Shown piece by piece: positions 1 through 64,000 of a stretch of DNA of 64,000 nucleotides. The DNA is from Escherichia coli phage Shin27. The first letter of the stretch is position 1; each line of letters opens with the position of its first letter. A program made the position numbers and the translations under genes. The stretch lies in sequence record LC788709.1; one strand, given 5' to 3'. The notes beneath the pieces were generated by a model. That model did no database searches. It was not told the DNA's origin and worked only from the letters and a program-made list of their open reading frames with translations.

Positions 1-189
1 TTTTTTTTTTTTTTTGAGAGGGTGCAAAACGAACCTCTTGCATTTTGCGTTTTCATATTGTACATAAGAACAGCCTAAGAATCAGCGAACTGTTAACATA
101 ACAGAACACGCGTTGCGTTGCTAGGATAATCAATGTTCAGGCTTGTTTCGCAGCAATATTTTTCAGTGACAGATTGCACTCCACTTATA

Positions 190-3100
190 CTACGGTAGTT
201 CTGTAATTGTTGGAGCATTTCCGTTAAGCATTGATTTTACAAGGTTTTTCAGTTCATATAACTCATTGCGTAATACGTTAATTTCCTCCTGTTGATTATC
301 AATCTTTGCTTTTTGCTCTTTGAATGCGTTAACAAGAAGTGCGACAACACCATTATAGTTAATGCCTTTGATTGCCTCGCCTTTTGGGTCTAGCTGACCA
401 TCGTTATTCAAAGAATGAACCGCTTCCGGCAAAACCCTTTCAACATCTTGTGCGATCAATCCAGCCTCAATACTATAAACGCTGTTTTCATCTTCAATTA
501 GATTGTTGCGCTTGTAGTAAGTATAACCAGTTAGATAATCAATTTTGTCGGATGCCGTTTCGATCTCTTTTAGATGTGCTTTTAATCTAATGTCAGACCT
601 GCTAACCCAATTTGATGCGCTACCATTTCCAGCACTATCAAAAATAAATTCAGCGCCCTTAACATAAAGATGTGTTTCAGCGCTGCCAGAAGTCCACGGA
701 ACAACATCCATGCCAGCTATCCAATCTTTCCCCCAATAAACAGATTTAAATATGGCAACCGCAGAATCAAATCCAGTGTGCTCAACAAGCAATCCAGACG
801 CACGACTACGCCAGTCGGCAAATGCACCACCCTCAACTTGACCAGCAATAAGAGCGTTTGGATCACCGCGCCTAACTCCATTTACATACATACCCCTTGC
901 GTAATCATCAGCATAAGATGATATGACCCTGTAAGTGTTTATTCCTGATGGAGTCCATGCAAATATTCTCGCTGAATCAGCAAACGCGCTTATGTGACCA
1001 TCACGATCCCATTTAAGACCTGAATCATGATCCCCAATTGCTATAGAGTAATCACCAAGAGCCGATTGAGCATCAGGACTTAATAACATCAATTGCTTAT
1101 CAGATCTTGCTATCCTGTACCATCCACCCCAAGAGCCATTATTGCAAATGATACCCCATTTATTGCCATTCATTGTGGTTGCAACAATATTTCCATACTC
1201 AACATGGCCGTTTGCATTTTTACGGTGAACATGCAATTCATACATCCACCAACCAGAGGCTTCAGGTGGTTGATATGTAACAAGTTCTCCGCTTGAGTAA
1301 TAACCGCTTTCTGCGTATGTTGACATAAACCCAAGAATGTTTGAAGTATCCGGGATGACAATTGCTTGACCACCAACAGGAGTGTTTAAGTTCTTTCTTG
1401 CTCCAACATCACTTGTTGCACCAGTGCCGCCCTGTTGAATTCCAAGAGGAACAAACTGTTGCGTTGCAGTATTCCAATAACCCCAGCCATCATTACCAAC
1501 CGTTAGGTATTTAATTGTATCTGGCGACTGAATAAATGTTTCACCATCACCCTGATTAAACCTGTTAACCTGAAAATTAATTCTCGCTTGAGCAACGTTT
1601 TCAGCACCAGTACCGCCAGCATCAATAGAAAGCGCAGATGTGCTGTTATTGTCATTACGCGTAACGCGCCATTCCCCATTGTTAGCGATCCGTAATTCAT
1701 AAGTCCATGCAGGATTACGAAAAGAATTATAAGCGCCAGCATATTGATCTTTTACAGAATTAACAGCCTCAACTTTTAGCGCCTCCCTTGCAAGGTCTTT
1801 GTTTGCAAGATCATTAAGGTTCTGATCCTTCTTTAACGACGCTTGCATAACCTGTTCTGCTGATGCAGCCGCTGTCTCCGCTCTATCTGCTGCACTGGTG
1901 GCATTAGTAGCTTTCTCTCCTGCTATTGTAGCGCTACCAGCGGCCTCCAGGGCCTTGTCTGTTGCTGTCGTTGCAGCAGTAGTGGCGGTATTTTTAAATA
2001 CCTCTGCTTCGTCTCTGTAGCCTTTGGTTGTGGTCATCGCTTGCGTAGCTGTATTCGCACTACCTGATGCACTTTGCTGAGCTAGCTTAGCAGCGTCTTC
2101 ACTAGCTTTTGAGTTAATTTCACTAGTCTTTGTATTAGTTTCTGAGTTTTTTGCTGCTAATGCTGATGTGGAGGCTTGTGCAGCGAATGCTTCTGCTTCA
2201 TCCCTGAATCCTTTGGAGTCAGAAGCAGAGGCAGCGGAATCAGCAGCATTAGTCTCACTAGTTTTTGCTGCTGCATATGCTGCTGCATTAGTCTCACTAG
2301 TTTTTGCATTAATCTCACTAGTTTTTGCATTAATCTCACTAGTTTTTGCTGCAGCTGATGATTCTTCACTAGTTTTTGCTGCTGCATATGCTGCTGCATT
2401 AGTCTCACTAGTTTTTGCATTAATCTCACTAGTTTTTGCATTAATCTCACTAGTTTTTGCTGCAGCTGATGATTCTATAGCAGTAGTTTCACTAATTTTT
2501 GCTGCAGCTGATGATTCTGCAGCTTTAGTAGCGGATGCAGCAGATTGAGAAGCAGAAATAGCAGACTGAGAAGCAGAAGCTTCAGAAGCTTCAGCAGAAA
2601 TAGCAGATTCATTCTCAGAATTCTTAGCATTAAGTTCTGAAGTCTTAGCAGCTATCTCGGAGTCTTTTGCAGTAGTAGCGTATTCTCCCGCCTCTGTAGC
2701 AGAACCAGCAGCAGCAATAGCCTGATTGGTAGATTCAGTAGCAGATGTAGCAGCATTTTGCTCAGAAGTAGCAGCAGCAGTCTTAGCAGCCTCAGCGTCC
2801 TTCTTAGCTTGTTCAGCTAATAGACGACTCTGTTCAGCATTTTGTGCAGCAAGTTCAGCAGAATCACGGAATCCTTTGGATTCCTCAGCTGACGTAGCAG
2901 AGGCATCAGCACTATCTTTAGATAAACCAGCTTGTCTCTCCGCTTCAGTAGCAGAAGCAGCAGATTGAGTTGCAGAAGTTTCTGAAGAGTTAGCGTAAAT
3001 TGCAGCTAGGTTCTCCGAGTCCTTAGCATTTGTTTCAGATTCTTTTGCTGCAATTTCAGAATCTTTTGCTGCCGCAGCAGAAGCAGCAGAGGCCTCAATA

Positions 3101-3240
3101 GCCCCTGTTAGTTCACTAGCAGTAATAGAACTAATAGAAGTACCTAAAACTACCGTATACTTAGGATATTTACTAGCAGTAGTTGTAGTGTCATCTATGT
3201 TCAGAATCTGCTGTACAATAATTTTAGTTTTAAGTGCCAT
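190..3240 (-). CDS. ltf: L-shaped side tail fibre protein (T5 pb1/LtfA-like) with C-terminal intramolecular chaperone/autoproteolysis domain
   Basis: 1016-aa ORF. The N-terminus (KYPKYTVVL) and the Ala/Ser/Glu-rich AKTSExN heptad shaft are typical of T5-family side fibres. The C-terminus (SDIRLK...GINYNGVVALLVNAFKEQ plus coiled coil) matches the endosialidase-type chaperone (S74) signature. Confidence 0.9.
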   Translation of the reverse strand: MALKTKIIVQQILNIDDTTTTASKYPKYTVVLGTSISSITASELTGAIEASAASAAAAKDSEIAAKESETNAKDSENLAAIYANSSETSATQSAASATEAERQAGLSKDSADASATSAEESKGFRDSAELAAQNAEQSRLLAEQAKKDAEAAKTAAATSEQNAATSATESTNQAIAAAGSATEAGEYATTAKDSEIAAKTSELNAKNSENESAISAEASEASASQSAISASQSAASATKAAESSAAAKISETTAIESSAAAKTSEINAKTSEINAKTSETNAAAYAAAKTSEESSAAAKTSEINAKTSEINAKTSETNAAAYAAAKTSETNAADSAASASDSKGFRDEAEAFAAQASTSALAAKNSETNTKTSEINSKASEDAAKLAQQSASGSANTATQAMTTTKGYRDEAEVFKNTATTAATTATDKALEAAGSATIAGEKATNATSAADRAETAAASAEQVMQASLKKDQNLNDLANKDLAREALKVEAVNSVKDQYAGAYNSFRNPAWTYELRIANNGEWRVTRNDNNSTSALSIDAGGTGAENVAQARINFQVNRFNQGDGETFIQSPDTIKYLTVGNDGWGYWNTATQQFVPLGIQQGGTGATSDVGARKNLNTPVGGQAIVIPDTSNILGFMSTYAESGYYSSGELVTYQPPEASGWWMYELHVHRKNANGHVEYGNIVATTMNGNKWGIICNNGSWGGWYRIARSDKQLMLLSPDAQSALGDYSIAIGDHDSGLKWDRDGHISAFADSARIFAWTPSGINTYRVISSYADDYARGMYVNGVRRGDPNALIAGQVEGGAFADWRSRASGLLVEHTGFDSAVAIFKSVYWGKDWIAGMDVVPWTSGSAETHLYVKGAEFIFDSAGNGSASNWVSRSDIRLKAHLKEIETASDKIDYLTGYTYYKRNNLIEDENSVYSIEAGLIAQDVERVLPEAVHSLNNDGQLDPKGEAIKGINYNGVVALLVNAFKEQKAKIDNQQEEINVLRNELYELKNLVKSMLNGNAPTITELP
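2256..2477. repeat. perfect 2 x 111-bp in-frame tandem duplication inside the side-fibre gene
   Basis: 2256-2366 and 2367-2477 are identical at 110/111 positions. Each unit contains nested 21-bp CTCACTAGTTTTTGCATTAAT-type units. Confidence 0.9.
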
Positions 3241-3662
3241 TATTGAGTTACTCCATCGCTGATGTATACTTTACCTTCCATAATACGGAAAGAATTGACT
3301 TCAGAGCCAATTACATCACGAGTCATTAGGATATCATAATAACCAGCAAAACGTTGTCTTGGGTTATACTTATCACGTTCTTTAGATGCTTTTTCACCAA
3401 TATTAGTAGTGTCTGCAATGGAAAGACTAATTGCAGCAGCACCTTGGGCAGCATCAATAATATGAGTTTTAAAATCAGCTAGAACCTCGGCGTTCTCATC
3501 TAAACTAGATTTAATAGTTCCTCGGAGTGAATATCCGGTTAAGTTAACAGGAACTTCTGTTGGTGGATATACACTGTCATCAACATCCATAAACTGCATG
3601 ATAAGACCATAAGGTACTTTCTCATCAACAACAATATCAATAACTCGGTTTTCTGTACTCAT
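3240..3662 (-). CDS. tail collar protein (T5 p132-like slot)
   Basis: 140-aa ORF between the side-fibre and central-fibre genes. Its stop abuts the start of the next gene. The name rests on recalled T5 gene order only. Confidence 0.55.
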
Positions 3663-3667
3663 TATAA

Positions 3668-5725
3668 TTACCTTATATGGATATACCCACTATTTAGGTC
3701 TATCTTCATCTTGTAGTATGCTTCAGGGTTCCCTGATAATGCAGCATTTCTATCGTAGATTATATTAACACCTATTTGTGATAAGAAGGCATTTCCTGCC
3801 ACAATCTTATCAGCAGTTACAGTTCCATTAACAATCATGTTGCCATGAAGAACCATTGCAGGGTTAATCCATCCAGCCCCGTTCCATTGACGGGTAAATG
3901 CTGTTTGTGGAGCATTACTGTTAAATTGTGTTAAGACATCGTATTTAACTGGAGGTTTTCCAAAGTTATTTTGGAAGAATGCATTAGCCTGTCCATCATC
4001 CCAACCACCTAATCCAGGAATACCCATGGAGTACATCCCAGGACCACGCTGTCCATCATGTCCTATAGTACCTTCAGTACCACTCCACTGAACCACATCA
4101 GACCAGCTAGTACCTTCGAGAAGTTTGTTAGTAACTGGATCAAGTGTACCCGTAGTAGCATAGATATTTTGTGTCATATCTGTACGATTAGGTGGAGTTT
4201 TTGACCAACCAGGAGGTGGATAATCTTGTTCTAGCGGTTTAGCTGGTAGAGATGTTGCTAACTTATAAACAAATACTGTTTGTTTACCCTGTAATCCAGT
4301 ACCAATATCTACGTCACCATTTGGTGTTCCAATTACTACACCACTAGAAATACGTAGGGTAGTACCATCATAACGTATCCATTGTGTAGCATTACCAATG
4401 TCTAATTTAGCTTTGGCAGAGGTATTATCCATGCCCATCCAAATACCAGAGTTATTATCTCCCCAAGATTTACCTTGAGTGTAAATTGCTGGATTATCTT
4501 TACCAGACAAGTTAGTCATAATAAAGTTTGCAGCATTAATATCTCTAGTGATTACTTTACCATCAACGTTAACAATACGGTTTATAGGGTCGAAAGAAAT
4601 AGGTGCTTTACCTTCTTCATCTAGCAGACCAATGTTAATAGCACCAGTAGCTGCATCAATTAGGAATGTTTGTCTCCAGATTTCCCCATCTTTCATGCTG
4701 CCTTTAATAAAGGCATAGTTAACATCAATACCCGTCTCATTGACAAAGCTGTTGTCTAGAGGAGTATCTTCATTCAGAATAAATGTTACAGGAACTGACT
4801 CTGTTATATCTTGTTTATTTGGTCCCCAGGCAATTGATGATACCTTAAAAGTATGTTCAACTTTCCATGGGAATGATATAATTGTTGCAGCTCTGGCAGC
4901 ACCCACGTTTATCTTTTGAGCTTTAGCCCATCCGGTTTTAGCATATTCCTCGGAGTTTATGTAAGTAACCAAAAACTCACGAACGTTAGCACCAGCACCA
5001 CGTTCCCAATCCCACTCAATTCTAACATCATATCGTTCTTTACCATCTGCAATTCGTGCAGCTTTAAAAACAATATCGATAGGTGCGGTAGGAGGAACAA
5101 AGTTATAAGCTACAGTTAGAATACTAGGGAATTCATAGTATCCAGAAGAATCAACTGTAACACCATCAGGCATAGTTACTTGACCAGATATTCTGATCTT
5201 ATAATCTCCGATAGGAACTCCACCAAATTTAATAGTAGAACCTAAAGCCCCAATGTAATATTTAGTCCATGGACTGTCTTCAGTGGCTGTACTTTTTAAC
5301 TCAATAGTACAGTAGCTTGCTTCACCAGTTGTTTCCACAACAACTATCGGTGAGCCCACCCCAACATCCACGGGTTCTGACTCAGATCTTGCTGCAACAA
5401 TTATTGGCTTCTCTTTTGTTTTAAAGTTAGTTTCATTAGAGAGGTTAATACCAATTTTTGCATTTAAAAGTTCTGAGTCAATAATTGAGTCATAAAAAGC
5501 TCCCTGAACCTGATAGGTAGTTGAGGGAGTTAAGTTATTGATCATAACAAAGAAAGTGTCGATTCCAGTGAAATCTCTTCTATCCACTTCTTCGCCAAGT
5601 TTAAGCCAAAATGATCTACCGATAACATCGTAGTCGGTATAGATAGAATGCTGGATATACGCCATAGTATATCCAGTCATAATACTATTTAAGACCATCT
5701 TGGCTGGTGCATTATTCGAAATCAT
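3668..5725 (-). CDS. central straight fibre protein (pb4-like)
   Basis: 685-aa beta-rich ORF directly downstream of the hub gene. Size and position match T5 pb4. Confidence 0.75.
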
Positions 5726-8575
5726 TTAAATAGATGCCCAATCCACAGATTGCTCGCCATTATCACCTTCTGCTCTTATACGGAAGCGTAACTTCCTATT
5801 AATACCTAGAGCATCCTCGTTATGAAGAGCATAGTCTGCCTTATTGTATATCAGTAGATAATCGTAGACATACTGATCTTCAATTCGTACACTTCTTAAT
5901 AAACGATCTAGGTTATCGTAGATTTCGAGAGTGTAGAAGATTCCATCAATAATATCTTCTTCTGGAATTCTATCCCAGGCCAACTTAACGTCTGGTCCTA
6001 CAAACTCCGATGCATCTCCTGAAGCTGTGTTAGTAACCCTGAAATTACTAACGACGCTTAAGTTTTTAGCAGAGTTAAGTTCTACCGATAGTGTTACAGG
6101 AGAACTTCGTCTACCATTAATATCTACAGCTCTAATCTCAAAGACTGCTAAACCAGCAGGTTCTCCAATAATTTCTTGGATCATTCGTAGATTTGGATTA
6201 GTTTCTAGTTGCTGTACTATATAAGGATCAGCATGCCCAGAGTGAACGATGGAGTAATAAACAACGTTATTAGTTAAGCTAGGAAGCCAAGATAGCTCAC
6301 CATTCTTACCAATAGATCCTACTTGTCCACCAGGTGTTGGTGTATACATAAAGTCTCTAGGAGGCAGTACGTTATTACTAACATCAGGAATATCATTACC
6401 ACTATTATCTACCTGTTCAGAGTTAATAAATACATCTTCTCCATACTCTTGTAGAGTAATATTAATCTTGCCTTCTCTTGAGTTCTCAACCTCATCTACT
6501 AGGAAGTATTTCTTATTCCACCCATAACGGTCATAAGTAAACGCTACTGGATCGTTGGGTTCAATACCAATGAAATGGTAAGGTAGAGAGAAAGATAGAG
6601 TTCGAGAGTAACGAGACTTTTTAAGTTCTCTATCAGCAAAACTACGTGCAGTGTAGTAGTTAGTAATGTTTGCAAAGGATAATTGCAGCTTTTTATCTAA
6701 TCCTTTATCCTGCTCTTTAAATATAGAGTTAAAGAATGTAATGGAGTTAGTTTTCCAGCTTAATGCGGGATCTAGTATAGAGGCTTGTACTGAGTTAAAC
6801 TTATTTCTACCAGTAGTATCTGATAGCTCCAGATCACCATAGGTATCTAAGAAGTCAATCTCTAATGGGGTGTTTGAGAACTTCTCAACAGTTATTCTAT
6901 ACTGTCCAGATAAGTTGTTGATAGCACCGCCATAAGACTCTATTAATCCCTGCACGTTTTTAAATACTGACTCAGAGGTATCGAGAATAGTATTCATTTG
7001 AACTATTTGTCTATTCTCTCCTACAGCATCAGTCCATCCAACGTATCTCCAGTAGGGCTGCCAAGAAACCTGATAGGATTCATCAATGATATCCAGGATA
7101 GCTGCTTCTTGAATAAGTTGCTGGAGAGGGAACTGATCAATAGTGATATTAGCACCGTAGCGGTCAGAGGTTAGGTAGTCCAGAGTTTGCCAGATACCAT
7201 TTAAGCTAGTCTTATCAGCAGTTACTCTACCATCTGAATGATAGATCTTAATCTTCTTACCTTGAACTTCAGCGCTAACTTCTGGAATTTCTGTTCTGTT
7301 TTCATTAATAGTAAAGCGAACAATAGCATAAGCAGTATCTAACAGTTTATAACGAGTGTCCCAGTATTCCGGTCCATTCTCATTCATGTTCTGTAGATAG
7401 AAACCTTTCTCTTTTGCAATGTTAACTAGAACATCAGCAGCAGATTGATCAGCCTTACCATGATAAGTCCAGATACGGATATCGCCATTACCATCATTAT
7501 ACTTATATTCCTGTCCATGAACAGAAGGTTCAGAGCTTGGTTGACCAGAAGCAATACGTTGCATGGTATCGCCAGCTACTTTCTTAGTACCAAAGCAAGT
7601 ACGAGACTTACTATCATTAGGATCAATACAGATCATTGGTACATCACCAAAGTAAAAATCTAGGAACCCATCAATCTCACCCTCACAGAAAGCGTATACT
7701 ACATATACGATATTAGGATTATGCAGTTCAGTATCTGCAAATACTGGGACTCCAGGAATTTTCTGAACTCCATATACTACTGGCAGGAATTTAGCAGCTA
7801 AGTTAAAATCAAGATCTACTTCCTTAGTTACAGTCTCATAGTATTTCTTTAGGCTATAGCTTCTAGAAAGACCAAATAACTTTTTCTTAGATTGTAACTT
7901 ATAACGTTCTTCCTGAACCTGATACTTAGCAAGAATAGAAATACTCTTGTTAGCATGAAAGAATCCGTAGTCCTCTTGATATTCAGGTCGTTTAGCACCA
8001 TTAGATGGAACTAATTGGCCAGCAACAATCTCAAGTCCCCTATGGTCAGCATCATCTGTGAAACGTCCGTTTACTCTATCAAAGTCATAGAATTGGTTTG
8101 AACAGTTCCATGTAATAACAGATGTACTAACTCCAGAAGTACCAATGTTATCCTTAATACCACCACCAGTGATTTTACCACGGAAGTAAAGTAAAGGACC
8201 ATTAGTATCTGGATCTACAGGAAGAATGTTACCTTCTTCATCAATAACCGCTTGATGGATTGAAATAGATCTATCTAGGAAGGATACACCATTTTGGACT
8301 AGTTTTAATACTTCATCCTCAGCAGTACCTGTGATAGTAAAAGAAAGGCTACCAATGGAAAGTTTTCTATTTTGTTTATGTGTTGTTATAGACTTAACTT
8401 TACCGGATGTGTAAAGAATACCATTATAAATTACATCCCTAAAATAGTCTGTAAGATAAATGTACGCAGAACTTGATCCGGTAGAGCTTGGCAATTCAAG
8501 AGTAATAAGGCATGCAGTTTTTATTTTATTATTGGTTCTTAGATACTCTCTTGCACTGTCAAGAATTTTCTTCAT
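5726..8575 (-). CDS. baseplate hub protein (pb3-like)
   Basis: 949-aa ORF between the pb9-like and pb4-like genes, with a 4-nt overlap with the upstream gene. Size and order are as in T5. Confidence 0.8.
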   Translation of the reverse strand: MKKILDSAREYLRTNNKIKTACLITLELPSSTGSSSAYIYLTDYFRDVIYNGILYTSGKVKSITTHKQNRKLSIGSLSFTITGTAEDEVLKLVQNGVSFLDRSISIHQAVIDEEGNILPVDPDTNGPLLYFRGKITGGGIKDNIGTSGVSTSVITWNCSNQFYDFDRVNGRFTDDADHRGLEIVAGQLVPSNGAKRPEYQEDYGFFHANKSISILAKYQVQEERYKLQSKKKLFGLSRSYSLKKYYETVTKEVDLDFNLAAKFLPVVYGVQKIPGVPVFADTELHNPNIVYVVYAFCEGEIDGFLDFYFGDVPMICIDPNDSKSRTCFGTKKVAGDTMQRIASGQPSSEPSVHGQEYKYNDGNGDIRIWTYHGKADQSAADVLVNIAKEKGFYLQNMNENGPEYWDTRYKLLDTAYAIVRFTINENRTEIPEVSAEVQGKKIKIYHSDGRVTADKTSLNGIWQTLDYLTSDRYGANITIDQFPLQQLIQEAAILDIIDESYQVSWQPYWRYVGWTDAVGENRQIVQMNTILDTSESVFKNVQGLIESYGGAINNLSGQYRITVEKFSNTPLEIDFLDTYGDLELSDTTGRNKFNSVQASILDPALSWKTNSITFFNSIFKEQDKGLDKKLQLSFANITNYYTARSFADRELKKSRYSRTLSFSLPYHFIGIEPNDPVAFTYDRYGWNKKYFLVDEVENSREGKINITLQEYGEDVFINSEQVDNSGNDIPDVSNNVLPPRDFMYTPTPGGQVGSIGKNGELSWLPSLTNNVVYYSIVHSGHADPYIVQQLETNPNLRMIQEIIGEPAGLAVFEIRAVDINGRRSSPVTLSVELNSAKNLSVVSNFRVTNTASGDASEFVGPDVKLAWDRIPEEDIIDGIFYTLEIYDNLDRLLRSVRIEDQYVYDYLLIYNKADYALHNEDALGINRKLRFRIRAEGDNGEQSVDWASI

Positions 8576-9186
8576 AGACTTTCCCTCAAGGAAAGTGAAA
8601 TACCAGTATATGTACCATTACTATTTAACGTAGAGCCAAAACTGTCTCCGTTCATTAATTTAGTTCTAAACAGAATACCATTAAATACCGGTTTCTCACT
8701 ACCCGTAGTAGTAATGAATAGATCAGGATAAACACTTATATTCCAAGTATTTCCTGCTGTGTTGATAGAAGTGATTTTGTACACTTTTGGATGGTTGGAC
8801 AATTTAAATAAATCGCCTGGTTTAGGCAGTCCACGAAGTGTACCTTTAGTGTCCATAATAACTATTGAACCTTTTTGTCCGGCAGGAATATTTACAGCAC
8901 TAGTATCACCACGAACTCGGAAAGCCTCATATTGTGGTAATAACACATCAATATAGCTACCTGTTCTTTTATAATCTAGAATGAATGAGTCTAATTTAGC
9001 AAATTCATCTGGGAATAATTCTGGATAAGAGATATTAATACCCCAATATTGAGCAGACACCTTAACCTCCCTAACTTTACCATTAGGTAATTCATCACGA
9101 ATCATAGGGTCATTGTCTACTAAGTTAACGCTTTCAAAACCTAACCCTGATAGCTCTGGGTTCGTGTATGGGTCTGGTAGTCTCAT
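8572..9186 (-). CDS. distal tail protein (pb9-like)
   Basis: 204-aa ORF immediately after the tape-measure gene and a promoter-like site. The position matches T5 pb9. Confidence 0.75.
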   Translation of the reverse strand: MRLPDPYTNPELSGLGFESVNLVDNDPMIRDELPNGKVREVKVSAQYWGINISYPELFPDEFAKLDSFILDYKRTGSYIDVLLPQYEAFRVRGDTSAVNIPAGQKGSIVIMDTKGTLRGLPKPGDLFKLSNHPKVYKITSINTAGNTWNISVYPDLFITTTGSEKPVFNGILFRTKLMNGDSFGSTLNSNGTYTGISLSLRESL

Positions 9187-9212
9187 AGTTAATTTCTCCT
9201 CTTAATAACAAT

Positions 9213-9241
9213 ATTATAATAGGATTGGAAAATTTTATCAA
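9213..9241 (-). promoter_or_regulatory. sigma70-type promoter upstream of the pb9-like gene
   Basis: Coding strand reads TTGATA, 17 nt, TATAAT. It follows the pb2 terminator. Confidence 0.55.
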
Positions 9242-9258
9242 GAAATTTTTATTTTTCC

Positions 9259-9289
9259 ATAAAGAAAAGGAGGACATAAAGTCCTCCTC
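9259..9289 (-). terminator. Rho-independent terminator after the tape-measure gene
   Basis: Coding strand reads GGAGGAC-TTTAT-GTCCTCC followed by TTTTCTTT. Confidence 0.7.
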
Positions 9290-9294
9290 CAGTA

Positions 9295-12200
9295 TTAAGA
9301 ATTACCAAGTGATTTCAGGGTGGTTCCATTCTCATTAAGAGCCTGTTCTACGGCATCCCTGAAAGCAGCACTGTTGCTCGAAGCAAAGTCTCGGAAGCTA
9401 GCCGCATCCATCGTACTGATGTTCAGCACAATAGGTCTACCCGATGTACCCTTTGAAGATCCTTTGAGTTCATCAGTAGGAGTAGCCTTCATCGGAACCA
9501 TAGGAGTGATTACTTCGGTACCATGTTCACCCATCTGGTAACTAACTCCAGGATACATATTACCACCTTCTGCACGGGGTACGAAAGAGTTAGCATTACC
9601 AATCCCTTGATCTCCTCGAATATAAGAAAGCTCACCTGCGTTAGCCGACATAGAAACGTCTACGTTCTTCTGGCGCTCTCCAAGAGTTAAGTAACCAGCT
9701 GTCTCAGCACCAGAGTCCCCAATAGAAGACATACCAGATGCAGAGGATGCTTGAGCAAGAGCCATAGCACCTGCTAAACCAGCCGCAACCATCAGAGGAA
9801 TAGAGAATGGATACGGAACAGCTGTTGCTGCCTGCATCACCGCTACTGCCGTCTGGATAATGATTTGCTTCTTAGCCGCATCTTGCTGGATCTTGAGCTT
9901 TTCAGCCTCTAACTTCTTGATCTTAGCTTTAGATTGCTCAGATTTACCATCACGTTTCTGTTCTGCTGCAATAGCTGCATCAATAGCACTTACCTGTTGA
10001 CCAACACTATACTGAATCATTGAAGATACAGTTTGCATACCAGCCGCTACTAGAGAAGTGGTATCCAGAGATCCTTGTGAAAACTGGATCATAGCATTAG
10101 TTAGGTTACCCATGCTTTGTGCTACAGCAGTTGCTTCGGAGTTCAGTTCAGACAGCTTAGAAATAGCCTGGTCATAGGATGCCATTCTATTCTGCATATC
10201 CATATTTGCTTTATCATCTCCTTCCAGTCCAGTTGTTGGAGTGTAAACACCACCAACAGAAGAAGTGACTTGCTGCTGCATCTGAGCATCACGTTGCATC
10301 TTAAGCTGTGCTAGAGCTGCCGAAGTTTCTTGGATTTTACGCTTATACTCTTCCTGAGCTTGTGCATTTCCTTTTGTAATTTCCAGTAAACTTTGGTACA
10401 GAGCTTGCTGTTCGGTTAGTCTCTGAGATTCCCCCGTAACGTTTCTGCTAGTCTGTGAAATATTAAGAGCTCTTTCACGTCCAGAAGCCATTTCCCTTTG
10501 CTGATCCTGACGGAATTTCCAGATTTCACGTTCAATTTGTGCCTGAGCTCGTCTTGATTGTTCAGCTTCCTTCTGCTTATCAATCTGCTTGGAGTACCAC
10601 ACATACTTCTCTTTCTCGATAGTCAGTTCAAGGTTCAACTGAGCTAAACGATATTGAGTATCTGTCATAGTACGGTTATTCAGGAGAGCAATTTCACGAT
10701 CAACACCAAGAATCTTATCGGTATAGTCCTTAACCTTCTTCTGAGCTTCCATACCCTGGTTAGTGATCTTGATACGTTCTAGCTGAATCTTAGCTATCTC
10801 ACCTTCGATTGCTTTGTTACCCTTGTTAGTTTCTAGGACACGCTTAAGAGCTGCTTCCTGTTCTTCTAACTGTTGGATTTCCAGACGTCTACCAGCTTCC
10901 TGTGCTTTCTCTTTGTCCTTAGTCTGGCTATACACTTCGGCAATCTTCTGCTGAACTTCTAGCTGATTCTTAGTCTCATTACCAGTTAATTTTACATAAC
11001 CAGCAAGAGCTTGTGAAGCAGTCTTCATCTCACTAAGAGTATTATACCCTAAGTTCAGGCTCTTAACATACTCATCAGCATTTTTACCAGTACCCGCGGA
11101 TAGAGACTCAATAGTCTTAATCGTATCTGATAAGGATGCACTAGTTTTAGCCGCAGTATTAGTATTCTGAGCGATGTTCTGGATATCGTTAGCTAAATCA
11201 CTAGCAGTTTTCTTAGCCTGATCATATGCTTTCTGCTGTTCTGTCAGTCCTTTCAGAGTTGCAGAGTTGAAGTCATAAACCGCATCAGGGTCATTTGCAT
11301 CTTTCTGTAGGTTAATTTGCTTCTGGAATTCTGGATTAGCCTTAGCAGCTGCAGCACCAGCAGCTTGGTATGCCGATTTCCATGCATTAAGATTGCCAGT
11401 TGAATCCTCTACTTCCTTATCAAGACGCTCTACCTGGAGAGCTAATGCAGCAGTATCTGCAATAAATTTCTGGTTTTCTTCAGAAGATCCTATGCGAACT
11501 CCTCCTACTTCAAAACCTCCTGCAGCTAACCCTACCGGTGCACCTTGAGCAACTAAACGAATAGCCCCTGCTGTAGATGCATCTGCTTGCTGCATACGCT
11601 TATCTAGATCAGCTTTTAACTTATTACGCTTTTCTAGAGATTCTTTGTACATATCAAGAGCTTTATTATATCCTTCCTCAGAAGCGGAAAGACTTAAAGC
11701 TACAGCACCAACGTTAGTTGGGTCAATCTGACGGTTAGTTTCTTCCTGTGCTCTAGCAGCAGAGGCCGAGATAGATGCTTGAGAAGTATAGAACACTGCG
11801 TTGATAGAATCAATTACTGGCCCTAAATACTTAGCAGCAGCCTGTTGAACCTTTCTCAGTGCAGCATCAGCATTAGCAGCAAACTGTTCCCAGGGGGTTG
11901 CACGAAGTACATCATCAAGATAGCCGAAACGTTTAGTAGATTCAGCGATAACTGCGTTAGCATATGCTTGTTGCTTCTGGAAAGTAGAGAGACTATTAAC
12001 GTTATATGTAATACCTGTGTTAGCAGCATTTAACTGTTTAACGTAGTCTGCGTAAGCATCGTTAAGACGAATAGTAACACCAAGTTCGTCCAGAAGTTCG
12101 ATTTCTTGTTTAGATACACCCTTGATTACACGGTTAAGTGCATCAGTCATATCAACACCAAGAACAGCAGCAGCACGACGAGCTACTAGACCAAATTTAT

Positions 12201-13002
12201 TAAGTTGTTCAGCATCAAATCCATATGCAGAAGCAGAGGATGCCTGTCTCATTGCTTCTTCGAAGGAGATTGCATAACCAGCAGCCTCTTGTAGAGATCT
12301 AGCTAGAGTTTGTACAGGAGTACCTGTTTGAGTACCAACAATAGTACCAAACTTCTCAAGACGGTTTAACTGATCCCCCATCTTAAGTTGTTCGAAGGCA
12401 GATTGTAGAACGAACACGTTAGATGCGATAGCAGCATACATAAGAGGCAAACTACCGCCCACTTTAGCCATAGCTGCGAAATCACGAGTAGCACCACGTG
12501 CTGAACCAGAAGTATTACCAATTGCACGACTAGCACGTCCTGCGGAGGTAGTTGTATCGTTAAAGCCTCTAGCAGTATTGCCTAGTGCTCGGTTAGTATC
12601 ATATAATCTATCTTGAACTTTTTCGGTTGCAGCAGCTACATCGTTACCCATAGCCTTAACAGATTTACCCACATGTGTAAATCCAGACTCTAGCTTCTCA
12701 GATACTTCGATCATAGCAAGGGCAAGATCATCTAGCTTATCACCAATACCTTCAATGGATTTAGTGATACCAGCCATACCTCTACTAGCCTGCATTTTAG
12801 TTAGACTTTTAGCTGCTCTATCCGCCGCCCTCTCAATGGAGTAAAGAGTTTTGGGCATTTTTCCTAACTGCTCATTAGTCAGTTCGGAAGCGGCAGCAGC
12901 ATTTTCTAACGCATCGGAAACGTTCTCAATAGATTTTGCAGTACTGGTTGCCCCTTTCTGCTTTACATCTATAAGTAGTTCTCGTATTAGCTTATCAGTC
13001 AT
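9295..13002 (-). CDS. tape measure protein (pb2-like)
   Basis: 1235-aa ORF, largely Ala/Gln/Glu/Lys-rich helical or coiled-coil. A hydrophobic segment (IIIQTAVAVMQAATAVPYPFSIPLMVAAGLAGAMALA) lies near the C-terminus. Confidence 0.9.
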   Translation of the reverse strand: MTDKLIRELLIDVKQKGATSTAKSIENVSDALENAAAASELTNEQLGKMPKTLYSIERAADRAAKSLTKMQASRGMAGITKSIEGIGDKLDDLALAMIEVSEKLESGFTHVGKSVKAMGNDVAAATEKVQDRLYDTNRALGNTARGFNDTTTSAGRASRAIGNTSGSARGATRDFAAMAKVGGSLPLMYAAIASNVFVLQSAFEQLKMGDQLNRLEKFGTIVGTQTGTPVQTLARSLQEAAGYAISFEEAMRQASSASAYGFDAEQLNKFGLVARRAAAVLGVDMTDALNRVIKGVSKQEIELLDELGVTIRLNDAYADYVKQLNAANTGITYNVNSLSTFQKQQAYANAVIAESTKRFGYLDDVLRATPWEQFAANADAALRKVQQAAAKYLGPVIDSINAVFYTSQASISASAARAQEETNRQIDPTNVGAVALSLSASEEGYNKALDMYKESLEKRNKLKADLDKRMQQADASTAGAIRLVAQGAPVGLAAGGFEVGGVRIGSSEENQKFIADTAALALQVERLDKEVEDSTGNLNAWKSAYQAAGAAAAKANPEFQKQINLQKDANDPDAVYDFNSATLKGLTEQQKAYDQAKKTASDLANDIQNIAQNTNTAAKTSASLSDTIKTIESLSAGTGKNADEYVKSLNLGYNTLSEMKTASQALAGYVKLTGNETKNQLEVQQKIAEVYSQTKDKEKAQEAGRRLEIQQLEEQEAALKRVLETNKGNKAIEGEIAKIQLERIKITNQGMEAQKKVKDYTDKILGVDREIALLNNRTMTDTQYRLAQLNLELTIEKEKYVWYSKQIDKQKEAEQSRRAQAQIEREIWKFRQDQQREMASGRERALNISQTSRNVTGESQRLTEQQALYQSLLEITKGNAQAQEEYKRKIQETSAALAQLKMQRDAQMQQQVTSSVGGVYTPTTGLEGDDKANMDMQNRMASYDQAISKLSELNSEATAVAQSMGNLTNAMIQFSQGSLDTTSLVAAGMQTVSSMIQYSVGQQVSAIDAAIAAEQKRDGKSEQSKAKIKKLEAEKLKIQQDAAKKQIIIQTAVAVMQAATAVPYPFSIPLMVAAGLAGAMALAQASSASGMSSIGDSGAETAGYLTLGERQKNVDVSMSANAGELSYIRGDQGIGNANSFVPRAEGGNMYPGVSYQMGEHGTEVITPMVPMKATPTDELKGSSKGTSGRPIVLNISTMDAASFRDFASSNSAAFRDAVEQALNENGTTLKSLGNS

Positions 13003-13011
13003 TTATTTTTC

Positions 13012-13047
13012 CCAATAAAAAAGGCTCTGGGCAAATCACCCAGAGCC
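13012..13047 (-). terminator. Rho-independent terminator/attenuator just upstream of the tape-measure start
   Basis: GGCTCTGGG-TGATTTG-CCCAGAGCC followed by TTTTTTATT. Confidence 0.7.
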
Positions 13048-13082
13048 AAGCCTCATCGTGGAACGCCCATTGGAGGAAACTT

Positions 13083-13451
13083 TTACTGAGCTCGAGATCT
13101 AGCATGCGGTTTAATGTTCGGAGTACGACCATTAGGTTTACTATGCTTCTCGGCTCTCTTACGAGCTGCATCTACAGCTTTCGAATCAAATATATTGATG
13201 ATGTGTAGAACAAACTCTTTCTCTATAGGATCAGTAATCCCATAGATATCAAATAAAACACCTAGTGCACTTTTGTCTTTTCCTATAAAGATAGGAAAGT
13301 CACCTGGTATGAAACAGTCAATAAGACTGTTATAAATATTCATACTAGTAGATACAATAGGTGGAAAATCTTCGAGTTCAACAGGCATTGCCTTAGGATC
13401 AGGTTCAATACCTAGTGACTCACAAAGCATTAAATATTGTTGTTTTGTCAT
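13083..13451 (-). CDS. tail assembly chaperone, distal ORF (possible frameshift extension)
   Basis: 122-aa ORF just upstream of the tape-measure gene. No SD precedes its ATG, and its frame stays open 34 codons upstream, 8 of them overlapping the end of the preceding ORF. Confidence 0.5.
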   Translation of the reverse strand: MTKQQYLMLCESLGIEPDPKAMPVELEDFPPIVSTSMNIYNSLIDCFIPGDFPIFIGKDKSALGVLFDIYGITDPIEKEFVLHIINIFDSKAVDAARKRAEKHSKPNGRTPNIKPHARSRAQ

Positions 13452-13512
13452 TTTAGATGCTGAGGATTTAATGCATTTATCTGCAAAATCGGCAACAGCA
13501 TCTAGTAACTGC

Positions 13513-13917
13513 TTACGCTTTTGAGCTACGAAAAGTGTCTAAGTGGAACACTGTCTGGTTGATCCAAGAATCAAACGCAGCAGAGTTCTGCATAAGCATG
13601 ATAGCATTATCGCGGCTAAATGGAACTTCAGTAGTAGGATCAGCTTCAGTTTCGATAAGCATCAGCTTCTCAACATCTCCAATCGTCAAGCCAGTCCAGC
13701 CAGCAATTGCAGTATCAACGAAAGCTTCAATAAACTTATCATCATCCTGAACCTGAATCATAGTACCGTTAACCCACTCATCACGCTTAGCGGAAGAGAT
13801 AACACGCTTAGATGCAGCACGAGACATGTAGTTCAGTTGCAGCTTGAAGTTAGGCATACCTGGGTAAGCCAGCTCAATAGTACGAGTTTCAAGGGTAATA
13901 TCTTTTAAATTGATCAT
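13513..13917 (-). CDS. tail assembly chaperone (G-like)
   Basis: 134-aa acidic ORF in the canonical slot between the tube/initiator genes and the tape-measure gene. Confidence 0.55.
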   Translation of the reverse strand: MINLKDITLETRTIELAYPGMPNFKLQLNYMSRAASKRVISSAKRDEWVNGTMIQVQDDDKFIEAFVDTAIAGWTGLTIGDVEKLMLIETEADPTTEVPFSRDNAIMLMQNSAAFDSWINQTVFHLDTFRSSKA

Positions 13918-14813
13918 TTCTTTATTTCTCCAAAGAAGTCGATTCTTACCGGATCAGAGTCTGCAGTAGGGATTACATCCCATTCAACTCTGTATATATC
14001 CGAGAATTGTAGGCGTTTTGTTATACGTGCTGAAGGAAAATCAATCGAAATATGTTCATTTCGGATGGTTAATGGTATGTCAGTTTCGGGTTCAATATTA
14101 TAAAACATATCACCAGCAAATCGCTTGGTGTAGTAAAATGCAATTGTTGCCGAAGCATTCATTTCATTAACATAAGCTCTCTTATTATTATATATTTTGT
14201 TTATGTCAAATACGCTTTTATCTTCTCTCCAAGAACATTGTTGCTGGAATGACATAGAAGCGGATAAAAGAGCTGGTAAAACATTACTGTTGGTAGATAC
14301 TCTAGGAGGACTATATGACATAACTTTACCCTGAACAATAGAACCAGCAGGAGTAAAAGTAGACACCTCAGAGAACTTACCAGATTCAATTCCTACGTTT
14401 AGGATAGGAACGCTTTTATCTAGAGAAAAGTCTACAGTAGATACATAGCAATTCTCAAAGTATACACAGTTATTATCTTTATTAACTATGTATATATTAA
14501 ACATTGTTGGCTCAATATTTGTACTATAAAGTGGTAGTAAGAATGTGTTACCCTCTCGGTCAAAGCCCATCCATTCAAAGAAGTTAGCTTCAGTAAGGGT
14601 ATTACTAAAATTTATAGCCAGTGATATTGAAGATGGAGTTTGTGCATTAATAATAGAGTCAGCATAGTTGGTTCTACGATGGATAGTCCTACGAAGAGTT
14701 TTAAATTCCTCATAGGACGTATTGATATCGTAATTTGACAGGGCATCAAAATGATAAGCCCTGCCATCATACTCAACTATAACTTTTGACTCCCTCATTA
14801 GAGAGTAGTACAT
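13914..14813 (-). CDS. tail tip/tube-initiator protein (T5 p140-like)
   Basis: 299-aa ORF directly downstream of the tail tube gene with a 4-nt overlap. Named from recalled T5 order. Confidence 0.55.
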   Translation of the reverse strand: MYYSLMRESKVIVEYDGRAYHFDALSNYDINTSYEEFKTLRRTIHRRTNYADSIINAQTPSSISLAINFSNTLTEANFFEWMGFDREGNTFLLPLYSTNIEPTMFNIYIVNKDNNCVYFENCYVSTVDFSLDKSVPILNVGIESGKFSEVSTFTPAGSIVQGKVMSYSPPRVSTNSNVLPALLSASMSFQQQCSWREDKSVFDINKIYNNKRAYVNEMNASATIAFYYTKRFAGDMFYNIEPETDIPLTIRNEHISIDFPSARITKRLQFSDIYRVEWDVIPTADSDPVRIDFFGEIKK

Positions 14814-14817
14814 TTAA

Positions 14818-16227
14818 TTAGCCACCAGAAGCAGTAACTGTAATGCTCTTAGTACCTTCTACACCAGAACCATCTTTAGCTACAGCTTTCACAGTAACTG
14901 CACCAGTCTTAGAAGCATCAGCGGTCAGTAAACCAGAAGTTGCATCAATAGTAGCAGCAGTACCAGAGGAAATAGACCAAGTTACTTCCTTATTAGTAGC
15001 TTCAGCAGGTAAAACGTCTACAGTCATCTGAAGAGTTGCGCTATTCTCAACGGAAGTTGTATCGCCCGCAGATTTAACAGTAATACCTGTTACCTTAACC
15101 GGAGCTGCTTTACCACCGTCACCAGTTGCAATCAGATTTGCAATAGTAGTTTTGGTGTACTTATTAGAGAAACCAAGATAACCTTCATCACCAGTATCCA
15201 GATCAGTAGGAATTGCTTTGAACTCTACAGAAGTACCAAGTACATCGTCAGTCTCAATAGTTGGGATGTTAACGTGAGCTTGCTTAGCAACTAGAACAGC
15301 GGCTGGGCGCTCATCATCATATTCACCGCCAAGTACTAGAGCGATTTCGAAACGGTTAACTACCTTCAGGGTCTTAATCAGATCTTTATACAGATCCATA
15401 GAACCTAGAGCTTTATCGCTAAGATAAGCGGTCAGAGAACCAGTTAATTCGAATGCACCAGTAAATGAACCGATTGGGATGTTAACACGGGACATGACGT
15501 TAGGAGTCAGATAGGTGATGTTGTTGTTAATTGTAAAGCTACCACCAGTGATCGGAATGTCATATGCCTTACCAGTATCCATATCCTTAATTTTGAGGAT
15601 AGTCAGTTTGTTCTTGATGTAAGAACCCTGGATAGTCATGTAAGTTTCATCATCAATACCCACAGTATCAGGATCAAAGGGAGCAGCGTCCAGAGGGATC
15701 AGCTGGTTACCATTACCCGACCAAGTTACACGACCGATATCTTCGATATCAACGTTTACTTCAGCCTGGTTGATCTGACAGGAATCGATGTAGCTCCATG
15801 CTTTATCAGTAAGGATGTAAATATGTAGCATTGCCAGCTCGTGGTATGCGTTATCCTTAAAGTTAACCATGAAGTTAGTTTCGTTAGTGTGAGCACCTGT
15901 ATCACCATCTAGGTTGATAGGCTTACCGCTAGAAAGAGCATGCCACAGCATGTAGTCCGGGACGATCTGCTTACTAGTAGTCTTATCTAAGTAAGGCAGG
16001 ATGTAAGTAGAGAAACTCCACTCAGCTGCGTTCAGGGAGTCGTTGAAACGTTTTGAACCACGAGTTGGACGCGGACCAGCTTCGTTAACAGTAATATCGG
16101 TTGAGTTACTGTCCTGACCCCAAGAAATATCATCTTGAACTAGAATCTCTTGCGTGTTGGTCTTATCGTGACCAGTCTTAACCGTAGACACGAAGATTCG
16201 AGTATTACGTAATAGTTGTAAAGACAT
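14818..16227 (-). CDS. major tail tube protein (pb6-like) with C-terminal Ig-like (Big_2) domain
   Basis: 469-aa ORF. The C-terminus (ITVKSAGDTTSVENSATLQMTVDVLPAEATNKEVTWSISSG...VTVKAVAKDGSG) is a bacterial Ig-like repeat. Confidence 0.85.
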   Translation of the reverse strand: MSLQLLRNTRIFVSTVKTGHDKTNTQEILVQDDISWGQDSNSTDITVNEAGPRPTRGSKRFNDSLNAAEWSFSTYILPYLDKTTSKQIVPDYMLWHALSSGKPINLDGDTGAHTNETNFMVNFKDNAYHELAMLHIYILTDKAWSYIDSCQINQAEVNVDIEDIGRVTWSGNGNQLIPLDAAPFDPDTVGIDDETYMTIQGSYIKNKLTILKIKDMDTGKAYDIPITGGSFTINNNITYLTPNVMSRVNIPIGSFTGAFELTGSLTAYLSDKALGSMDLYKDLIKTLKVVNRFEIALVLGGEYDDERPAAVLVAKQAHVNIPTIETDDVLGTSVEFKAIPTDLDTGDEGYLGFSNKYTKTTIANLIATGDGGKAAPVKVTGITVKSAGDTTSVENSATLQMTVDVLPAEATNKEVTWSISSGTAATIDATSGLLTADASKTGAVTVKAVAKDGSGVEGTKSITVTASGG

Positions 16228-16253
16228 TTATTTATATTCTCCTAATCTGTAAC

Positions 16254-16739
16254 TTATCTGCGAAGTGCCCTACGAGGTGGCTGATACCTCACTGTTACAT
16301 TTATTTCCGCTAAACCATATGGGGCCAGTAGACCCTCATCTGTAGCTACTGAGGTGATGCTCATATCAGTTGCCTCACATGGGAAGGTCGATCCATTAGG
16401 TTTACTAACAGTATATTCTAAATTTCCACCTGTGTCAATGACGGTTTTTATGTCAGCTACGAGTTTTTCAAGTTGCTCTTGAATATCTGTTTTCTCTTTA
16501 TCATACACGAGGATTGGAAGTTCTAAAAACACCCACTGTTGGCCTGAAGGAAGATACTGCCCAGTTTCAGTTCCGATATGGACTGCCACATAAGGAAATT
16601 CTCGGATTTCCTCGAATTTATAAGTTTGACGAGAAACGTTTCCATAAAGGTTATTGAAATACTCGTCAGGTTGTGAACCATCCATTTGTGTGGCGATTCG
16701 GTCAACCACTGCTTGTGCAATACTTGTTCTGTGATCCAT
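16254..16739 (-). CDS. tail terminator protein (p142-like)
   Basis: 161-aa ORF upstream of the tube gene. Called from position in T5 order. Confidence 0.55.
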   Translation of the reverse strand: MDHRTSIAQAVVDRIATQMDGSQPDEYFNNLYGNVSRQTYKFEEIREFPYVAVHIGTETGQYLPSGQQWVFLELPILVYDKEKTDIQEQLEKLVADIKTVIDTGGNLEYTVSKPNGSTFPCEATDMSITSVATDEGLLAPYGLAEINVTVRYQPPRRALRR

Positions 16740-16742
16740 TTA

Positions 16743-17510
16743 TTAGGTTCCTTGATTAACCTTGATTTTATATCTAGAGTGAATCAGGTCTCTTGCAGCT
16801 TTTGCGATTGCTTCCCCAATAAGTTTTTGAGGGTTTCGAGCGCCAGGGTAAGGTCGTAGAGAAAGTCTTCGATATGTAGAAACTGCGGGGTTGAACACAG
16901 AGTAAGGACGAACCATATAGTTATACGTCACATTCAGCTCTGGAGCACCTTTACTAGTTTCTGCATCACGTAGCATAACGTCTTTAATCTTTAAGGAGTT
17001 AGCAAAGCGACCAGTTCTGAACTTCAATGGTGCCCCTGCTTTTTTCATATCCTTGATTAAATATTCCTTAGCAACTATCTCAAGAATAGCACGCATGTTA
17101 CTGTTCGATACGAAACGACCGGAAGCACCTGTTACTGCACCAGAATAGCCATCTTCAGTATCTCTAGGATCTCCAAAGTTTACCTGAACTCTACCGGTAG
17201 AACGTTTTTTACCAACAGCAGAACGTTTACCTGCTGTTGCTTGAATTAAATTCTCTAGAGCGCCTAAATCACCAGAAAGATCTAAATTAGAAGAAACAGC
17301 CTTCAGTATAGATGCTGTCCTAACATTTAATAAGTCTTGAGATACTGGTTTTGAGAATTTGAAAGATACCTGTGCAACTGTACCATCTCTTGTAGGATCT
17401 TTCAAACCTGTCTCAACTGTATACACAACAGTATTCTTATTATTCTCAGATCGTCCTGCAGTATCTAGCTGCTCTTTAATAATTTGTCTAGCTAGATCAG
17501 AAAGAGCCAT
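16743..17510 (-). CDS. tail completion protein (p143-like)
   Basis: 255-aa ORF between the head-completion and tail-terminator genes. Confidence 0.5.
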   Translation of the reverse strand: MALSDLARQIIKEQLDTAGRSENNKNTVVYTVETGLKDPTRDGTVAQVSFKFSKPVSQDLLNVRTASILKAVSSNLDLSGDLGALENLIQATAGKRSAVGKKRSTGRVQVNFGDPRDTEDGYSGAVTGASGRFVSNSNMRAILEIVAKEYLIKDMKKAGAPLKFRTGRFANSLKIKDVMLRDAETSKGAPELNVTYNYMVRPYSVFNPAVSTYRRLSLRPYPGARNPQKLIGEAIAKAARDLIHSRYKIKVNQGT

Positions 17511-18022
17511 TATACTCTCCTGTAGACTTCGATGATTGTACGAATATGCTCTGGAATACCAGACTTAGTATTGTTAAACGTAACTGTCTCACCACCAATA
17601 GTCTTGGCTTGACGATAATCTTGCTTATGCCAGTGGTCTACTAACAGACATGCTGCCAGTTTAAGATCTTCAGGCATTGGATTGAAACCACCTTGAGTAT
17701 ACTCTACATCCATATACCCTTCAGGAGGATTAAACTTAAGAAGAATAACACCATCAGGATACAGTTTAAACTGTTCCGGGTCTATTTCATTCTCGTTAAT
17801 AGTCATCTTTGTAATAGATGTGGCTGAAGGAGAACTCAGGAAATATTTCCTACGGCTAGGTTTTGTGGTAATTAATTGATCTACCGCATCTGCATCATCC
17901 ATACCTAGAAGGCTTGTAATCAGCGTATTGGCAGCTTTAATCATCATCTCAACCTGAGTTTCCATATCAGGACGTTTTAAATTCCCATATAGTTTATAAT
18001 CTTCAACAGTGATGATTTGCAT
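17510..18022 (-). CDS. head completion/head-tail adaptor protein (p144-like)
   Basis: 170-aa ORF, the first gene after the terminator that follows the capsid gene. Confidence 0.55.
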   Translation of the reverse strand: MQIITVEDYKLYGNLKRPDMETQVEMMIKAANTLITSLLGMDDADAVDQLITTKPSRRKYFLSSPSATSITKMTINENEIDPEQFKLYPDGVILLKFNPPEGYMDVEYTQGGFNPMPEDLKLAACLLVDHWHKQDYRQAKTIGGETVTFNNTKSGIPEHIRTIIEVYRRV

Positions 18023-18033
18023 TTATTTTTCCC

Positions 18034-18060
18034 AATAAAAAAGGAGAGCCGAAGCTCTCC
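18034..18060 (-). terminator. Rho-independent terminator after the major capsid gene
   Basis: GGAGAGC-TTCG-GCTCTCC (UUCG tetraloop) followed by TTTTTTATT. Confidence 0.8.
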
Positions 18061-18081
18061 TTATCGGCTGAAAAGCCTGTA

Positions 18082-19458
18082 TTAAGATGCAGCGTAAGCA
18101 CCAGATACAACGCCGTTTTCGAAGTAACGTTGCAGGTTAACACGCTGGGTAACGTAGTATGCATCACGCTGTTTGCCAGCTTGGCGCTCACGTTCAACAG
18201 TAACGGCACGCTGACGCGGCATTACGAAGTTATCTTTATAAACAATAACTGCGAATTCAGCGGAAGCAGCTTTAGCTGGGAAGTACTCAGAAACTACAAC
18301 CGGCAGACCGTAAATACGACCAACCTGACCCTGCAGTTTAACAGCATCGTTACCAACCTGGGCAACATCCTGCCATTCTTCATCTTCCAGCAGATCGTAG
18401 TAAGCATCCATAGATACGATCAGTACCAGTTTGCTTAGTTTCAGACCGTGACGGCCCAGTTTACGACGCAGCTTGGAGATAGTCTTAGCAGTTACCAGAA
18501 CAGAACCGTCAGCTTTAGCTTCGGTAACAACCTTAGCACCATCATCAGCAGCCAGTTTCAGCAGACCCTTAGGCTGACCAGTACCATTACCGGACATGAA
18601 AGCTTCTTCGATAGAAACAGCGTGTGCTTCGATCAGACGCTTACGCAGCAGAGGCAGCAGGGAGAAGATTGCATCTTCTTCAGTTTCATCAGTGATGAAG
18701 GATTTAGCAGCCAGCTTGTAAGTTTTGAAGCTGATTTCAGTCAGTTGACCTTTAACTTCGTCACCAACAGTTTCGTCAGTACCGAATTTGGAAGCATCTA
18801 CCCAAGTAGCACGACCAGCTTCTGGTTCAACGAGCATAGTAAGGATTTTGCTGGACATTGGCAGTTCATCGAACAGTGCACCAACTACCAGTTCCTTCTG
18901 CAGGTCACGGATAATACGGGTAGAGAAGATAGTTTCGTATGCTTCGCTAGACATGGAAACGGAAGAAGAACCGTTAACAGCTTTAACGTGAGCCTTACCA
19001 TGTTCAGTTTCGAATACGTCTTTCTCCATCATATAAGACAGAAGAACCAGTTTCTCAACTTCATCTTCGAAAGCATCCTGAGTGCCATAAAGAGCTTTAG
19101 CTACGCTATCACCAACGAAGGAACGACCTTCACGAGCTGCCAACAGAGACTTGATTTCGTCCTGAAGACCAACGATGGTTTCCTGTTGCTTTTCTACAGT
19201 CTGTGCAAACAGTTCTGCGCTCTTCTTAGACTTCTCATCCAGGTTCTTAACCAGATCCAGAGCTTCTTCCAGACGCTTACGGTCTTCACCAACAGCTTTA
19301 GATACTAGGTCGTTCATACGAGCCAGTTCTTTTTCTTCCTGCTCTTCACGCAGACGCTTAGCTTCCGCAGCTTTCTGAGCAGCAGTCAGACCTTCCAGAG
19401 ATTTAGCCAGATCACCCAGACCAAGTTCTTCCTTCAGCTTATTAATATCAATAGTCAT
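18082..19458 (-). CDS. major capsid protein precursor (pb8-like, HK97 fold with N-terminal scaffolding delta domain)
   Basis: 458-aa ORF. The N-terminal ~150 aa are coiled-coil (LKEELGLGDLAKSLEGLTAAQKAAEAKRLREEQEEKE...). It lies directly downstream of the protease gene and is followed by a strong terminator. Confidence 0.92.
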   Translation of the reverse strand: MTIDINKLKEELGLGDLAKSLEGLTAAQKAAEAKRLREEQEEKELARMNDLVSKAVGEDRKRLEEALDLVKNLDEKSKKSAELFAQTVEKQQETIVGLQDEIKSLLAAREGRSFVGDSVAKALYGTQDAFEDEVEKLVLLSYMMEKDVFETEHGKAHVKAVNGSSSVSMSSEAYETIFSTRIIRDLQKELVVGALFDELPMSSKILTMLVEPEAGRATWVDASKFGTDETVGDEVKGQLTEISFKTYKLAAKSFITDETEEDAIFSLLPLLRKRLIEAHAVSIEEAFMSGNGTGQPKGLLKLAADDGAKVVTEAKADGSVLVTAKTISKLRRKLGRHGLKLSKLVLIVSMDAYYDLLEDEEWQDVAQVGNDAVKLQGQVGRIYGLPVVVSEYFPAKAASAEFAVIVYKDNFVMPRQRAVTVERERQAGKQRDAYYVTQRVNLQRYFENGVVSGAYAAS

Positions 19459-19475
19459 TTTTAAATAATTCTCCG

Positions 19476-20108
19476 TTATTCTTTAACGTAGCCTAAAGCT
19501 ATCGCAAGTTTTTCTAGTTCAGAAAGATTACGTTCTTGAGCTGGGACAGCCTTAGAACTTGTTGCAGTAAAAGATTTGCGCCATTCAGTGTAATCGTGGC
19601 CATTCATACTCTTAGCGAGGTTGAACGTTGAGTCCTGATTACAAGGTACAGAAACTACCGAAACTTCGTATAGTTCTAAATCTTTAATAATAAATATGTC
19701 AGTAGCTTCATCCCATTCTGCGTCTAGGCAGCGGAATCCGATACTGAAGGTTTTCAGTACACCGTTTTTAATTAGTGAGAAGATAGCTGGATCAGAACTT
19801 TCATAAATCTCGCATTCAATTTCGAGACCCATTTCAGTAGGGTTAAGATCAATACACTTGCCGATTGGACGACGATGGTCGTGGCCGAAAAGAATAATCG
19901 GGTTTTTCATGTAGTTAGCAAGTGCATTAGACGTTTTCCATGCCGAAGCAGGAATTACGTCACCAGCGCGATCTTTACTAATTGTATTAGCGAATCCACG
20001 GATTTTTACAACACCCTCTTTGGATTCGCTATCAATAGACTTAATGTAAGCGTCTAAATGAACCGGTGCTGATTTTAACTTGTTATAGTCAATAGCAGCA
20101 TTTGTCAT
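19476..20108 (-). CDS. prohead protease (pb11-like)
   Basis: 210-aa ORF immediately upstream of the capsid gene, the conserved HK97-type arrangement. Confidence 0.8.
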   Translation of the reverse strand: MTNAAIDYNKLKSAPVHLDAYIKSIDSESKEGVVKIRGFANTISKDRAGDVIPASAWKTSNALANYMKNPIILFGHDHRRPIGKCIDLNPTEMGLEIECEIYESSDPAIFSLIKNGVLKTFSIGFRCLDAEWDEATDIFIIKDLELYEVSVVSVPCNQDSTFNLAKSMNGHDYTEWRKSFTATSSKAVPAQERNLSELEKLAIALGYVKE

Positions 20109-20111
20109 TTA

Positions 20112-20594
20112 TTAAGCCTCCGGCGCAGGGTTGATAGTTGTTACACACTCATTAGAAGTAATGGAAGTAGATTTACTATCCGTTACAACAACTTTGTAAG
20201 TACCAGCATCTTCTGCAACAGCTGTAGCTTTGTTGAAATTAGGGCCAGTAACACCACTAAGTGGAGAACCGTCTTTAGTCCAAGCATAAGTATATGGTGC
20301 AGTACCACCAGTAACTGTTACGCCCAGATTAATTGCTGCACCAGTATCAACAGCTAGAGTTTTAGCCAAATTCTTCGTGAAAGCTAGAGCCGGAACAACC
20401 GGAGCAGTAACTTCGTATGCTTCTTTGAACTTATTCCAAACCTTGCGGTTGGTATGTGCAGTGGTCATTCCAAACTCTTTACGTAGAGTAGCGTAGTTTG
20501 GAACGAACTTGTGTGCTGCAACCGTAGCAAAGAAGATATGAGATTCTGGCAGCTTTTCACCAAAAATGGCCTTTAGACCATCATAATCAATCAT
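20112..20594 (-). CDS. capsid decoration protein (pb10-like) with Ig-like domain
   Basis: 160-aa ORF. The C-terminus (VTGGTAPYTYAWTKDGSPL...EDAGTYKVVVTD) is an Ig I-set-like signature. Confidence 0.75.
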   Translation of the reverse strand: MIDYDGLKAIFGEKLPESHIFFATVAAHKFVPNYATLRKEFGMTTAHTNRKVWNKFKEAYEVTAPVVPALAFTKNLAKTLAVDTGAAINLGVTVTGGTAPYTYAWTKDGSPLSGVTGPNFNKATAVAEDAGTYKVVVTDSKSTSITSNECVTTINPAPEA

Positions 20595-21808
20595 TCTTTA
20601 TCCCCATCGGCAGTGCCTTGCGGTCTACCACCTTCTTGACCAGATACACCTGTTGCAGAACCAGCAACGTTAGCAGGAATACGAATCTTATTCATCTGCT
20701 CATCATCTAAAGGTTCAAGGTTAAGCTCTTCACGAGCCTCGTTACCAGTCATGATACCGTTATTAACCAAAGAGGTTAAATGTTTAGCCTCAGCTTCTTT
20801 ATCTGGCGTCAGTGCAGCTACTTCCTTAGTATTAGGAGTAACCTTGTAGCCAAAGAAGAAAGTAAGAGAACTAGTCAGCTTGTTCAGCATAGGAATGACA
20901 GTCATGTAATAGAACAATTCGATGTTTGGTCGAATGTTAGCATTATTACCACCATCAAGTAACACTTGCGGAACACCAAAGGCAAGACAGATGGATTTAT
21001 TAAATCCTTCGATATCTTCCTTGAAGTCTAGATCTTTAAAAGAGGATATTTGGGAGTACGGTTTTGCTTTCATACCACCATCTAGAATCAGGACAGTAGA
21101 CTGACCAGTACTAGGATTATAATCGAGTTGTAATTCTTCTTGTTTACGCTCACGCAATTTCTTGTTCAGGATTTCATCCGTCTCAAGAATAAGACCAATC
21201 ACAGTGCCGTTATCGAGGAACTTCTCTTTAAAGTTAAGCATTTTAGAACGCTTCTCAAGAGAGTCAATAACTGTAGCAACACGAGATTGTCCAGAAATTT
21301 GGGAGTTTGTGCCACACACGTAACTGTTATCCTTTATAAAGATAATCTCATCTACGCGATAGTCTATCTGGTTATTAAATATGAATTTTTTGATAAACTT
21401 ATTGGCATCTGCCTCTACTTGCATTAGTGCAGCAGGGACATGGTAAAGTGCTGTGCCATCCCAATAGATGTATGCACAACCCTCAAAAAGTAGGTCAGTG
21501 ACTACAAGTCTACGGAATGTGCTTATATCCATGAATGGATTAGGTCGTACATTTAAGAGAGTGTCTAGAGTCTTTGCCTTGACGCCATTAGCGTACGTGA
21601 CAATATTATATTTATCTCCGACAGTATAAGAACACTCCGCCGCACTATCGATAACCATGTTAGCAGTTCGGTTGAGAATCTCAATCTTACTGTAGGCTTG
21701 TCCAGTGGTAAATGGCTTACGGTTAGTGCGATGACTAACTGGTTCCATGTCTCTTATAATACGTTGACCCGGATTTAGCTTTTCAGTAATCCAGCTTTTT
21801 AAACCCAT
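20591..21808 (-). CDS. portal protein (pb7-like)
   Basis: 405-aa ORF between the terminase side and the protease/decoration genes. Size and position are typical. Confidence 0.85.
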   Translation of the reverse strand: MGLKSWITEKLNPGQRIIRDMEPVSHRTNRKPFTTGQAYSKIEILNRTANMVIDSAAECSYTVGDKYNIVTYANGVKAKTLDTLLNVRPNPFMDISTFRRLVVTDLLFEGCAYIYWDGTALYHVPAALMQVEADANKFIKKFIFNNQIDYRVDEIIFIKDNSYVCGTNSQISGQSRVATVIDSLEKRSKMLNFKEKFLDNGTVIGLILETDEILNKKLRERKQEELQLDYNPSTGQSTVLILDGGMKAKPYSQISSFKDLDFKEDIEGFNKSICLAFGVPQVLLDGGNNANIRPNIELFYYMTVIPMLNKLTSSLTFFFGYKVTPNTKEVAALTPDKEAEAKHLTSLVNNGIMTGNEAREELNLEPLDDEQMNKIRIPANVAGSATGVSGQEGGRPQGTADGDKE

Positions 21809-22332
21809 TATAAGAACCTTGCGAATCCTGATTTAGTTTCAGTCTTGACTTGTGTCTTTTCTTGAGGATTCTGTAGCTTTTCCTTTTGTTTAAGAACCCA
21901 TGCCTTCTGCTTATTAGCGGAAAAAAGAGGAGGTTCTTTAGTGTACACCTTATGTAATAGTTGGTGATGGTGTACACAAAGGGTAACAGTGTCATCTACT
22001 AGCTCATGCCTATATCTTTCATAGAATGCCGTCCTATTTGAGAGGACTGTTTCTTCGTCAGTGAAATCCAATTGGAGTTCTTTAGCAAATTTTTTGACTA
22101 GTAGAGACACTGTATGGTAATGATGAAGCTCTAATTCTTCACCACAACCACAGATTTCGCAGCGATCGGCTTTTTTATATTGACTTTTTATACCATCTCG
22201 CATGAGTGATATAGCATCACGTTTATATTTTACATTTCCTGCCACAGTATTCTCCTCAACTGTATGAATATAGTATACATAATCATGTCGAATTTGTAAA
22301 GGGGATTTTAAAATGCAGGAATGGGATACCAA
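21808..22332 (-). CDS. HNH-like zinc-finger protein between terminase and portal
   Basis: Contains CEICGC...LELHHYH...TLCVHHHQLLH (paired Cys plus His clusters). The likely true start is the GTG at 22245, preceded by a GAGGAG SD. A 9-bp hairpin at 22321-22348 lies inside the longer ORF version. Confidence 0.5.
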   Translation of the reverse strand: MVSHSCILKSPLQIRHDYVYYIHTVEENTVAGNVKYKRDAISLMRDGIKSQYKKADRCEICGCGEELELHHYHTVSLLVKKFAKELQLDFTDEETVLSNRTAFYERYRHELVDDTVTLCVHHHQLLHKVYTKEPPLFSANKQKAWVLKQKEKLQNPQEKTQVKTETKSGFARFL

Positions 22333-22359
22333 CTGAGTAGTATCCCATCCTATACTTAT

Positions 22360-23676
22360 TTATTTCCCACGGGAAATTGAGTAAATTCCATAACGCAGTG
22401 CGTCACAAAGGTGAGAGTTCGCATCATGACGTGGTTTTTCACGTGATAATTTCTCTTCGCCTTCCTGGAAGTCCCACTTGTAGTTCGCTAGGGCGTGGAT
22501 CAATGAGGTACATGAAGCATCTACGATGATCTTACCTTGCTGGAACAGTGCTTGCAGGCATGCCAAACCATCTAGGACAGATTTCTTAGCAGGTGCAGAA
22601 GCGATTTCATGTTCATAGGCTAAGTCCTGACGGAACTGAGCAGCAGCGGAGTCTACAAATATACGATCAACATTATAACGATCTATGCAGTGTTGGATAT
22701 AAGCAGCGTGTTGAGCTGTAGTCTTTTCAGCTTGCTGATACTCTTCCAGTACGTAGTAAATATCTTCATCGTAGTGATACTTAATAGTAAGAACTGCTGT
22801 AGGATCACGATAACCAACGTCGATACCAAGTAATGTTTCGAATGCTTCATCATCTTTAAAGAAGTGACGCATACCCTTGAGGTCTTTAACATGCTCTATA
22901 GCATTGAAAGTATCAAAGATCTGACCTTCGAATACGGAGAAGTCAGCTTCATATTCTTGGCGGAAGTAGTTTTTACTAACAGTACGACGCGCTTCCTCGA
23001 TATCGTTCAGGTCAGCACGTGGGTTATCACGATATGTACCATGAATGGATACCCAGTTAGGTAACGTTTCGTTAAATCCTTTCTCGTAGAACTCTTTGAA
23101 CCAGTTACCACCACGAGGTGTGGAAATAAATAGAGCTTTAGAGTTTGGCTTATCTAGGGTAGGACGTAACTGAATATCGAAAGCTGCACCACCAACGTCG
23201 GAAATCGCTGCTTCGTCAAAAATGATGAAGTCATATGAACGACCAACCGCGGAGTCAGCCTGAGCCGCAGAAGCTAGTTTAAAGAGAGAACCATTCGCCA
23301 GTTCAATCTCTTTATCTTTGGCATTCTCACGTTCAGTCTGTAGTCCATACTTCTTAATAAGACCACGAATCTGAGACCAACCGATATTAGCTAGGGAGTA
23401 GTTAGGTGCAACTACCAGCACCTTCACATTAGGTTCCAGAAGTTTTAGGAACCCAAGTGTATATGCGATGAATGACTTACCTACACGACGTGATACACAT
23501 GCAGTCACGAAGCGGTGTTTTGGGTCTTCCAGCGCATTAATGATTGCAATCTGAGGGGCATTAGGTGTAATCCCCTCTTGAGCTAAAATGCTAGAGACTG
23601 GCAGACGGAAGAATCGTTTGTCAATACCAAAGTCAATAACATCTGTGGTGTTAATATAGTCTCTAGAGACTTTCAT
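22360..23676 (-). CDS. terL: terminase large subunit
   Basis: 438-aa ORF with Walker A-like VSRRVGKS and Walker B-like YDFIIFDEAA, followed by a nuclease-type C-terminal half. Confidence 0.93.
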   Translation of the reverse strand: MKVSRDYINTTDVIDFGIDKRFFRLPVSSILAQEGITPNAPQIAIINALEDPKHRFVTACVSRRVGKSFIAYTLGFLKLLEPNVKVLVVAPNYSLANIGWSQIRGLIKKYGLQTERENAKDKEIELANGSLFKLASAAQADSAVGRSYDFIIFDEAAISDVGGAAFDIQLRPTLDKPNSKALFISTPRGGNWFKEFYEKGFNETLPNWVSIHGTYRDNPRADLNDIEEARRTVSKNYFRQEYEADFSVFEGQIFDTFNAIEHVKDLKGMRHFFKDDEAFETLLGIDVGYRDPTAVLTIKYHYDEDIYYVLEEYQQAEKTTAQHAAYIQHCIDRYNVDRIFVDSAAAQFRQDLAYEHEIASAPAKKSVLDGLACLQALFQQGKIIVDASCTSLIHALANYKWDFQEGEEKLSREKPRHDANSHLCDALRYGIYSISRGK

Positions 23677-24158
23677 TATCTCTTACCTCCTCCTGCTAGA
23701 GCGGTAATAAGATTCATATAGTTTTCGTCACCACTTCCAGCAATAATATTATTCTGAATATTAGTCTGGTTAGCCGGAGTACGGGCTGCTGCCTTCACTT
23801 TCTCCAGTTCTACCATCATTTTCATTTCTTCCATCTTCATCTTGTGCGCCTTCCAGAGAATATCCATGATATCCTGGTCAGAACCCATGCCAGTTTCTTC
23901 AAGTTCTTCCAGCTTACGCTTGATAACTTCGTCAAGAACTCCGAATAAGCGGTCACGATTACGGAAGCCACTTTCCATAAAGATATCGTTGAGATAGTTT
24001 TTAACTTCCCCACGATTCATTATATCACGGAATGCAATCTCGGACATTCCAAGACTACGAGCGGCGGCAGGAACATCACTACCGCACTGTAAATAGGCTT
24101 CAATAACATCCATGCCTTCGGGAGACATGAGATCGGGAACTAATACATCATTTGCCAT
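23676..24158 (-). CDS. terS: terminase small subunit
   Basis: 160-aa ORF whose stop overlaps the terL start. An N-terminal HTH-like segment ([17 protein letters not shown]) is present. Confidence 0.7.
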
Positions 24159-24168
24159 ATATCCTCCT

Positions 24169-25950
24169 TTAGGTTAGGCGTTGAACTGTTACACGTAGTC
24201 TTGGCAAGAAAACAGCTGCCGCTTCTGCAGCGTGAATGATAACACCCAACTCAACGTTGCCATTACCAAGGTTTTTAATAGTATAAATATATCCGTTCCT
24301 ACGGAAAGCAAACTCATCAGGCCTACTAGCCCAAGTCTGTGTATAACTATAGGAAGTTGTACTGTGATAAGGTACTAGATATCCAGGTGGCAGAGTAAGA
24401 ATCTGGTGGAATACACCATCACCAGCTGTATAACTTTGTTGACGTCTACCTTGTACCTGCCAAGCGCTACCGCCGTAAGTACGCACAGGCATTCCAGCAG
24501 TATTAAGATTACCCATAATAACTTCAGTAGTTAATATAACAGTAGAGTGAGCATTTGGTAATCCCAACCAAACTGTGGCCAAAGGTGTGTAGAAGTCACC
24601 AGCACCAGGGTAGGATGGAGTTATATCGTCCCCTACATAAGTACTTGCAACGTTGCCTGGGAATAACCTGAGTGGTACAGTACTAGGACTCCACACAGGT
24701 CCATGTTCATTACCAATGGAGTTGGTATTAGTATCTACATACCATTGTTTACCTACACCAAATTTATATAAGCTAATTTGAGAAGCTGCACCCCCATAGT
24801 TAACAGGAGACCACAACCCGCCATTACTAGAGCCGATAAATTCACATCGTGCAGTATTATCACCAAAAACTCCGGTATACGCAGCGTTATTACCAACATA
24901 CTCCATATCAGGGCGATAGCCTAAGTTTCCGAAAGCATTCTGGTTAATAAATTTATAGCCTGTATTTGGTAGGCTAACACCTTTAATAGTAAAATTAGAC
25001 GGAGATATTAGGATATCTGAACCGGTAAATGGATTACCAGAAACTCCCATACTACCATTAGAATAGCGCAGATTTAGCACATACCAAATAACCTTAGTTG
25101 GCGTAACGTTATACCAGTCCTGTACATATACCTTTCTAGCAGACTGAGCAGCCATATTAGAAGTAGAACCTCTACAAACATATATTTTTTCTGGGTATGC
25201 AGGAGATTGGTAAAGAACGTTTACGTTATCTGGTAGTACGCCTTTTTTACCTGCGAAGCCACGAATATTAGAACTACAAACATAAAACCAATCATGGCCT
25301 CTACCAGCAGAACCAATAGGCGCCTGCCAGTTAGGTTCCCAATAATCTGCGTTACCACCATCTAAAGGAACAGTAGAGACACCAGTTGGAAAACCCATAA
25401 GACTCCAGGCTCTGGCAATGGCTTCACCAGCAGAAACACCACCAGGTCTAAAGATCTGGAAACCAGAGGACTGTAGTAAACTGCCTCCAGAACCTTGCCT
25501 AGCAATAGATTCCTCATGACCAAGACCACCATTATAGATATAAGTACCATGAGCTAAACTATCACCGATCGCAAAAGCAGATGTTACAGATAATTCAGCA
25601 CCAGCACGTGGTGGGTCTTCAAAGAATGATAAGAACTGGCCAACCTGAGATTGAGTACCATTCAGAAATCCACGATGAGTACCGTTTATCTCAATAGCAG
25701 TTAATATAACTCTACCCGGATCATTGGATTTAATATTTATAATATCCCAAGGCATCTGAGTAACAAAGTATCCATTACCTGCATTACCTAGGGCTGCTTC
25801 ATAAGTCCCATCAACTAGGACAAATGGCATATCTGAGTGGAAGATACTATTAGTATTTGGAGAGTAGTGCTGATTTATATCACCACCATTAGCAGCGTTT
25901 AGAGATAATACAGTTTTACCATCACTAAATTTTCCTGCGAAAAAACTCAT
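24169..25950 (-). CDS. oad: receptor-binding tail protein (pb5/Oad-like)
   Basis: 593-aa beta-rich ORF starting MSFFAGK. It is the last late gene and lies divergent from the Llp-like lipoprotein gene, as in T5. Confidence 0.8.
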
Positions 25951-25975
25951 ACAATCTCCTTCTTTAAAAATGTAT

Positions 25976-26004
25976 TTGCTTAGATCCCTCTATTTTGCTA
26001 TAAT
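25976..26004 (+). promoter_or_regulatory. sigma70 promoter of llp
   Basis: TTGCTT, 17 nt, TATAAT, located 30 nt upstream of the llp ATG. Confidence 0.65.
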
Positions 26005-26033
26005 ATATTTATAAATTAAACAGAGGAACGATT

Positions 26034-26300
26034 ATGAAAAAGTTACTAGCCATCGTAGTTGCAGCAGTAGTGTTGACGGGTTGTGTGCCAGCTCCCGAGC
26101 CATTTTGTAAGGCATATGTGAAGTCTTATGGTCATGTTGGTGAAGAACACTACGCTTTAGATATTCGAGAAGCACGTACTGTGGGCTACCGATTCCCTAA
26201 AACTCAGTTACGCACTAAGTTTGGGTGGTGGGATTTGTCACAGTTTGATCTCAAATATGGTGATTGCAAATTTAAACTAGAACAATCTGGTCACTTGTAA
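26034..26300 (+). CDS. llp: Llp-like superinfection-exclusion lipoprotein
   Basis: 88-aa ORF with a signal peptide and lipobox (MKKLLAIVVAAVVLTGC). It has its own consensus sigma70 promoter and is adjacent to the receptor-binding protein gene. Confidence 0.75.
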   Translation: MKKLLAIVVAAVVLTGCVPAPEPFCKAYVKSYGHVGEEHYALDIREARTVGYRFPKTQLRTKFGWWDLSQFDLKYGDCKFKLEQSGHL

Positions 26301-26629
26301 TTAGTATAAAGTAAAAAGATCTCGAAGTAAACAAAAATTTTTATTTCTGGGATGAGGTACAGGTAGCAAACACAATGCAAGATGAAGAAAAGTCCTTTCA
26401 GGAACCTGTTAACTTTGAAATAAATCCCAGGAATAAAAAGCAATACATGATGCAATTGATGAAATCATTCAAGACGTCATAGAAGATACAATAGAAGACG
26501 TGATGGGAACATCCTTCTTACTAGAAGAATCCGGCTTCGACGAAGTAATGGATCTAATCGGGACAGTCGTAATGGTTCGTGCAATTGCTAGGGTATTCCA
26601 AATACCAAGACTATAGGAGAAGCAAAGAG

Positions 26630-26764
26630 ATGTCAGACGACAACAGAAGAAAGAACAGACGCGGGGAAGTGTACGAAAGTTGGATAAATAGTTTCGGATT
26701 CGGGACTGTGTTATTCTTTATCTTTGTACTCTTTTGGTTAGCAGCTATGGCGGGGTGGTTATAA
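26630..26764 (+). CDS. small single-pass membrane protein
   Basis: This internal ATG of the 26579 ORF has an AGGAG SD. The 44-aa product has a basic N-terminus and one TM segment (FGTVLFFIFVLFWLAAMAGW). Confidence 0.45.
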   Translation: MSDDNRRKNRRGEVYESWINSFGFGTVLFFIFVLFWLAAMAGWL

Positions 26765-26868
26765 TGGAAGTAGTAATTATTACTTTACTAGTTGTGGTAA
26801 TTATAGGGCAGTGTATTTTAGATAACCACTTAGCTCGTATTGAACGTAAGCTGCGGGGAGATAAATAA
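26764..26868 (+). CDS. small single-pass membrane peptide (34 aa)
   Basis: MEVVIITLLVVVIIGQCIL... Its start overlaps the upstream stop (TAATG) and its stop overlaps the next start (TAATG). It is below the ORF-track cutoff. Confidence 0.35.
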   Translation: MEVVIITLLVVVIIGQCILDNHLARIERKLRGDK

Positions 26869-27062
26869 TGGATTGGTTAGGACTTATTACACTTGTAGTA
26901 TGGATTGTCTGGATTGTTGGATACATGACGTCACATCGTAATCGTATACAGAAGCTAGAGGATAAAGTCACCCAACTAAACATTAATATGGATAAGTTAC
27001 TGGACTCCCAACGTAATGATCGGGCGCGTATTCACCAACTTGAGAGGGAATTAGATGTTTAG
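26868..27062 (+). CDS. small single-pass membrane protein
   Basis: 64-aa ORF with an N-terminal TM (LGLITLVVWIVWIVGY) and a charged helical tail. It is translationally coupled on both sides. Confidence 0.5.
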   Translation: MDWLGLITLVVWIVWIVGYMTSHRNRIQKLEDKVTQLNINMDKLLDSQRNDRARIHQLERELDV

Positions 27063-27300
27063 CTTTGTAGCTATCTTCATTATCGGAGTGCTTGCGGGGA
27101 TCTTCGGAACACTCGGGGCGATTAACAAGCATCGTGAATACGTTGCGGGAATATCGCGGGAGCTTTCGGAAAGGGAGCGGAGGTTTGCGGAGAAACGTGC
27201 GGAGTTTGAGCGGGAGTGGTCGGATGGATCTCGGGCGTCGCGGAGGAGATTTCGTATGTCAGAATCAGGAGACAAGCCGGTAGACCGGTGTTCCTCCTAA
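27055..27300 (+). CDS. small single-pass membrane protein
   Basis: 81-aa ORF with an N-terminal TM (FVAIFIIGVLAGIFGTLGAI) and an Arg/Glu-rich tail. A strong terminator follows. Confidence 0.5.
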   Translation: MFSFVAIFIIGVLAGIFGTLGAINKHREYVAGISRELSERERRFAEKRAEFEREWSDGSRASRRRFRMSESGDKPVDRCSS

Positions 27301-27413
27301 GTTAGCGCTAATTACCAATTCTCGAAATCTCATAAGATTACACATGAAGGTGTGCCCAGAGGTTACCTAGATGAGAATGAGTCTCATTACCGCCCCGGTA
27401 CTTAGCAAGCTAA

Positions 27414-27457
27414 TAGTCACACTATGTGATGATAACATAGTGTGACTATTTTATTTT
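27414..27457 (+). terminator. Rho-independent terminator ending the small-membrane-protein operon
   Basis: A perfect 13-bp stem, TAGTCACACTATG/CATAGTGTGACTA, is followed by TTTTATTTTT. It lies tail-to-tail with dmp. Confidence 0.8.
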
Positions 27458-27463
27458 TAATTG

Positions 27464-28198
27464 TTAGGCGACTTTTAATTTATCAATGAATTGTTGCGGG
27501 CTGCAACTATATTCTGCGCGTTCTTCCTCGGTCATACCTTCCCAACACATTTTTAAACGGTCGGCTAGGAATTGATAATCATTATCATCATCTAATGATT
27601 CATCAATAAAGGTTTCACCGATCAATGTTACGCCGATTGATAGGATATCATTAACGGCTTGAGCGTCCAGCGTTTTAAATCCAGCACTTGCCGCCGCCGA
27701 TAATACGCCTTTATGATCATCAATCATCGTAAAATCAGCGTTCGGATATAACTGTTTAAACAGTTCAAAGTAATAGCTTTTGTATACAGCGTCTTTACTA
27801 TGATATATTTCGCTAACCTTATCCGCTTCAAAGTATTTGTGTAATGTATCGCGAGAGAATACGCGGATATTGCTATTTCCGCGCCCTCGCAAGCCTTGTT
27901 TACGCAAATAAAAGTAATCGCTTTTAGACATAAGGCGCGCGGTACAAATAATATTTAAAGTATTTGCATCATTCATACATTGGCGCATATATTCAACCAA
28001 TGGCAATAAAGAATCCTGCATAATTAAATCATGTTTACAGGCTTCGCGTGAATACTTATTTAAATTTAAATTCCCGTTATCATCAAAGCAAGGCGCTACA
28101 CGGTGGAAAGAATTAATGATAGTTCCGTCTAAGTCCCAAATCATAACGCGGGAAATATGCGGGAAAGCGCGGGCAATATTCAAGGTTACTTGATTCAT
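27464..28198 (-). CDS. dmp: 5'-deoxyribonucleotidase (T5 Dmp-like, HAD family)
   Basis: 244-aa ORF with the HAD motif I (IWDLDGTIINS). It sits in the pre-early position next to A1. Confidence 0.8.
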   Translation of the reverse strand: MNQVTLNIARAFPHISRVMIWDLDGTIINSFHRVAPCFDDNGNLNLNKYSREACKHDLIMQDSLLPLVEYMRQCMNDANTLNIICTARLMSKSDYFYLRKQGLRGRGNSNIRVFSRDTLHKYFEADKVSEIYHSKDAVYKSYYFELFKQLYPNADFTMIDDHKGVLSAAASAGFKTLDAQAVNDILSIGVTLIGETFIDESLDDDNDYQFLADRLKMCWEGMTEEERAEYSCSPQQFIDKLKVA

Positions 28199-28285
28199 TT
28201 GTTACATTCTCCATTTAAGGGATTTAGGTTAATTCAATCTTGCCAGCTAATTATATTGGATTAGCTGGCAATGTTCAATTAACTA

Positions 28286-28678
28286 TTAATTAGTGAGGCC
28301 ATACGCTAGCGCGTCACCAATAAAGCTAATATCTTCACCATGTACGCTAGAACGAATCCCCGCGCAAGTGTAAACCATCGCGCTAGCTTCTGGATTGCAG
28401 ACCGGACACGGCTTAACAACTGCAAACGCTAGACCGGATTTAAGCGCATCAATAATAATTGTTTGCACTGTCAAAGTATCAGCGTAAACGCCTTTTGCTT
28501 TCGTATGGCTTGCCACTTTGCCGGTATCATAAGCAAAGGTAGTAACCTGCAAAGCGTCGTTATAATTCAGCAAATCAAAATTAACTTGCCCCGCCTCGAC
28601 GTGATAACGTTCACCATTAGAATAAACTAGAACGATGGAAGAAGTAGCACGATCAAAAGGAATGTTTTGGTTTTTCAT
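28286..28678 (-). CDS. hypothetical pre-early protein
   Basis: 130-aa ORF flanked by GC hairpins. No motif was recognised. Confidence 0.55.
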   Translation of the reverse strand: MKNQNIPFDRATSSIVLVYSNGERYHVEAGQVNFDLLNYNDALQVTTFAYDTGKVASHTKAKGVYADTLTVQTIIIDALKSGLAFAVVKPCPVCNPEASAMVYTCAGIRSSVHGEDISFIGDALAYGLTN

Positions 28679-28710
28679 GTTTATGACTCCAGATTATTTA
28701 ATTACGGGAT

Positions 28711-28989
28711 TTATTGAAAAAATACATTTAAAGATAAATCAGTTTTACGAAAATATGTTTCGTCGCCGTCTTTCCTTTCTTGATTAAGGTAATCGCCTGT
28801 CATTACCTGAATATGATCTTTTTCGAAAAAGATCATATTTTCGCCAATATTACTATCCCATACGGCATACATTCCCGCGTACATTCCACGGGTAACTAAA
28901 TAAACGCAACTATCAAAAGACATTTCAGACCATGCAATATCTTCTAAACAATTGCTATCAGGGATAGATATATTAATTTTACTAGCCAT
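28711..28989 (-). CDS. hypothetical pre-early protein
   Basis: 92-aa ORF between A1 and the 130-aa ORF. Confidence 0.5.
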   Translation of the reverse strand: MASKINISIPDSNCLEDIAWSEMSFDSCVYLVTRGMYAGMYAVWDSNIGENMIFFEKDHIQVMTGDYLNQERKDGDETYFRKTDLSLNVFFQ

Positions 28990-29041
28990 TTAATAAACCT
29001 TTTATTAATGGCGGTATATTTCAACCGCCGATTAAATTTAA

Positions 29042-30706
29042 TTATGCAAAGAATTTACCGTTTTTGAAATCAATCAAAGTACGTTGCCCGTTTGCATAGG
29101 TAATTAAATGCGTTTGCGTCCAGCTTGACGCGCCCACGTTGTAGCCCATATCAAGGGAACCAGCAACGCCAGCGGTATAAACGCCGCCGTAAATGCTAGC
29201 CGTGTGAGTGTGACCAGTGTTAAGGCGTCCCAACTTTTTAAACTGCTTAGGATTGCCCCGACTGCCGTTAATGCCATTGTGACCATGTACGCCGCATTCA
29301 ATGCCAGCGATTTTAAAGGACTGGTCAGTAGTCAAAAAAATGGCGTTAAATTCGCATCCTGCAACGTTTCTAAGCGCATAATCTAACACGTTAAAGGTAT
29401 CATCCTTTTCAGCAATAGCGGCGTAAATCGCAGCGTTTAGACGGTGATACAGTTCCGCGTTTGCGGGATCATCTTTAATGTTTGCGTTACGATCATCTAA
29501 CCAGCGGGATAATGCTAAATCATGGTTAGATTCCACAATGATTGTTTGACTAAAATCACGTTCCATAGATTCTAATACGCGTCCAGTATCGATAAGATCA
29601 TCAATAACTTTATCACGTCCGGCGGCGTATTGTTTCGCAAGGAATACACCACTAGCGCGGTTATGATGGTTACGCGATGTAAAATCATGCACGTCATGAA
29701 TAAATTGATATTTCGGTTTAAGAATATCAAGCAAGCTGTTTTCACTAGCCCATGAAGCGACGGCGCAATCATCATCTAATTTTTCGGCGTGAATATCGCC
29801 ATATTGCAAGCCTAGAACATGATCGGACGTTTCAAAACATCCGGTAGGCATAGCGCAAACATTCAAATCATAGAACATTCCGCTTTCATCCATTGTTTCA
29901 ATCTGGCGAGCATAAAATTCGCCGTCGTCGTCGAACTCTACCAGCAAAGCGCCATAATTATGTAAAGCCTCAGCTTTTTGACCTGCTTTCTGCTGAATGT
30001 AGTTTTTAAGCGTAGCCGTTCCGGTTGAATACATACGGCACACTACTTCACCTTTTAACGCTGGCACACTTTCAGCGGTAATTTTAGCGTGACCAATTGC
30101 CAGACCTTCAATATTTAAAGCCGTGGCGGTTTCTGCGAATCCTGAAAGCGGGTAATCTGCCGTTGGTAAAACGTTAATTTCAGCCATGAAAGCAAAGCGG
30201 CGGTTATTTAAAAATACGTTTTTATCACAAACATATTTATCAAATGCGGGATCGTATTTAATACCGTTTGCCCCTTCCCCGTTCTGAAATCCGTTTTTGT
30301 TGTAAATGAATTTGCTAACAAGTAATTCAGCGCCGCAATATTCAGCGAATTTTTCCAGACTTGCTAAAAAGTTTTTATGCGGGAAAGTATTATTTTGAAT
30401 CGACGTTAGAATAAAACGGCGACCGGACTTAACTTCCCATTGCTCAACGGTGCTAGAAACAATTCCCGCCGCCTCTGGGCGATCATCGTTTTTAATCGCC
30501 TTTTCGGCTTTTGCCGCTTTCGGTTTCGCTGGTTTATTTGCTTCCAGCCAGTCACAAATTGCGGTCGAATGTTTCGGCGTACCATAAACAGCTTTTGAAA
30601 TATCGTCGCAAACTTCCAATTTAGTAGCGCGTAAACGCTTACCGTAGAAGTTAAAATCTGCGGCCATTTTCAAAATTTGAGCTTGTTTTTCTGCGGAAAT
30701 ATTCAT
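29042..30706 (-). CDS. A1: pre-early protein A1 (metallophosphoesterase/Mre11-like fold)
   Basis: 554-aa ORF with calcineurin-like motifs in order: GDIHAE, IHDVHD, ESNHD, GVHGHNG, GHTHT. Size and position match T5 A1. Confidence 0.85.
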   Translation of the reverse strand: MNISAEKQAQILKMAADFNFYGKRLRATKLEVCDDISKAVYGTPKHSTAICDWLEANKPAKPKAAKAEKAIKNDDRPEAAGIVSSTVEQWEVKSGRRFILTSIQNNTFPHKNFLASLEKFAEYCGAELLVSKFIYNKNGFQNGEGANGIKYDPAFDKYVCDKNVFLNNRRFAFMAEINVLPTADYPLSGFAETATALNIEGLAIGHAKITAESVPALKGEVVCRMYSTGTATLKNYIQQKAGQKAEALHNYGALLVEFDDDGEFYARQIETMDESGMFYDLNVCAMPTGCFETSDHVLGLQYGDIHAEKLDDDCAVASWASENSLLDILKPKYQFIHDVHDFTSRNHHNRASGVFLAKQYAAGRDKVIDDLIDTGRVLESMERDFSQTIIVESNHDLALSRWLDDRNANIKDDPANAELYHRLNAAIYAAIAEKDDTFNVLDYALRNVAGCEFNAIFLTTDQSFKIAGIECGVHGHNGINGSRGNPKQFKKLGRLNTGHTHTASIYGGVYTAGVAGSLDMGYNVGASSWTQTHLITYANGQRTLIDFKNGKFFA

Positions 30707-30814
30707 AACTAAATCAACTCCTATAAAGGGATAAATATTAATACTGGCAATATTGCCAAATATAACGCCTTGCCTGAAGTGAGGACAATTTAAAAGGCGT
30801 TATAATTTGCAATA

Positions 30815-31060
30815 TTATTCTAGAATTGGCATAAGACTAGAACTAAAACCGCAACTAATAGCCAGCGTTAAAAATATAATCGCTAGATATTTTTGTTTAT
30901 TAGCTTGACGTTTAAACATATCAGCGGCATAAGCTGAATTAATGCCGATAATAGAGATTATATATTTGCCGTAATTAAATATAAATATAGCGGCAACTAT
31001 AAATAAACCTAAAATAAACGCTTCACTAGGGAAGAAAATCATTTTAATAACTCCGGTCAA
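30815..31060 (-). CDS. small membrane protein
   Basis: 81-aa ORF with two or three hydrophobic segments, located between A2 and A1. Confidence 0.45.
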   Translation of the reverse strand: MTGVIKMIFFPSEAFILGLFIVAAIFIFNYGKYIISIIGINSAYAADMFKRQANKQKYLAIIFLTLAISCGFSSSLMPILE

Positions 31061-31100
31061 AGGGAAATTATAGCGGGGAATATTCCCCGCTAATTAGAAT

Positions 31101-31517
31101 TTATTCACCTGCGGCCTGTTTTACTTCCTCCGCTACGCCTAACAATTGCGCTACGGCGTCCAGCGTTTCCAGTTTAGCACTTTCAAGGCTTGCCAGATCG
31201 TCGGCATCTTTTACGATACCTGAATCAATGGCGTGTTTAGCGATGACGCGCACATAGTGAGCTTTACGAATTGAGCTACCGCCGCCAACTTTGCGAGGTT
31301 TATCGCTTTTCTGATAGGCTTTTGCGCTTGTCAGTTTAGAACGTACAGACACCGGACTAGCAGCACCAACGGCGGCGGCAATTTCTTTCAGGCCGTCACT
31401 GTTAGCAAATTCACTTCCGCTTTTAGCGACCATTTCAGAATACATAGAAACAGCTTTTTCGGTGTTTTCTTCGTTCCAAGAGAATTTTGCGGTTTTTTCG
31501 GTTTTAACGTTAGACAT
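31101..31517 (-). CDS. A2: pre-early protein A2-like (probable DNA-binding)
   Basis: 138-aa ORF immediately upstream of A1 in the transcription direction. Assignment rests on recalled T5 order and size only. Confidence 0.6.
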   Translation of the reverse strand: MSNVKTEKTAKFSWNEENTEKAVSMYSEMVAKSGSEFANSDGLKEIAAAVGAASPVSVRSKLTSAKAYQKSDKPRKVGGGSSIRKAHYVRVIAKHAIDSGIVKDADDLASLESAKLETLDAVAQLLGVAEEVKQAAGE

Positions 31518-31805
31518 AATTTAATACTCCATTCAATTATTAATTAAGGGATTATGATTAACTAAATGTTAATCGCTATATATTCTATTAGCTAGAATAT
31601 ATATAACGGAAACATTTTATTTTTATTTCCAGTTTCAAGCGGTTTATTAATTCCCGAATATATTTATATTCTCACCTTACCCGGCTTGCCAGAGAATTAA
31701 TAAGGCAACATTGTATTTATACGCTGTTTATTATTCCGTTCACGCTAGGAATATTTCGAGTTATCTTTATTGCCTAACTAAGCATGATATGTAAGGCGCA
31801 TTAAT

Positions 31806-32057
31806 TTATGCGATAGCTTGCCATTTATCATCTTTCTGAATGATTTTTACAACGTCGCCAGATTTAACACGGACGTTATAAATAGGCTTGCCGTGGTTAC
31901 TGCGTTCCGTTTCCGCATAGACCGCTTCAATCTTATCAAAGGGATCAAGCGCCGCACCTTTAATACGTTCAGCTTTTCCAGTTAATTCATCCGTTTTAGT
32001 AACGAAAGGAATAAAAACGGATTGACCTACTTTCGGTGCGGTGATAACGTTTTGCAT
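31806..32057 (-). CDS. hypothetical pre-early protein
   Basis: 83-aa ORF with GGAG-type SD context (CCGGAGTATTAAAAATG on the coding strand). Confidence 0.5.
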   Translation of the reverse strand: MQNVITAPKVGQSVFIPFVTKTDELTGKAERIKGAALDPFDKIEAVYAETERSNHGKPIYNVRVKSGDVVKIIQKDDKWQAIA

Positions 32058-32191
32058 TTTTAATACTCCGGTTTATTGGGGGATTATTCCACAATAGCGC
32101 CTCGATACTTTGAAACGCTATTAGATTATAATCCGCTAGGAGTTAGCCTAAACATTACCGTTTTTCCAAATTGTTAAAGAGCAGTTACTAC

Positions 32192-32489
32192 GGGGAACAT
32201 CTTAAAACCTATCGGCTAGCGTGTCAATCGTTTTTTAAACTTTTTTCGATTTGATGGGAGTTATATAAATCAATCATTATATTACGCCACACCATTTCCA
32301 GCCCTTGTTGCTTGCCTTTCTTGTATTGCTTGAATCTGTATTTTACAGATCGTTGCGCTACTGTCAACAAATTTTTTGTTCTGCTATCAAGCGACTTGAT
32401 AGGCTTGCCAGTGATCAAAAGCGTTTGTTTCATATCGTCGATTCCTTATAATATCTAAGTTTACCGCCGATAGGCTTTAAGATGTTCCC
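32192..32489. repeat. 24/25-bp inverted repeat pair flanking a 69-aa ORF
   Basis: GGGGAACATCTTAAAACCTATCGGC (32192-32216) versus GCCGATAGGCTTTAAGATGTTCCC (32466-32489), with one mismatch. Confidence 0.8.
32224..32433 (-). CDS. small basic protein flanked by 24-bp inverted repeats
   Basis: 69-aa Lys/Arg-rich ORF (RSVKYRFKQYKKGKQQ). The inverted repeats lie at 32192-32216 and 32466-32489. Confidence 0.4.
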   Translation of the reverse strand: MKQTLLITGKPIKSLDSRTKNLLTVAQRSVKYRFKQYKKGKQQGLEMVWRNIMIDLYNSHQIEKSLKND

Positions 32490-32840
32490 TAATTTTTAAA
32501 GAGCATGGCAGGGTTTTGAAAGGTCAAACAGACTGTCAATCGCTGTTATCCCCGCCGTGTAGTTCGTCATTGCCGCCCTACGTGATAAATAATAGGAGAA
32601 TACCGAGAAGGGCGCAAGCGTATTTTTGTAAAGAAACGTAAAGAAAACCACTACTCGCAAACGTCCAGCGGCGCATTAAATTTAATGAAACGGGCGCGCG
32701 AATAACACCAAAACAACCATTTTAGCAAGTAATTTTTTTCATTTATATTTGCTTTGCCATACTTGACAAAATCTAAAATCCTCGTGGTGAGGTTTTCTCG
32801 GTGTATCCCTTATGATTGCCTATCCTTTCCTTTGAGGCGC

Positions 32841-32867
32841 TTAGAATGCGTTACAGAGCGTTTTAGA
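32841..32867 (+). repeat. 27-bp perfect direct repeat, copy 1
   Basis: TTAGAATGCGTTACAGAGCGTTTTAGA is also present at 37084-37110. Confidence 0.85.
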
Positions 32868-33246
32868 CCCTGTTAATAACTTATACAAAAAGCAAAAATG
32901 AAATTTAATGAGTTATCCACTTGATTTTTCAAAAAAGTATTTTCTGCTGTTATTTTTCATTGACAAATAAGTTTAGACGTGCATTTATTGGTTAGCAGAC
33001 TAATAATCGCTAGGAGGATAATCACGCTGGTGGATTGTAACAGCCGAAACAGTTAGCGGACTATTAATACTTTAAAAACCTATTAGCCAACTAACTATTT
33101 CATAATATATAATATACACATAAATTAATGAGAAATAATAACTATGAGAAACTATCGGGCTAAGTGAGAACCACTATCATTTAGGTTATGCACAAAGCTA
33201 TCCACAGCACAAAATAACTTGACGCAATAGGCGACGTTTTGGCGAC

Positions 33247-33255
33247 TTATCCACA
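33247..33255 (+). promoter_or_regulatory. DnaA box (perfect TTATCCACA)
   Basis: Exact 9-mer. Near-matches are CTATCCACA at 33198-33206 and TTATCCACT at 32913-32921. Confidence 0.6.
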
Positions 33256-33275
33256 GACTTATATACAGGTTATCC

Positions 33276-33295
33276 TACTGTATAAATATACAGGG
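33276..33295. promoter_or_regulatory. LexA (SOS) box-like palindrome
   Basis: TACTGTATAAATATACAGGG has the CTGT-N8-ACAG core and is AT-rich, adjacent to DnaA boxes. Confidence 0.55.
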
Positions 33296-33543
33296 TAGAA
33301 TGGTAGCAGTAACAACCGCAATCAAATTTAAGCGGCCTAGAACGCGCTACACGGCGTTTTCTCACTGCTACCCTTATTATAATAAAGCCTTGTGTACGCT
33401 TACAGAGAGCTAGAAATAGAAAACGCGCGATTATCATAAAAACGGGCAGTAGGCAAGGAATAAAAAACCTTTTCTTTTTTTCTTGCCCCTAGCGAACAAT
33501 TATCTATATCATTCACTCACCGATTAACGAGGGAGACAAAGAA

Positions 33544-34545
33544 ATGTCTACTGTAAGAATTGCAGTACCAGCAAACGCAACTATTATTAAAGGTAGTTTG
33601 CGCAACCTGCTAGATGGTAGTAGTGCGGCAAGTATTCAGCACACCGCCGCAATGGTTGAAAAAATTCACGAGGATATTTTAGATAATAATGATACTCATT
33701 ATTCAGTCGATGATTTCACGCTATTACTAGACCAGACAAGGGCGCTAGTAATTTTCAACCGTGATTATCACATTTTCCGTAATAGTCAGGGAACTGATAT
33801 TGATTTTATCATTGTTGGTTATAGTGAGTCTCATAGTGGTTACATTGCGCGATTATATAACGTGCAAGAAAAAGAGCAGGTAACAGCAACAAAAGTAAAT
33901 AATATCAGATTGGATAGTGTCGGATCGTTATTAAATAGTATCTGGCGTGAATTATCATCCAGTTATAAAGGTGCTGATAGTGACGCAATCGAAACAACTG
34001 GCGTATTGTGCTTTGAACGCGCTAGCGGTAACATGTTGATCCCTAACGATTATTTAGAGTATGGGAATGAATCAAACGTTGCAAACGCTGGATTTACACT
34101 TTTACCGCTTGACAATGTAGCAAAACAGGCTGTAAACTCTCAAACTTCAAGCGCAAATGCGCAAACTACTGAAAATAAAGGAAATATTATGTCTAAAGTA
34201 TCTTCTATCGTTGCCGCTAATAAATCCGCCGTTGTTAACGCTGCTAAACTGGAAGCGGGTAAAATTGCACTGACTCAAATCACAAAAGTAGCGGCGAAAA
34301 AAGCGCCGTTTATGATTAAAGGTTATATCGATACGCCGATCGGTCGCGTAGTGATCGCTAACCTGTTAAGCGTAGCGGTTGACCAGTACGCCCCGACTAA
34401 TGCGAAAGCGAAAGCGGTAGCAGGCGCGGCAATGGAAGCGGCAATGCTGGAAATGGTACAGAGTTTCAATATTGCGGAAATGATCGATGAAATGGTAAAA
34501 GGTATTGACATTTCTACTTTTACCACTAACACCGAAAGTGAGTAG
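33544..34545 (+). CDS. hypothetical pre-early protein (largest gene of plus-strand cassette)
   Basis: 333-aa ORF with a GAGGGAG SD 8 nt upstream. The C-terminal third is an Ala/Lys-rich amphipathic region. A hairpin follows the stop. Confidence 0.65.
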   Translation: MSTVRIAVPANATIIKGSLRNLLDGSSAASIQHTAAMVEKIHEDILDNNDTHYSVDDFTLLLDQTRALVIFNRDYHIFRNSQGTDIDFIIVGYSESHSGYIARLYNVQEKEQVTATKVNNIRLDSVGSLLNSIWRELSSSYKGADSDAIETTGVLCFERASGNMLIPNDYLEYGNESNVANAGFTLLPLDNVAKQAVNSQTSSANAQTTENKGNIMSKVSSIVAANKSAVVNAAKLEAGKIALTQITKVAAKKAPFMIKGYIDTPIGRVVIANLLSVAVDQYAPTNAKAKAVAGAAMEAAMLEMVQSFNIAEMIDEMVKGIDISTFTTNTESE

Positions 34546-34612
34546 TAATAACTAGCGGGGATTATTTCCCCGCGTTACTATTTCCCTGTTAATTGTTAGG
34601 AGACTACTTATT

Positions 34613-34921
34613 ATGCAACTGAATCAAATCATGTTGACGCAATTAGCCGAAAAAATGCCGAATAGCCCCCATGTTAATTATTCGGACGATCAAAGCAATA
34701 TTCCTATATGGGAAAAACAAGGCCGTCCCTTTTTATGGGAACATGTAGAAAGCGCGAATAATTATCATGCTTTCTTTGATCGTGGTTATGGCTGGCTATG
34801 TATTTTTGTAGACGAAACTTTGCTGGATTATGGAATGGATGAAATAGTCCGTGATGACGTAATTTTCTTAAATAAAGGATTTTACAGTGTAGCAAATTCT
34901 CTTTATTTCCCTGCTAATTAA
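34613..34921 (+). CDS. hypothetical protein
   Basis: 102-aa ORF with a TAGGAG SD. Confidence 0.55.
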   Translation: MQLNQIMLTQLAEKMPNSPHVNYSDDQSNIPIWEKQGRPFLWEHVESANNYHAFFDRGYGWLCIFVDETLLDYGMDEIVRDDVIFLNKGFYSVANSLYFPAN

Positions 34922-34934
34922 TAGGAGGCTAGTT

Positions 34935-35429
34935 ATGTCAGAAGAAAAATATGGCTTTTCACTAGAAAGTGTGAATGAAGCTAAACACGATATGATAGTT
35001 TTAGTTGATTGTCATACTGGCTATTGCGGGGAAGGCTGGACGGAGGAACATTTTGTTCCCGCTGGCTGTGATCTGGACGCTTTCGCAAACGAACACGCAT
35101 ATGATAATGCTTCTCGTTTCGGTAGTGATGGGGAAGAAGATGAAGAAACAGGGGAATGGATTGAAAATGATAATGTTTATGCGAGTATTTATCATTATCA
35201 ATTGAGTAAATCCGGTATTTATGTAAATGGCGGCGATCCTATTAATACCGTTATGAAACTAATTATTAAACACGGTGGCGCGGAAATAATTGGTAACAAG
35301 GCGTTATTATATGCAAATCGATTAAAACAGCTTGTTTATATTCCTGATAATTCCCGTTGGGATGAATATGCCGTTTTACAGAAAGAACTAAAACGCTGTT
35401 TCGGTGTGGAAGCATTAGAAATAGTCTAA
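34935..35429 (+). CDS. hypothetical acidic protein
   Basis: 164-aa ORF with a TAGGAGG SD and an acidic tract (GSDGEEDEETGEWIENDN). A terminator follows. Confidence 0.6.
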   Translation: MSEEKYGFSLESVNEAKHDMIVLVDCHTGYCGEGWTEEHFVPAGCDLDAFANEHAYDNASRFGSDGEEDEETGEWIENDNVYASIYHYQLSKSGIYVNGGDPINTVMKLIIKHGGAEIIGNKALLYANRLKQLVYIPDNSRWDEYAVLQKELKRCFGVEALEIV

Positions 35430-35443
35430 TGTAAAGTTTTGTA

Positions 35444-35472
35444 AAGGTCGCCTATTATGGCGACCTTTTTTG
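35444..35472 (+). terminator. Rho-independent terminator
   Basis: AAGGTCGCC-TATTAT-GGCGACCTT followed by TTTTGTT. Confidence 0.75.
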
Positions 35473-35479
35473 TTATAAT
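35471..35479 (+). promoter_or_regulatory. possible extended -10 promoter
   Basis: TGTTATAAT lies immediately after the terminator at 35444-35472. No good -35 is present. Confidence 0.3.
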
Positions 35480-35536
35480 GCCTTTACACCGAAACGGTGG
35501 GTTGAAAATTTTCCCTGATTTCTAGGAGGCGTTAAA

Positions 35537-35764
35537 ATGGTACATTCATCATCTTCTGCAATTTTTAACGGTATGGAATGGGTATCCGTTCCCGCTATTG
35601 TCAGCGTTATGGTTTCTGAGTTCGGCATAGGTAAAACTTATGTTACCATTCAGGGGCTTTACGACAATGACAAGATTGACCAGCAAACCGCCGGATTTTT
35701 GCTGGATGAATTGAAAGCTAACCATTGCACTAAAAAGCAAGCGGCAAAAATTGTTTTAATGTAA
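35537..35764 (+). CDS. hypothetical protein
   Basis: 75-aa ORF with a TAGGAGG SD. Confidence 0.5.
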   Translation: MVHSSSSAIFNGMEWVSVPAIVSVMVSEFGIGKTYVTIQGLYDNDKIDQQTAGFLLDELKANHCTKKQAAKIVLM

Positions 35765-35810
35765 TTAATAAAGGGGGTATATTATCCCCTAATTTCTAGG
35801 AGCTAATAAA

Positions 35811-35960
35811 ATGGTTATTTTTCGATCTATTCTAGCTAGTATCTTGGGCGCTATTTTATCACTGTTTGTAATAGCTTTCGGCGTTAACGTGGTTATTATT
35901 GGAGCAGGTATCGCTGGGTTTTCTTACTTGTTAGGCTGTATGACTGGTAAAGGGGAATAA
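35811..35960 (+). CDS. small double-pass membrane protein (49 aa)
   Basis: MVIFRSILASILGAILSLFVIAFGVNVVIIGAGIAGFSYLLGC... with a TAGGAG SD. It is below the ORF-track cutoff. Confidence 0.4.
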   Translation: MVIFRSILASILGAILSLFVIAFGVNVVIIGAGIAGFSYLLGCMTGKGE

Positions 35961-35962
35961 AA

Positions 35963-36175
35963 ATGTTAAAGAATGTTTCCCTTGCCCGTTCTAAAGGTTT
36001 TAAGCTGGTGGATGTTAACACGTTCGAGCGTCCAGATTGTAAAATCGAATATGTAGCACGCAACAAAAACGCTTTCCGTGTTACTGAAAAGAAATTTGAC
36101 AAGCGCGGAAATTTGGTAGCCGAAACGGTTAAACACTTTGCTACTTTTTACGCTGCGTTTCGTGGGGTATTATGA
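35963..36175 (+). CDS. hypothetical basic protein
   Basis: 70-aa ORF that starts 2 nt after the preceding stop. Confidence 0.5.
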   Translation: MLKNVSLARSKGFKLVDVNTFERPDCKIEYVARNKNAFRVTEKKFDKRGNLVAETVKHFATFYAAFRGVL

Positions 36176-36273
36176 GATCCTTATATATTGCTCTAGCGTT
36201 TGCTACCGTTGGCGTTGTTTGCTCATTCGCTGCATTTGTTCTAAAAATGTACCTGATATTTTCCCAGCTTTAG
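36172..36273 (+). CDS. small membrane peptide (33 aa)
   Basis: MRSLYIALAFATVGVVCSFAAFVL... It has an ATGA start/stop overlap with the upstream ORF. Confidence 0.3.
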   Translation: MRSLYIALAFATVGVVCSFAAFVLKMYLIFSQL

Positions 36274-36284
36274 GAGCTTGACAA

Positions 36285-36632
36285 ATGGTTATTTATGAGG
36301 GTAATCGCTTTGTTACTAATTGCCGTCCGGCATTATTAGCAAACTATTTAAATCAGCTTTCCCCTGTTTATAAAGGCGTGGTTAACATCTATGAAGGCAA
36401 AGCGCACTATAGAATTAATGCCGTTGTCGCTCGCGAGCTTGCCTTTCAGTTTCTTACTTTTAACTCATGCGATATTCAGGTTATGGGTGAGTCTTTGATT
36501 GCAGAAAATGAAGATGAATTTATTAACATTTTCCGCAAAGTATGTACAGAGCGCCTGATTATGAAAGGCGCATATATTCAATCAACCGCTGATAGTATTG
36601 AAACAGCGTTTCGAAAAATTGTAAATGAATAG
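36285..36632 (+). CDS. hypothetical protein
   Basis: 115-aa ORF with a TAGGAG SD. Confidence 0.55.
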   Translation: MVIYEGNRFVTNCRPALLANYLNQLSPVYKGVVNIYEGKAHYRINAVVARELAFQFLTFNSCDIQVMGESLIAENEDEFINIFRKVCTERLIMKGAYIQSTADSIETAFRKIVNE

Positions 36633-36755
36633 CTGGTGGCGTAAAACGCAATCCCATAAATCTAATAATACCGCTGGGAAACATTCCCAGCGTTTACGAT
36701 TTGGGAACGGCTTCACAATGTTAATAATAATCATTCTCATTCTAGGAGCAATGGC

Positions 36756-36995
36756 ATGGCTGTAAGAATTTTACGATATGTAGAACGTAAAGAAACCGAT
36801 ATTATGCAGCATCATTTAACTGATGGGCAATACGCGCAATTTTTAGAAATGCAGAAAAGCGGAGCTAGTACGGCGGCGCTAGGGGCGTGGATCAATTCAG
36901 TTTCAACGTGTACGCATTTTGATTCATACGGGTATACGCCAGCCGAAACCGTCCAGATCTTTGACGACTACGAGAAGGAATACATAGCAGACTAA
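36756..36995 (+). CDS. hypothetical protein (last gene of cassette)
   Basis: 79-aa ORF with a TAGGAG SD. An AATCATTCTCATT operator-like half-site lies at 36729-36741 and a terminator at 37001-37031. Confidence 0.5.
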   Translation: MAVRILRYVERKETDIMQHHLTDGQYAQFLEMQKSGASTAALGAWINSVSTCTHFDSYGYTPAETVQIFDDYEKEYIAD

Positions 36996-37000
36996 TAATA

Positions 37001-37031
37001 GCGGGGCGCAACTATCGGCCCCGCCTTTTCT
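37001..37031 (+). terminator. Rho-independent terminator at the end of the plus-strand cassette
   Basis: GCGGGGC-N10-GCCCCGC followed by CTTTTCT. Confidence 0.65.
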
Positions 37032-37083
37032 GCCTGCAAACAAATTTCCCCTTATTAAAATACCTCCTCCAAAAATAAACGCG

Positions 37084-37110
37084 TTAGAATGCGTTACAGA
37101 GCGTTTTAGA
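37084..37110 (+). repeat. 27-bp perfect direct repeat, copy 2
   Basis: Identical to 32841-32867. It lies 31 nt upstream of the near-consensus LexA box. Confidence 0.85.
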
Positions 37111-37140
37111 GCTATATTAGAGTTATTCACTACGTAGGAA

Positions 37141-37160
37141 TACTGTATATTTATACAGTA
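37141..37160. promoter_or_regulatory. LexA (SOS) box, near-consensus
   Basis: TACTGTATATTTATACAGTA differs at one position from the E. coli consensus TACTGTATATATATACAGTA. Confidence 0.65.
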
Positions 37161-37168
37161 GAATAACC

Positions 37169-37177
37169 TGTGGATAA
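37169..37177 (-). promoter_or_regulatory. DnaA box (perfect, reverse orientation)
   Basis: The plus strand reads TGTGGATAA. An 8/9 box, AGTGGATAA, lies at 37181-37189. Confidence 0.6.
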
Positions 37178-37241
37178 GTCAGTGGATAACGCCTCAAAAT
37201 CGCTAGGATTTTGTCAAGTCAAATCGTGCTGTTAATAAACC

Positions 37242-37250
37242 TGTGGATAA
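37242..37250 (-). promoter_or_regulatory. DnaA box (perfect, reverse orientation)
   Basis: The plus strand reads TGTGGATAA. Confidence 0.6.
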
Positions 37251-37283
37251 CTTAAATAGCAGTGTTTCTCACTTCGCTTTCTA

Positions 37284-37413
37284 AATGCGAATCATTCTCA
37301 TTATGCGACTCATTCGTATTCAATTCTGTAAATGATAATCATTCCCATTCCACTTTCTAAATGCGAGTAGTTCTCATTCGCATTCAACTTCTCAAATGCG
37401 AATCAATCTCATT
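37284..37413. repeat. five copies of a 19-bp imperfect palindrome (AATGCGAAT-N-ATTCTCATT family)
   Basis: Copies lie at 37284-37302, 37303-37320 (degenerate), 37331-37349, 37360-37378 and 37395-37413. A lone half-site lies at 36729-36741. Confidence 0.75.
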
Positions 37414-37432
37414 ATCAGTTGCATTTCGGCAG

Positions 37433-37463
37433 GCAGGGCATTTTCTATTTGCCCTGCGCTTTT
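37433..37463 (+). terminator. terminator-like hairpin inside the repeat region
   Basis: GCAGGGC-N11-GCCCTGC followed by GCTTTT. Confidence 0.4.
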
Positions 37464-38065
37464 GTGCAAATCCGACATCTGCCCCCACGGATTACGTGCC
37501 AGCGTGCATGTGCGAATCCGACAATTTTTGGTAGTGTGCAAATCCGATGGGAAATATTTTTTATATGTGCGAATCCGACAATGAATTTTCCTAAAAACTC
37601 CAGCAATCCGCAACTGCGATGCAATCCAGCTGGATTTACTAGAGTATGCGCAAATCCGACATGAGTTTATTTGTGCAAAACCGACAAGATTTTTGTGACT
37701 TCGATGAGAGGGTGTGTGATTGTGAGGGTTTGGGGAGAAGTGCGAATCCGATGAGATTTTGGGAGGAACTACGGAAGGAGCAGCGGTGATGGTGCTTTAG
37801 CACCGGTTTGCTGCATTTTTGAGGATAATGCGGGATGTTTTGGCTAGAATTGAGATTAGGGGAGATAAAGCGAAATTTTATTAGCAAAATGGGGCAAAAT
37901 CGCTTGACAAGTGAAAATTCCTGTGGCTCTAAAAAACTCAGGCAAATATGGGCCTTCGGCCCGAAATAATGCTGCTATTTTCAGTGTTCCTAAAAACTTT
38001 GGAGACTCCTATCAATGTGCAAATCCGACCATAAATTTCTAGAAACACAGTGTGCAAATCCGATA
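37464..38065 (+). repeat. iteron-like array: nine same-orientation copies of GTGC(A/G)AATCCGA(C/T)N
   Basis: Copies start at 37464, 37510, 37536, 37567, 37648 (variant), 37673 (variant), 37740, 38017 and 38052. Spacing is irregular and no ORF is supported. Confidence 0.85.
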
Positions 38066-38224
38066 GCAATTTCCAGAAATGTGTTTTGGAAAAATGTCTC
38101 CTAGAAATAACCGCCCTCCCTATAACCGCCCTGTATTAAACCGCCTATTGCTGGAGTTTCTAGGAACATGAAAACCGCCTGAGTTGGCGAGAGTTTTCCT
38201 AGAAACTTAGGAGTCTACTAGAAA
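38036..38224. repeat. six TTCTAGAA-type palindromes interleaved with four (T/A)AACCGCC(C)T direct repeats
   Basis: The TAG-centred sites lie at 38036-45, 38071-80 (degenerate), 38098-107, 38157-66, 38195-205 and 38214-24. The AACCGCC repeats lie at 38108, 38123, 38137 and 38171. Confidence 0.75.
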
Positions 38225-38492
38225 GTGTTGTGCTATCCTAGCAGATGAGCGGCAACAGGTGTATCATCTTGAACATTAATTTATCTATTCAACAGTATTA
38301 GTTTTTATATAAGTATAAGATCCCCAGGGGATTGTGAGAGATGCTCCACCCCTGGGATACGAATTGCGTGAGATGGTACAAAACTTCTGAAGATTTCCCT
38401 AGCCCTCCGACAAGCTACGGGGGAAATAGAAGTTTCCCATCCACCATCCGTATCCGGGTGGATCTCTTTATTCTATGTTATTTCATAGAGTT

Positions 38493-38521
38493 ATTATAAC
38501 ATGCAGAAATCATAACGTCAA
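38493..38521 (-). promoter_or_regulatory. sigma70-type promoter reading into ORF-free hairpin-rich DNA
   Basis: Coding strand reads TTGACG, 17 nt, TATAAT, just downstream of the stop of the 296-aa gene. Confidence 0.5.
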
Positions 38522-38528
38522 GTAGAGT

Positions 38529-39419
38529 TTATTCATCGAACATGAGATTTCCTTTCATCCCCATCTCCGCATACTCCATGAGTTCTCCTAGGGATCTCAC
38601 AGGGTAATCTACTTTACTGAAGTTATCATAGATCTTACATGAACTCTCGTACAACTCGTTAGGTATCTGCAATTTGTTATCAGTTAGCTTCTCATAACGT
38701 GTAGAAGATTTTGTACCTTCAAACAGAACTGCAATAACTGCGGCGATTTGTTTGGTAAGATCATCTGCTCCTAGAATTATTCTATTAATAGCAATCGTTA
38801 CTTCATGCTTAGGTTTCACAGGTGGAAGGATAGGCTTGAGATCCTTAGGTAAAGGTTCTGTTCCTAGGAATCCTTCTTTTGTGCGGAACCAATAATTATC
38901 TAGATCAGATATTGTCTTAGACTTATTCCATATAGTGAAGCAAGGTTTATTTCCTTCACGATCTCTGTATTCACGAACTGGAAGATAATGATCAGGGAAT
39001 GAGTTGAGTGCATCATGCATTGGTGAGCCTGTCTTTTTAAATGACAAACCGTACAACTCATTATAATTCATAACTTCATCTTCATAAACATGGAAATCTT
39101 TATATGCTGGAAGATTAAACCATTCCTGAAGTGAATGAACTGCAAAACGTTGTGCCCAAGCATGCATCACAAGAACTCTGTACTCTTTTACTTCATCTTT
39201 TGGAGAAGTACCTCTAACTGTTCTAGCTGACCGAATACAGAACATCTCAACAACACGTCTCTCGTTTAAAGAAAGCTCAGAGTAACAACGTTCATGGCAA
39301 CCTTCTAGCATTTCTAGAAGTTCACGTAGTTTCTCTACATCGACCGGTGGAAAAGGTCTCTCTTCCACCGCGAATTTACCAACTACACCTTTCGGCTTTC
39401 TATTACTATAAAATCCCAT
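38529..39419 (-). CDS. hypothetical early protein
   Basis: 296-aa ORF, the last gene of the leftward early transcription unit. Confidence 0.6.
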   Translation of the reverse strand: MGFYSNRKPKGVVGKFAVEERPFPPVDVEKLRELLEMLEGCHERCYSELSLNERRVVEMFCIRSARTVRGTSPKDEVKEYRVLVMHAWAQRFAVHSLQEWFNLPAYKDFHVYEDEVMNYNELYGLSFKKTGSPMHDALNSFPDHYLPVREYRDREGNKPCFTIWNKSKTISDLDNYWFRTKEGFLGTEPLPKDLKPILPPVKPKHEVTIAINRIILGADDLTKQIAAVIAVLFEGTKSSTRYEKLTDNKLQIPNELYESSCKIYDNFSKVDYPVRSLGELMEYAEMGMKGNLMFDE

Positions 39420-40030
39420 TAACGACCTCTAGCCTTATCTGCATCAATAGCTTCGAATACTTTCGTTAACATTTCTTCAAGCTCACCTTCTTTGCTAGGA
39501 TTGCTCAAACGAATAGTATATGAGTTCCTAGAAACTCCTGAGTCTTCTTGTGCTCCGCGATCTTTTGCAAAGCCCATCATTGCAACGCCAGCTTTATTCC
39601 ACTCGTCTACGCTAGATGCTTCCCCAAATTTATATGATTGCGTATTGCTTACCACGCCACCACAAGGAACATTGTGCATATCCGGCATTAATCTTTTATC
39701 GGAATTATTCAGCATTGCGATTGGTCCCGACTGCCACGGATCTCGAATAGTCACTGGAGTACTCGGGCGGTTCACTTCAGTCTTCACGAGTTTGTATCCA
39801 GCATCGATTAGTGCATTAATCAGATTATCAGCCGGGATACGAGCCGTGCCAAAGATAGCACGAGCATTCATAAGCTTAGCCTGAAATTCCTTGCAACCTT
39901 GAAGATCAGTGTGCAAAAACGACAGTTGCATAGATTTAAACTGTACTGTAGCAGTCAGATCTTTAAAGCTGTAATCCCATGTGTCGAGTTCATGATCTGC
40001 AACTACTTTAATGGTTTGTTGTGTAAACAT
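39419..40030 (-). CDS. hypothetical early protein
   Basis: 203-aa ORF with start and stop overlapping the neighbouring genes. Confidence 0.6.
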   Translation of the reverse strand: MFTQQTIKVVADHELDTWDYSFKDLTATVQFKSMQLSFLHTDLQGCKEFQAKLMNARAIFGTARIPADNLINALIDAGYKLVKTEVNRPSTPVTIRDPWQSGPIAMLNNSDKRLMPDMHNVPCGGVVSNTQSYKFGEASSVDEWNKAGVAMMGFAKDRGAQEDSGVSRNSYTIRLSNPSKEGELEEMLTKVFEAIDADKARGR

Positions 40031-40215
40031 TATTTATTCTCCAGTTTATCTAACAGCTTACGAGCTGCGATATTGTGTTGTTTAATTTCTCTGTTAAGAA
40101 TCTCGTTCTCACAGTTTAACTCTAGATTCTTAGTATTAAGACGACTGCAAATCAGTATCAAGCCTAGAATAGTTAAGAGTGAACCGCCCAGTAATATAAG
40201 AAGTAATGTTTCCAT
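40030..40215 (-). CDS. small membrane protein
   Basis: 61-aa ORF with an N-terminal TM and a coiled-coil tail. Confidence 0.45.
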   Translation of the reverse strand: METLLLILLGGSLLTILGLILICSRLNTKNLELNCENEILNREIKQHNIAARKLLDKLENK

Positions 40216-40448
40216 TATTTGATTCCCATGTAACGTTTAAGATAAACAATGAAGTCTTCCGGTGCATGCTCTAGGCTACCTTGAGCCACGAATAACTTCA
40301 GAGCTTCACGTTGTAGTTTAAGAGTCGCCACCTCGCCACGTAACTTTGTTAGATCCTCTGCTAATTCTCTGGCTCTACGCATAATAACGAAAGATACAAG
40401 TATTACTATGAATAACATAACTACTAAGACGCTTGCTACAATTTCCAT
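40215..40448 (-). CDS. small membrane protein
   Basis: 77-aa ORF with an N-terminal TM (VASVLVVMLFIVILVSFVIM). Confidence 0.45.
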   Translation of the reverse strand: MEIVASVLVVMLFIVILVSFVIMRRARELAEDLTKLRGEVATLKLQREALKLFVAQGSLEHAPEDFIVYLKRYMGIK

Positions 40449-40735
40449 TAGTTACCCCAAATTAACATCCAACTCTTATCAAAGTTAGATACTCTATTAA
40501 TTAATTCGCCCATAGAAATGTTATTGTTGTCTATGGCTTCTTGTACAAACTCTTTACCGAAATCATCTACTAGGTATTCTGTACCATTTATAATAATCTT
40601 GTAGAGAGCTGGGACTAAAGGATGTTGATGATTAAGAGGACTCTCGTTAACAATTATCTCATTCTTTCCCCACGTCGTCTTGAACAGTTTGTGAGAGAGT
40701 AGAGCTAAGGGGTTTGACCAGACTACGTACTCCAT
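40448..40735 (-). CDS. hypothetical protein
   Basis: 95-aa ORF. It overlaps the upstream 180-aa ORF by 77 nt, so the start is uncertain. Confidence 0.4.
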   Translation of the reverse strand: MEYVVWSNPLALLSHKLFKTTWGKNEIIVNESPLNHQHPLVPALYKIIINGTEYLVDDFGKEFVQEAIDNNNISMGELINRVSNFDKSWMLIWGN

Positions 40736-41201
40736 CTTTCTTTAACTCCTGTTTTAACTTTTGATCTTTATTATACCAAATTATGTGCTCACCGTCAACT
40801 ACAAATTTGTGGAAAGGTGCTGGTACGGTGTACACTCCATATTCTGTTAAGCGTGTCACAACTTTATGTGCACATAATCGGCAACCATGTCCTTCTAAGT
40901 GAGACCGTGCAGTTTGCAAGAAGTAACCATCATGATCTGGACAATAGATCTCAACTTGCTGTTGCATAGTTCTATACTTAACTCTCTCGTATCCAAAGAA
41001 CTTACCATGTGCTTCTACAGCTCTCCTGATAAAGATTAGATTAAGTGCATCTTGCTGGAAGTCTGGATGAAGTTGTTTGAGTTTAATTCTATTAATAGAT
41101 CCATCTGATTTAGTGAATCTATTTATGGGAAACTGTAATGCTTCCTCATAAAGTAATTCGTTTATTTTATCTCTCATAGTATACACGAAAGGCCAGAACA
41201 A
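40659..41201 (-). CDS. hypothetical protein with zinc-ribbon-like motif
   Basis: 180-aa ORF. The segment VEIYCPDHDGYFLQTARSHLEGHGCRLC resembles the Cys/His motif of some phage homing-endonuclease-like proteins. This is a weak call. Confidence 0.5.
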   Translation of the reverse strand: MFWPFVYTMRDKINELLYEEALQFPINRFTKSDGSINRIKLKQLHPDFQQDALNLIFIRRAVEAHGKFFGYERVKYRTMQQQVEIYCPDHDGYFLQTARSHLEGHGCRLCAHKVVTRLTEYGVYTVPAPFHKFVVDGEHIIWYNKDQKLKQELKKDGVRSLVKPLSSTLSQTVQDDVGKE

Positions 41202-41222
41202 TTAAGTCCTGGCCTCTAGAAA

Positions 41223-41645
41223 TTAGGTAGCGTCAATGCTCACTAAATCCGTTATAAATTCACCTGATTCCATAGGGATAGAGATCGCAGGGTCACATTC
41301 ACAGGAGGTTATCCATTCGTCCCATTTACTATCAAGTAAAGAGATAAAGCTATCAGGACTTCCTCTTTCTTTATACCTAGCTAAATATTCTTCTTTTAGC
41401 TCTCGTTCTGGATAAAGCAAAATAAAATCTATTCCAGCAGCATGAAGAGCATCTCGTACTTCTTTATGGCTAGAAACTAAGATCAGTTTACCTTCTTCTA
41501 TAGCTTGTGAAATGTGCTCAATATAGTTTGCTGGAAAGTTATCCTTCGGGAACTTAGAAGAATCCGAATCTAGTACACGTGGAAAACACTTAGTGAAGTA
41601 AGTCTTACCGCACCCTGGAAAAGCAGATATAACATTAAATTGCAT
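41223..41645 (-). CDS. P-loop NTPase/kinase-like protein
   Basis: 140-aa ORF with an N-terminal Walker A (SAFPGCGKTYF). Confidence 0.6.
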   Translation of the reverse strand: MQFNVISAFPGCGKTYFTKCFPRVLDSDSSKFPKDNFPANYIEHISQAIEEGKLILVSSHKEVRDALHAAGIDFILLYPERELKEEYLARYKERGSPDSFISLLDSKWDEWITSCECDPAISIPMESGEFITDLVSIDAT

Positions 41646-41655
41646 AATTATTTCC

Positions 41656-42039
41656 TTAATGAAGTTGCTTGCCGTTTAAGGCCATATCAGCGGTTTCCAG
41701 AAGAGATTCAGTAATCTCACGAGAAACTAGATATTCATCAATTGAGTGGCGGCGTTTGCAGGCATAAGCATTAACAATCAGATCTAGAGCACCAAGAACA
41801 TCATGAATAGTTACTTCTTCATCCTTGTCTAACTCTTCTTTGGTAATCTCAATTAACTGGCCAACTGCCATTAAAAGCCCAAGAATATCTGCTGTTTCGC
41901 CTGCCACCAGCGGATTAGCACATCCTACTGTAAGATCGAAAGCATGATTGACAATTGACTGCCCATCAACGCTTCCTTCCTCAATCTGCTTCTCCAACTG
42001 CTTCATCTGCTCTAGCACTGGATTTTTCTTTTGTGTCAT
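41656..42039 (-). CDS. hypothetical protein
   Basis: Start chosen at the internal Met (MTQKKNPVLEQ) with an AGGAAA SD. The track ORF extends to 42105. Confidence 0.45.
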   Translation of the reverse strand: MTQKKNPVLEQMKQLEKQIEEGSVDGQSIVNHAFDLTVGCANPLVAGETADILGLLMAVGQLIEITKEELDKDEEVTIHDVLGALDLIVNAYACKRRHSIDEYLVSREITESLLETADMALNGKQLH

Positions 42040-42448
42040 GGTAAAGATTTCCTGTATCAGTTGGAAGGAATGCCGATTGTGCCTTCGGCGGATGTTGTTT
42101 AGCAATCCAGTTGAGGATCAGTACACGGCTAGGAACGATATCGGTATTATACCAGAAATCATGAACCCAATGTCGTGCATTTTCAAACTTACCGAACTTA
42201 TACGCTTTCTTGAACAGCTCAAAACCAAAACAGTCAGGTGCAAAATCTACATCACGATAAGGAATTACCTTAGATCCGGTGAGATCTTGAATCGCTGCGT
42301 TAATCTCTGTATGCGAGAACTTCGTTTCATGGAAAGTATTAAAGAAGCGGTAATTAAAACGTCCGTTCGTTTCGACAAACAACTGGATGAATAAATCATT
42401 AAATTGGCCATCAAACCAGTAATTCTGTAATCTTTGCAGTGCTGTCAT
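41981..42448 (-). CDS. hypothetical protein
   Basis: 155-aa ORF. Its 3' end overlaps the next ORF by 59-125 nt. Confidence 0.5.
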   Translation of the reverse strand: MTALQRLQNYWFDGQFNDLFIQLFVETNGRFNYRFFNTFHETKFSHTEINAAIQDLTGSKVIPYRDVDFAPDCFGFELFKKAYKFGKFENARHWVHDFWYNTDIVPSRVLILNWIAKQHPPKAQSAFLPTDTGNLYHDTKEKSSARADEAVGEAD

Positions 42449-42645
42449 TTACGAACCCCATTTATTGCTGCGATAACGCCTTCATACATGAAAGGAAGAA
42501 CTTGTGAAATGTGGAAATCTTGGACTGTCCAACCAGCTTCTTGATACATAATGTTAATGATTGCACAACTTAACATAAAAGCTGGTAGAATTATAAAGTA
42601 ATCCCACGTTGCTTTCTGCAAGTTAGGGTTATAAAAATTAATCAT
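42445..42645 (-). CDS. small membrane protein
   Basis: 66-aa ORF with a hydrophobic core (WDYFIILPAFMLSCAIINIM). Confidence 0.45.
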   Translation of the reverse strand: MINFYNPNLQKATWDYFIILPAFMLSCAIINIMYQEAGWTVQDFHISQVLPFMYEGVIAAINGVRK

Positions 42646-42749
42646 CTGTTTTTAAGTCTCCGTATTACTTTGGCCTGCTCAACGATTATGAAAGCGGCAA
42701 CCACTAAACCGAAGATTAGGATTGCCGTAACAGTTGTTAAATCAATCAA
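42642..42749 (-). CDS. possible small membrane peptide (35 aa, TTG start)
   Basis: It fills an otherwise empty gap. The TTG overlaps the upstream TGA and the stop overlaps the next ATG (ATGA). The core is hydrophobic (AILIFGLVVAAFIIV). Confidence 0.3.
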   Translation of the reverse strand: MIDLTTVTAILIFGLVVAAFIIVEQAKVIRRLKNR

Positions 42750-43078
42750 GGCAGACGCCAAATATAATGGGCTGTCCAAAGTGTTTCTGGTTCATCGTCA
42801 TGATGCATCACTAGGGACTCTGGAGAATAACTATTAGCCAGTTCTTTACGAACCATCTCACGTTCTTCGCCAGTTTCAATATTTTTAACAATCACTTTCA
42901 TATTAAGAGGAGTTAGCTCAGAAAGTGGTCGCCATAAGTCTTCCAGATCTGTTTTAGTTTTATTCTGGATGGATTGCAAGACTTCTAGTGTCTGAGGATC
43001 TACATTAATAAACCCACGTTCAGTAACAAAACCTAGAAACTCGTCCAGCAGGGTTAATTCACTAAAATTAAGCTTCAT
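42746..43078 (-). CDS. hypothetical protein
   Basis: 110-aa ORF. Confidence 0.55.
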   Translation of the reverse strand: MKLNFSELTLLDEFLGFVTERGFINVDPQTLEVLQSIQNKTKTDLEDLWRPLSELTPLNMKVIVKNIETGEEREMVRKELANSYSPESLVMHHDDEPETLWTAHYIWRLP

Positions 43079-43313
43079 CTTTCAGAATATCCTCGATCAT
43101 GTCAGAAGATTGCTGTAGTTCGTCTACAATGCGTTTAACGTCAGTTTTTGTCACTTTACAGGCCAACATCGTGAACAGCATTGCAACGATGATGATAGGA
43201 ACTGGCAGAACAAACAGTGCTACTTTAGCAACGTTCTTCGGGGTCCAGGTATGATACTTAGTAACCAGAACACCAACAATAACCAGATAAAAAGCTAAGA
43301 TAATTAACATCAT
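43068..43313 (-). CDS. small membrane protein
   Basis: 81-aa ORF with two TM segments. Confidence 0.5.
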   Translation of the reverse strand: MMLIILAFYLVIVGVLVTKYHTWTPKNVAKVALFVLPVPIIIVAMLFTMLACKVTKTDVKRIVDELQQSSDMIEDILKDEA

Positions 43314-43591
43314 TTCTTAATCTCCGTGATTACCTGAGCGCGCAGGACTTTAATAGGAAGTTTAGTGTTACCAACAAGAGTTTCAATATTCGTTAGCTTT
43401 TCTTTAAGAAGATCTGAGCGTCTTTGTGCTAATTCGATATCTTCTTCCTGTTCAACGAGACGTTTAACTAGCCCATCATTGGTGAGGCGCATCCTATCCA
43501 TATTTTTATTAGCATTAATAATGCCAATGATTCCACCAATTGCTGCTAAAGTCGTGAGAACCAGTAATCCAATTAAAATTTCTGTTATCAT
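43310..43591 (-). CDS. membrane-anchored coiled-coil protein
   Basis: 93-aa ORF with an N-terminal TM and a helical tail. Confidence 0.5.
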   Translation of the reverse strand: MITEILIGLLVLTTLAAIGGIIGIINANKNMDRMRLTNDGLVKRLVEQEEDIELAQRRSDLLKEKLTNIETLVGNTKLPIKVLRAQVITEIKK

Positions 43592-43995
43592 TTAAATACT
43601 CCATTAGCACACCACATGGATGGTGGGACTTCTTCTACATTTCCATAAAATTTGATCTTAAATAAGACACTACCTTTATTTTGGCAGAAAATCTTTCCTT
43701 CCTCTACCATAATTTTTGCTTGATTTGTGTCACCAGATCTTAAAACATCTATTACTGTAACCCCTGTAAATCTGGAGAATTGTTCATCAGCATATTCACC
43801 TTGTTGACGGTGTCTCTGCTCCATTTCCATGGCTGCTTTCTTTGCCTCTTCCCATTTATCCTTATGCTGGGTTGGGGCTTCCTTAACTTCTACTTTATCA
43901 CGCTGGTTAAGCATGAAATCGGTAACACCGAGTGTGATAGCTAGAGAGACTAGGGCATTCAGCCCTAGTACAAGTAAGAATTTTCCATTAGTCAT
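43588..43995 (-). CDS. membrane-anchored protein
   Basis: 135-aa ORF with an N-terminal TM or signal anchor (FLLVLGLNALVSLAITLGV). Confidence 0.5.
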   Translation of the reverse strand: MTNGKFLLVLGLNALVSLAITLGVTDFMLNQRDKVEVKEAPTQHKDKWEEAKKAAMEMEQRHRQQGEYADEQFSRFTGVTVIDVLRSGDTNQAKIMVEEGKIFCQNKGSVLFKIKFYGNVEEVPPSMWCANGVFK

Positions 43996-44264
43996 TATTT
44001 CTTACCTTTCAGTTGCTTAACTTCACGCTCAAAAGATGCTGCACGACGTTCGGCAGTTGCCTGATGCTCTTTCGCAAAACGTGCTTCTTGTTTCGCAAGG
44101 TTGAATGCCATAGCATTCTTGTTCAGAGAATCATACATCTTTTTCATTGCCGGAATAGACATCTTCATGAGCTGACCTTCAAACCCTTGCATGTCCAACA
44201 GGATAGCCAATACGTTTGCCATTTCAGTTTTAGTCATGTTTTCCATTTGAACTTCCTCTCTCAT
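43995..44264 (-). CDS. hypothetical protein
   Basis: 89-aa ORF, the first gene behind the early promoter at 44279-44307. Confidence 0.55.
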   Translation of the reverse strand: MREEVQMENMTKTEMANVLAILLDMQGFEGQLMKMSIPAMKKMYDSLNKNAMAFNLAKQEARFAKEHQATAERRAASFEREVKQLKGKK

Positions 44265-44278
44265 TAATTTATAAATAT

Positions 44279-44307
44279 ATTATATAAGATTTCTGGACAT
44301 TTAGCAA
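44279..44307 (-). promoter_or_regulatory. T5 early-type sigma70 promoter
   Basis: TTGCTA, 17 nt, TATAAT, then an AT-rich leader ...AATTAATGAGAGAGG SD. Confidence 0.7.
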
Positions 44308-44312
44308 GTAAA

Positions 44313-44843
44313 TTATTTATTTAATTCTTCTAATGCTGGAAGCAACCCGCGAAAGACTTCCTTAACTGCTAGCTCTCCGTGAAGCTCTTCCCTTAGTATA
44401 TTAGCTGCTTCAACAGCTAAATTTAGATCTTGGTATCTAAAGTAGCCACCATGTACTGGAGTACTTTCAGAATTTCTGGCTTGGACTCTCCATTGCTGGA
44501 GATCTTTCTTCCAGCTAACCCCTAGATATCCAGAATTAGATTGTGCGACTTTATTACGATTATTTTCCTGAGATGTGGCATCCTTTAGATTACACCATCT
44601 GTTATCTTTTCTTATATTATTTAAGTGATGAACTAAACCTGGGATATAACCCTCCATATACAGGAAAGCTAATCTATGGGCTGCATATCTTTTTCTGTTT
44701 ATCCCGATAAATATATAACCATCTTTATCGGGACTGCCAGCGATAGCTCCAGCTTTAGCTCTACCCTTACTGACTTTCCTTATAAAGTCTCCTGTATCGG
44801 GATTATATTCAAATAGTTCTTTTAGTAGTTCTTGTGTTATCAT
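44313..44843 (-). CDS. HNH homing endonuclease with AP2-type DNA-binding domain
   Basis: 176-aa ORF with an HNH region (HRLAFLYMEGYIPGLVHHLNNIRKDNRWCNL) and an AP2-like region (YLGVSWKKDLQQWRVQARN). Confidence 0.75.
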   Translation of the reverse strand: MITQELLKELFEYNPDTGDFIRKVSKGRAKAGAIAGSPDKDGYIFIGINRKRYAAHRLAFLYMEGYIPGLVHHLNNIRKDNRWCNLKDATSQENNRNKVAQSNSGYLGVSWKKDLQQWRVQARNSESTPVHGGYFRYQDLNLAVEAANILREELHGELAVKEVFRGLLPALEELNK

Positions 44844-45275
44844 TTACCAATCGTTAACGAAACCTGAGAACTCAGAAGCAAAGACTAACTCAAATTTCTC
44901 AGCAATTTCAGGATGATCTTTACAGATCAGTTCAATGCACTTCTCAGGTTCCATACCATCTTCTTCAGGATCACCGTAATACTTGTCCCAAAGATCATCA
45001 GGAATAACTTGCTCAGCTAGATCTTGGAAGTTCACTAACTGATAGCGTGGAGTATCCTCATTAATAAAGATCTCATGCAATTCCTCAGATACTTCTCCCT
45101 TATAATCGGAAATTAGCAGAGCATTGCAAGCAAAACATTCCCACATCATCAAACGCTCAGAAATCGGGTTCGATTTGTCTTGAACATAGGACTGAAAGAC
45201 TGCCTTAAAAGTAGCTTTAACTTGCTCAAACTTATCTGCTGTTGCGATTAAAAGTGCTTTATCAATCTTTTGCAT
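44844..45275 (-). CDS. hypothetical acidic protein
   Basis: 143-aa Asp/Glu-rich ORF, the first gene behind the promoter at 45306-45334. Confidence 0.55.
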   Translation of the reverse strand: MQKIDKALLIATADKFEQVKATFKAVFQSYVQDKSNPISERLMMWECFACNALLISDYKGEVSEELHEIFINEDTPRYQLVNFQDLAEQVIPDDLWDKYYGDPEEDGMEPEKCIELICKDHPEIAEKFELVFASEFSGFVNDW

Positions 45276-45305
45276 TTTGATTCCTTCTCATCAATTTATA
45301 AAGTA

Positions 45306-45334
45306 ATTATACAGAAAACTAAGCATTTTAGCAA
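45306..45334 (-). promoter_or_regulatory. T5 early-type sigma70 promoter
   Basis: TTGCTA, 17 nt, TATAAT, then leader ...AAATTGATGAGAAGGAA. Confidence 0.7.
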
Positions 45335-45436
45335 ATGAAGTTTTAAAATAAAAGGCCTAAGCCTAGGCCCGTAAAGAAAGAGATAAGAACTACTATCCCT
45401 ATTGCTATAAATATCTCACGAGCCATGCCATCAAAA

Positions 45437-46027
45437 TCAAACATTGATATCTCCCCTCAATACCGCTGCCACATCTTCATCGATTTGGAGTATTTCACCA
45501 GTAGTGCAGTTAACCACTTTATCATAGCTTGTGAACTTGCCAGACACAATATCCTCTAGAGGAATAGGAGTCTTGCTCATCTCAAAAGAGACGTTGATAT
45601 AACGTGGGTCACGCACAGAATTGGTGTGCACATGTCCGTGAATGTTTAGCTTACCACGAAGTTCTGCTTCGTGCAATGGACAATGTGACAGCCAAAACTT
45701 CTTGCCACCACCTGTTTGCTTACCTAGAGCCTGAATATCATCATAAACGTCTACAAGATCTTTAATACGCAGACCCTGACGTTCAGCATCGTGGTTGCCC
45801 ATGATTAATTGGTTAGGCACATTGTAGATAACCGACTTCAATTTAGCCAACCCTTCACGCCCCACGGCAATATCTCCTAGCAATACAAGTTTTGTACGCT
45901 TGCCAATGTGCTTGGACAAAGTATCTAGGATATATTCATCGTGCTCTTTCCTGTTCTTAAACCACGGACGGAAGCGAAGAGTTCCAGGATGGTCTAGGTG
46001 CAAATCCGACCAGAATTTAACTTTCAT
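45437..46027 (-). CDS. metallophosphoesterase
   Basis: 196-aa ORF with motifs SDLHLDH, LLGDI, GNHD and HGHVH. Confidence 0.75.
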   Translation of the reverse strand: MKVKFWSDLHLDHPGTLRFRPWFKNRKEHDEYILDTLSKHIGKRTKLVLLGDIAVGREGLAKLKSVIYNVPNQLIMGNHDAERQGLRIKDLVDVYDDIQALGKQTGGGKKFWLSHCPLHEAELRGKLNIHGHVHTNSVRDPRYINVSFEMSKTPIPLEDIVSGKFTSYDKVVNCTTGEILQIDEDVAAVLRGDINV

Positions 46028-46233
46028 TACTTATTCCTTACACAAGTTGAGGTAATAGTATAACTATCGTAGAATATACCTTTTGTGAGTCCAATTTGGA
46101 TGCTGGAATTATCCAGCTTACCTCCAGCTACGTCACACAAGTGTCTAGTATCTTCTGCGGTGAATCTCATACTATTATCATAAGGATCACATCCAGCTAG
46201 TATTAGTACTGATACTAGTAGTAATCTCTTCAT
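46027..46233 (-). CDS. lipoprotein
   Basis: 68-aa ORF with a signal peptide and lipobox (MKRLLLVSVLILAGC). Confidence 0.6.
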   Translation of the reverse strand: MKRLLLVSVLILAGCDPYDNSMRFTAEDTRHLCDVAGGKLDNSSIQIGLTKGIFYDSYTITSTCVRNK

Positions 46234-46601
46234 TACAGAACTTCCTCCGCATATTTATTCCAACCCTGACAATAACTACTAATACCACGAAGTTTGAATA
46301 TTTCATCATAAACCTCATGGTGCTCTTTTGCTTCTTGATATCCTTTGTCAAGTTCTTCTTGTCGTGCTTGCTCAAAATCAACACGATTCTCTAGCATTTT
46401 CCAGACTTTTTCATACTCTGGCCAGTCATGCTCTACCACAACGGTTTTGAGATCCTCTTTTCCACGTTGTGCTCGACTATACCACAGTTTGGATAAGATA
46501 TGTTCCAAAGTGGTAAAGTTGCTTTGAGTGATATGCCCTAATTCTAGGGCTTTCTCAATATCAGACAACTTTATAACTACATAACGTTCTTCACGTTCCA
46601 T
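46233..46601 (-). CDS. hypothetical protein
   Basis: 122-aa ORF, coupled to its neighbours. Confidence 0.55.
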   Translation of the reverse strand: MEREERYVVIKLSDIEKALELGHITQSNFTTLEHILSKLWYSRAQRGKEDLKTVVVEHDWPEYEKVWKMLENRVDFEQARQEELDKGYQEAKEHHEVYDEIFKLRGISSYCQGWNKYAEEVL

Positions 46602-47464
46602 TATAGAATCCTCTGTACACCACAGCTATCATTTTTATCTGTGGTAAATGTCAAGATCTTACCAGCTTCATCATTAACTTGCGCAACCGTCAACTGCCCG
46701 TTGAAAACACCGCCAGTATCGAGATAAACACGGTTCTTGTACAGAATTGGGTAAGGAACACCAGTGTGGCCATGGAATACGAAATCTACACTTTCAACTT
46801 CTGGCACTTCCACAGTCAGTTCATCTTTAAATCCTGCATAACGCTGGAAATAGGGGTGCTCTGCACCTTGCTTAGACAGATGAAAACCAATTTCCTGAAT
46901 TACATCACGATCCCATAGATATGGCTCAATGTAATAACTAGGATGATCATTAGGATCATTTTCACTTGCAGCGATATGATCAATAATATCATCCCAATTA
47001 GGTGTATGTACATCGAATCCCGCATCTTTATACTGGAATGGTATTCCACCATGAACAACACCATATTTCTTGCCACGATGGAGTACAGTCATGAATACTG
47101 GCATTTTAACTGCCATATCTTCTGCGATACCTTTAATTGTATCGGTATCTAGATCATTCATTGCCCACATTCCACCATTATACATCCAGTTGGCGTAGTC
47201 ACCAGCAATCATAAACTGATCATGGTTGCCACGAACGCTGCGGAAGCGTGGGTTATATAAGAATTTGGCTAGAACCTGTAAGTTCTGCGGGCCACGGTCA
47301 ATTAAGTCGCCAACACAGACAACATAGTCACGCTTCTCTTTATATCCTGCTAGTTTAAGAGCATCTTCCAGCATATCATTACAGCCGTGAATATCTCCTA
47401 CGAAGAACAGGTTAACATCGTCTGGTACTACTAACATTTCATGCAGGTTAAATTCTTTTTTCAT
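46601..47464 (-). CDS. Ser/Thr protein phosphatase (lambda PP/ApaH-like)
   Basis: 287-aa ORF with motifs GDIHGC, GDLIDRGP, RGNHD and HGHTG. Confidence 0.85.
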   Translation of the reverse strand: MKKEFNLHEMLVVPDDVNLFFVGDIHGCNDMLEDALKLAGYKEKRDYVVCVGDLIDRGPQNLQVLAKFLYNPRFRSVRGNHDQFMIAGDYANWMYNGGMWAMNDLDTDTIKGIAEDMAVKMPVFMTVLHRGKKYGVVHGGIPFQYKDAGFDVHTPNWDDIIDHIAASENDPNDHPSYYIEPYLWDRDVIQEIGFHLSKQGAEHPYFQRYAGFKDELTVEVPEVESVDFVFHGHTGVPYPILYKNRVYLDTGGVFNGQLTVAQVNDEAGKILTFTTDKNDSCGVQRIL

Positions 47465-47495
47465 TATCTGGTTCCTTTCTCAAGTTTATAGGTAT

Positions 47496-47524
47496 ATTAT
47501 ATCAAAATTTTAAGCGTTTAGCAA
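47496..47524 (-). promoter_or_regulatory. T5 early-type sigma70 promoter
   Basis: TTGCTA, 17 nt, TATAAT, directly after the terminator at 47527-47559. Confidence 0.7.
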
Positions 47525-47526
47525 AT

Positions 47527-47559
47527 AAAGAAAAACCCAGATCAGCTAAGATCTGGGTT
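47527..47559 (-). terminator. Rho-independent terminator
   Basis: AACCCAGATC-TTAGCT-GATCTGGGTT followed by TTTCTTTATTT. Confidence 0.75.
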
Positions 47560-47566
47560 GGATTTA

Positions 47567-47857
47567 TTAATCTTCTGGATTATCTTCCAGGAAGTTTTTG
47601 ATTGCATCGTGCATAGTTTCCTTACGAAGCTGACGACCAATCAGAATGTGGTTGGCTTCCACACGACCATTCGGTAGACGATCTGCTAGAACTACTACAG
47701 GAACTTGTCTAACACCGAACTTCTGCATAAGTTCTGTATTATCAGTCTCTTTATGAACTTCTAGACTGTAGCCCTGTACTACTTTATCGAATACAGGCTC
47801 GAAAAGTTTACATGGGTTGCAAGTGGAACCTTTTAATAGATATATTAATTTACTCAT
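47567..47857 (-). CDS. thioredoxin/glutaredoxin-like protein
   Basis: 96-aa ORF with a CxxC motif (STCNPCKLF) in a thioredoxin-fold-length protein. Confidence 0.6.
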   Translation of the reverse strand: MSKLIYLLKGSTCNPCKLFEPVFDKVVQGYSLEVHKETDNTELMQKFGVRQVPVVVLADRLPNGRVEANHILIGRQLRKETMHDAIKNFLEDNPED

Positions 47858-48260
47858 GTTTATTAATGGCCTCCAAAAAGCCTTTCATTACCTTGACAGT
47901 TGCAGTGCTAAGATCTAAGGTAGCACCTAAGCACTCGGATACAGCAGCTTGATAAGGGGCTTTTAGCCTGCCTTCCGGTACTTGTACTTTCTTATAGGTT
48001 TTCTTCTTGACTTTATCCAGCATCGTTTCAAGAACATTGAGAGGCAACTTCTGACCTTCAATATTCACGCCAAGCTCTTCCATTAGCATGGTATTTAAGT
48101 CAATACGAGTAAGTTTCTTGCCCTTGCTAGACATACGAATTCCCGCCTTTTTCTCAAGTTTTGCACGCTCTGGTGAATCGAGGTCACGTAATGCGATGTT
48201 CAATTCATACGGAGCCATATTGTAATGGTTAGCCATCTGAGTATAGTAACGATCTGACAT
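47850..48260 (-). CDS. hypothetical protein
   Basis: 136-aa ORF, the first gene behind the promoter at 48294-48322. Confidence 0.55.
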   Translation of the reverse strand: MSDRYYTQMANHYNMAPYELNIALRDLDSPERAKLEKKAGIRMSSKGKKLTRIDLNTMLMEELGVNIEGQKLPLNVLETMLDKVKKKTYKKVQVPEGRLKAPYQAAVSECLGATLDLSTATVKVMKGFLEAINKHE

Positions 48261-48293
48261 TTGTGAAACTCCTCTGATTCAATTTATATAAAT

Positions 48294-48322
48294 ATTATAT
48301 AAAAATTTCAGCGGAAAGTCAA
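48294..48322 (-). promoter_or_regulatory. T5 early-type sigma70 promoter
   Basis: TTGACT, 17 nt, TATAAT, then leader ...AAATTGAATCAGAGGAG. Confidence 0.65.
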
Positions 48323-48335
48323 CTACTTTTTTATA

Positions 48336-48752
48336 TTAGTGTGCTTGATGTGGGAATCTCTTCCTAACTAAGTACATAGTTATTGGATATATTGAATACA
48401 TAAGTATAGGGGAGAAAAGGGTGAAATAAGCCGTGACTCCCCCAGCTAACATTAGTGGTATCAATGCTAGAGTAAGGGCCATAAGAATCATACCGAATGA
48501 GACAGCCAGGGCTACTGTGATGCAGTTCTCTAACTCCATCCAAAGCCAACAATATTTCGTATTCCTCTGGCAGTTGCATTTGCAAACGCCGAATGTGCCC
48601 ATAATTATATACTCTAGCCCATGAACGACTTTCTTTAATGTATCATTTTGGGTAACTAGTGCGACAACAGTGAGAATTATCATTAAGATGAAAATTACTA
48701 GGCTTATTTTCCATATTCCTAGTAATATCATGGTGAATAGTTCTGCAAACAT
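48336..48752 (-). CDS. polytopic membrane protein
   Basis: 138-aa ORF with at least four hydrophobic segments. Confidence 0.5.
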   Translation of the reverse strand: MFAELFTMILLGIWKISLVIFILMIILTVVALVTQNDTLKKVVHGLEYIIMGTFGVCKCNCQRNTKYCWLWMELENCITVALAVSFGMILMALTLALIPLMLAGGVTAYFTLFSPILMYSIYPITMYLVRKRFPHQAH

Positions 48753-48827
48753 GGCTTTCTCCTATCATTAAGTTTTTAAAGCCCCCTTTGCTTTAAAAGG
48801 CGGGAATTACCCCGCCTTGATTTATTA

Positions 48828-49241
48828 TCAGACTAATTCTACGTGACCACCGTCGTAAGTACCACGATCGATCTCATCATGATAATCACCAGAACTATTC
48901 CAGTCGGCACCAAAACGAAGTTTGACACCAAGTTCCTTACCGGCTTGTTCAAAAGCCTTCTTAACAGCCCAAAATGCTTCCAGATCTTTCCAATCAATCT
49001 TTCCATTAATATATGGTGCAAAATCGATAGCGTCTCCAGTTACATGCTTACTCTTGCTAGGGTCTTTCAAAAATGAAGTACCATTAGCAATGTTTTGGGC
49101 ACTTTGTGCTACTGTACGAATACCCTGTACGATTGTGAAATCATATGGAGATAATTCTAAAGCCCTACGAGCTACCTTTTGTAGCTCGGGCTTAACAGTT
49201 GCTAATTGTTTTTCGCTATTTTTACCAAATTTAAAACTCAT
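48828..49241 (-). CDS. lys: endolysin, L-alanyl-D-glutamate peptidase (M15/VanY-like)
   Basis: 137-aa ORF with zinc-ligand motifs SKHVTGDAIDF and YDGGHVE. It overlaps the holin gene by 4 nt. Confidence 0.85.
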   Translation of the reverse strand: MSFKFGKNSEKQLATVKPELQKVARRALELSPYDFTIVQGIRTVAQSAQNIANGTSFLKDPSKSKHVTGDAIDFAPYINGKIDWKDLEAFWAVKKAFEQAGKELGVKLRFGADWNSSGDYHDEIDRGTYDGGHVELV

Positions 49242-49894
49242 ATAGATCTACCTAATGATCTCCGTTGTGGGGAACAGAGCTTTGCTAAGTACTCATTAAA
49301 TTGTTCCGAATCAGCTGTATCTACGGGTTTATCCTTCCATGCAATACCTATGTATCCAGCATAGATATTATTTAGGTTGAAATATGGACAAGTGTAGACG
49401 TAATTAAAAGTAATGTTCTTAAATGCTGGTATATTTGACCCAGTATATTTATTTACTTTTACACTTAAATCCGCAGCGTAGTTAAAGCCTTCCAGGTGAC
49501 GTCTATAAAGTTCAGACGTCTTATTTACTGCTTTATCGGCCAAGTCAGCCCTATCCAATTGCGCATTGCTTTCCCATGCAATAATGTTTGAATAATCATT
49601 TATAGCATCTGGTTTATACTTTACTACAAAAACGGCATCCGCACCAGTCTGGGAGAAAAGAACCATACTCTTTTCTCGTGCTACATTAGGAAAGTTATCT
49701 ATCCTTTGGGTTTGAACATCCTGTAAAACCGAAGACGTGGAGAAAGTCTTTAAAAATGACATCACCTCGCTAGTGTTACTTACAAACAAGAAAATAATGA
49801 CAGCAACTAAGATAGTTAGCAGACGTTTTAGTAGTGAAGCTGGATCTTTCGCTTCTTGTAGCAGTATCGTTAATAGTTGTATAAACTTTTCCAC
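49238..49894 (-). CDS. hol: holin (T5-type)
   Basis: 218-aa ORF with an N-terminal TM (LLTILVAVIIFLFV), directly upstream of and overlapping the endolysin gene. Confidence 0.6.
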   Translation of the reverse strand: MEKFIQLLTILLQEAKDPASLLKRLLTILVAVIIFLFVSNTSEVMSFLKTFSTSSVLQDVQTQRIDNFPNVAREKSMVLFSQTGADAVFVVKYKPDAINDYSNIIAWESNAQLDRADLADKAVNKTSELYRRHLEGFNYAADLSVKVNKYTGSNIPAFKNITFNYVYTCPYFNLNNIYAGYIGIAWKDKPVDTADSEQFNEYLAKLCSPQRRSLGRSI

Positions 49895-49918
49895 TTGTAA
49901 CCTCCTCTAACCACTACC

Positions 49919-49947
49919 ATTATACTAATTCTAGAGTAAAATTACAA
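49919..49947 (-). promoter_or_regulatory. possible sigma70 promoter of the holin-endolysin pair
   Basis: TTGTAA, 17 nt, TATAAT. An AGAGGAGG SD follows. Confidence 0.4.
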
Positions 49948-50009
49948 TGTGTTTTTTAAGATCACTTCTGGAGCACAATTTTTTGTCGTTGTCAAGAAGA
50001 ATTTTAGGC

Positions 50010-50041
50010 AAAAGAAAAGCCAGAGTCGTTAAACTCTGGCT
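50010..50041 (-). terminator. Rho-independent terminator after the ClpP-like gene
   Basis: AGCCAGAG-N8-CTCTGGCT followed by TTTCTTTT. Confidence 0.7.
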
Positions 50042-50050
50042 TAAAACTAC

Positions 50051-50650
50051 TTACACTTCTCCATGTTCTTCTGGATGCGGGGCTTGAGCTTTACTACACT
50101 GCTCTTTACGATAATTCGCCAAAATTTCAATACGCTTATTGATTTCTTTGCTGTTGAGATAGATATTCTTATTCTCTTTTACCATATCCTCGATTTCGTC
50201 GACAGAGAAGAACGGAAAGTAAATATCTAGCATCATATCTTCTACAAACTGGTTGTAGGATTCATAGGCTTTCTTGATTTCTTGACCTTTCTCGCAGAAT
50301 CCGCCAGAGAACGTATGTCCCATAAGCGTAGCATGTGGATGTACAACCCAACCGTGGCAAGACAGGAAGATTGTGCAGTAAGCAGAAGCACTAGGACCGA
50401 GCAGGTGTCCAATAACAGTTCCACGACAGTTAGCGATTAGGTTAGATAGTTGTGCAGCAGTATCAACGTAACCACCCGGCCCATTAATCATCAGATTAAT
50501 TTCATCATCTTCACCAGCCTGCATCAGTATCATGGATAGGTCACGATACTCATCCGGTGAGCCTAATTCTTCATCAAAGAAAAAGGTATATTCGTTAGAT
50601 TGGCGAACAGTGTGAAACAGGTTAGTCTTTTCTTCTTTCTTATTAGTCAT
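50051..50650 (-). CDS. ClpP-like serine protease
   Basis: 199-aa ORF with ClpP/S14-like blocks (INGPGGYV, GPSASAYCTIF, MGHTFSGG). Confidence 0.65.
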   Translation of the reverse strand: MTNKKEEKTNLFHTVRQSNEYTFFFDEELGSPDEYRDLSMILMQAGEDDEINLMINGPGGYVDTAAQLSNLIANCRGTVIGHLLGPSASAYCTIFLSCHGWVVHPHATLMGHTFSGGFCEKGQEIKKAYESYNQFVEDMMLDIYFPFFSVDEIEDMVKENKNIYLNSKEINKRIEILANYRKEQCSKAQAPHPEEHGEV

Positions 50651-50662
50651 AGTGATCCTTAA

Positions 50663-51415
50663 TTATCCAACTAGTGGTTCTAGTTCTAAGTCACAGAAGT
50701 GGTACACATCGGTACGAAGTGCATCAAGTCCGTTGAAGGTATTCTCAAATTTATGAGAAATGTATTTTTCAGGAATACCGCTTTCAGACGGATGATCTGT
50801 CTCGATGCGATACTTATTAGTAATACCAGATTCAACCTTAATAAGCATGGAATCCATATCTAGAGTATTGGTTTCCATGATTAGCTCTCCCTCATTGGGG
50901 AAACGCACATCGGTAACGATTGCGACGTCTGGGTCGTCTTTATCGATGGATTGCTCCAGAATTATGAGCCAAATGCGTTCATGCACCAGCTGCCTTCCTA
51001 ACTCAGTACCTACAAGCTGTAGCATTTTTCTTGGGGAGATAAATACGCTATACAGCGCATCATCAGCTTGCCCAATTAACTGCTGAGGATCAAGGTATTT
51101 TCCTTCAAAAATCGGCCAAACGTACGAGAAGTCCTCAAACTTATCGATACCATACTTAAACCATACGTCTCTAGCTCGCTCCAATTGAGATTGTGTGACC
51201 GTAAACCATTGGTCAATCTCTTTTCCCCTGCGCTCTCCCAGAAACTCTGGAGTTACCCCGAGGATTACGGATGCAAGTTCGTAAACGGGTTTAGCAAAAC
51301 TGTAACGACGGGATAAACACGTTGGGAACGTGTCATTACACCAGTCAATCATTAATTCTGCAACGGTATCTTTTCCCGCACCAGCCTCACCATGTAAACC
51401 GACTAATACTGACAT
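50663..51415 (-). CDS. dnk: deoxynucleoside monophosphate kinase
   Basis: 250-aa ORF with an N-terminal P-loop (GLHGEAGAGKDT). Size and context are as in T5. Confidence 0.75.
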   Translation of the reverse strand: MSVLVGLHGEAGAGKDTVAELMIDWCNDTFPTCLSRRYSFAKPVYELASVILGVTPEFLGERRGKEIDQWFTVTQSQLERARDVWFKYGIDKFEDFSYVWPIFEGKYLDPQQLIGQADDALYSVFISPRKMLQLVGTELGRQLVHERIWLIILEQSIDKDDPDVAIVTDVRFPNEGELIMETNTLDMDSMLIKVESGITNKYRIETDHPSESGIPEKYISHKFENTFNGLDALRTDVYHFCDLELEPLVG

Positions 51416-51768
51416 TAATCTTTCCTATTTGTAATGGGTGGATAGTAAACTAAGCAACGTTTTTCTTGTAAATCTTGACGATAGAAGCAAACCATACCAG
51501 TCAGTCGTGAAATGTAAGAGTAAACTGCTTCCTCGCATTTTGCTTTTGCATTCCAATCTTTGTAAGGTACAACAACTACTACGCCATCTTCGCCATTCGT
51601 AGCTAATTTCTTTTCGAATTTGAAATCAAAGCTACACGGCTGAAGTCCTTTAGGCCAGTCAACATGGGCTTGCTTTAACTCATGTGAAGGCTCTGGTTTT
51701 ATTTCTTCTGCACAGCCTGTGATTGTGATTGCGGCTGCGAGCAGTACTCCAAGTTTCCAGTTAAGCAT
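51415..51768 (-). CDS. outer-membrane spanin lipoprotein (Rz1-like)
   Basis: 117-aa ORF with a lipobox (LLAAAITITGC). Its start is embedded in the 3' end of the i-spanin-like ORF. Confidence 0.55.
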   Translation of the reverse strand: MLNWKLGVLLAAAITITGCAEEIKPEPSHELKQAHVDWPKGLQPCSFDFKFEKKLATNGEDGVVVVVPYKDWNAKAKCEEAVYSYISRLTGMVCFYRQDLQEKRCLVYYPPITNRKD

Positions 51769-52148
51769 GCTAATCTTTCCTCGAACTCCTTACTCTGCTT
51801 TTTAGCAATTAATGTAACCAATCCAGGCTTTGCAGCTATAATGTCTTGACGACTAAGTGCTTTATCAAGCTGACTAATTTTCTTGTCTAGATCTGCTTGG
51901 GAAACATTATTCATTGTGAAATACTGATTCATACGAGTTTCACGAAGTTCACTTTCAGCTTTCACATTATTAAGGGAAGTCTCTAGGGACGTAATCTTTT
52001 TAGTAGCTACTGCAAGATCACCTGCTAGAGTCTCAACCTTATTTACTAAGTGATAAGCACCGAATCCGATACCTATCGCAAGACCAGCTCCCAGGATATA
52101 CCACTTACCTTGCCATATTCCTGAAAGAAGTTTTTGTATCAAATCCAT
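51699..52148 (-). CDS. inner-membrane spanin (Rz-like)
   Basis: 149-aa ORF with an N-terminal TM (WYILGAGLAIGIGFGAY) and a coiled-coil periplasmic part. It overlaps the lipoprotein ORF by 70 nt. Confidence 0.55.
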   Translation of the reverse strand: MDLIQKLLSGIWQGKWYILGAGLAIGIGFGAYHLVNKVETLAGDLAVATKKITSLETSLNNVKAESELRETRMNQYFTMNNVSQADLDKKISQLDKALSRQDIIAAKPGLVTLIAKKQSKEFEERLACLTGNLEYCSQPQSQSQAVQKK

Positions 52149-52803
52149 GTGCTGCTAACCTGTCTTTATCTGATACGGTAATCATATCAGGCTCACCAGT
52201 TCCTAGTACACCGAAGATATACTGTTCGAGAACTTGGTGTAAACGGTATAAGTTACTTTCAATTTCCTGCCACGGAATACCTGACTGGTGGAAACGAATG
52301 TTTGTCTGAATTACGAAGTTACGAACATCATCGTTATCGTTCTTCTTAATACCTTTCACATATGCAATTGGTACGCGCAGTTCAGATAAGATACGTTCTG
52401 CTTTAGGTTTTGCTTCAACCAACATATCTCGCATGGTTTCACGAACATCACCACGATTCTTGTCTAGTAAGTAAGAACGGGCATGTAATCCCATTTCTTC
52501 CATTTTATCAAATACAGCATCGATGTTGAACGTTTTGAAACTGAATGCCGGATGCCAGCAGGACAGCTCATGTAACCAGTAAACTTCACCTGCAATAAAC
52601 AGCGGATTTACTGAGTATTCGAAATCACCACGGAAGGATAAGGAACCTTCACGAAACACCTGACGATTATGAACAATATTCTTTTCTACATCGTCGGTTA
52701 CTTTTACTCGCAGCTCTTCAGTTTTACGCTCCCAGACACGATCTGGATCAAATAAACTATTCTGCAAATCGTATACATCATTGAACTTTGAAATGATTCT
52801 CAT
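52105..52803 (-). CDS. hypothetical protein
   Basis: 232-aa ORF, the first gene behind the promoter at 52835-52863. Confidence 0.6.
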   Translation of the reverse strand: MRIISKFNDVYDLQNSLFDPDRVWERKTEELRVKVTDDVEKNIVHNRQVFREGSLSFRGDFEYSVNPLFIAGEVYWLHELSCWHPAFSFKTFNIDAVFDKMEEMGLHARSYLLDKNRGDVRETMRDMLVEAKPKAERILSELRVPIAYVKGIKKNDNDDVRNFVIQTNIRFHQSGIPWQEIESNLYRLHQVLEQYIFGVLGTGEPDMITVSDKDRLAAHGFDTKTSFRNMAR

Positions 52804-52834
52804 AAATTATCCTTTTGCCTCAATCTATAAACAT

Positions 52835-52863
52835 ATTATACAATACTTGTGGCATCTGAGCAA
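52835..52863 (-). promoter_or_regulatory. T5 early-type sigma70 promoter
   Basis: TTGCTC, 17 nt, TATAAT. Confidence 0.6.
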
Positions 52864-52876
52864 CTGAAATTTTATT

Positions 52877-52913
52877 ACAAAAATAGCCCAGTCGCAAAAT
52901 TGCAGGCTGGGCT
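52877..52913 (-). terminator. Rho-independent terminator
   Basis: AGCCCAG-N15-CTGGGCT followed by ATTTTTGT. Confidence 0.6.
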
Positions 52914-52948
52914 TTGTCATTATTATTCTTGCTAGGAGGTGATTATCA

Positions 52949-53296
52949 TCACTCTTGTTTACTTAATTCTCTAGCACGACGTAGCGATCCAGCGGTTCTC
53001 CATAGTTTAATGTCGTCAACAACTTCTTTGTAGGGAGCAATAGTAAGACCTAGCGGCCCCGCTACCAACAGTCCAAAGAAACCAATTACACGCATGTAAA
53101 GCAAGCATTCTTTGGGAGTCATTGACTGGACAGCCTGTCTTTCCTCAGCACTGTCGAACTCGTGTTCTCGATCGTCTAAACGTAGGTACTTAATAAACCA
53201 TTCAGCAGAATATTCATCCAGATGACGAATAACTGCAATAGCATAGCCTAAACCAATAATAAACCATGCTGCTACAATGAATAAAATAAAGCTCAT
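52949..53296 (-). CDS. membrane protein
   Basis: Start chosen at the Met of MSFILFIVAAWFIIGLGYAIAV, which has a GGAG SD. The track ORF extends to 53338. Confidence 0.5.
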   Translation of the reverse strand: MSFILFIVAAWFIIGLGYAIAVIRHLDEYSAEWFIKYLRLDDREHEFDSAEERQAVQSMTPKECLLYMRVIGFFGLLVAGPLGLTIAPYKEVVDDIKLWRTAGSLRRARELSKQE

Positions 53297-53413
53297 GATA
53301 TCTCCAGTTAAAGTTGAGGTCAGCGACCAACTCACCACTTACCGCACTAAAGGGGCACGACTCCCTTATCCGTAACAGTTGCAGGTGACGCAACTCGGTC
53401 CTACGCGAGTTCT

Positions 53414-53698
53414 TTACTTGCTCTGCATTTCAGCGCGAAACTTTTTCATCTTACGAGTTTTACGGAAGAAGAAGTAAGTAGCTACTGGCCCGAACAAGGT
53501 GTCCATGATAAGCATACCTGACATAATGAATTTGAACATCTTTTCATTGTCAAATTCTGCTAATTCTGGTGGACGATATTTGTTTATAACATAAAGAATA
53601 ACATCTTTATTTTTAGAGATATACAGATCATCAATCAGGCTGTAAATCGCGACAACTGCACCAATAACAAACCACAAAGCAAATGGAGAGATAATCAT
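53414..53698 (-). CDS. membrane protein
   Basis: 94-aa ORF with two TM segments. Confidence 0.5.
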   Translation of the reverse strand: MIISPFALWFVIGAVVAIYSLIDDLYISKNKDVILYVINKYRPPELAEFDNEKMFKFIMSGMLIMDTLFGPVATYFFFRKTRKMKKFRAEMQSK

Positions 53699-53988
53699 TT
53701 AAGATCCTTTTCATCAATTAGAATAGTAACAAACAATGGTACACAACCTGGGCACAAATCTTTACCAAACTTTTCCATCACATCCCAAAGTGGTAAAGTA
53801 ATCACACCATTCTTAACTCTAGGATCTGTATACTCAGCTATTCGTTTATTTGCAAAATCAGTAGCTAAATCTGAGTTATGCTCGTAGCTATAATCAGTCC
53901 AGAATTTAACATGATCCTTTCTAAGATATTCTAGTACAGCATCAGTTGCTGGAATCTGTACTAGACTGTTGAGATTTAGCTCTTTCAC
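53695..53988 (-). CDS. hypothetical protein
   Basis: 97-aa ORF. Confidence 0.5.
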   Translation of the reverse strand: MKELNLNSLVQIPATDAVLEYLRKDHVKFWTDYSYEHNSDLATDFANKRIAEYTDPRVKNGVITLPLWDVMEKFGKDLCPGCVPLFVTILIDEKDLK

Positions 53989-54361
53989 GTTCTTCTCTCC
54001 GACGTTTGCGTTCTTTCATCATGTAAGCTGCTACAACTTCATGATAGTAGTCATTAATGTTATCTTCTGGCAAGAAATGTTTAATTGTTTCTAGCTGACA
54101 GATAACACGGTAAAGATGTTTATTTGGTAGACATAGTTTCATGCCCATAACAAATCCAGAGAAGCCTGGAACACTGAACATGGGTTGGGCTTCTACGTTG
54201 CCCTCTGGATTGATACTAAGTTCAATCGAGATGCCCATTTTCATGCTATAAAGCTGACAGCCTTCACCATTGCCAAATCTTGACCAAACAGTGAAGTCCT
54301 CATCTATCTGATCTTGGATTTCTTCGACTGCATGTTTAATTCTAGGGTCTAAATTACTCAT
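53942..54361 (-). CDS. hypothetical protein
   Basis: Start chosen at the Met of MSNLDPRIKHAVEE, whose ATG overlaps the upstream stop (GATGAGTAA). The track ORF extends to 54439. Confidence 0.5.
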   Translation of the reverse strand: MSNLDPRIKHAVEEIQDQIDEDFTVWSRFGNGEGCQLYSMKMGISIELSINPEGNVEAQPMFSVPGFSGFVMGMKLCLPNKHLYRVICQLETIKHFLPEDNINDYYHEVVAAYMMKERKRRREERERAKSQQSSTDSSN

Positions 54362-54653
54362 CTTCACCTTCAAAGTCGCAGTCATAACGGCAAGTAAAAG
54401 AATCAGAACTATTAGTACGTTGAGTAGTGATTTCACCACGTTTACTAACAGTAACAGCCGGAGTAGAGAAGTTTTTATTAGTATATATTTCTACTTTGCC
54501 ATTACGTTCTTTTACATCACGTACTTTACCATATTCGGTGGTAATGCCATTCTGCTGAACTTTAACATTACCATTTTTCATAGAAACTTTGGTAGATGCC
54601 AGAGAACCGAAACTAACTGCTGAAATTACTAGAGCAATAATAAACTTATTCAT
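54354..54653 (-). CDS. secreted/periplasmic protein
   Basis: 99-aa ORF with a signal peptide (MNKFIIALVISAVSFGSLAS). Confidence 0.55.
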   Translation of the reverse strand: MNKFIIALVISAVSFGSLASTKVSMKNGNVKVQQNGITTEYGKVRDVKERNGKVEIYTNKNFSTPAVTVSKRGEITTQRTNSSDSFTCRYDCDFEGEDE

Positions 54654-54925
54654 TATTCTTCTCCTTCACAATCGGAACAGTAGGAACCTTCTTCAGAACG
54701 ATCATGCTCTGGACACCACCAATTACAGTTACCACACTGGAAGACTTCAGCACTACTACAAGTTTCCATTAGAAGATCTTCAATTTCAGTATCTTCCATA
54801 TGTACGCCTTTCTCGGCTAACATTTCCTGAAATACTATAGCAGACTCGAATAAACTATTGCAACTGCCTTGCATATAGGAAACGATGAATATTCTAGCCA
54901 TTTCATTAATTTCTGCTTCTTTCAT
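54653..54925 (-). CDS. Cys-rich zinc-ribbon protein
   Basis: 90-aa ORF with CGNCNWWCPEH and CSDC. It is the first gene behind the promoter at 54956-54984. Confidence 0.55.
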   Translation of the reverse strand: MKEAEINEMARIFIVSYMQGSCNSLFESAIVFQEMLAEKGVHMEDTEIEDLLMETCSSAEVFQCGNCNWWCPEHDRSEEGSYCSDCEGEE

Positions 54926-54955
54926 TTCAAAGCCCTCTCATCAATTTATATAAAT

Positions 54956-54984
54956 ATTATATCAAAAGGAGAGGGTTTTAGCAA
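54956..54984 (-). promoter_or_regulatory. T5 early-type sigma70 promoter
   Basis: TTGCTA, 17 nt, TATAAT, then leader ATTTATATAAATTGATGAGAGGG. Confidence 0.7.
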
Positions 54985-55001
54985 ATGAATTATTTACGAA
55001 A

Positions 55002-55397
55002 TTAGTCGTAGCACCACCATAACCCACGCTTACGCAGATCATGATCGCGATTATAGTCGTAATTTTCTGGATCTTTCATCACACGATGAAGTTCGCGACG
55101 GTTTCCCTGACGAACCATTTTGTTAGAATGCCACTTAACATTCCTACTAACAGAATCCCACCAGTGCCCATCTTTCTTCTCGTTACGGATGATATTTTCC
55201 TGAATCTCCTTCTCAATTTCATCCCAAGTTTTAGCCCATGCTTCATTGGATCGAACTTGATAATACTTCCACTGCTTACCCTCCCTATCCGTGTAGGTAT
55301 ACGGAATACGGATATTAGTGCTATGAAAATTATAAGTAGAACGATGTGCATCACGCCAGTGACGATCACCAGATTGTTTACGATATGTACGGCTCAT
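55002..55397 (-). CDS. hypothetical basic protein
   Basis: 131-aa Arg/Lys/Trp-rich ORF. Confidence 0.5.
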   Translation of the reverse strand: MSRTYRKQSGDRHWRDAHRSTYNFHSTNIRIPYTYTDREGKQWKYYQVRSNEAWAKTWDEIEKEIQENIIRNEKKDGHWWDSVSRNVKWHSNKMVRQGNRRELHRVMKDPENYDYNRDHDLRKRGLWWCYD

Positions 55398-55455
55398 ATT
55401 ACCTCCATTAAGTCTTTTAAATTAACTTAATGTGGGCGAACTTCAAAATATAACA

Positions 55456-55641
55456 TCAGTAATCTCCGTTGTTGTTGTATACTACCCCACTGCTCGGGAG
55501 TTCTTCTACTATCACATCCTCGAATTCTATAGAACTTCTATGGTTTCTAGTCAGTTCGATTGCTTCTTCTGCAGTTTCTGCAACGACAATAGCTGTACCA
55601 CCTAACCACAGGCCGCTATAGTTCACTTTAAAAATTTTCAT
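55456..55641 (-). CDS. hypothetical protein
   Basis: 61-aa ORF. Confidence 0.4.
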   Translation of the reverse strand: MKIFKVNYSGLWLGGTAIVVAETAEEAIELTRNHRSSIEFEDVIVEELPSSGVVYNNNGDY

Positions 55642-55654
55642 TTCGAAAATCCTA

Positions 55655-55697
55655 CATACAAGAAAACCCCAGACTACCTATTCAATAGCTGGGGTTT
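55655..55697 (-). terminator. Rho-independent terminator
   Basis: AACCCCAG-N16-CTGGGGTT followed by TTCTTGT. Confidence 0.6.
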
Positions 55698-55705
55698 ATT
55701 ATTAA

Positions 55706-56005
55706 TTAGATAATTTCGACAATATCCTGAGTTACAAAACCGTCGAATTCATCAGAGATACCACCTGTAAAGGTGATGCCCATAATCATTGCATCCATCT
55801 TTTTAATCTCCGAGATTTTCATGCCTGCTTTACTATTCTTATAGTATTTGCGAGGATTCCCACACATCCAACAAGAACAGATGCAAGGAGTGGTAGTGAT
55901 AATGCCTAACCGCTTAGGACTTTCTTCATGTGGGAAGACTGTCCAATACTTTTTGCGATTGTTTTTCACACGTTGCCGGTGATGGCGTCTTAATGCTCGA
56001 TCCAC
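55706..56005 (-). CDS. hypothetical basic Cys-rich protein
   Basis: 99-aa ORF with RRHHRQRVKNNRKKY and CICSCWMCGNPRKY. A terminator follows. Confidence 0.5.
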   Translation of the reverse strand: MDRALRRHHRQRVKNNRKKYWTVFPHEESPKRLGIITTTPCICSCWMCGNPRKYYKNSKAGMKISEIKKMDAMIMGITFTGGISDEFDGFVTQDIVEII

Positions 56006-56086
56006 ACATTTCTCCTAAAACTTGGGAGATAAATGGAGTTTGCTCGACTACCTTGCGTAGCTGGGAGAAATCGTATCCAAACCCCA

Positions 56087-56455
56087 TTATATCGCCTGAG
56101 TAAATGTACGACTAATAACGTCGTTCTGTTGTTCACGCGTCAATGCGTTAAATCGAACAGCATAGCCAGAGACACGGATGGTCAACTGAGGATATTTTTC
56201 AGGATGTTTCTGTGCATCCAAAAGCTGATCACGGCTTAACACATTGACATTTAGGTGCTGACCACCCTCGACTTGAGGAACCACTTCCACATCTACAATG
56301 CGAAAGGCCTCAGGGTCAAAGTGAGGTGTGATACCTTCTAGATCTTCGACTAGAACTTTCTGTTTAAGTTCACCATCTTTAGAATATAGTTGAATGATCT
56401 GATTGTTATGAACAATGTTAATTACGCCAGACTTAAGACTTTGATATGCTTTCAT
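56087..56455 (-). CDS. grcA: autonomous glycyl-radical cofactor (GrcA/YfiD-like)
   Basis: 122-aa ORF. The C-terminal ~70 aa are near-identical in pattern to E. coli GrcA as recalled: [12 protein letters not shown]...[32 protein letters not shown]. Confidence 0.85.
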
Positions 56456-56820
56456 TAGATCTCCCTGATGTTAGAATTTGGCTCAGCTTTTTGTTAACCC
56501 AGAAGCAAGATAAAAACTGGAAGGCAGGCTTGCTTATTAAGTGAATACCCGATAATCGCTCGTAGTCCGGCTTGTGGATTGATAGTCCCATTCAGTTTAA
56601 TAAGCACAGGAGCTTTGATTTTAACGTTGCGATCTTCCAGGTCTGTTGCAACTACGTGATTGCTCACGCTAAGACAATGGCTATCTAAAGTCTTAGCTTC
56701 TACATTTATACTCCTGGATAGCATGGAGTTGCAGTCTACTTCCTGCTGTCACGCCCGGCCATTTATAGAATGTGGACTCTCTTCTCAGCAGGATCTGGTA
56801 CAATGACCTGATCCTCTGTT

Positions 56821-56896
56821 TGGTAGTTAGTAGTGGATTTGAACCACTGTAGTCGCTCCGTATGAAGGAGGTGCATAACCACTCTGCCAACTAACT
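56821..56896 (-). tRNA. tRNA, anticodon CAU (Met or Ile2 type)
   Basis: Acceptor AGTTAGT/ACTAACT, T-arm AGTGG-TTCAAAT-CCACT, anticodon loop TTCATAC, A73, CCA encoded. Confidence 0.7.
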
Positions 56897-56902
56897 ATAA
56901 TT

Positions 56903-56978
56903 TGGTACTCCGACTTGGGATCGAACCAAGATTTGACGATTATCGGTCGCCTGTTCTAACCGTTTGAACTATCGGAGC
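56903..56978 (-). tRNA. tRNA-Ile (GAU) with C at position 33
   Basis: Acceptor GCTCCGA/TCGGAGT, anticodon arm GGCGA-CCGATAA-TCGTC, T-arm CTTGG-TTCGATC-CCAAG, CCA encoded. Confidence 0.7.
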
Positions 56979-56979
56979 A

Positions 56980-57273
56980 TTACATCATTTCGTCTAAGTA
57001 AGAAGTATACTGGTATTTAGCTTCTCCAGTTTTATCTACTTCGACTTCTGTTCTAGGTACTTTTCGTACCAGACCGTGAATCATCTTGTACTGAATAGAC
57101 TTAGATGGTTCGTGATCTTTTGGAAATACTTGTTTAACCGTTACTACTTTGAAGCCTTCACGAGGTGTTAGCACAACAACTTGATCACCTTCTTTTATTT
57201 TCCAAGACTCAGGAAATTCGTAAGTGTAGCGTTGACCACCCGTTTGGAACACGACAGAAAGATAACGTTTCAT
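56980..57273 (-). CDS. hypothetical protein
   Basis: 97-aa ORF, the first gene behind the promoter at 57304-57332. tRNAs lie downstream. Confidence 0.55.
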   Translation of the reverse strand: MKRYLSVVFQTGGQRYTYEFPESWKIKEGDQVVVLTPREGFKVVTVKQVFPKDHEPSKSIQYKMIHGLVRKVPRTEVEVDKTGEAKYQYTSYLDEMM

Positions 57274-57303
57274 TTGGTTTCCCTCTCATTAATTTATGTA
57301 AAT

Positions 57304-57332
57304 ATTATAACAAGAAATAAGAGAGAAGGCAA
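57304..57332 (-). promoter_or_regulatory. T5 early-type sigma70 promoter
   Basis: TTGCCT, 17 nt, TATAAT, then leader ...AAATTAATGAGAGGGAA. Confidence 0.6.
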
Positions 57333-57347
57333 ATGAATTTTTAAATT

Positions 57348-57422
57348 TGGTGCTCCCACCAGGAATCGAACCCGGTTCAGATGCTTACAAGGCAACTGCA
57401 TCGCCAGCAATGCTTTAGGAGC
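57348..57422 (-). tRNA. tRNA-Thr (UGU)
   Basis: Acceptor GCTCCTA/TGGGAGC, loop CTTGTAA, T-arm CCGGG-TTCGATT-CCTGG, CCA encoded. Confidence 0.8.
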
Positions 57423-57589
57423 AATAAACCCGTTATTTCAACGGAATTTCTTTTTCAAATACAGGAGACTTATCAGACATTACTGTCATAGCCAACTGCT
57501 GTAGAAATTCGAATGAGAGTTTTAAACGTTCTTCACCCAACTCAACCTCAACACACTTCATTTGCTTATCAACCTTTAGCTTTAGATTA

Positions 57590-57811
57590 TCAGCCCTCTT
57601 CGGGTTCTCTTTGCTCAGCTATTGCTAGCCAGTCTGGTAAAAGAAACTTAGTACGAAATTCTTCATATGTTTCTTCTGGATGAAAGCTATAGCCTTGCTT
57701 TTCATCATTTAATAAAACCGAACCGTCTTCCTGTTCATAAGCTCGGTATGTTTCACCAATAATTAAAACTCGTCTATTGGGGTTTTTATTACGAAACTCA
57801 AAAACGTCCAT
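57590..57811 (-). CDS. hypothetical protein
   Basis: 73-aa ORF between tRNA genes. Confidence 0.5.
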   Translation of the reverse strand: MDVFEFRNKNPNRRVLIIGETYRAYEQEDGSVLLNDEKQGYSFHPEETYEEFRTKFLLPDWLAIAEQREPEEG

Positions 57812-57826
57812 AACGTTTCCTTAAGT

Positions 57827-57901
57827 TGGTGCGGGATACGAGAGTCGAACTCGTGTCTACTGGTTGGAAGCCAGTTATTCTAGCCACTGAACTAATCACG
57901 C
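57827..57901 (-). tRNA. tRNA-Gly (UCC)
   Basis: Acceptor GCGTGAT/ATCCCGC (one mismatch), arm ACTGG-CTTCCAA-CCAGT, T-arm ACGAG-TTCGACT-CTCGT, CCA encoded. Confidence 0.8.
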
Positions 57902-57907
57902 ATAAAT

Positions 57908-57983
57908 TGGCTGGAGAAGGAGGAATCGAACCTACCATTAACGGAGTCAAAGGCCGTTGTGCTAACCGTTACACTACTCTCCA
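57908..57983 (-). tRNA. tRNA-Gln (UUG)
   Basis: Acceptor TGGAGAG/TTCTCCA with U1-A72, G73, loop CTTTGAC, T-loop TTCGATT, CCA encoded. Confidence 0.8.
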
Positions 57984-57989
57984 AGTATT

Positions 57990-58065
57990 TGGCTGGGATG
58001 CCACGGATCGAACGTGGAACCTTCGGAGTCAGAGGCCGACGATCTGCCAATTGATCTACATCCCA
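57990..58065 (-). tRNA. tRNA-Gln (CUG)
   Basis: Acceptor TGGGATG/CATCCCA with U1-A72, G73, loop CTCTGAC, T-arm CCACG-TTCGATC-CGTGG, CCA encoded. Confidence 0.8.
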
Positions 58066-58072
58066 ATAATTT

Positions 58073-58273
58073 TTATTCTACAGGAACCGTGGCAATTGGA
58101 TCTGGTTCTTCTAGACGTTTACCATTATGGTCAACACGAATAATACCACAACCTTCACAGATTACAACAGCACCATAGCCTTCTTTAACTTCGGCTTCTG
58201 TAATCAGACCAGAAAGATCACCAGTATCTTTGCCCCACATATCGATAGAGCATTCTTTGCAGAAATCAGCCAT
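58073..58273 (-). CDS. zinc-ribbon protein
   Basis: 66-aa ORF with CKEC...CEGC, located between tRNA genes. Confidence 0.5.
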   Translation of the reverse strand: MADFCKECSIDMWGKDTGDLSGLITEAEVKEGYGAVVICEGCGIIRVDHNGKRLEEPDPIATVPVE

Positions 58274-58297
58274 ATTTTAGTTCCTGTATAAGTTAAT

Positions 58298-58372
58298 TGG
58301 TGCATCCTCAGGGAATCGAACCCCGATCGTAAAGTTCGTAGCTTTACATTCTTTCCGTTGAAATAAGGACGC
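58298..58372 (-). tRNA. tRNA-Arg (ACG)
   Basis: Acceptor GCGTCCT/AGGATGC, arm TAAAG-CTACGAA-CTTTA, T-arm CGGGG-TTCGATT-CCCTG, CCA encoded. Confidence 0.8.
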
Positions 58373-58377
58373 ATATT

Positions 58378-58454
58378 TGGGGTGGCTAGTGGAATTCGAA
58401 TCCACATAGGCCTGATTCACAATCAGGATCATTAACCAATTATGATATAGCCAC
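58378..58454 (-). tRNA. tRNA-His (GUG)
   Basis: Acceptor GTGGCTA/TAGCCAC, C73, arm CCTGA-TTGTGAA-TCAGG, T-arm GTGGA-TTCGAAT-TCCAC, CCA encoded. Confidence 0.8.
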
Positions 58455-58699
58455 AATTGAATACTATTAGGGGATGATCAGTCCTCCATTTGGCCGTCTA
58501 AGGTACCAAAGTTAGTCATTCTGCGCACAGGTTTTTCTCCTGATTCTTTATTGCGAATGCTCTCTAATAATACTCAATTGTGGCGGCTCTCCGAAACTCT
58601 TCTACTCTAGCCTTAGCAGCTTACTCCCGAACGCATGTCGGGAAAGTCTTACTAAGAACATCAAATAGCACCGTTACACTTTGAGCCATTAATGTATCA

Positions 58700-58830
58700 A
58701 GAAGCAGAAGGACTTGAACCTTCACGAGATAGACCATTTATCTCAGCCTCGTTTTCGGGTATCTTATGAGGAGTGGATGTTCCCCTTACGCCCTTTAGGA
58801 AGCCCCGTCTACCGATTCCGGCATACTTCA
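58700..58830 (-). ncRNA. oversized (~131 nt) tRNA-like element
   Basis: Canonical T-arm GAAGG-TTCAAGT-CCTTC is followed by TGCTTCT, which pairs 6/7 with TGAAGTA at the far end. A D-like CCG-GAATCGGTAGA-CGG is present. No CCA and no ORF. It lies 5 nt from tRNA-Ser. Confidence 0.3.
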
Positions 58831-58835
58831 AGATT

Positions 58836-58925
58836 TGGCAGAAGATAATGGAGTCGAACCATCACCGTATCACTACAGCGGGCCGGTTTTCAAGACCGGT
58901 TACGTACCACTACGTCCTATCTTCT
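58836..58925 (-). tRNA. tRNA-Ser (UGA), long variable arm
   Basis: 90 nt. Acceptor AGAAGAT/ATCTTCT, G73, arm CCGGT-CTTGAAA-ACCGG, T-arm GATGG-TTCGACT-CCATT, CCA encoded. Confidence 0.8.
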
Positions 58926-59152
58926 AGTATTTGTTCTACTTCTTTTCGAAGATCTTCTGGATTATCATGATAGGTTGTTTGCCATACATAAATAACTCCA
59001 GTATCACATGCTTTATCAAATATTTCTCGCTCAGGAAGTTTCATGCCCATTGCGTACTTGATATGAAACTCTAAAGCTTGCTTACTAGGGAATGTATGAC
59101 GCAAGAAAAACTTATCATTAACTAAATCCAACATCATAATCTTGACTTTCAT
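58910..59152 (-). CDS. hypothetical protein
   Basis: 80-aa ORF. Its last 16 nt overlap the 5' end of tRNA-Ser(UGA). Confidence 0.5.
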   Translation of the reverse strand: MKVKIMMLDLVNDKFFLRHTFPSKQALEFHIKYAMGMKLPEREIFDKACDTGVIYVWQTTYHDNPEDLRKEVEQILEDRT

Positions 59153-59173
59153 TTATATTCCCTATTAGTTGTT

Positions 59174-59266
59174 TGGCGGAAGAAGAGAGATTCGAACTCT
59201 CAAGCCTGCTTTAACAAGTCAGCCACTTTCCAAGCGGTTTTCGTCACCTAATCGATTTGCTCTTCC
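59174..59266 (-). tRNA. tRNA-Ser (GGA), long variable arm
   Basis: 93 nt. Acceptor GGAAGAG/TTCTTCC, G73, loop TTGGAAA, T-arm GAGAG-TTCGAAT-CTCTC, CCA encoded. The D-region register is uncertain. Confidence 0.6.
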
Positions 59267-59424
59267 GTAGATCTCAGGATTAAATCATAAACTTCATTAG
59301 CAGATACTGGAAGTATGAGATTATACATCTTTTGGTCATACCTCTGACCATACTCTATAAACACATACTCTTTAGTTAATGTATTAACAGCTAACCAGAT
59401 ATCAGTTATAGGAGTTTTCATCAT
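59248..59424 (-). CDS. possible small protein (58 aa)
   Basis: MMKTPITDIWLAVNTLTKEY... It is below the track cutoff. Its last 19 nt overlap the 5' end of tRNA-Ser(GGA). Confidence 0.3.
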   Translation of the reverse strand: MMKTPITDIWLAVNTLTKEYVFIEYGQRYDQKMYNLILPVSANEVYDLILRSTEEQID

Positions 59425-59440
59425 GAGTTAATCCAATGTT

Positions 59441-59521
59441 TGGTAGGGATGGAGGGACTCGAACCCACACCCGAAGACTAGAACCTAAATCTAGCGCGTC
59501 TGCCAATTTCGCCACATCCCC
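59441..59521 (-). tRNA. tRNA-Leu (UAG)
   Basis: 81 nt. Acceptor GGGGATG/CATCCCT, D region GCG-AAATTGGCAGA-CGC, arm CTAGA-TTTAGGT-TCTAG, T-loop TTCGAGT, CCA encoded. Confidence 0.75.
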
Positions 59522-59528
59522 ATTTTAT

Positions 59529-59747
59529 TTAGTTAGAAATAAATAGTAACCCTGCAACAATGGAACCTATGCCACTGAATACCATTATCAGCATAGCTTC
59601 TAAGCTGATAAAGCGGACGTTATATGGAGCGCCCCAAGAATAATCAGTAAAGAAAGTTTTCTTTTCTTTAGCTAAATCTTTAATAGTTCTAAAATAGATA
59701 GCTAGTGCTAAAGCTACAAGAACTACAGAGGCTGCTAAGAATACCAT
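59529..59747 (-). CDS. small membrane protein
   Basis: 72-aa ORF with two TM segments. Confidence 0.5.
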   Translation of the reverse strand: MVFLAASVVLVALALAIYFRTIKDLAKEKKTFFTDYSWGAPYNVRFISLEAMLIMVFSGIGSIVAGLLFISN

Positions 59748-59766
59748 ATTATTTCCTTAATTTGTT

Positions 59767-59842
59767 TGGTGGAGTCACTCAGAATTGAACTGAGTTCCAC
59801 TGCTTGCAAGGCAGTAAGTTTAACCAAATAACCTATGACCCC
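59767..59842 (-). tRNA. tRNA-Ala (UGC)
   Basis: Acceptor GGGGTCA/TGACTCC with G3-U70, A73, arm ACTGC-CTTGCAA-GCAGT, T-arm CTCAG-TTCAATT-CTGAG, CCA encoded. Confidence 0.8.
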
Positions 59843-59847
59843 GAATT

Positions 59848-59926
59848 TGGTGGAGAATAAGAGATTCGAACTCTTCTGATATCCTCGGTGCAAGCGAGGT
59901 GTCCACTCCAAGCAGACCCATTCCCC
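59848..59926 (-). tRNA. atypical tRNA, anticodon read as UGC (Ala-like)
   Basis: 79 nt. Acceptor GGGGAAT/ATTCTCC with G3-U70, arm CCTCG-CTTGCAC-CGAGG, T-arm AAGAG-TTCGAAT-CTCTT, CCA encoded. It has G at position 8, an enlarged D loop and a longer variable region. Confidence 0.5.
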
Positions 59927-59936
59927 AAAATCTTTA

Positions 59937-60152
59937 AGTTTACTAAGGCTATTAGCTCGGTGTGCGTATTACCCTCAGACATTAGCCAGTAGAGGATAAC
60001 CGCTCTTCACAAACCCGATACACTATTCAGTTGCCGCTGAATCTAGTGGACTAATCTAGAACTTATTGCAAAGTATCCCCCGCCATTAAGGGTCTACTTG
60101 CAATTGTGCTTTTTGGCAGCCAGTCCTAGGTCGAGCTAATACCTTAGTGAAC
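59937..60152 (-). ncRNA. structured leader/stable-RNA candidate downstream of an early promoter
   Basis: A 22-bp closing helix with one bulge forms between 59937-59959 and 60130-60152 and encloses ~170 nt containing at least three hairpins. No ORF. It lies between the promoter at 60189-60217 and two tRNAs. Confidence 0.3.
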
Positions 60153-60188
60153 TTTGATGAGGATTTCTCCTCATCAATTTATATAAAT

Positions 60189-60217
60189 ATTATAACAAGA
60201 AATTAAGCATCAAGCAA
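60189..60217 (-). promoter_or_regulatory. T5 early-type sigma70 promoter driving a non-coding leader plus tRNAs
   Basis: TTGCTT, 17 nt, TATAAT. The downstream leader starts with a perfect 9-bp hairpin, TGATGAGGA-GAAA-TCCTCATCA. Confidence 0.6.
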
Positions 60218-60569
60218 GTACATTTTTAGCGATTTCTTGTATTTCCTTAACGTCACTAACGAAAAGGTAATCAGAGCTTCCAGAGTGCATACTCTGCATA
60301 ACCACACCATCCTCTGGTGCATCTTCTTTCAAAGTAATACCTAACCAGAACTCGGCAAAACTAGGTGTTACCTCACCTTGACTTGCCTTGAATACATCGG
60401 CTTCTGTGATCTCCTGACCAGTAGAGAGTCCCATGTACGGTACGTTCAGATCAATATCTTTGTAAAACTCAGCTAGATCTTGTTCGAAGTCCCAACCTTT
60501 AGAGATAGCGAACTCCATTGTTACATGACCGAAATAGCCTTGAACCTTGCTTGATAATTGCATTTGCAA
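60210..60569 (-). CDS. hypothetical acidic protein
   Basis: 119-aa ORF between tRNA-Val and the promoter at 60189-60217. Confidence 0.55.
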   Translation of the reverse strand: MQMQLSSKVQGYFGHVTMEFAISKGWDFEQDLAEFYKDIDLNVPYMGLSTGQEITEADVFKASQGEVTPSFAEFWLGITLKEDAPEDGVVMQSMHSGSSDYLFVSDVKEIQEIAKNVLA

Positions 60570-60588
60570 TTCCTTATTTTGAGTTAAT

Positions 60589-60662
60589 TGGTACTCGGTG
60601 ATAGAATCGAACTATCGCAACCGCCGTGTAAAGACGGGGTTCTCCCATTAAACTAACCGAGC
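60589..60662 (-). tRNA. tRNA-Val (UAC)
   Basis: Acceptor GCTCGGT/ACCGAGT, arm CCGTC-TTTACAC-GGCGG, T-arm GATAG-TTCGATT-CTATC, CCA encoded. Confidence 0.8.
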
Positions 60663-60666
60663 AATT

Positions 60667-60744
60667 TGGTGGATTGCCTGGGATTCGAACCCAGAACTGA
60701 CGGATTAAAGGTCCGCTACTCTTATCCGGTTGAGCTAGCAATCC
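60667..60744 (-). tRNA. tRNA-Lys (UUU) with C at position 33
   Basis: Perfect acceptor GGATTGC/GCAATCC, arm GCGGA-CCTTTAA-TCCGT, T-arm CTGGG-TTCGAAT-CCCAG, CCA encoded. Confidence 0.75.
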
Positions 60745-61208
60745 AATTTTTCTACTAATAATTTAAAAGCATCTAGTACAGGTACTTCAAACCATTCCCC
60801 GGATACTCTGTAGTCTTTGAGAAGATTATGTAACTCTTTCTCCGTACGTCTTTTATCTGACGAAAATCTGAAATGGTGTAGCTTGTAGTCTCTATTAGGT
60901 GAATAGGTTTGATAACTTGCTAACCTCTCATTTACATCTATAGTCATACCTATTTTATACATGCCTGGCCATGCGGGATTACCGATTACATATACAAAAC
61001 CTTCCGTTATAGGTATTTTATGTTCTCTTTTGTATTTTAAGAGATTTAAAGCTGCCATTCGATAACAGAATTTAAATTCTGAAGTTTTTAACTTACCCTC
61101 TTTACCAGAAATTTCATTATATTTGCTCATATAAGCTCTTATAAGCTTATCATCTATAATAAAATTATCAGGAAGGTTTAAGGCAGCTAAAACTTTATTA
61201 ATTAGCAT
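60735..61208 (-). CDS. T5orf172/GIY-YIG-superfamily domain protein (homing-endonuclease-like)
   Basis: 157-aa ORF. GFVYVIGNP...YKIGMT..VNERLASYQT...EKELHNLL...GEWFEV matches the T5orf172 (MUG113-like) pattern. Confidence 0.7.
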   Translation of the reverse strand: MLINKVLAALNLPDNFIIDDKLIRAYMSKYNEISGKEGKLKTSEFKFCYRMAALNLLKYKREHKIPITEGFVYVIGNPAWPGMYKIGMTIDVNERLASYQTYSPNRDYKLHHFRFSSDKRRTEKELHNLLKDYRVSGEWFEVPVLDAFKLLVEKLDC

Positions 61209-61362
61209 AAACTTCCTTAATAGAGTAGACTTTCAAGTAAGGATGATTAATACCAAATTCCGCCATTACTTCATTTTCATCTTTACCATAATGGGCTAGT
61301 GGATACTTCTTACGATCTTTACTAGAACGTAAATCACTTACTTTTAAACGAAATAATTTCAT
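61198..61362 (-). CDS. possible small protein (54 aa)
   Basis: MKLFRLKVSDLRSSKDRKKY... Its 3' end overlaps the ATG of the T5orf172 gene. It is below the track cutoff. Confidence 0.3.
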   Translation of the reverse strand: MKLFRLKVSDLRSSKDRKKYPLAHYGKDENEVMAEFGINHPYLKVYSIKEVYAN

Positions 61363-61383
61363 TTCGAAATCCTTCTATTAAAT

Positions 61384-61461
61384 TGGAAGCGGGTGCAGGA
61401 ATCGAACCTACCTCTTTCTAGCTTATGAGACTAGCGATCTCTACCAGAGATCTAACCCGCA
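61384..61461 (-). tRNA. tRNA-Met type (CAU) with 1-72 mismatch
   Basis: Acceptor TGCGGGT/ACCCGCT, arm CTAGT-CTCATAA-GCTAG, T-arm GTAGG-TTCGATT-CCTGC. The 3' end reads TCCA. Confidence 0.65.
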
Positions 61462-61467
61462 ATTGTT

Positions 61468-61545
61468 TGGTCTCCGTGGGAGGATTTGAACCCCCGACCC
61501 TATCGCCCCAAACGAAACGCTCTGGCCAAACTGAGCTACACGGAG
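61468..61545 (-). tRNA. tRNA-Pro (UGG)
   Basis: Acceptor CTCCGTG/CACGGAG with C1-G72, loop TTTGGGG (G37), T-arm GGGGG-TTCAAAT-CCTCC, CCA encoded. Confidence 0.8.
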
Positions 61546-61577
61546 AATATTCTTTGTTAACTCACTTTATAAAATAT

Positions 61578-61606
61578 ATTATACAGAGAATTAAGCTAAA
61601 TAGCAA
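61578..61606 (-). promoter_or_regulatory. T5 early-type sigma70 promoter directly upstream of tRNA-Pro/tRNA-Met
   Basis: TTGCTA, 17 nt, TATAAT. The tRNA-Pro 5' end lies ~26 nt downstream of the predicted start. Confidence 0.65.
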
Positions 61607-61623
61607 CTACATTTTTTAATAAA

Positions 61624-61745
61624 TTTACTTATTGCGTAGGCCACCTGGAGGGTTCAAGCCCCACGGCTGACAAAGAAGTTTGCGAGACTTCTCTTAAACG
61701 CCAGAATAGACCCGCCGATCTATCGGAACCTACTCAATAAGTAAA
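61624..61745. ncRNA. structured ORF-free element closed by a 17-bp helix
   Basis: TTTACTTATTGCGTAGG (61624-61640) pairs 16/17 with CCTACTCAATAAGTAAA (61729-61745). Inside are a 6-bp stem with a 7-nt loop (AGAAGT-TTGCGAG-ACTTCT) and a GGTTCAAGCC T-loop-like motif. Confidence 0.3.
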
Positions 61746-61860
61746 CTTTCGTTTACCTACACCTACCTGGTCGGGAGGATTTTCAGCGACTAGAACCGGC
61801 CGGAAACTCATCGCCTTGTTTATCTAGGAGTCCGTTCTCTAGGAAGCAGAAACCTAAATT

Positions 61861-61934
61861 TGGTGCGGTCGGAGGGAATCGAACCCTCAACTTCTGGTTG
61901 GCAACCAAAAATTATACCTTTTAACTACGAACGC
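61861..61934 (-). tRNA. tRNA-Gly (GCC)
   Basis: Acceptor GCGTTCG/CGACCGC (one mismatch), arm TTTGG-TTGCCAA-CCAGA, T-arm GAGGG-TTCGATT-CCCTC, CCA encoded. Confidence 0.75.
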
Positions 61935-61943
61935 ATAATAAGT

Positions 61944-62065
61944 CAATCTAGGCAGGACTTGAACCTGCTATCACTTGTGCGGATTTACGAGAACCATTCT
62001 TTCACTCGAATCGAACGAGCTTCTACCCTCGGCAAGCTGGTGTCCCCTCTCCACCACGCTAGAAT
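61944..62065 (-). ncRNA. oversized (~122 nt) tRNA-like element
   Basis: Canonical T-arm GCAGG-TTCAAGT-CCTGC is followed by CTAGATT, which pairs 6/7 with ATTCTAG at the far end. Internal hairpins are TGGTG-N9-CACCA and CTCG-TTCGATT-CGAG. No CCA and no credible ORF. Confidence 0.3.
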
Positions 62066-62147
62066 GATAATTAGTGCCTGCTCCTTTGAATCAAGAAGTC
62101 CACCCCGGACTTTGGGTCTTTGCAGTACATCACGCTGCTCTGATGTT

Positions 62148-62224
62148 TGGTACACCCACTAGGACTTGAACCTAGAACCTACCGCTTAAGAGGCGGTAGC
62201 TCTAACCAATTGAGCTATGGATGT
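62148..62224 (-). tRNA. tRNA-Lys (CUU)
   Basis: Acceptor ACATCCA/TGGGTGT, arm ACCGC-CTCTTAA-GCGGT, T-arm CTAGG-TTCAAGT-CCTAG, CCA encoded. Confidence 0.8.
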
Positions 62225-62230
62225 ATAATT

Positions 62231-62305
62231 TGGCGGTACTAAGGGTAATCGAAACCCTACCTCTCCCGTGACAGGGGAGTATCCTAACCGTTAGACTATA
62301 GTACC
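62231..62305 (-). tRNA. tRNA-Asp (GUC)
   Basis: Perfect acceptor GGTACTA/TAGTACC, G73, arm CTCCC-CTGTCAC-GGGAG, T-arm AGGGT-TTCGATT-ACCCT, CCA encoded. Confidence 0.85.
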
Positions 62306-62877
62306 TTTAACTTTTTAAGTTCTTTAGGATTGCCTCCTAAAGAAGTGTATCTTTTACGCAACCCATTATCTGAATAACTTAACTTTCTCCCTGCACCTGA
62401 CCAGCCTAGCTCTCTTACTGTAACCTCGATTATTTCTTTAGTTATAGAGATATCTTTTGGTTTATGTGAAGAGCACTCCTGACATTTTTCAGCTTTTAAA
62501 GAAATAGCTTTACCACAATCCTTACAACAATTATCATGGTTTAGTTTACTAAATCCTTTATCTTTTAAAGTCTTTTCTAGATGCTGCTCTTTTGTGAGCA
62601 CTTGTAAGTTATTAAGACCCCAATAAGTAATGTCTGTGTTAATATGGTCAACTTCTAGTTCAGAGTCTAGACTTGGTAATTTCTTAAATGCACATGCTAA
62701 AATCCTATGTACACCGGTATTTCTCTGTTGACCATTTTTATGGAGACGTATAGATAAGTATCCGTAATTACTGGTTATTTGGGTTAGTATTTTGTTTGAT
62801 TTGATACTAAATACTAACCCATCCAAACTTACTAAGTACTCCTCAAACCCTGGAATGGGTAAGGATATTCCGTGCAT
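62296..62877 (-). CDS. HNH homing endonuclease
   Basis: 193-aa ORF with an HNH region (HRILACAF...EVDHINTDITYWGLNNLQVLTKEQHLEKT) and a Cys4 region (CCKDCGK...CQEC). Confidence 0.75.
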   Translation of the reverse strand: MHGISLPIPGFEEYLVSLDGLVFSIKSNKILTQITSNYGYLSIRLHKNGQQRNTGVHRILACAFKKLPSLDSELEVDHINTDITYWGLNNLQVLTKEQHLEKTLKDKGFSKLNHDNCCKDCGKAISLKAEKCQECSSHKPKDISITKEIIEVTVRELGWSGAGRKLSYSDNGLRKRYTSLGGNPKELKKLKVL

Positions 62878-62880
62878 AAT

Positions 62881-63066
62881 TTACTCAGTTTTGAGTTTTT
62901 CGATAGCTTCCTCAACCTCTTTTAGAGCTTCACGACGCTCTACTTGACCTTGAAGTTCTTCAAGAAGTTCAGCTTTCAGAGCCTTAATAATATTACCACG
63001 AACCTTAATATTATTAATCAGATTATCACGATCAGCTTCTAGTCGAGCAATTGCACGAGTTGTCAT
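62881..63066 (-). CDS. small coiled-coil protein
   Basis: 61-aa ORF, all helical with heptad character. Confidence 0.45.
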   Translation of the reverse strand: MTTRAIARLEADRDNLINNIKVRGNIIKALKAELLEELQGQVERREALKEVEEAIEKLKTE

Positions 63067-63169
63067 ATCTATTTCCTCAGTTGTTAATGAAAAATGGTAT
63101 CTGTGACTGAATTCGATATCAGCAATGATAGCTGGTTGGCTACCGGTTTACTTAACTCTACACAGAATA

Positions 63170-63252
63170 TGGCGGGCCGTGTAGGATTCGAACCTACGTT
63201 GTCTTTCGACATGGATTAACAGTCCACCGCCAAACCGCTTGGCTAACGACCC
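63170..63252 (-). tRNA. tRNA with Asn anticodon (GUU) and a 13-nt hairpin variable arm
   Basis: 83 nt. Acceptor GGGTCGT/ACGGCCC, D-stem GCCA/TGGC, arm GTGGA-CTGTTAA-TCCAT, variable GTC-GAAA-GAC-AAC, T-arm GTAGG-TTCGAAT-CCTAC, CCA encoded. Confidence 0.7.
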
Positions 63253-63259
63253 TAAAATT

Positions 63260-63335
63260 TGGACGACCGCATGAGATTCGAACTCACATAAGGAGGTTTT
63301 GCAGGCCTCCGCCTAAGCCATTCAGCCAACGGTCG
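63260..63335 (-). tRNA. tRNA-Cys (GCA)
   Basis: Acceptor CGACCGT/GCGGTCG, U73, loop CTGCAAA, T-arm GTGAG-TTCGAAT-CTCAT, CCA encoded. Confidence 0.8.
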
Positions 63336-63513
63336 ATTTATCTTGCTTTTCGAGATTAGTAAACTCTAGATCTTTAGAATGTCCTATAGATCTAGCATAA
63401 TAGCCATCTCCAGCATCGTAGCCTGATTTACCGCACTCACACATCTTAAACTCTCTATAATGAGTGAAAATATGTTCAGAACCACAACACTTAAATTTAA
63501 CTAACATTTTCAT
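63322..63513 (-). CDS. zinc-ribbon protein
   Basis: 63-aa ORF with CCGSEH...CECG. Its last 14 nt overlap the 5' end of tRNA-Cys. Confidence 0.5.
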   Translation of the reverse strand: MKMLVKFKCCGSEHIFTHYREFKMCECGKSGYDAGDGYYARSIGHSKDLEFTNLEKQDKSTVG

Positions 63514-63752
63514 TTAACACGCTCCGGTAAATCTTCGAGTTTATATTGAGTAGCCACATTAGCAGCATCTAGTAACAAACCCATATGTTTAAGAATCCTA
63601 GTGATAGCCTCGCCTTCTGCTTCTTCTACAAAAGTGCGTAGTTGAATGAAGTCAATACCCCCATCCATACCAGAGAAAATGTTTAGTAAGCGAAGCATTA
63701 CCAGCTTACGTTCTTTCAATTCTTGTTCTGTCATGTTGCTTCTCCAGTTCAA
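63510..63752 (-). CDS. hypothetical protein
   Basis: 80-aa ORF, the first gene behind the promoter at 63764-63792. Confidence 0.5.
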   Translation of the reverse strand: MNWRSNMTEQELKERKLVMLRLLNIFSGMDGGIDFIQLRTFVEEAEGEAITRILKHMGLLLDAANVATQYKLEDLPERVK

Positions 63753-63763
63753 TTTATGTAATA

Positions 63764-63792
63764 ATTATACAGAACTTTAAGCGGTTAAGCAA
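63764..63792 (-). promoter_or_regulatory. T5 early-type sigma70 promoter
   Basis: TTGCTT, 17 nt, TATAAT. It overlaps the stop of the truncated upstream CDS. Confidence 0.6.
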
Positions 63793-64000
63793 CTACATTT
63801 TTTAAGAATTTGATGCCTTTCTTTTTCTTCTTATATTTCCACGTTAACGGGTTCTGTCGATTATGAACGCTTGAGATCTTTGTCTCGTCAAAGTTCTTCA
63901 AAACCATGTAATCACAGGCCAACTGTTCTAGTGGGATGTGATCTCCATCAAAAGCATAAACATAAGGCTGTTGACTAGCACGATAATGATAGACTTTGTT
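63785..64000 (-). CDS. 3' end of a CDS truncated by the window edge
   Basis: An open frame runs from the window end to the TAA at 63785-63787 (...SSVHNRQNPLTWKYKKKKKGIKFLKNVVA*). It is not in the track because no start lies in the window. Confidence 0.45.
   Translation of the reverse strand, partial: NKVYHYRASQQPYVYAFDGDHIPLEQLACDYMVLKNFDETKISSVHNRQNPLTWKYKKKKKGIKFLKNVVA

What the first reader, a model, noticed from the sequence alone, without database searches (positions are those of the whole stretch)
63170..63252. Asn-anticodon tRNA with a type-II style hairpin variable arm
Seen: the anticodon arm GTGGA-CTGTTAA-TCCAT is Asn-like (GUU), but 13 nt (GTC-GAAA-GAC-AAC) lie between it and the T-arm, giving 83 nt. 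The D-stem is 4 bp, as in type I. Established: in bacteria long variable arms are restricted to Leu, Ser and Tyr (and Sec), and tRNA-Tyr differs from this loop by one base (GUA versus GUU). Inference: this could be an Asn tRNA with a novel extra arm (possibly an anti-determinant against a nuclease), or a Tyr-derived tRNA whose anticodon changed. The charging identity is uncertain.
Basis: partly seen in the sequence, partly recalled or inferred. Interest (0 to 1): 0.5.

Follow-up and report, generated by a model that had tools for sequence, protein, structure and literature searches.

The report
Phage asparagine tRNA with extra arm
This T5-like phage encodes an asparagine tRNA with an extra hairpin arm that cellular asparagine tRNAs lack; the same design recurs in hundreds of unrelated phages but almost never in bacterial chromosomes, so it is probably a selected viral adaptation, perhaps to escape host enzymes that destroy tRNA.

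Summary
Window 63170-63252 (minus strand) is an 83-nt tRNA with anticodon GUU, a 4-bp D stem and a 13-nt variable region that forms a 3-bp hairpin with a GAAA loop (ARAGORN; Rfam 59 bits; MFE fold).

It is not a one-off. About 170 distinct long-arm tRNA-Asn sequences came from viral contigs. That is roughly 12% of viral tRNA-Asn matching one anticodon-arm/T-arm pattern, and about 23% in tRNA-cluster loci. A scan of 185,579 prokaryotic species genomes gave only 44 stretches. About 10 of these lie in phage-like tRNA arrays, and many are not intact tRNAs.

The extra stem shows strong compensatory covariation. The family keeps asparagine identity: GUU, G73 in 158/169 and never A73. Phage tRNA-Tyr has A73 in 91/91. 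A Tyr-charged tRNA with a changed anticodon is therefore not supported.

T5 itself carries an ordinary 78-nt tRNA-Asn at this locus. In enterobacterial phages of four families, the long-arm versions keep an E. coli-like anticodon arm.

Best reading: an AsnRS-charged tRNA whose extra arm is under selection. I infer, without a test, that it shields the tRNA from host tRNA-cutting defence nucleases. AriB and P2-OLD are shown to cut E. coli tRNA-Asn. I found no prior description.

The parts
63170..63252 (-). tRNA-Asn(GUU) gene, 83 nt, with an extra variable-arm hairpin
   Evidence: ARAGORN. Rfam RF00005, 59 bits. The MFE fold is a cloverleaf plus an extra hairpin. Annotated tRNA-Asn in identical phage records.
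63246..63252 (-). Acceptor stem, 5' strand GGGUCGU (G1-C72, G2-C71, G3-C70, U4-G69, C5-G68, G6-C67, U7-A66)
   Evidence: Sequence; Rfam alignment; MFE fold.
63229..63243 (-). D arm: 4-bp stem GCCA/UGGC with 7-nt loop AGCGGUU. It is class-I-like (A13-U22 paired, A9 upstream) and has C16.
   Evidence: Sequence; Rfam alignment.
63211..63227 (-). Anticodon arm GUGGA-CUGUUAA-UCCAU. The anticodon GUU is at 63218-63220. U28-A42 replaces the C28-G42 of E. coli asnT. The U36-A-A-U-C-C41 sequence is the same as in E. coli.
   Evidence: alignment with E. coli asnT.
63198..63210 (-). Variable region, 13 nt: hairpin GUC-GAAA-GAC (63201-63210) followed by the unpaired tail AAC (63198-63200; the last C is position 48)
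   Evidence: Treated as an insertion relative to the Rfam tRNA model. Forms a hairpin in the MFE fold. The homologous stem covaries in 36 diverse homologues.
63181..63197 (-). T arm GUAGG-UUCGAAU-CCUAC
63170..63180 (-). Acceptor stem 3' strand ACGGCCC (63174-63180), discriminator G73 (63173) and encoded CCA (63170-63172)
   Evidence: Sequence. G73 is part of the bacterial Asn identity set (PMC9976931).
63260..63335 (-). tRNA-Cys(GCA), 7 nt upstream of tRNA-Asn. It is the conserved left anchor of the locus in T5-like phages.

Best explanation
This is a genuine elongator tRNA gene that reads the asparagine codons AAC/AAU. It carries the bacterial asparagine identity set (G34-U35-U36 plus discriminator G73), so host asparaginyl-tRNA synthetase most likely charges it with asparagine. 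On this body sits an extra variable-arm hairpin: a 3-bp stem, a GAAA tetraloop and a 3-nt tail.

The arm defines a large family of tRNA-Asn genes that is essentially restricted to viruses and mobile elements. It is maintained by compensatory substitutions, so selection acts on the hairpin itself.

[quoted passage not shown] This makes the phage tRNA-Asn structurally unlike the host's. Host tRNA-targeting immune nucleases would then fail to dock or cut, while AsnRS, EF-Tu and the ribosome still accept the tRNA. The Toprim nucleases AriB of PARIS and P2-OLD are shown experimentally to cut E. coli tRNA-Asn(GUU) in the anticodon stem. The phage would thereby keep decoding Asn codons after the host tRNA-Asn pool is destroyed.

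In this window's allele, a C28-G42 to U28-A42 change additionally removes both CNG motifs that P2-OLD uses.

My sub-confidences are: real Asn-decoding tRNA, about 0.9; arm under selection, about 0.9; arm acts as a nuclease shield, about 0.35-0.4.
For: The tRNA is real: ARAGORN and Rfam at 59 bits and the MFE fold. It is at least 99% identical in 207 phage records, whereas the 301-nt region with flanks is at least 99% identical in only 69.

Asn identity: GUU plus G73 are the E. coli AsnRS determinants and can be transplanted onto another tRNA body (PMC9976931). Of 169 distinct long-arm homologues, 158 have G73, 11 have U73 and none has A73. Their 1-72 and 2-71 pairs match short-arm phage tRNA-Asn, not Tyr (A73 in 91/91), Leu (A73 in 125/126) or Ser (G2-C71 in 128/136; A3-U70 in 112/136; 5-7 bp arm).

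The arm is selected. V-stem pairs show GC/AU/UA and CG/GC/UA/AU exchanges with 0-1 unpaired cells among 36 sequences. 65% of the loops are GNRA.

It is virus-restricted. In an unbiased scan, 14 of 120 hits were long-arm. 185,579 species genomes gave only 44 stretches, of which about 10 lie in arrays of 7-36 tRNAs and many are not intact tRNAs. Long-arm loci are tRNA clusters, with a median of 10.5 tRNAs.

Link to defence. AriB cuts E. coli tRNA-Asn between positions 40 and 41, and T5 tRNA-Lys, -Thr and -Asn together neutralise PARIS (PMC12409363). P2-OLD also cleaves tRNA-Asn, at CNG motifs (PMC12445682).

A natural graft experiment points the same way. Enterobacterial phages of four families keep an anticodon arm identical or nearly identical to E. 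coli asnT and differ mainly by the inserted hairpin. The T5 allele instead rewrites the anticodon arm.

Extra arms also occur in phage tRNA-Thr(UGU), the prime AriB/OLD target. They co-occur with long-arm Asn (odds ratio 3.3, p = 1e-4).
Against: No experiment bears on this allele.

- The tRNA-Asn shown to help against PARIS is T5's type I allele, not the long-arm one.
- The window tRNA keeps the AriB site sequence UAAUC|C.
- Bas34 encodes its own tRNA-Asn yet still needed T5 tRNA-Asn to escape PARIS. I could not determine which allele Bas34 has.
- A variable arm is not protective in itself, since class II tRNA-Tyr is the target of retron-Eco7 PtuAB.
- Extra arms also appear in isotypes not known to be nuclease targets, such as Cys, Trp and Ile.
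- 43 of 203 long-arm loci also carry a short-arm tRNA-Asn.
- Charging by AsnRS despite the arm is inferred from identity elements only.
- The counts come from pattern-limited, row-capped scans, and the sequences are not phylogenetically independent.
Confidence: 0.45

Rival explanations
1. The arm is a positive element for something other than immune evasion. It could be a binding or recognition site for a phage or host factor. It could be a processing aid for RNase P or RNase E on the polycistronic tRNA precursors. It could also be a folding or stability module: a GNRA-capped mini-helix that stabilises the core of a tRNA made in bulk and possibly under-modified late in infection.
For: GNRA tetraloops, which are classic stabilising and tertiary-contact motifs, cap 65% of the arms, against 5% in phage tRNA-Tyr. 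About half of the family also remodels the core towards class II (13-22 unpaired in 51% against 18%; A9 in 43% against 79%), which points to an integrated structural solution. Extra arms also appear in isotypes with no known nuclease.
Against: No partner protein or shared neighbouring gene was identified. Cellular tRNA-Asn needs no such arm. The restriction to viruses and the co-occurrence across isotypes in the same phages are not explained by stability alone. T5 relatives exchange long-arm and type I alleles at the same locus, so the arm is not required for local processing.
Confidence: 0.2
2. The arm is an evolutionary leftover. The family would descend from a class II tRNA, most plausibly tRNA-Tyr, through A36-to-U and A73-to-G changes. 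The arm would be tolerated but serve no purpose.
For: The arm geometry (3-4 bp stem, 0-1 nt 5' flank, 3-4 nt 3' tail) is closest to phage tRNA-Tyr. A subfamily has a Tyr-like 3-bp CCC/GGG D stem with a GAG... loop. GUA and GUU differ by one base. Long-arm sequences mostly have long-arm nearest neighbours (151/169).
Against: Compensatory changes preserve the stem across very divergent lineages. The window tRNA is no closer to the phage or E. coli tRNA-Tyr than to unrelated tRNAs (56/83 against 54-57/83). Several enterobacterial-phage members have D and anticodon arms nearly identical to E. coli tRNA-Asn, which looks like an insertion into an Asn body. A useless 10-nt hairpin should be lost quickly from streamlined phage genomes. 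Similar arms recur in Thr, Cys, Trp and other isotypes.
Confidence: 0.15
3. Deliberate mischarging. The long arm would recruit a class II-tRNA synthetase (SerRS is the only one compatible with G73), so the tRNA would insert Ser at Asn codons. This is how allo-tRNAs and nematode nev-tRNAs follow their arm rather than their anticodon.
For: The window tRNA has G73, G1-C72, G2-C71 and C11-G24, all of which tRNA-Ser also has. Precedents exist for V-arm tRNAs with class I anticodons (from my own knowledge: Mukai 2017; Hamashima 2012).
Against: GUU plus G73 is the full AsnRS identity set. The arm is 3 bp with a 3-nt 3' tail, whereas phage tRNA-Ser has 5-7 bp and a 1-nt tail. The window tRNA has G3-C70, whereas 112 of 136 phage tRNA-Ser have A3-U70. 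About 40% of the family have C2-G71, which the review lists as a SerRS antideterminant. Proteome-wide Asn-to-Ser substitution would be costly.
Confidence: 0.04
4. Selection acts at the DNA level. The divergent tRNA-Asn alleles, including the inserted hairpin, would exist because they destroy recognition sites for the homing endonucleases that populate T5-like tRNA regions. Allele turnover would then reflect phage-against-phage gene conversion rather than tRNA function.
For: HNH/homing endonuclease genes flank tRNA genes in this region. At least three alleles occupy the same locus between the conserved tRNA-Cys and the downstream ORF. T5 has an ORF inserted there and S114 has about 150 extra nt.
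Against: This does not explain why the insertion is always a base-paired hairpin at the variable position, with RNA-level covariation and GNRA loops. It also does not explain why the same architecture occurs in unrelated phage families and environments.
Confidence: 0.06

Closest known systems
Bacterial tRNA-Asn (e.g. E. coli asnT, 76 nt)
   Same: Both have anticodon loop CUGUUAA, discriminator G73 and a T loop of the UUCGA type. The anticodon arm differs at only one base pair (U28-A42 in place of C28-G42). Related phage members have an identical anticodon arm.
   Different: The variable region is 13 nt with a hairpin, instead of the 5-nt AUGUC. The first pair is G1-C72 instead of U1-A72. The D arm has a different sequence (GCCAAGCGGUUUGGC), with C16.
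Bacterial/phage class II tRNA-Tyr
   Same: Both have a short (3-bp) variable-arm hairpin followed by a 3-nt tail. Their anticodons differ by one base (GUA against GUU). The total length is similar.
   Different: The discriminator is G73, not A73 (A73 in 91/91 phage tRNA-Tyr). The window tRNA has a 4-bp D stem with A9. The loop is GNRA (5% in Tyr). There is no special sequence similarity to the phage's own tRNA-Tyr or to E. coli tRNA-Tyr.
Phage T5 tRNA-Asn(GUU) (T5t17), one of three T5 tRNAs that together neutralise PARIS/AriB (PMC12409363)
   Same: It occupies the same genomic slot, between tRNA-Cys and the rna3/T5.068-like region. It has the same anticodon, G73 and G1-C72, and belongs to the same phage family.
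   Different: T5's is a 78-nt type I tRNA with a 5-nt variable loop and a rewritten anticodon stem (GCAUC/GUUGA; AriB site UAAGU|U). The window tRNA keeps the host-like stem-loop and adds an arm instead. In the phage record collection the T5 allele occurs in 134 records and the window allele (at least 90% identity) in 284.
V-arm tRNAs with class I anticodons: allo-tRNAs (bacterial metagenomes) and nev-tRNAs (nematodes). This comparison rests on my own knowledge, not on a test here.
   Same: They combine a long variable arm with an anticodon that normally belongs to a class I tRNA.
   Different: Those tRNAs follow the arm's identity (Ser or Leu). They have 8/4 or 9/3 acceptor/T stems (allo-tRNAs) or A73 (nev-tRNAs). 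The tRNA here has a standard 7/5 cloverleaf and retains the identity set that matches its anticodon (Asn).

Membership tests
tRNA (Rfam RF00005), elongator tRNA-Asn | Cloverleaf with conserved tertiary nucleotides (U8, A14, G18G19, U33, G53-U54-U55-C56, A58, C61) | tested here: met
   ARAGORN. Rfam 59 bits against a gathering score of 29, with all 71 model positions matched. MFE cloverleaf.
tRNA (Rfam RF00005), elongator tRNA-Asn | Anticodon GUU in a 7-nt loop, plus discriminator G73 (the bacterial AsnRS identity set) | tested here: met
   Sequence; identity rule from PMC9976931. G73 is present in 158/169 family members.
tRNA (Rfam RF00005), elongator tRNA-Asn | Short (4-5 nt) variable loop, as in all cellular tRNA-Asn | tested here: not met
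   The variable region is 13 nt with a hairpin. E. coli asnT has 5 nt.
tRNA (Rfam RF00005), elongator tRNA-Asn | Aminoacylated with asparagine in vivo | not testable with these tools
   This needs AsnRS charging assays or charged-tRNA sequencing.
Class II (long variable arm) tRNAs: Leu, Ser, Tyr, Sec | Variable region longer than 10 nt that forms a stem-loop | tested here: met
   13 nt, GUC-GAAA-GAC hairpin. The stem covaries in homologues.
Class II (long variable arm) tRNAs: Leu, Ser, Tyr, Sec | Class II core: 3-bp D stem (13-22 unpaired), usually a non-A purine at position 9 | tested here: not met
   The window tRNA has A13-U22 paired and A9. About half of the wider long-arm Asn family does have the class II-type core.
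Class II (long variable arm) tRNAs: Leu, Ser, Tyr, Sec | Identity elements of Tyr or Leu (A73), or of Ser (G2-C71, A3-U70, 5-7 bp arm with a 1-nt 3' flank) | tested here: not met
   The window tRNA has G73, G3-C70, a 3-bp arm and a 3-nt flank.
allo-tRNA / nev-tRNA (arm-directed recoding tRNAs) | Non-canonical 8/4 or 9/3 acceptor/T stems (allo-tRNA) or Leu identity with A73 (nev-tRNA) | tested here: not met
   The window tRNA has a standard 7-bp acceptor stem, a 5-bp T stem and G73.
Phage tRNA variants that resist host tRNA-targeting nucleases | Isoacceptor of a tRNA that a defence nuclease cleaves | tested here: met
   AriB and P2-OLD cleave E. coli tRNA-Asn(GUU) (PMC12409363 and PMC12445682).
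Phage tRNA variants that resist host tRNA-targeting nucleases | Sequence or structure change at the nuclease recognition or cleavage site | tested here: inconclusive
   Both CNG motifs used by P2-OLD are lost (UGG/CCA against CGG/CCG in asnT), and position 16 is C instead of U. However, the AriB site UAAUC|C is retained. Whether the arm blocks docking is unknown.
Phage tRNA variants that resist host tRNA-targeting nucleases | Demonstrated resistance to cleavage, or rescue of infection | not testable with these tools
   The only experimental data are for the T5 type I allele.

The most novel reading that the evidence does not exclude
Phages systematically change the architecture of their tRNAs, not just anticodon-loop bases, as a structural countermeasure to tRNA-targeting immunity. 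They add a class II-style arm to tRNAs that are class I in all cells. Asn is the most frequent case, followed by Thr(UGU), Cys, Ile, Trp, Met and Glu. They also shorten the arm of tRNA-Leu. Host nucleases that read tRNA shape would then fail on these tRNAs, while synthetases that read the anticodon and discriminator still work. The window tRNA would be the enterobacterial T5-like example of this general strategy.
Probability: 0.3. Interest if true: 0.85.

Novelty: new variant of a known kind. Interest (0 to 1): 0.65.

Why it matters
Textbook tRNA biology restricts long variable arms in bacteria to Leu, Ser, Tyr and Sec. Here an Asn tRNA with such an arm turns out to be common and conserved in phages and nearly absent from cellular genomes. 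That makes it a clean marker of a virus-specific selective pressure on tRNA shape.

It links to the current work on tRNA-cleaving defence systems (PARIS/AriB, OLD, PrrC, retron-PtuAB) and the phage tRNAs that counter them. Resistance has so far been explained only by point substitutions near the cleavage site.

The hypothesis can be tested directly. Natural allele pairs exist at one locus in T5-like phages (type I against long-arm). Natural grafts also exist, with an E. coli-like anticodon arm plus the hairpin.

If AsnRS tolerates the arm, these tRNAs also tell us about synthetase-tRNA docking. They could serve as nuclease-resistant or orthogonal scaffolds.

Tried and rejected
1. A blastn search of the tRNA against 5,426 E. 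coli genomes gave only one chance-level hit, to a plasmid tRNA-Lys. It was uninformative about origin.

2. I made global pairwise alignments to E. coli asnT, tyrT and tyrV, to T5 and TrudiRoth tRNA-Tyr, and to all other tRNAs of the phage. All fell between 46 and 57 identities out of 83, with no clear parent. A recent duplication of the phage's tRNA-Tyr is rejected, but deep ancestry stays unresolved.

3. A nearest-neighbour analysis with the arm removed gave 151/169 long-to-long and 18/169 long-to-short pairs. It cannot separate a few ancient gains from many gains.

4. I tried to find out which tRNA-Asn allele BASEL phage Bas34 carries, because Bas34 is PARIS-sensitive despite encoding a tRNA-Asn. 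The paper's supplements are not held and the BASEL paper does not name Bas34. I only established that Bas27 and Bas30 carry the long-arm allele and Bas31 the T5 allele.

5. The promoter/terminator scan around the gene found nothing above the shuffled expectation. The one 'terminator' is the T arm read on the opposite strand.

6. Nine literature look-ups for a prior description of long-arm tRNA-Asn in phages found none. The library holds open-access papers only, so absence is not proof.

7. I considered an isotype-specific profile comparison and dropped it. The homologues were collected with a pattern containing the Asn anticodon arm, which would bias any such score. I used identity-element statistics instead.

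8. A YqeY/GatB-like protein in the T5-like tRNA region was checked as a possible partner. It gave only a weak sub-threshold Pfam hit in TrudiRoth and none in T5.
Full report
**1. The observation**

The window is a T5-like phage (Demerecviridae, Epseptimavirus). The 301 bases around the feature are 100% identical to Salmonella phages bux and Sepoy and to Escherichia phage TrudiRoth/Bas30. ARAGORN finds 21 tRNA genes on the minus strand between 56821 and 63335. One of them is tRNA-Asn(GTT) at exactly 63170-63252, 83 nt.

Rfam's tRNA model scores the feature at 59 bits (gathering score 29, E = 1e-12). All 71 model positions match, and 10 extra nucleotides are placed in the variable region.

The RNA is GGGUCGU UA GCCA AGCGGUU UGGC G GUGGA CUGUUAA UCCAU GUCGAAAGACAAC GUAGG UUCGAAU CCUAC ACGGCCC G CCA. 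The unconstrained MFE and centroid structures are the cloverleaf plus a GUC-GAAA-GAC hairpin (-30.5 kcal/mol, z = -2.3). The discriminator is G73 and CCA is encoded.

**2. It is a family, not an oddity**

A blastn search of the 83 nt against 50,697 phage records found 650 records.
- 284 records match at 90% identity or more. Those listed at this level are T5-like phages of about 104-120 kb.
- Full-length matches of 84-86 nt at 77-88% identity occur in T4-like Klebsiella, Enterobacter, Serratia, Cronobacter and Aeromonas phages.
- Partial matches that still span the long variable region occur in Phapecoctavirus and in Pseudomonas jumbo phages.

I then scanned IMG/VR for GGACTGTTAATCC, a 14-40 nt gap, and GGTTCRANYC. 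The gap length excludes normal variable loops. ARAGORN called all of the hits tRNA-Asn(GTT), and they gave 86 distinct sequences from contigs of 4 to 434 kb.

A relaxed scan, free in the anticodon stem, again hit the limit. It added about 80 more distinct sequences with many different anticodon stems.

An unbiased scan with a gap of 8-38 nt returned 106 short-loop and 14 long-arm loci, so about 12% are long-arm. If only loci with at least 5 tRNAs are counted, the figure is about 11 of 48, or roughly 23%. This assumes the 14 reused loci are L004-L017.

The picture in cellular genomes is very different. The long-gap pattern found only 44 stretches in one genome each of 185,579 bacterial and archaeal species.
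- About 10 lie in arrays of 7-36 tRNAs, for example in Micromonospora and Verrucosispora and on MAG contigs.
- About 8 are lone genes on MAG or short contigs.
- The rest are att-site duplications, repeat elements or tRNA-like fragments.

Long-arm loci in viral contigs are tRNA clusters. They have a median of 10.5 tRNAs per fetched stretch and only 1 of 120 is a lone tRNA. Short-loop loci have a median of 3, and 35 of 106 are lone.

**3. The arm is selected**

In a MAFFT alignment of 36 diverse members, the three core pairs of the extra stem exchange freely. One pair is GC 19, AU 9, UA 8. The next is CG 11, GC 10, UA 10, AU 4, UG 1. The third is CG 25, AU 5, GC 1. Only 0-1 cells are unpaired, which is comparable to the canonical stems. 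Overall pairing is 93.7%, against 63.6% in shuffles and 33-47% when the partners are slid by 1-3 columns.

Across 169 distinct long-arm sequences, the variable region is mostly 13-17 nt, with a 3-4 bp stem, a 0-1 nt 5' flank and a 3-4 nt 3' tail. The loop is GNRA in 99 of the 152 members with a predicted V hairpin (65%), mostly GAAA.

**4. Which amino acid?**

Bacterial asparagine identity rests on the three anticodon bases and G73, and it can be transplanted onto another tRNA body (PMC9976931). The window tRNA has both elements.

Family statistics agree. The discriminator is G in 158 and U in 11 of 169, and never A. The 1-72 pair is U-A in 110 and G-C in 55. These distributions match short-loop phage tRNA-Asn (G73 in 120 of 131; U-A 93, G-C 28).

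Phage tRNAs of the three class II isotypes, taken from the same loci, differ clearly:
- tRNA-Tyr has A73 in 91 of 91.
- tRNA-Leu has A73 in 125 of 126.
- tRNA-Ser has G2-C71 in 128 of 136, A3-U70 in 112 of 136, a 5-7 bp arm and a 1-nt 3' flank.

The same review lists G73 as an antideterminant against TyrRS and LeuRS, and C2-G71 as one against SerRS. I therefore read the tRNA as Asn-accepting.

The window tRNA shares G1-C72, G2-C71, C11-G24 and G73 with tRNA-Ser, so residual SerRS charging cannot be excluded from sequence alone. Its 3-bp arm, its Tyr-like flank geometry and its G3-C70 pair argue against it.

E. coli and Salmonella have AsnRS. G1-C72 is an antideterminant for the amidotransferase route, so direct charging is the expected route.

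**5. Origin**

The window tRNA is no closer to the phage's own tRNA-Tyr or to E. coli tRNA-Tyr than to E. coli tRNA-Asn or unrelated phage tRNAs. The phage tRNA-Tyr is 91 nt and lies about 1.1 kb upstream, outside the window. All comparisons fall at 46-57 identities out of 83.

Members from a Phapecoctavirus and from a 147-kb contig have D and anticodon arms almost identical to E. coli asnT, with the hairpin in place of AUGUC. This looks like an insertion into an Asn body. Another subfamily has a Tyr-like 3-bp CCC/GGG D stem.

About half of the family has class II-type core features. Positions 13-22 are unpaired in 51% against 18% of short-loop Asn, and position 9 is A in 43% against 79%. The window tRNA keeps the class I core.

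Nearest-neighbour analysis with the arm removed is mostly long-to-long (151 of 169) with some long-to-short links up to 89% identity. The origin therefore remains unresolved.

**6. The locus in T5 relatives**

T5 itself carries a 78-nt type I tRNA-Asn of different sequence in the same slot. Its anticodon stem is rewritten to GCAUC/GUUGA. That allele occurs in 134 phage records.

Salmonella phage S114 carries an 86-nt variant of the window scaffold. Its arm is different but still base-paired (UCC-GCAA-GGA), and its anticodon arm is almost identical to that of E. coli.

Among BASEL phages, Bas27 and Bas30 have the long-arm allele and Bas31 has the T5 allele. The tRNA-Cys gene upstream and the ORF downstream are conserved, while the Asn gene is exchanged.

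**7. Mechanism**

The following points are shown by others.
[quoted passage not shown] It cuts between positions 40 and 41.
- AriB also reads the D loop, since a U16-to-C change impairs cleavage.
- T5 tRNA-Lys, -Thr and -Asn together are needed to neutralise PARIS (PMC12409363).
[quoted passage not shown] It cleaves tRNA-Asn among other tRNAs (PMC12445682).

Neither paper mentions the variable region.

The following points are shown here.
- The window tRNA has U28-A42, which removes both CNG motifs.
- It has C16.
- It keeps the AriB site UAAUC|C.
- Its relatives in enterobacterial phages keep the entire host anticodon arm and differ from the host mainly by the hairpin.
- Extra arms also occur in phage tRNA-Thr(UGU), including some in T5-like contigs, and in other isotypes.
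- These arms co-occur with long-arm Asn: 60 of 721 against 11 of 409, odds ratio 3.3, p = 1e-4.

This step is untested, and several observations weaken it.
- The experimentally protective T5 tRNA-Asn is the type I allele.
- Bas34 was not protected by its own tRNA-Asn, and its allele is unknown.
- Class II tRNA-Tyr is itself a nuclease target.
- Arms occur in isotypes with no known nuclease.
- 43 of 203 long-arm loci also carry a short-loop Asn.

**8. Comparison and novelty**

The gene is already annotated as tRNA-Asn in hundreds of GenBank records, once as 'tRNA-Asx' and sometimes only as a hypothetical protein. Its existence is therefore not new.

What I could not find described in the searchable open-access library is threefold: the class II-like architecture, its wide and virus-restricted distribution, and its contrast with the T5 allele.

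The tRNA meets the definition of a tRNA and has the Asn identity set. It fails the short-variable-loop feature of all cellular tRNA-Asn. It also fails the identity and core features of Tyr, Leu and Ser class II tRNAs, and those of allo-tRNAs and nev-tRNAs. I file it as a new variant of a known kind.

**9. Caveats**

- The family was collected with sequence patterns that fix the anticodon loop and T loop, in scans capped at 120 rows of unknown order.
- 'Viral contigs' may include some host DNA.
- Distinct sequences are not independent lineages.
- My parsing of variable regions relies on ARAGORN anticodon positions and a T-arm motif.
- Charging, expression and nuclease resistance are all inferred.

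Noticed in passing
L013:4406-4492, L074:8998-9084 (T5-like contigs); other loci listed: Extra variable-arm hairpins, often GNRA-capped, also occur in phage tRNAs of other class I isotypes. Counts of distinct sequences with a long arm are Thr(UGU) 12/84, Cys 8/49, Ile(UAU) 12/73 and Trp 6/50, plus some Met, Glu, Asp, Ala and Pro. They are about 3 times more frequent in loci that also hold a long-arm tRNA-Asn (p = 1e-4). All 19 long-arm tRNA-Thr have a 3-bp D stem and no A9.
   Followed up: partly
window 59441-59521 (-); viral loci: The converse also occurs. 86 of 212 distinct phage tRNA-Leu have a short (4-7 nt) variable loop. The window's tRNA-Leu(UAG) is 81 nt, with only a 9-nt variable region (UCUUCGGGU), whereas T5's is 85 nt.
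   Followed up: partly
window 60667-60744 (-): tRNA-Lys(UUU) has the anticodon loop CCUUUAA, that is C33 in place of the near-universal U33. Positions 36-41 read UAAUCC, which differs both from E. coli (UAAUCA) and from the T5 tRNA-Lys described in the PARIS papers (UAAACC). This is a possible anticodon-nuclease escape variant.
   Followed up: no
window 63090-63169 (-): Directly downstream of tRNA-Asn lies a roughly 75-nt element that ends in ACCA. It has a 6-bp terminal stem and a T-arm-like hairpin (MFE -16.9 kcal/mol, z = -2.3). It is homologous to T5 'RNA3, putative tRNA-like RNA'. It is conserved between T5 and this phage although the adjacent tRNA-Asn alleles differ, and it is absent in phage S114.
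   Followed up: partly
L140:5498-5799 (three tandem copies); L127, L133, L139, L143, L155, L161, L162: Saprospiraceae and other Bacteroidota MAGs carry repeated tRNA-Asn-derived units. A 22-23-nt palindrome (e.g. UAUCCCGAUAGCUAUCGGGAAA) sits at the variable position. ARAGORN does not call them tRNAs, and a normal 75-nt tRNA-Asn lies nearby. They may be a mobile insertion or an integration-site repeat.
   Followed up: no
L138:3185-3228, L146:4924-4966, L147:5578-5621, L158:967-1011: Alphaproteobacterial MAGs hold a conserved tRNA-like element with an Asn-type anticodon arm, a GCGGGCGAAAGCCC-type variable hairpin and a T arm. It has no convincing acceptor stem.
   Followed up: no
L126:2316-2373, L134:1268-1325: Rhodobacterales (Stagnihabitans, Cypionkella) have a tRNA-Asn-like gene with a variable arm of about 30 nt (7-bp G/C stem). 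ARAGORN misses it. Its acceptor stem, G73 and CCA look intact.
   Followed up: no
L129, L131, L137, L164: Micromonospora and Verrucosispora chromosomes carry arrays of 23-36 tRNA genes within 8 kb. Each array includes an 89-90-nt long-arm tRNA-Asn, and the arrays are syntenic between species.
   Followed up: partly
L001:657-1100 (TrudiRoth, outside the window); L124:21618-22052 (T5.081): A small protein in the T5-like tRNA region is annotated 'tRNA amidotransferase' in T5 and 'recombination-related exonuclease' in TrudiRoth. It gives only a weak YqeY/GatB-tail Pfam hit in TrudiRoth (25.6 bits, below the 27-bit cut-off) and none in T5.
   Followed up: partly
window about 63084-63212 (-), corresponding to L001:9189-9317: Several GenBank records annotate a 'hypothetical protein' CDS that overlaps the 3' half of this tRNA, or annotate only hypothetical proteins or nothing where the tRNA lies. 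These are probably spurious or incomplete annotations.
   Followed up: no
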